From Haliotis rufescens (taxonomy: Eukaryota), in the NCBI RefSeq assembly GCF_023055435.1, contig NW_025964383.1, positions 6,882,001 to 6,946,000 of the forward strand: a stretch of DNA of 64,000 bases, read 5' to 3'. Position numbers and translations under genes: made by a program. The notes under the pieces are model-generated. The model was not told the DNA's origin. It did not search any database and saw only the letters and a list, made by a program, of their open reading frames with translations. Below, piece by piece: positions 1 through 64,000 of this stretch. Within the stretch, counting starts at the first letter, position 1. Each line of letters starts with the position of its first letter.

Positions 1-465
1 ACTGAGGACTGCGTTCCCTGGTGTAAGTGTGGACTGTGTTGCCTGACTTGTGTGACTGAGGAGTGCGTTCCCTGGTGTAAGTGTGGACTGTGTTGTCTGA
101 CTTGTGTGACTGAGGACTGCGTTCCCTGGTGTAAGTGTGGACTGTGTTGCCTGACTTGTGTGACTGAGGAGTGCGTTCCCTGGTGTAAGTGTGGACTGTG
201 TTGCTTGATGTGTGTGACTGAGGACTGCATTCCCTGGTGTGGGGGGGACTGTGTTGCCTGACCTGTGTGACTGAGGACTGCGTTCCTGGTGTAAGTGTGG
301 ACTGTGTTGCCTAACTTTTGTGACTGAGGACTGCGTTCCCTGGTGTAAGTATGGACTGTGTTGCATGACCTGTGTGACTGAGGACTCCTTCCCTGGTGTA
401 AGTGTGGACTGTGTTGCCTGACGTGTGTGACTGAGGACTGCGTTCCTGGTGTAAGTCTGGACTGT
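1..465. repeat. Minisatellite, 54-bp unit
   Basis: Tandem actgaggactgcgttccctggtgtaagtgtggactgtgttgcc...; runs off the window edge. Confidence 0.95.
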
Positions 466-487
466 GTTGTTCAACATGAGAGTGAGG

Positions 488-495
488 AAGGATAT
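488..495 (-). other. U12-type (minor spliceosome) AT-AC intron 5' splice site ATATCCTT
   Basis: Minus strand reads TTC CTT G|ATATCCTTCC, a match to the RTATCCTT consensus at the end of coding similarity. Confidence 0.85.
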
Positions 496-43630
<43,135 letters not shown>

Positions 43631-44484
43631 GGTCGCACCACTGTCCTGCCTATGTCAAGTTACCTCATCAAGTTGCACAGTCTGAAACATAACATCGTCA
43701 CATTAGAATCATACAAAGCAAGAACACATAAAATCCCCCAGTCCATGTACCCTACACATACTGAGCCAGTAATCTCTGGTCAACAGACACGCGCACGCAT
43801 CACGATTACACAAAGGGAAACAACTCTACCACAACAAGTGATTCAAACCAATATGCATATCCATCATCCTGGTATCATGAGTAGCTAGCAATCAAAAACA
43901 CAGAACATTTGAGACTGATAAATCTCTACATGAAATGGACTTCCATATGATAGACTTAAAACACATTGACATTTGTTACAGGTCATGTCAAAGACAAACC
44001 TGATAAAGGGTGAGGTAGCTGATAGCAGACAGAGTTAACTGTCAACAAGTGTACAGTACATTACACACCGTGTGATTAGGGCAAAGTATGATAAGTGACA
44101 GCCTACATGAATGCATAACTTAAGAAAAATGCAAAACTTAAAAAAATTGTTTTGAAAGGTAGCAGATATGTTCATATGAATGCGAGCCCAACTGAAATTG
44201 TAATTTGAACACATGCATATATGATTTATAACTACATTAAATGTATATGTGAGGCTTAAATGTGCCAAACAGGTTTATATTAGAGGTTTTTATGCCGCAA
44301 TTGTTGAGTATTTGAACATAAGCAAGTCTTTGACTTGAGCTGATTCTCACAGGAGATATAGATAAAGACAGTAGAAACATGTTGTTAAAACACTCCTCCT
44401 GGGTCACAAACTTTCCCAGATGGAGTTTCACTGGAAGCTGATTAACAGCCTTGTTCACTCATCTTAGCCACTCTTGTACAGTTG

Positions 44485-44996
44485 CATCTTCCCGAGGCAA
44501 GGGAGTTAACTGACCATAAAAGTCAAGTTTCCACCCTTGCCGAACAAGGGGGGAATTTCTGGGCTCGATCGTAGCACCCCCACTGGCTATTACGAGTTAT
44601 GTCCCTTCTATGCCTCTCATATTGAGCCATCAGATTCCACCTCTCATATCACTTGCATCTGCTTCAAACAAAATTGCTGCCCACAGTCAAAATTATCAGA
44701 TTGATAATCAAGATCTATATTGTAATATAATGGGTCTTACATCACGAGGTGCATCAAATTACATGTGCACCTTGAATAAAAACATGTACATTTTTGGAAA
44801 ATATATGTTAACGCTGCCTTGTTGGTGCACATGCTTTGCAAATCCTGTAATCAACCAAAATCTGAATGGTAGTTTACCAACGCAATTTTTCGATTGGACT
44901 ATGCACAGCCTTGTTAGTCCAGCTAAAATATAACTCCATATTACTAGCCTAGTTTGGACTTTTAAAGTAAGTTAACTTCCTTGCCTCAGGAAGATG
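44485..44996. mobile_element. MITE-like element with 27-bp terminal inverted repeats
   Basis: CATCTTCCCGAGGCAAGGGAGTTAACT ... AGTTAACTTCCTTGCCTCAGGAAGATG; partial second copy at about 50028-50466. Confidence 0.75.
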
Positions 44997-45434
44997 GTAA
45001 AGTGGAACATATATACCATGATTACAATTTTTCCATTACCTAAACATTTGACATATCCGGCGAGCAAAAAAGGGACCTATCCCACCTCGTCTTCTGATGC
45101 TGGTACTTTGTGGGCCTAATCAAACCCTTTAAAACAGACTGCAGTAGTAAACTGTTGGTCAGCACAGTACTACTAAAAACAGTTGGGATCATTGGTAAGT
45201 TTACATCAACCACAGGCTAAAGGGGCTGAGCACACACCCAGACAGTAATAAGTGTCTGTGCACAAACCAGGTTTTCATATGTACATAAAATGACACTAAT
45301 GATCACTGATTGATTCTGGGTTCCTCTAGGCATCAGAGACTTCAAGTGTTCACACAGCATGCTGTCACACAACCAATAGCACTGAGGCTCATCAAGAGGA
45401 TCTACATGGGATGATTGCCACATACAAATACAGT

Positions 45435-46775
45435 CCTTCAGCTCCACATGACAATCTCTAACAGGATTTAGGACAGTAGTCATGGATCACACAGGGAGTC
45501 TAGGCATGTAGGAAGAGCATACATACAGATCTACAGCTCTTCATGACAATCTCTGACAGGATGTAGGACAGTAGTCTTAGATCACACAGGGAGTCTAGGC
45601 ATGTAGGAAGAGCATACATACAGATCTACGTGACAATCTCTGACAGGATGTAGGACAGTAGTCTTAGATCACACAGGGAGTCTAGGCATGTAGGAAGAGC
45701 ATACATACAGATCTACGTGACAATCTCTGACAGGATGTAGGACAGTAGTCTTAGATCACACAGGGAGTCTGGGCATGTAGGAAGAGCAGACATACAGATC
45801 TACGTGACAATCTCTGACAGGATGTAGGACAGTAGTCTTAGATCACACAGGGAGTCTGGGCATGTAGGAAGAGCAGACATACAGATCTACGTGACAATCT
45901 CTGACAGGATGTAGGACAGTAGTCTTAGATCACACAGGGAGTCTAGGCATGTAGGAAGAACAGACATAAAGCTCTACGTGACAATCTCTGACAGGATGTA
46001 GGACAGTAGTCTTAGATCACACAGGGAGTCTAGGCATGTAGGAAGAGCAGACATAAAGCTCTACGTGACAATCTCTGACAGGATGTAGGACAGTAGTCTT
46101 AGATCACACAGGGAGTCTAGGCATGTAGGAAGAGCAGACATACAGCTCTACAGCTCTTCATGACAATCTCTGACAGGATATAGGACAGTAGTCATGGATC
46201 ACACAGGGAGTCTAGGCATGTAGGAAGAACAGACATAAAGCTCTACGTGACAATCTCTGACAGGATGTAGGACAGTAGTCATGGATCACACAGGGAGTCT
46301 AGGCATGTAGGAAGAGCAGACATAAAGCTCTACGTGACAATCTCTGACAGGATGTAGGACAGTAGTCTTAGATCACACAGGGAGTCTAGGCATGTAGGAA
46401 GAGCAGACATACAGCTCTACAGCTCTTCATGACAATCTCTGACAGGATATAGGACAGTAGTCATGGATCACACAGGGAGTCTAGGCATGTAGGAAGAACA
46501 GACATAAAGCTCTACGTGACAATCTCTGACAGGATGTAGGACAGTAGTCATGGATCACACAGGGAGTCTAGGCATGTAGGAAGAGCAGACATACAGATCT
46601 ACGTGACAATCTCTGACAGGATGTAGGACAGTAGTCATGGATCACACAGGGAGTCTAGGCATGTAGGAAGAGCAGACATACAACTCTACAGCTCTACATG
46701 ACAATCTCTGACAGGATGTAGGACAGTAGTCATGGATCACACAGGGAGTCTAGGCATGTGGGAAGAGCAGACATG
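45435..46775. repeat. Minisatellite, about 87-bp unit
   Basis: tgacaatctctgacaggatgtaggacagtagtc...ggaagagcagacat. Confidence 0.95.
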
Positions 46776-49215
46776 CATTGGTTGCTACAAAAAGGTGTCA
46801 GCACCTGTAAATATTGATAGACAATTAATGCAGACAATCTGTTGCTGTGACAATGGTTATGAATAGTCTATATGGTTACTCATGGTTCAAGACAAGATTC
46901 CATGTCACAAGGCCAGTAGAGTGACACAAGGCCTCTACTGGACAACACAGCACTGCAGCAACAGCTAGGCCTACACAGGGTGCCACATTCAGACTGGAGC
47001 CAGTTCTTTGTACACAGGTGTAAATATACATGGAGTTACCAACAATAGGTGTTAGGGGTCCTCCGCAATACCAACATAACACAGTCCATTACACCAGTCT
47101 ACTCACATAAGCATATTCCCACTGCCAGGGGACTCATCACTCAATGGGTCCATTCTTCACAATAGTTTATTGTCACTTCCAAAAGTGAGAAACATATTTT
47201 CTAGTGAGGTCAAATAGGGCTGAGATGCTCTGTCAACAAAATTTCCAAATTGCTATCACACTATGTTAATGCCCCAGTTTCACTGCTGCCTTGGAACAGA
47301 CCAGGAAGAAGTGTGTACCTACAGGTTCTACCAGACCGATTGCCTGACAATGTGACATGGCTACCGCCCTCCCTGTAATTGGTGGTGGTATGTGTGAGTT
47401 AGTCAGGTTGTTCCCCACCCAGAGAGGATACGAAGAAGCCAGTAATTGGTGTACACTGGGATGTGTGTAGCAGCTCAGGGAGGGAGGGAAAGAGAGATGT
47501 GAAGCGACTAACAGTGGGAAGAGTTAGAGGTAGTCAGAGTGAAAACGTGTGTTACAGTTTGAGTGTCTGTATGATCACAGAGAGAGGGGACAGAGAACCA
47601 GGGGCTTGGTGTGAGGCAGGTCAGCGTGTGCTCTGACTGGGACTAGAGAGTATGGCCAGTCAGGACCACTGGGATCAGAGATCTAAGGAATGTACATGTC
47701 TAAAACATGAAAGAAGTCAGCGAACCTCTCAGTTCCACTGCATCATCAGGGTGTTCAGTGGAGCATACTTGTCATAAAGGAGGCCCCGCTGATAAGTAGA
47801 TAACGACAGTGTGTGTGTTGGGAAAGTTTCCACAACTGACACAACTCCAGGGCTGGGCTGCTGTATCATACATCACACATTCACTAACATCAATCACATA
47901 ATTACTCAGTACACTAACTGGATGGGTCATGGCATGACATTTCAAGTCAGTTCTTTTTCACAAGACAAATACACTATACCAAGTTCTTTGAAAACATCAA
48001 CAACTTGGTACTACAAGAAAATACAATGGTATAAGGATCTATATCGAAATGTCATCAATAAAGTAAAATGAAGCTGTTATCTATAAATTGTGTCTACTTT
48101 CAATGTAATAGTTATTAACGGAAACAGAGAGGGTGAAGACAAGTTGAAGGCCGAGGCTGCACATCAGCTGAGGTGTACACTGCACGTGTTTGAGTGTTCA
48201 TCTGACTTTAACCTCAAGGTCATGGTTCAGGTAACTACATTACACACTGACAGAGAACTAAACTTCACGTTTCAATTGTCGGAACACCTATGCATGTGGA
48301 AATGAATACCTGGGCACATGCAACTTCTGTTGTAAGAGAGTTGATTCACATCCATGAAAACCGTGACAAACAATACAGCTAGTTTGTAAATATACTCAAA
48401 CAAAACAAGTAGATTTCAAGGAATATATAAATGTTATGATCGATTATCAGAAGAAAGATCAGCTTTGAAAAAGGACTTCCAGAACCAAAAACCCCACGCT
48501 CCAACACACCCGAAACATTGCATGTTGACCATACAATTCCTCCCTCGGTAGGGGCCATTCTAGATTTTGACACTTCAGTGAAAGGTCATCAAATCGCTCT
48601 GAGCTATTAGTATTGTTGATTTTCATTATCCACAGTAACATGTAAGCTCTGTACTCTTTAATGCAGTATTTGTGATCAGATTGGGAATGTGTTGTCTACA
48701 ACTTGATAAACGCCTAAGGGCTATTTGCATGTTTTAAACTGGTAGAACTCAGCGAGAGGTAGCCAATATATTCAATGTGTCCCAGTCTGTGATTTGCAGA
48801 CTTTGGAACAGGTTTCTGCAAACACAAAATGTTAATGACTGGCCCCACACAGGGCACCCTAGGTCTGCAACACAAGTCCAGGATTGCTTAATCAGAAACT
48901 GGGCCTTAAGAAATCAAGGCCAAACAGCCAAACAAATTGCTGTTCTCTTGCACCAGGCCACAGGAGTTCAAGTTACTGACCAGACCATTAGAAGCATGTG
49001 CATCCCTAGCCAGTCGCCAAGGGTGTAAAGAGCAGGGGAACCTGGGGGAATCGCCAATGGTCTCGTGTGATGTTTTAACATGAACTCAAATTCACTCTAC
49101 GCATGGACTTTTCTGGGGGCATGGACTTTTCTGGGGGCTTTTCTGGGGGCATCCCAACAAACGTCATTCAAACATCAATGTAAGGTAGCATGACAGATTT
49201 CGGGTGGGTCTGTAA

Positions 49216-49500
49216 TGAGTGAGTGAGTGAATTTAGTTTGACACTGCTTTTAACAGTATTCCAGTTACATCGCAGCTTGTCAGCTTAATGTGGGAGGAAA
49301 GCCCAAAGTGATGGATGTCTCAGATGCTTACCACTTTGGTAAAACCCATGAGCACGGGGATGGTGCTGACAAACCTAGAAACAAAACTGGGTTAAACCAG
49401 GATTTGAGAACCAACAATCATAGGTTTCTGGTGTGGTGACAACTCTGCACAGTGAATTGTGGTGTCTTAGATGAGTGGGCCACCAGTGCCCAGAGTGTTT
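49216..49500 (-). mobile_element. SINE family A inserted in the Tc1 transposase
   Basis: Homology to other family A copies; splits the GGSV/IWGG motif; tgtaat on both sides. Confidence 0.8.
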
Positions 49501-50027
49501 GTAATTATATGGGGCGGGCTCACTATTACTGCCAAAACACCACTTCATATTGTCCATGGAAGGGTCATTGGTCAGTACTACGGAGACAACATACTGGTGC
49601 CAGCAGTTGTGACATTTACAAGGCATGGTGGTCCACCTTTCGTCTTACAGGACGATAATGTGTGTGTCCAGCATGCATGTACAGTAACTGACTACATCCT
49701 GCAGCAAAACTTCACCAGCATGCAATGAGTCCTGACCTTTGCCCCCATGGAGTATGTCTGGGACATGATCAAGAAACATGTACACTGACATCAAAGGCTA
49801 TCAAATACGTTAGCCGAACTGTGCCAGGCACTTGCAAGAGGAGTGAACCAGGCTCCCTCAAATTGTCCTTGGGAGATTTATTTGGACCATGCCATGCTGC
49901 ATAAACATGTATTTTTTTAGTCAACACCCGTCATGTTTCTTGGTTGCATGCACCTTTACAATCCACCCCAACATGTTCTGTTGATTGTCATGTTACACCA
50001 TGTCCTTCCTTTTTCTTATCCATCCAT

Positions 50028-50466
50028 TCCGGCTATTACGAATTATGTCCCTTTCATGTCCCTCCTAATCAGACTCCACCTCTCATAATACTTGCATATG
50101 CTTTAAACAAAATTGTGGTAACCAGTGAAGACGATCTAATCGATAATTAAAATCTATATTGTGAAAACATAGGTCTTACGTCACGTGAAGTGCATCAAAT
50201 CAAGTGTACCTCAATTAAAAACAAGAAAACATTTTTTAAATATCTGTTTACGCCGACTTGGCAGAACACATGCTTTGCAAATCCTGCAATTGACCTAAAT
50301 CTGCATGGCAGTTTACGAAACAGGATGTTGATTTTGTTATGCAATTTTGATTGGACATGTATAGAATCTTTAGTCCAGCCAAAACATAACTCCATAATAC
50401 CAGACTACGGCAAGGATGGAAACTGGACATTTACAATCAGTTAACTCCTATGCCTCAGGAAGATGC
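50028..50466. mobile_element. Partial second copy of the 44485 MITE family
   Basis: Shared internal sequence (ggctattacga..ttatgtccct, tgctttgcaaatcctg) and right TIR. Confidence 0.7.
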
Positions 50467-51227
50467 ACTCAATACCTCCCTGTATTTCTGTAATCATCTG
50501 TAAAATCCCAAATACCACCTACTATTTTTTGAGAGTATATATATCAGCATGATTACTACTGGAATCCAAATTTCTTTCTGTATTCTAAAGTTATGTTTTT
50601 TCATGAAGAACAACCTACACTGAACATCCTTCCCTTACTCGGCAAGACTTTGGGCATCATTTATTCTCACATGCACTGTGGAGCTATGGAACGCAAAACA
50701 GCAGGATGTGAAGCATGACAGCAGTGGGTGACAGTATTTTCTACACCAGCACACAGCATGCCCAGCTGAATGACAAAGTAGTTATATCATCACTGCCTGC
50801 ATGGCCAGTGAGCACATGGTATGTGATCCCTACAATACAGAAATAACTAGGGTCAGGGGAACATGAACAAGGGGGATAACTACCTATGTGACAAGGAACT
50901 TGTCCCAGGCACCTTCACAGTTTCAAAATTTGAATCATTAGTTAATCTCAAGCACTCACCCATGTAATAATGATTGACATGATTGACAGGGTCAAGCCTT
51001 TTTTCAGGTTCAAGCAATACATGTTGTGGTTCAAGAGACTTGGATTTCGAACGCAGGATTGGAAGGGTGTTAGTTCAAAATAAATTGTAATGATCAGATA
51101 TTATTACAAAATTTCAACATTATGTTATTATTTGCATTTACTGTGAGACAAATTCATCCAGGGATGAGTCCTCCTGGCAGCAGAGAGAGGCTCTAACTGG
51201 TGGCCAGTTATATCATATATCAAAAAG

Positions 51228-52105
51228 GGGAGGTGGGTCATCCCTTCAGGTGATGGGGGAGGTAACATCCCTCCAGGTGATGAGGGAGGTGGGTCATCCC
51301 TCCAGGTGACAGGGAAGGTCGGTCAACCCTCCAGGTGATGAGGGAGGTGGGTCATCCCTCCAGGGTACAGGGTAGGTGACATCCCTCCAGGTGATGAGGG
51401 AGGTAACATCCCTCCAGGTGACAGGGAAGGTCGGTCATCCCTCCAGGTGACAGGGTAGGTGACATCCCTCCAGGTGACAGGGTAGGTAACATCCCTCCAG
51501 GTGATGAGGGAGGTAACATCCCTCCAGGTGACAGGGTAGGTAACATCCCTCCAGGTGACAGGGTAGGTAACATCCCTCCAGGTGACAGGGAAGGTAACAT
51601 CCCTCCAGGTGACAGGGTAGGTAACATCCCTCCAGGTGATGAGGGAGGTAACATCCCTCCAGGTCACAGGGTAGGTGACATCCCTCCAGGTGACAGGGAA
51701 GGTAACATCCCTCCAGGTGACAGGGAAGGTAACATCCCTCCAGGTGACAGGGAAGGTCGGTCATCCCTCCAAGTGATGAGGGAGGTAACATCCCTCCAGG
51801 TGATGAGGGAGGTGGGTTATCCCTCCAGGTGACAGGGAAGGTAACATCCCTTAAGGTGATCGGGGAGGTGGGTCATCCCTCCAGGTGATGGGGGAGGTCG
51901 GTTATCCCTCCAGGTGATGAGGGAGGTGGGTCATCCCTCTGGGTGACAGGGTAGGTAACATCCCTCGAGGTGATGGGGGAGGTCGGTCAACCCTCCAGGT
52001 GACAAGGAAGGTAACATCCCTCCAGGTGATGGGGGAGGTAACATCCCTCCATGTGATGGGAGGAGGTAACATCCCTCCAGGAGACAGGGAAGGTGGGTCA
52101 TCCCT
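51228..52105. repeat. Minisatellite, about 30-33-bp unit
   Basis: catccctccaggtgacagggtaggtaa. Confidence 0.93.
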
Positions 52106-52433
52106 AGTGGTCACCTATCCCAATATTACGACTCTCAGCAACTGTAATGGTTGACCAATTCAAAAACAAGAAGAACAGCAGTCCTGGAACCACAAACAGT
52201 AGTGTCAGAGTCTGTCCAGGTGTTCCACTCCCACTCGGAGTTCAGAAGTCAAAAGTCATTTCCTTACTCAGAATACTTTCTTGCTATTGAGAAATCACAA
52301 TCATAACTAGGACTGCTGTATCACCAATGTGAAAACAAGATAAAAAATATATCAAATCAAGCAAAAGTGATTCAAATCAGAAGAAGAATAGGTTAAATCA
52401 AAATGCATTTAAGTAAACAGTGCAGTGCAGTAC

Positions 52434-53875
52434 AGTACACCCCTGTCAGAGAGTGAAGCCTGTTTGGTTATCCAGGGTAGTGTGTCTACCAACTACACCC
52501 CTGTCAGGGAGAGATGCCTGTTTGGTTATCTAGGGTAGTGCATCTACCAAGTACACCCCTGTCAGGGAGGGATGCCTGTTTGGTTATCCAGGGTAGTGTG
52601 TCTACCAACTACACCCCTGTCAGGGAGTGATGCCTGTTTGGTTATCTAGGGTAGTGCATCTACCAAGTACACCCCTGTCAGGGAGGGATGCCTGTTTGGT
52701 TATCCAGGGTAGTGTGTCTACCAACTACACCCCTGTCAGGGAGTGATGCCTGTTTGGTTATCCAGGGCAGTGTGTCTACCAACTACACCCCTGTCAGGGA
52801 GGGATGCCTGTTTGGTTATCCAGGGTAATGTGTCTACCAACTACACCCCTGTCAGGGAGTGATGCCTGTTTGGTTATCCAGGGTAGTGTGTCTACCAACT
52901 ACACCCCTGTCAGGGAGTGATGCCTGTTTGGTTATCCAGGGCAGTGTGTCTACCAAGTACACCCCTGTCAGGGAGTGATGCTTGTTTGGTTATCCAGGGC
53001 AGTGTGTCTACCAAGTACACCCCTGTCAGGGAGGGATGCCTGTTTGGTTATCCAGGGTAGTTAATCTACCAACTACACCCCTGTCAGGGAGGGATGCCTG
53101 TTTGGTTATCCAGGGTAGTGTGTCTACCAACTACACCCCTGTCAGGGAGAGATGCCTGTTTGGTTATCTAGGGTAGTGCATCTACCAAGTACACCCCTGT
53201 CAGGGAGTGATGCCTGTTTGGTTATCCAGGGCAGTGTGTCTACCAAGTACACCCCTGTCAGGGAGTGATGCCTGTTTGGTTATCCAGGGTAGTGTGTCTA
53301 CCAAGTACAACCCTGTCAGGGAGTGATGCCTGTTTGGTTATCCAGGGTAGTGTGTCTACCAAGTACACCCCTGTCAGGGAGTGATGCCTGTTTGGTTATC
53401 TAGGGTAGTGCATCTACCAAGTACACCCCTGTCAGGGAGTGATGCCTGTTTGGTTATCCAGGGTAGTGTGTCTACCAAGTACACCCCTGTCAGGGAGGGA
53501 TGCCTGTTTGGTTATCCAGGGTAGTGTGTCTACCAAGTACACCCCTGTCAGGGAGTGATGCCTGTTTGGTTATCCAGGGTAGTGCATCTACCAAGTACAC
53601 CCCTGTCAGGGAGTGATGCCTGTTTGGTTATCCAGGGTAGTGTGTCTACCAACTACACCCCTGTCAGGGAGTGATGCCTGTTTGGTTATCCAGGGTAATG
53701 TGTCTACCAACTACACCCCTGTCAGGGAGTGATGCCTGTTTGGTTATCCAGGGTAGTGTGTCTACCAAGTACACCCCTGTCAGGGAGGGATGCCTGTTTG
53801 GTTATCCAGGGTAGTGTGTCTACCAAGTACAACCCTGTCAGAATAAGGATGCCTGTTTGGTTATCCAGGGTAATG
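52434..53875. repeat. Minisatellite, 58-bp unit
   Basis: ctgtcagggagtgatgcctgtttggttatccagggtagtgtgtctaccaactacaccc. Confidence 0.96.
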
Positions 53876-54893
53876 TTCGACTACTAAGGATAGTGTGTCT
53901 ACATCTCCATCAGCAAAGAAGAGGGTACCCATAGATCAGCATGCCAGTGTCAACTAAGGAAGATTGCCCTGCAACATTGGAAGGCAACTGGTATCTAAAG
54001 TCTTTGAGATCCCAGATGCCAACCCTGGGGAGTGTGACGCCGTCTCCACAGTGTGGTCGGACAGTGCAAACATCAACTTGTTATTGGTATGATAAGGTAA
54101 ATGGAGTCTTACAGCAGACTGGGGGTGAGGGATGGTGTAGTTCAATATAGAGTCTTACAGCAGACTGGGGATGAGAGATGGTGTGGTCCAATAGGGAGTC
54201 TTACAGCAGACTGGGGATGAGGGATGGTGTGGGTCAATCACACCTCCTCACACTGAGGTGTTCACTCCTATTGATTGTTTTGGCAGAGGGTGGGTGACAG
54301 AGAGGGATTAGACTTTACAGGCACACACACAATTCAAACACAGCCAAACATGAATACACTTTTATAATTCCAGGTATGTATCAATGCCAGGTTTCTGCCA
54401 TTAAGTTGACTTTCTGATACATTCTTAGTGTACCAAAACTCGACATGAATGTTGACTCGACAAGAGCTGAATCTTTGCACGGATGTGTGACTAAGTAATA
54501 TGCAGGCCAGATGGGTTTGTGTTAACTATGCCCTGCCAAGGACAGTATGCACTCCACACAAAACTTAATCTTTAACTTTTATTGCTGAATTCTCCTTGCA
54601 ACATACATAGTGCATTTACCAAGTGCATGTATAACAATCCTGCCTAATTGGTTGAACACATGAAGGGGTAAACTACATATCAAACAGCGGCCAGCGTGTC
54701 CTCATGTGCCAGCAAACAGTGAAGGAGCAGCGAGAATCAATAATTAGGGACTCAACTAATTCTTTCCCCAAAATGATGAATCATTGAAAAGAAAGCAAAC
54801 AAAAGGCTCGCCCCACACACAAGCAAGAGGAGCTTAAGCACCGAGTGCCAGAGAAATAAAGCAAGCAGTGATTCTGTGACCGGGACAGCCCAC

Positions 54894-55446
54894 CCAGCTG
54901 CACTGACTGCAGGAGACAACACTACCAGCTGCACTGACTGCAGGAGACAACACTACCAGCTGCACTGACTGCAGGAGACAACACTACCAGCTGCACTTAC
55001 TGCAGGAGACAACACTACCAGCTGCACTGACTGCAGGAGACAACACTACCAGCTGCACTGACTGCAGGAGACAACACTACCAGCTGCACTGACTGCAGGA
55101 GACAACACTACCAGCTGCACTGACTGCAGGAGACAACACTACCAGCTGCACTAACTGCAGGAGACAACACTACCAGCTGCACTTACTGCAGGAGACAACA
55201 CTACCAGCTGCACTGACCGCAGGAGACAACACTACCAGCTGCACTAGCTGCAGGAGACAACACTACCAGCTGCACTGACTGCAGGAGACAACACTACCAG
55301 CTGCACTAACTGCAGGAAACAACACTACCAGCTACACTAACTGCAGGAAACAACACTACCAGCTGCACTGACTGCAGGAGACAACACTACCAGCTGCACT
55401 AACTGCACGAGACAACACTACCAGCTGCACTAACTGCACGAGACAA
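54894..55446. repeat. Minisatellite, 31-bp unit
   Basis: cagctgcactgactgcaggagacaacactac. Confidence 0.95.
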
Positions 55447-57361
55447 TGCTAGTCTTACTGAAGGTCCTGTGTATAGGACAGTCCAGCCATGACAGATTAG
55501 CAATACTGATATGGAAGAATCAGGTGTTCTTTAACTTCTTTGAGTAGAATATATGAATACATCAGCTGATGACTACCTAATACAAGAGAAACACCATCTC
55601 AGCTTAACAAAAGTCCCAGTGACAATACAGGATGGTGTAACAACAAAAGGGCATACATCATCCATTAAACACACACATAAGAAACACATTTTCAGGAACT
55701 AGAGACTGCACACTTCCCTGCCATACAACAACATGAACTACTGACATGGTAACTTTCATAAGCAATCTCTTGACTTGTTTATTTCTTGCTGAACATCGAC
55801 AAGCATGGGTTCTTTTGAAATTGGATGGGGTTGAGTGTGAATATTTTTTGGTGACAAGAAAAATAAATAAATCATGAAGTGAAATTAGTTATTATTCCCT
55901 CATGATTCTGTAAACTATCACAATATTAGCAGTGACTGGAAACAATATTTATGTTCAATTTCTGAAAATAAATACAACGCCAATTCACACTCCTTAATAC
56001 CACTGTTGTTGCTTGCAGGACATGCATTATCTCCTACTTGCTATGACTGAGTAACGCAGTGGCTGAGTAATGTGGGTGCGGTCCAAGTACAAGGTTCACC
56101 TATTAGGCACACAGACGACACAGGCCCAACACACATGATACACCTGTCAACATATAATGAATGACAGGCAGAAAAAAGTATTAATTTTTCAAACATGATT
56201 GCTGTGGTGCCAAAGAAAGAAGTCTCATTAATGCCAGCTCAACTTGTGAAGAAAGAATTGTTTTTAAAGTATAGCTCATCATGCTCATTGTTTGATAACC
56301 ATGATAATGTATGCAGGACCAAGGAAAGAGCATCCTCCCTAAGCAGGAGGAAAATGTATGAACAAAGGAATAAACATATTATCCTATAGATCGTCAATAA
56401 ATATTGCTGGTAGGCTCAAGTCAGAATCACATAAACACAAACTGCTCTCTGATCATTCTGATTGTAGTCAGTAGACATTAAATAACTTGACACTAACAAT
56501 GTCAACATTTGTTTTCATCTCTGTTGTATTGGTGACTGATATGTTTGTTAAGGCCCCGATATGTTGTCCACTTACAATTATGGTCAACAGCTACATCTTT
56601 TTTAACACATGATGTTCAAACTGAATTAAACGTAGTACCAACTGGTATCACAGATAAAGATGGGATTTCAAAGAAACAACCGAAGTCTCAACAAAATGAC
56701 ATTTGTACATCATCAGTGTTTTGCTAGAATAAGTGTTAAAACCTTAATGTGATGAGTCATTGAATTACAGATAACGTACAGCAAGACACGGACAAATGTA
56801 TGTACATAACACATACTTTGTTGCCTTATTGAAGTCCGCTTGTGGGTCAGCATAACCTTTGTCAGGAGTATAAATACCACTGCCTGTACATACAGCAACA
56901 TGGGCCCCACCCACCCTGTGGTCTGAGTGGCGGGTCTCGACAGGGTATACTGGTGTGCACGTAGGTGCACTCACACAGTCGGTGATCCTATCACCCACAC
57001 GTTATCTGCACCGTCCCAGGCTACTTCAGGGACCAGCAGCACCGTCCTCGTCAACACAAACTACACCTGCAGAACAGCACCTGCCATTAAGCCTAGCACA
57101 ACCAACAACACAGTGGCCAACAATCAATACCTTCTCTTATACACCTTACATACTTTATATACCTGGAGTCCACAGCTTTTGTGTCCATAAAGCAGACGCA
57201 TAACAATGACAAAATGTTCAACAACTGTGATCCTCTCCGGAGCAATGTACAAACCCCCACAACACACACAACATAATTCTATTATAGTGATCATGTGATT
57301 GGGGGGAAGTTGTAAGTACCACCTGTCTTAGCCTGGAACATCAACGGTTTGTACCACTGGA

Positions 57362-57565
57362 GTGAGTGAGTGAGTGAGTTTGGTTTAACGCTGCTTTGAA
57401 CAGAATTCCAGTTATATCGCGGCGTGTCAGCTTAATGTGGGAGGAAAGCCCGAAGTGATGCAGGTCTCAGACGTTTACCACTTTGGTGTAACCCACGAGC
57501 ACAGGTATGACAAACCTAGAAACATAATCGGGGCGAACCGGGATTCGAACCCACAATCATAGGTT
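57362..57565 (-). mobile_element. SINE family A, 5'-truncated, with 14-bp TSD
   Basis: GGTTCGAATCC; TTTGTACCACTGGA on both sides. Confidence 0.8.
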
Positions 57566-57922
57566 TTTGTACCACTGGACTTACTCTGGTACATCAACAG
57601 TTTGTACCACTGGACTTACTCTGGTACATCAACAGTTTGTACCACTGGACTTACTCTGGTACATCAACAGTTTGTACCACTGGACTTACTCTGGTACATC
57701 AACAGTTTGTACCACTGGAATTACTCTGGTACATCAACAGTTTGTACCAATGGAATAACCCTGGTACATCAACAGTTTGTACCACCTAATTCTGGTACAT
57801 CAACAGTTTGTACCACCTAATTCTGGTACATCAACAGTTTGTACCACCTAATTCTGGTACATCAACAGTTTGTACCACCTAATTCTGGTACATCAGCAGT
57901 TTGTACCACATAATTATGGTAC
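57566..57922. repeat. Minisatellite, 35-bp then about 30-bp units
   Basis: tttgtaccactggacttactctggtacatcaacag. Confidence 0.92.
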
Positions 57923-59027
57923 TCTTCAAAGTTATTTTACTAATTGAGCTTGTGACTGTACAAGCTTAGCTTACAATGCAAACCATAACACACCTTACCA
58001 TGAGAATGTTCATTTCTCTACACTAAAAATGGCCCTCAATCTGTGCTTTTGGCGAAAACCTTATACCCACAAATCATGGCACCAGAAATGAAATATGTGA
58101 ATTTGCCGTATGCACTGGACTGTGGAAATGGCAGGACAACTTCCACACTAGGTTGCCCTCAACACAAGCTGAGTGTTCAGTCTGACCATTATCCACAACA
58201 CAACATCTACAGCTCGGATGAATCAGGAAAGTAATTATCATAATTAAGAGCTGAGTGATATCCAATCAAGTATCCTCAAGGATGGTTCCTTCTGATGTAA
58301 TTTATTGATGGCTTGTGCATTAATCAGATTTGACACGCTAGAGCCTGCGCTGCTCCACCACACTGGGCCAGCCAGCAGGGCACTCTTCTGCATGTATCAC
58401 GTTGAGCTGCCACACTGCATCAGCAGTGTCCGAGCATGTAGCAGTCAACTGTATCCCCACACAAACACAACAGTACATGGCCATGGTGGGGAAATACACC
58501 TTACCTCACCAGTATCCCTGATACTCACTTTTTACATATTCATACCAAGACTTGATTTAATATTCTTTTAAGACAAAACATTGCCCTCAACAAATAAACT
58601 ATTTGTAAAGGCACTTCCTTTGTACATGTTGTATGTCTGTGTGTCATCTGGACAACTCTTGAATAGTTCTAAAAAAGTATTACCATCAGTAAGGTAAACG
58701 AATTGACAGAAATTGTCTGGAAAAGAAGTTTCCAAAAATGAAAAAAAAAAATAAATCTCCATATATCTTCAGTGTTGTATTGAGACAGAAGGCTGCCTAT
58801 ATCATGTATATCATGATGGAAATGTTAAGTATAGTAAGATAATAATGACTGACATCCCTGTCACACCGTTTTAAGATTCACCATGCTCATTGTGCACATC
58901 AATAATGTTAGGAAGATAACATGTTTGTTTCACATAACTTTATTCCTGCTCAATAGTGTGTCAAGTACTTTTTTAATTCTTTCTTTAATAAATCAATACA
59001 GAAATCCATGTTCAGTTCAAACACTAC

Positions 59028-59306
59028 AGGACACGTGAAGATCTGGTGTAGGTCTTGAGAAACCCATGTTTGCCGTAAATGGTGACTATGCTTGTTGTAT
59101 GAGGCGACTAACAGGAGCGGGTGGTCAGCCTCACCGACTTGGTCCATGCATGTCATCGTGTCCCAGTTCCGTGAATTGATGCTCATGATGCCAACCACTG
59201 GATTGTCTGGCCCAGACTTGATTATTTACAGACCGCTGTCATATAGCTGGAATATTGTACCACGGCTGGAATATTGAGTGTGGCATTAAACAACAAACAA
59301 ACAAAT
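59028..59306 (+). mobile_element. SINE-like family B, opposite orientation
   Basis: Reverse complement of the family B core with an aaacaacaaacaaac tail. Confidence 0.75.
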
Positions 59307-59449
59307 CGACCACTACTGTCTGCTATTTTTACATGAGTTAAAGGCTATGGGGTCTCCCTGCTCAGTGTGCAGGGTGTAGATAAGGAGGGTAGTGTGTTAC
59401 ACGCCAGCCACAGGAGGTGTGAGGAGGACCTGCCATGCTACACTGCAGA

Positions 59450-60490
59450 CAGACCACCACACCTGTAGTACAGGGACACTTCCTATACAGGCTCCAGGGT
59501 GTGACAGACCACCACACCTGTAGTACAGTGTCACTCCCTATACAGGCTCCAGGGTGTGACACACTACCACACCTGTAGTACAGGGACGCTCCCTATACAG
59601 GCTCCAGGGATTGACACACTACCACACCTGTAGTACAGGGACACTTCCTATACAGGCTCCAGGGTGTGACTGACCACCACACCTGTAGTACAGGGACACT
59701 CCCTATACAGGCTCCAGGGTGTGACACACTACCACACCTGTAGTACAGGGACACTTCCTATACAGGCTCCAGGGTGTGACACACTACCACACACTACCAC
59801 ACCTGTAGCACTGGGACACTCCCTATACAGACTCCAGGGTGTGACACACTACCACACCTGTAGCACTGGGACACTCCCTATACAGACTCCAGGGTGTGAC
59901 ACACTACCACACCTGTAGCACTGGGACACTCCATAAACAGGCTCCAGGGTGTGACACACTACCACACCTGTAGTACAGGGACACTTCCTATACAGGCTCC
60001 AGGGTGTGACACACTACCACACCTGTAGCACTGGGACACTCCCTATACAGACTCCAGGGTGTGACACACTACCACACCTGTAGCACTGGGACACTCCCTA
60101 TACAGACTCCAGGGTGTGACACACTACCACACCTGTAGCACTGGGACACTCCCTATACAGGCTCCAGAGTGTGACACACTACCACACCTGTAGTACAGGG
60201 ACACTCCCTATACAGGCTCCAGGGTGTGACACACTACCACACCTGTAGTACAGGGACGCTCCCTATACAGGCTCCAGGGTGTGACACACTACCCCACCTG
60301 TTGTACTGGGACACTCCCTATACAGGCTCCAGGGTGTGACTGACCACCACACCTGTAGTACTGGGACACTCTCTATACAGGCTCCAGGGTGTGACTGACC
60401 ACCACACCTGTAGTACTGGGACGCTCCCTATACAGGCTCCAGGGTGTGACACACTACCACACCTATAGTACTGGGACACTCCCTATACAG
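59450..60490. repeat. Minisatellite, 55-bp unit
   Basis: cacctgtagtacagggacactccctatacaggctccagggtgtgacacactacca. Confidence 0.95.
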
Positions 60491-60591
60491 ACATGGACAT
60501 CAAATGACAAGCTAAATACAGGTGATACACTACTTATACTATTCAAATAAATACAGATTTCTGATGACTGTGTCATGATTTACATAAATTA

Positions 60592-60843
60592 TGTTTGTTT
60601 ACTTGTTGTTTAACGCCACACTCAGCTATATGACGACGGTTTGTAAATAATCGATCCTGACCAGACAATCCAGTGATTGACAACACAGGCAGTGATCCAT
60701 GCAACTGGGATACAGTGACTTGCATCAACCAAGACTGCAAGCCTGACCACCCAACCCTGTTAGTCGCCTCTTACGACAAGCATAGTTGCTTTTTAAGACT
60801 AAGGCGCTGAAGACATATACTGCCCCTGATCTTCACGGGTCAC
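60592..60843 (-). mobile_element. SINE-like family B
   Basis: Homologous to 1265-1525. Confidence 0.75.
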
Positions 60844-61559
60844 AAAAATTAATGATATAATGCTGTAAAACGTAATGGTTACATGTGCACATTATCTTGA
60901 AGGACCTACAGTTTGATGACAAACAAGAAAGCATGAAAAACTACATGTAACAGTGATTTGTGATGTAGTATGGCAAATAAAGTGTAGTGGCTCTGAGTGC
61001 ATTCAAAGATTGATGTTGTGTGGAAAAGAAAGGGTTGGACACAAATTTGAATTTTTTTTACAAGTAGGCATAAATATTAAGTTGCATTTTTCAATAATAG
61101 GTTGCCCTGGTGCTTTTTTTATACAGTTAAATTGAGCCCTGTTAAATGAAACAGTTCTACGGAAAAGGTTAATGACAGCACACTGAATATATTGAAGGGA
61201 CTTAATTTAAAATGTTATAATGTCATAGCCCTGTCTAAGTGGGCACTTACTCCATCCTACAAACCACAGATGTGTCAGTATGGCTAATTACATCAGTTAG
61301 CTGTTGATGCTGGTTGTACAGAAACAATTTGCATTGGCGGAGTCCGTCACAATTCTACAACACCATACAGTAAGAAGTAACTTTACTGTGAAAAATGACA
61401 ACAATGCTATGAATGTCATGTCAGAGACAGTAACAGTTTAACAGGGGGAGCTCCGTACGAAAATACTGCTGTTTTTACACACTTAACAGTAACAATAATG
61501 CCTCATGTGTTTTTTATGGTGTTGCACCTTTGCCGACCCGGTCTATATGTCACTTATAG

Positions 61560-62880
61560 TTCCAAACATGGGAAGAACGTTCCACACATGGAAAGAGCGT
61601 TCCAAAACATGGGAAGAGCGTTTCACACATGGAAAGAGGGTTCCACATATGGGAAGAGCGTTTCACACATGGAAAGAGGGTTCCACATATGGGAAGAGCG
61701 TTTCACACATGGGGAGAGCGTTCCAGATATGGGGAGAGCGTTTCACACATGGGGAGAGCATTCCACACATGGGAAGAGCGTTTCACTCATGGGGAGAGAG
61801 TTCCACATATGGGGAGAGCATTCCACACATGGGAAGAGCGTTTCACACATGGAAAGAGGGTTCCACACATGGGAAGAGCGTTTCACACATGGAAAGAGGG
61901 TTCAACATATGGGAAAGAGCGTTTCACACATGGGGAGAGCATTCCACACATGGGAAGAGCGTTTCACTCATGGGGAGAGAGTTCCACATATGGGGAGAGC
62001 ATTCCACACATGGGAAGAGCATTTTACACATGGGGAGAGGGTTCCACACATGGGAAGAGTGTTCCACACATGGGGAGAGCATTCCACACATGGGGAGAGG
62101 GTTCCACACATGGGGAGAGCGTTCCACATATGGGGAGAGCATTCCACATATGGAAAGAGCATTCCACACATGGGGAGAGCATTCCACACATGGGAAGAGC
62201 ATTCCACACATGGGGAGAGGGTTCCACACATGGGAAGAATGTTCCACACATGGGGAGAGCATTCCACACATGGGGAGAGCGTTTCACACATGGGGAGAGC
62301 ATTCCACACATGGGGAGAGCATTCCACATATGGAAAGAGCATTCCACACATGGGGAGAGTGTTCCACACATGGGAAGAGTGTTTCACACATTGGAAAGGG
62401 TTCCACACATGGGAAGTGGGTTCCACACATAGGAAGAGTGTTCCACACATGGGAAGAGGGTTCCACACATGGGAAGAGGGTTCCACACATGGAAGAGCAT
62501 TCCACACATTGGAAAGGGTTCCACACATGGGAAGAGGGTTCCACACATGGGAAGAGCGTTCCACACATGGGAAGAGGGTTCCACACATGGGGAGTGGGTT
62601 CCACACATGGAAGAGCATTCCACACATGGGAAGAGTGTTCCACACATGGGGAGAGTGTTCCACACATTGGAAAGGGTTCCACACATGGGAAGAGGGTTCC
62701 ACACATGGGAAGAGTGTTCCACACATGGGGAGAGGGTTCCACACATGGGAAGAGTGTTCCACACATGGGGAGAGTGTTCCACACATGGGAAGAGCGTTTC
62801 ACACATTGTGAGAGCGTTCCACATATGGGGAGAGCATGGGAAGAGCGTTTCACACATGGGGAGAGTGTTCCACACATGGG
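61560..62880. repeat. Minisatellite, 20-bp unit
   Basis: ttccacacatgggaagagcg. Confidence 0.95.
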
Positions 62881-64000
62881 AGATACCTTGGGATCCTACA
62901 GTTGATGGTTTGTAGATTAGATCCATCCCTAAGACTATATAATCATATAGACACATTTAGTAACAAATAAGCTCTATAAGGCGTAAAAGCAATGTTTGAC
63001 ACTGGTGGAGAGGGCAGCCATCTGCTTCAGGATTTTAAGAAACTACACTATATGTCACTGCCAACAGATCACCAAGTGGTCAAGTGAGGGACATCATTAA
63101 TGATGATGCTGACTGCTCACCTGAGTTTAGTCAATTAGTGTCATCAAAGAATCTGATATAATCTACTGAAAGTAGGAAATACGAAATTCTTTCCCTGGAA
63201 GAACTAGCAAATATACAGGGGAGGGGGTTGCCCCCACCAGCCAATACTCCAGCCCCCGGGCGTAGGACGGGACCCTGTTCAAGGGGGAGTGAGCTAGCCT
63301 AGTGCTGATGAGGGCAGCGCACGTCGATACCGGCATGGTATGTTGCCGACTCCCTGGGTGCAGACAATACAAATACCACACTCATTTCACAGTTATCACT
63401 CGGGGTTAGTTGAGATCAAACTCTATGGTTGTATCATAGCATGAGATATTGTCTATCTAAAGACATTGATCCTGTAACGTGATATCAAATACATATAAGC
63501 GATCGATATAAGAGAAGAGAGATCGCGTTCTAGCCCAACAAAAGAACAGTGTACGTCTTACATTAAATGTGATGGTACCATGTAGTCAAAGTACAATAAT
63601 TGGGAAAGACATGGCGCACCTGTCAAAGTGACTTGAAAGGGGGTATGGCAGGTAAATGATGGCGGCCTGCTTCGATTAGGAAGCAGGCTAGACAAGACCG
63701 ATCGCCTGTTGCGTCGCCGGCCGACATTCGTGTTATCTATGACATTGCTAGCACGCTATATTAGGTAATCAAGTCAAATTACCTGTGTGGACAATGTGGA
63801 TACTCTGTTTTCCTCAAAATAACATGTCCACTACCTGTCCAATGCCGTCTGTCACCGTAAAGTCCTGCGTTGTCACATTGAGGTCACACCCATGTAAACC
63901 AGTCTCATTCACTCGGTGGGAGCACAAGCACCAGTGACGTCATCAAACCCGGTGGTCTTTCGCACCTGAGCTGTTCTGTGTCACTGTGCGAAGTCAGTTC

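Follow-up and report, generated by a model that had tools for sequence, protein, structure and literature searches.

An AT-starting intron, very probably of the U12 type, in the myosin VIIa gene of the abalone Haliotis rufescens, and its counterparts in other animals

How does a myosin VIIa exon end when no GT donor follows it, and which kind of intron starts there? This question is raised by a stretch of 64,000 nucleotides of the Haliotis rufescens genome (the window), whose minus strand carries a large part of a myosin VIIa gene (Table 1). Position 496, a G, is the final base of an exon, and ATATCCTTCC follows directly at 495..486; the positions 488-496 singled out by the initial annotation, which had read the site as the start of a phase-1 U12-type intron, are this exon-end G plus the donor octamer. 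There is indeed no GT donor at the 496/495 junction, the earliest GT inside the intron being located at 475. The consensus of U12-type donors is RTATCCTT, with which the catalogued MYO7A and MYO7B donors agree. From +2 to +8 the abalone donor matches TATCCTT at 7 out of 7 positions, and the 32 GT donors of the same gene reach at most 5 out of 7. The number of such motifs was rejected as evidence for a U12-type donor: RTATCCTT occurs four times in the window versus 4.02 times expected from shuffles, and the motif alone is thus at chance level. What is significant is its position: it coincides precisely with the exon end given by homology and by the spliced contigs, which places an extended RTATCCTT 5' splice site at an exon end that is used.

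Table 1. Features at the 5' splice site and in the surrounding myosin VIIa gene (window coordinates)
Feature	Position	Strand	Remarks
Probable U12-type 5' splice site ATATCCTTCC	486..495	-	Intron +1 at 495, phase 1; from sequence
Last myosin VIIa exon in the window, 161 nt	496..656	-	P0233 residues ~1695-1749; between SH3 and second FERM domains, start of second MyTH4 region
5' portion of the AT-starting intron, at least 495 nt	1..495	-	3' end left of the window
54-bp tandem array, 8.8 copies, 90% match	1..469	.	Starts 26 nt into the intron
Preceding GT-AG intron, 384 nt, phase 2	657..1040	-	Positive control for contig alignment
Myosin VIIa gene	496..37195	-	33 coding exon blocks, 32 complete introns; exon map versus P0233

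Searches for homologues of the gene gave gastropod proteins as best matches and, further, the Haliotis rufescens RefSeq model myosin-VIIa-like X1 (P0233). Mapped on the window, this protein divides into 33 exon blocks that start at codon 7 and run to residue 1748, where the match ends; most blocks are 90-100% identical (tblastn). Of the introns, the 32 complete ones are all GT-AG, and the 33rd begins with ATATCCTTCC. P0233 reads ACMSFL-AILKYMGDHPSK, the same junction as in the spliced contigs described below; the RefSeq model already splices this intron correctly in abalone. Junction residue 1749 of P0233 falls between the SH3 domain (1583-1639) and the second FERM domain (from 1878), and a Pfam search of this protein gave two MyTH4 stretches, with coordinates for the first only (1166-1262). 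The exon at 656..496 matches the human myosin VIIa chain 5MV9 (E 5.8e-10), the site aligning with residues 87/88; a protein search with the 53-amino-acid exon, which covered proteins up to 2000 amino acids, gave no match at E 0.001. The earlier placement within the second MyTH4 domain is therefore correct in the broad structural sense of the 5MV9 alignment, but the site probably precedes the Pfam core. Read in frame past the donor, the exon continues as D-I-L-P-H to a stop after 61 codons, inside the 54-bp tandem array.

Use of the donor is documented by spliced contigs. Fourteen sequencing runs were guessed to be RNA; they contain a fraction of 0.24-0.33 of the sequence words from positions 480-7400, close to the exon share. 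Contigs from X1, X4 and X7 (RNA-like runs from three studies) and from X15 (one of four DNA-like runs) were aligned to 420-2400; the RNA status of X1, X4 and X7 is a guess from their labels, backed by intron skipping, and no run is recorded as RNA. In each of these three runs there is one contig that lacks three GT-AG introns and matches the genome over 656..492 but no further; the predicted phase-1 AT donor is thus used in 3 out of 3 RNA-like runs, with all contigs leaving within 4 nt of the site. The joint 656-1041 across the control GT-AG intron is present in X1, X4 and X7 and absent from X15, whose contig is continuous over 420-962 with no variant listed at 486-496. Over 420-486 the depth in X1, X4 and X7 is zero, as measured on contigs, which rare retention or isoforms could escape. 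Past the donor, the unaligned contig letters translate in frame to LKYMGDHPSK, as in P0233. The next exon had been predicted to resume with (A)ILKYMGDYP; (A)ILKYMGD does resume, but both the contigs and P0233 continue with DHP instead of DYP.

The contig alignments run 4 nt past the donor, owing to the similarity between the next exon and the start of the intron. In frame, the donor (495-488, minus strand) reads D-I-L where the true protein has A-I-L, a likeness that accounts for the overshoot of the aligner and also for read-through gene models. Each RNA-like contig shows one mismatch in the exon block, whose letter is not listed. Since P0233 has Ala-Ile at 1749-1750, a single mismatch at 495 explains the contigs and makes 496/495 the latest possible junction, and a junction shifted leftward would make the intron start with GA. 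The first dinucleotide of the intron at this junction is AT, with the mismatch at 495 being deduced from Ala1749 of P0233 rather than read directly.

Further evidence comes from orthologous loci in metagenome contigs, which were scanned with a pattern that describes how the next exon begins and leaves the preceding sequence free. This yielded at least 117 loci, 37 of them with short flanks, of which 21 were dropped as not representing the second-MyTH4 exon (HMM score below 30). Among the 96 loci then listed, 51 are continuous, 42 have an interruption at this phase-1 base and three contain a GT-AG intron 2 nt downstream. The continuous loci (47 classified by script and four, L058, L087, L104 and L114, re-classed by eye from the script classes 'other' or 'AG phase 1') are a mixture of transcripts and genomic DNA and were not counted as losses. 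All 42 interrupted loci listed end in AC and none in AG; the upstream exon is visible in 24 of them, and all 24 introns start with ATATCCTT and are 99-1600 nt long. The Ala codon is restored in all 19 of the listed loci that were checked. At 90% identity the 42 loci listed form 21 clusters, 17 of them with a visible donor, and 19 of the 21 have a branch site with at most two mismatches from TTCCTTRAC 8-12 nt before the intron end; such a site was present in 7 of 101 upstream control windows and at 1 of the 32 acceptors in the abalone gene itself. Among the loci listed, the positional orthologues thus mostly carry a TTCCTTRAC-like branch site, and other animals have introns running from AT through this branch site to AC at exactly this base. 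In the bivalve-like loci L013 and L076 both the canonical branch site and AC are kept.

The initial reading as a phase-1 U12-type intron is thereby supported, and what is confirmed is largely known. With little doubt, ATATCCTTCC at 495-486 (minus strand) serves as the phase-1 5' splice site where the myosin VIIa mRNA departs from the genomic sequence; the intron that begins there is likely a U12-type AT-AC intron, removed by the minor spliceosome and orthologous to the catalogued minor intron of MYO7A and MYO7B. To judge from the orthologues, the abalone intron would end, left of the window, with a TCCTTRAC-like branch site and AC, and its removal by the minor spliceosome is likely. U11 and U12 would recognise donor and branch site, after which U6atac would replace U11, as in the established mechanism (PMC3584512); the split codon would be Ala, restoring FL-AILKYMGDHP. 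If the intron were not spliced, the stop after 61 codons would remove the second MyTH4-FERM module.

A missed donor truncates or corrupts this module in gene models. Among 228 long database models, the anchor is missing in 12 and the junction is intact in 153, where it has Ala in 134 cases and never Asp; another 43 read through the donor as [DNY]I[LF], and 20 are broken in other ways. The resulting proportion of 63 broken out of 216 anchored long models comes from a biased sample and is inflated because the homologue search, the source of 42 of the 43 read-throughs, was limited to proteins of less than 2000 amino acids. Several models (Lottia, Solemya, lamprey, birds) read L-D/N...P-[IV]LKY, as expected if the branch site and an intron ending in C were translated. 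Nine of ten read-through fragments that were looked up carry no protein name, and one is a 'hypothetical protein'. P0225, a mammal-like fragment, reads AFI-GIR at the junction, which would agree with a U12 donor of the GT subtype in some mammal.

Could the donor be of the U12 type and the intron nevertheless be removed in another way? An AT donor whose 3' end has drifted in abalone to AT-AG, or has lost its branch site, would start a hybrid or major-spliceosome intron. We consider this very improbable, even though the abalone 3' end lies outside the window, U2-spliced AT-AC introns exist (PMC6717393) and the branch site varies among the orthologues, being TTCCTGAGY-like in 16 of the 42 loci listed. 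The donor agrees with the U12 consensus at every position, no orthologous phase-1 intron among the 42 listed ends in AG, the two bivalve-like loci retain canonical branch site and AC, and PMC3584512 describes AT-AG as disfavoured.

The two remaining alternatives deny that the AT donor is real, and to each of them we assign next to no probability. ATATCCTT might be coding, with D-I-L echoing the conserved A-I-L, and the true donor might be a later GT, or the gene might end in the repeat. The chance-level frequency of the motif in the window and the 43 of 228 long models that read [DNY]I[LF] at this residue would agree with this; the main isoform contradicts it, as all three RNA-like runs leave within 4 nt and have zero depth over 420-486. 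The next GT lies as far inside as 475, read-through ends at a stop after 61 codons, and the 153 models with an intact junction have Ala in 134 cases and Asp in none. That AT is an assembly error or a private variant of a GT donor could draw on P0225, where a GT subtype elsewhere is conceivable, but is already contradicted by the independent X15 contig, without a variant at 486-496, and by the orthologous donors, 24 out of 24 of which are ATATCCTT among the loci listed.

The vertebrate MYO7A minor intron brought up in the initial annotation is real: for both human and mouse, MYO7A and MYO7B are entered among the genes with a minor intron in PMC6717393, and the donors given there agree with this codon. 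The human MYO7A intron spans 858 nt (chr11:77203218-77204075; PMC6717393), and PMC11347168 classes the human MYO7B intron as minor and marks it as responsive in one column (MDS) of nine. Like the abalone intron, the catalogued ones have an AT-type donor after a G; their 12-mers fit the Ile/Val codon before the site, ahead of A-V/I-L-K/R-Y-M-G-D in 5MV9 and 5MV7, and translate in frame to DIR, DIH or DIL, as do the mammal-like read-through fragments P0162 and P0184 at this residue. The 12-mer spanning the donor in the window is identical to the minor-donor 12-mer of mouse Myo7b. Codon and phase are thus the same as in the MYO7A/MYO7B minor intron, as far as the alignment and the catalogued 12-mers, rather than human genomic sequence, can tell. 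In contrast to the listed human MYO7A donor (ATATCCGT), the abalone donor is nearer to the consensus; the abalone gene also differs in being molluscan and in the 54-bp tandem array within the intron.

PMC3584512 covers the defining features of minor introns, the U11/U12/U6atac mechanism and conversion through a nearby cryptic U2 donor. Compared with U12-type AT-AC introns in general as described there, the abalone copy shows no categorical difference: it shares the conserved 5' site, the occurrence as a lone minor intron among many GT-AG introns and a phase other than 0, and its orthologues share the branch site near AC. AT-AC ends alone are no proof of U12 use (PMC6717393, PMC3584512). Minor introns are enriched in molluscs according to a survey that includes two Haliotis species (PMC10639083), and MYO7A was not found in its supplement. 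No myosin was found in the supplement of PMC2831892, the text of PMC3291851 or the supplements of PMC6865273. Among the papers listed in our literature search, none describes this intron in invertebrates; intron databases may well include it. An Rfam search of the window gave no match, which is uninformative about the minor spliceosome of the host. The intron is real but ordinary and very old, a mollusc member of a catalogued group; its relevance lies mainly in annotation and intron evolution, and it reveals no new splicing mechanism.

To estimate its age, a FastTree phylogeny with midpoint root was calculated from residues 1600-2000 of 32 reference proteins and 28 loci (29 were put in; L036, with 69 columns, was left out). 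Four AT-AC loci (L026, L030, L064 and L067) form a group with Nematostella (support 0.91) that lies outside a bilaterian clade (0.94), the cnidarian-like rows being short (76-140 columns). For L026, Capitella is the best named match by pairwise identity, and Nematostella is the best blastx match of its cluster. Further AT-AC loci in the tree group with annelids, bivalves, a mite and a fish. Since AT-AC loci occur in cnidarian-, annelid-, bivalve-, mite- and fish-like sequences, the intron is likely, if not proven, to pre-date Bilateria. It had been called an ancient bilaterian intron; ancient it is, but with AT-AC loci grouping with Nematostella it looks older than Bilateria. A well-anchored minor intron common to cnidarian-like and bilaterian sequences should be useful for tracing loss and U12-to-U2 conversion. 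Four loci (L003, L012, L051 and L104) form a deep-branching clade outside the bilaterian group and are continuous at the site; L104 appears to be genomic, and its identity could bracket the origin of the intron.

Only two loose threads are left, an annelid-like branch variant and the shifted GT-AG intron. Instead of TTCCTTRAC, a TTCCTGAGY-type branch site at the usual distance from AC is found in the following 16 of the 42 AT-AC loci listed: L010, L027, L028, L031, L033, L041, L046, L049, L052, L056, L061, L088, L098, L103, L107 and L117. Those placed in the tree (L027, L028 and L031) group with annelids, and among the literature matches listed there was no occurrence of the branch variant 'TCCTGAG'. 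The crustacean-like loci L091, L105 and L109 contain a phase-0 GT-AG intron of 67-70 nt that lies 2 nt downstream of the U12 site, and the related L007 is continuous at that site. Conversion from U12 to U2 by a cryptic donor is a possible origin of this intron, as is independent gain. We entertain, as a speculation that is rather less probable than its negation, a wider scenario in which the intron goes back to the common ancestor of cnidarians and bilaterians, its orthologues amounting to a natural experiment on the fates of a minor intron at one codon: kept, lost, turned into GT-AG via a cryptic donor 2 nt downstream (crustacean-like), or kept with a shifted TTCCTGAGY that may mark an altered pairing rule of U12 snRNA (annelid-like), while a donor mimicking the next exon (D-I-L for A-I-L) would corrupt myosin VII models across databases.

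Several other features of the window were seen in passing. Within the intron 20925-16444, the minus strand carries broken open reading frames at 17273-19258 that resemble a tyrosine-recombinase (DIRS-like) element; Pfam searches with them gave weak phage-integrase SAM-like matches only, below the cut-off (E 0.008). A high-copy dispersed repeat is located at 889-1027 and 1224-1558, in two adjoining introns, and draws thousands of contigs from RNA-like and DNA-like runs alike. Long minisatellite arrays are numerous across the window (e.g. 8765-11643, 29339-30829, 37727-39405 and 52434-53876), several of them within introns of the myosin VIIa gene.
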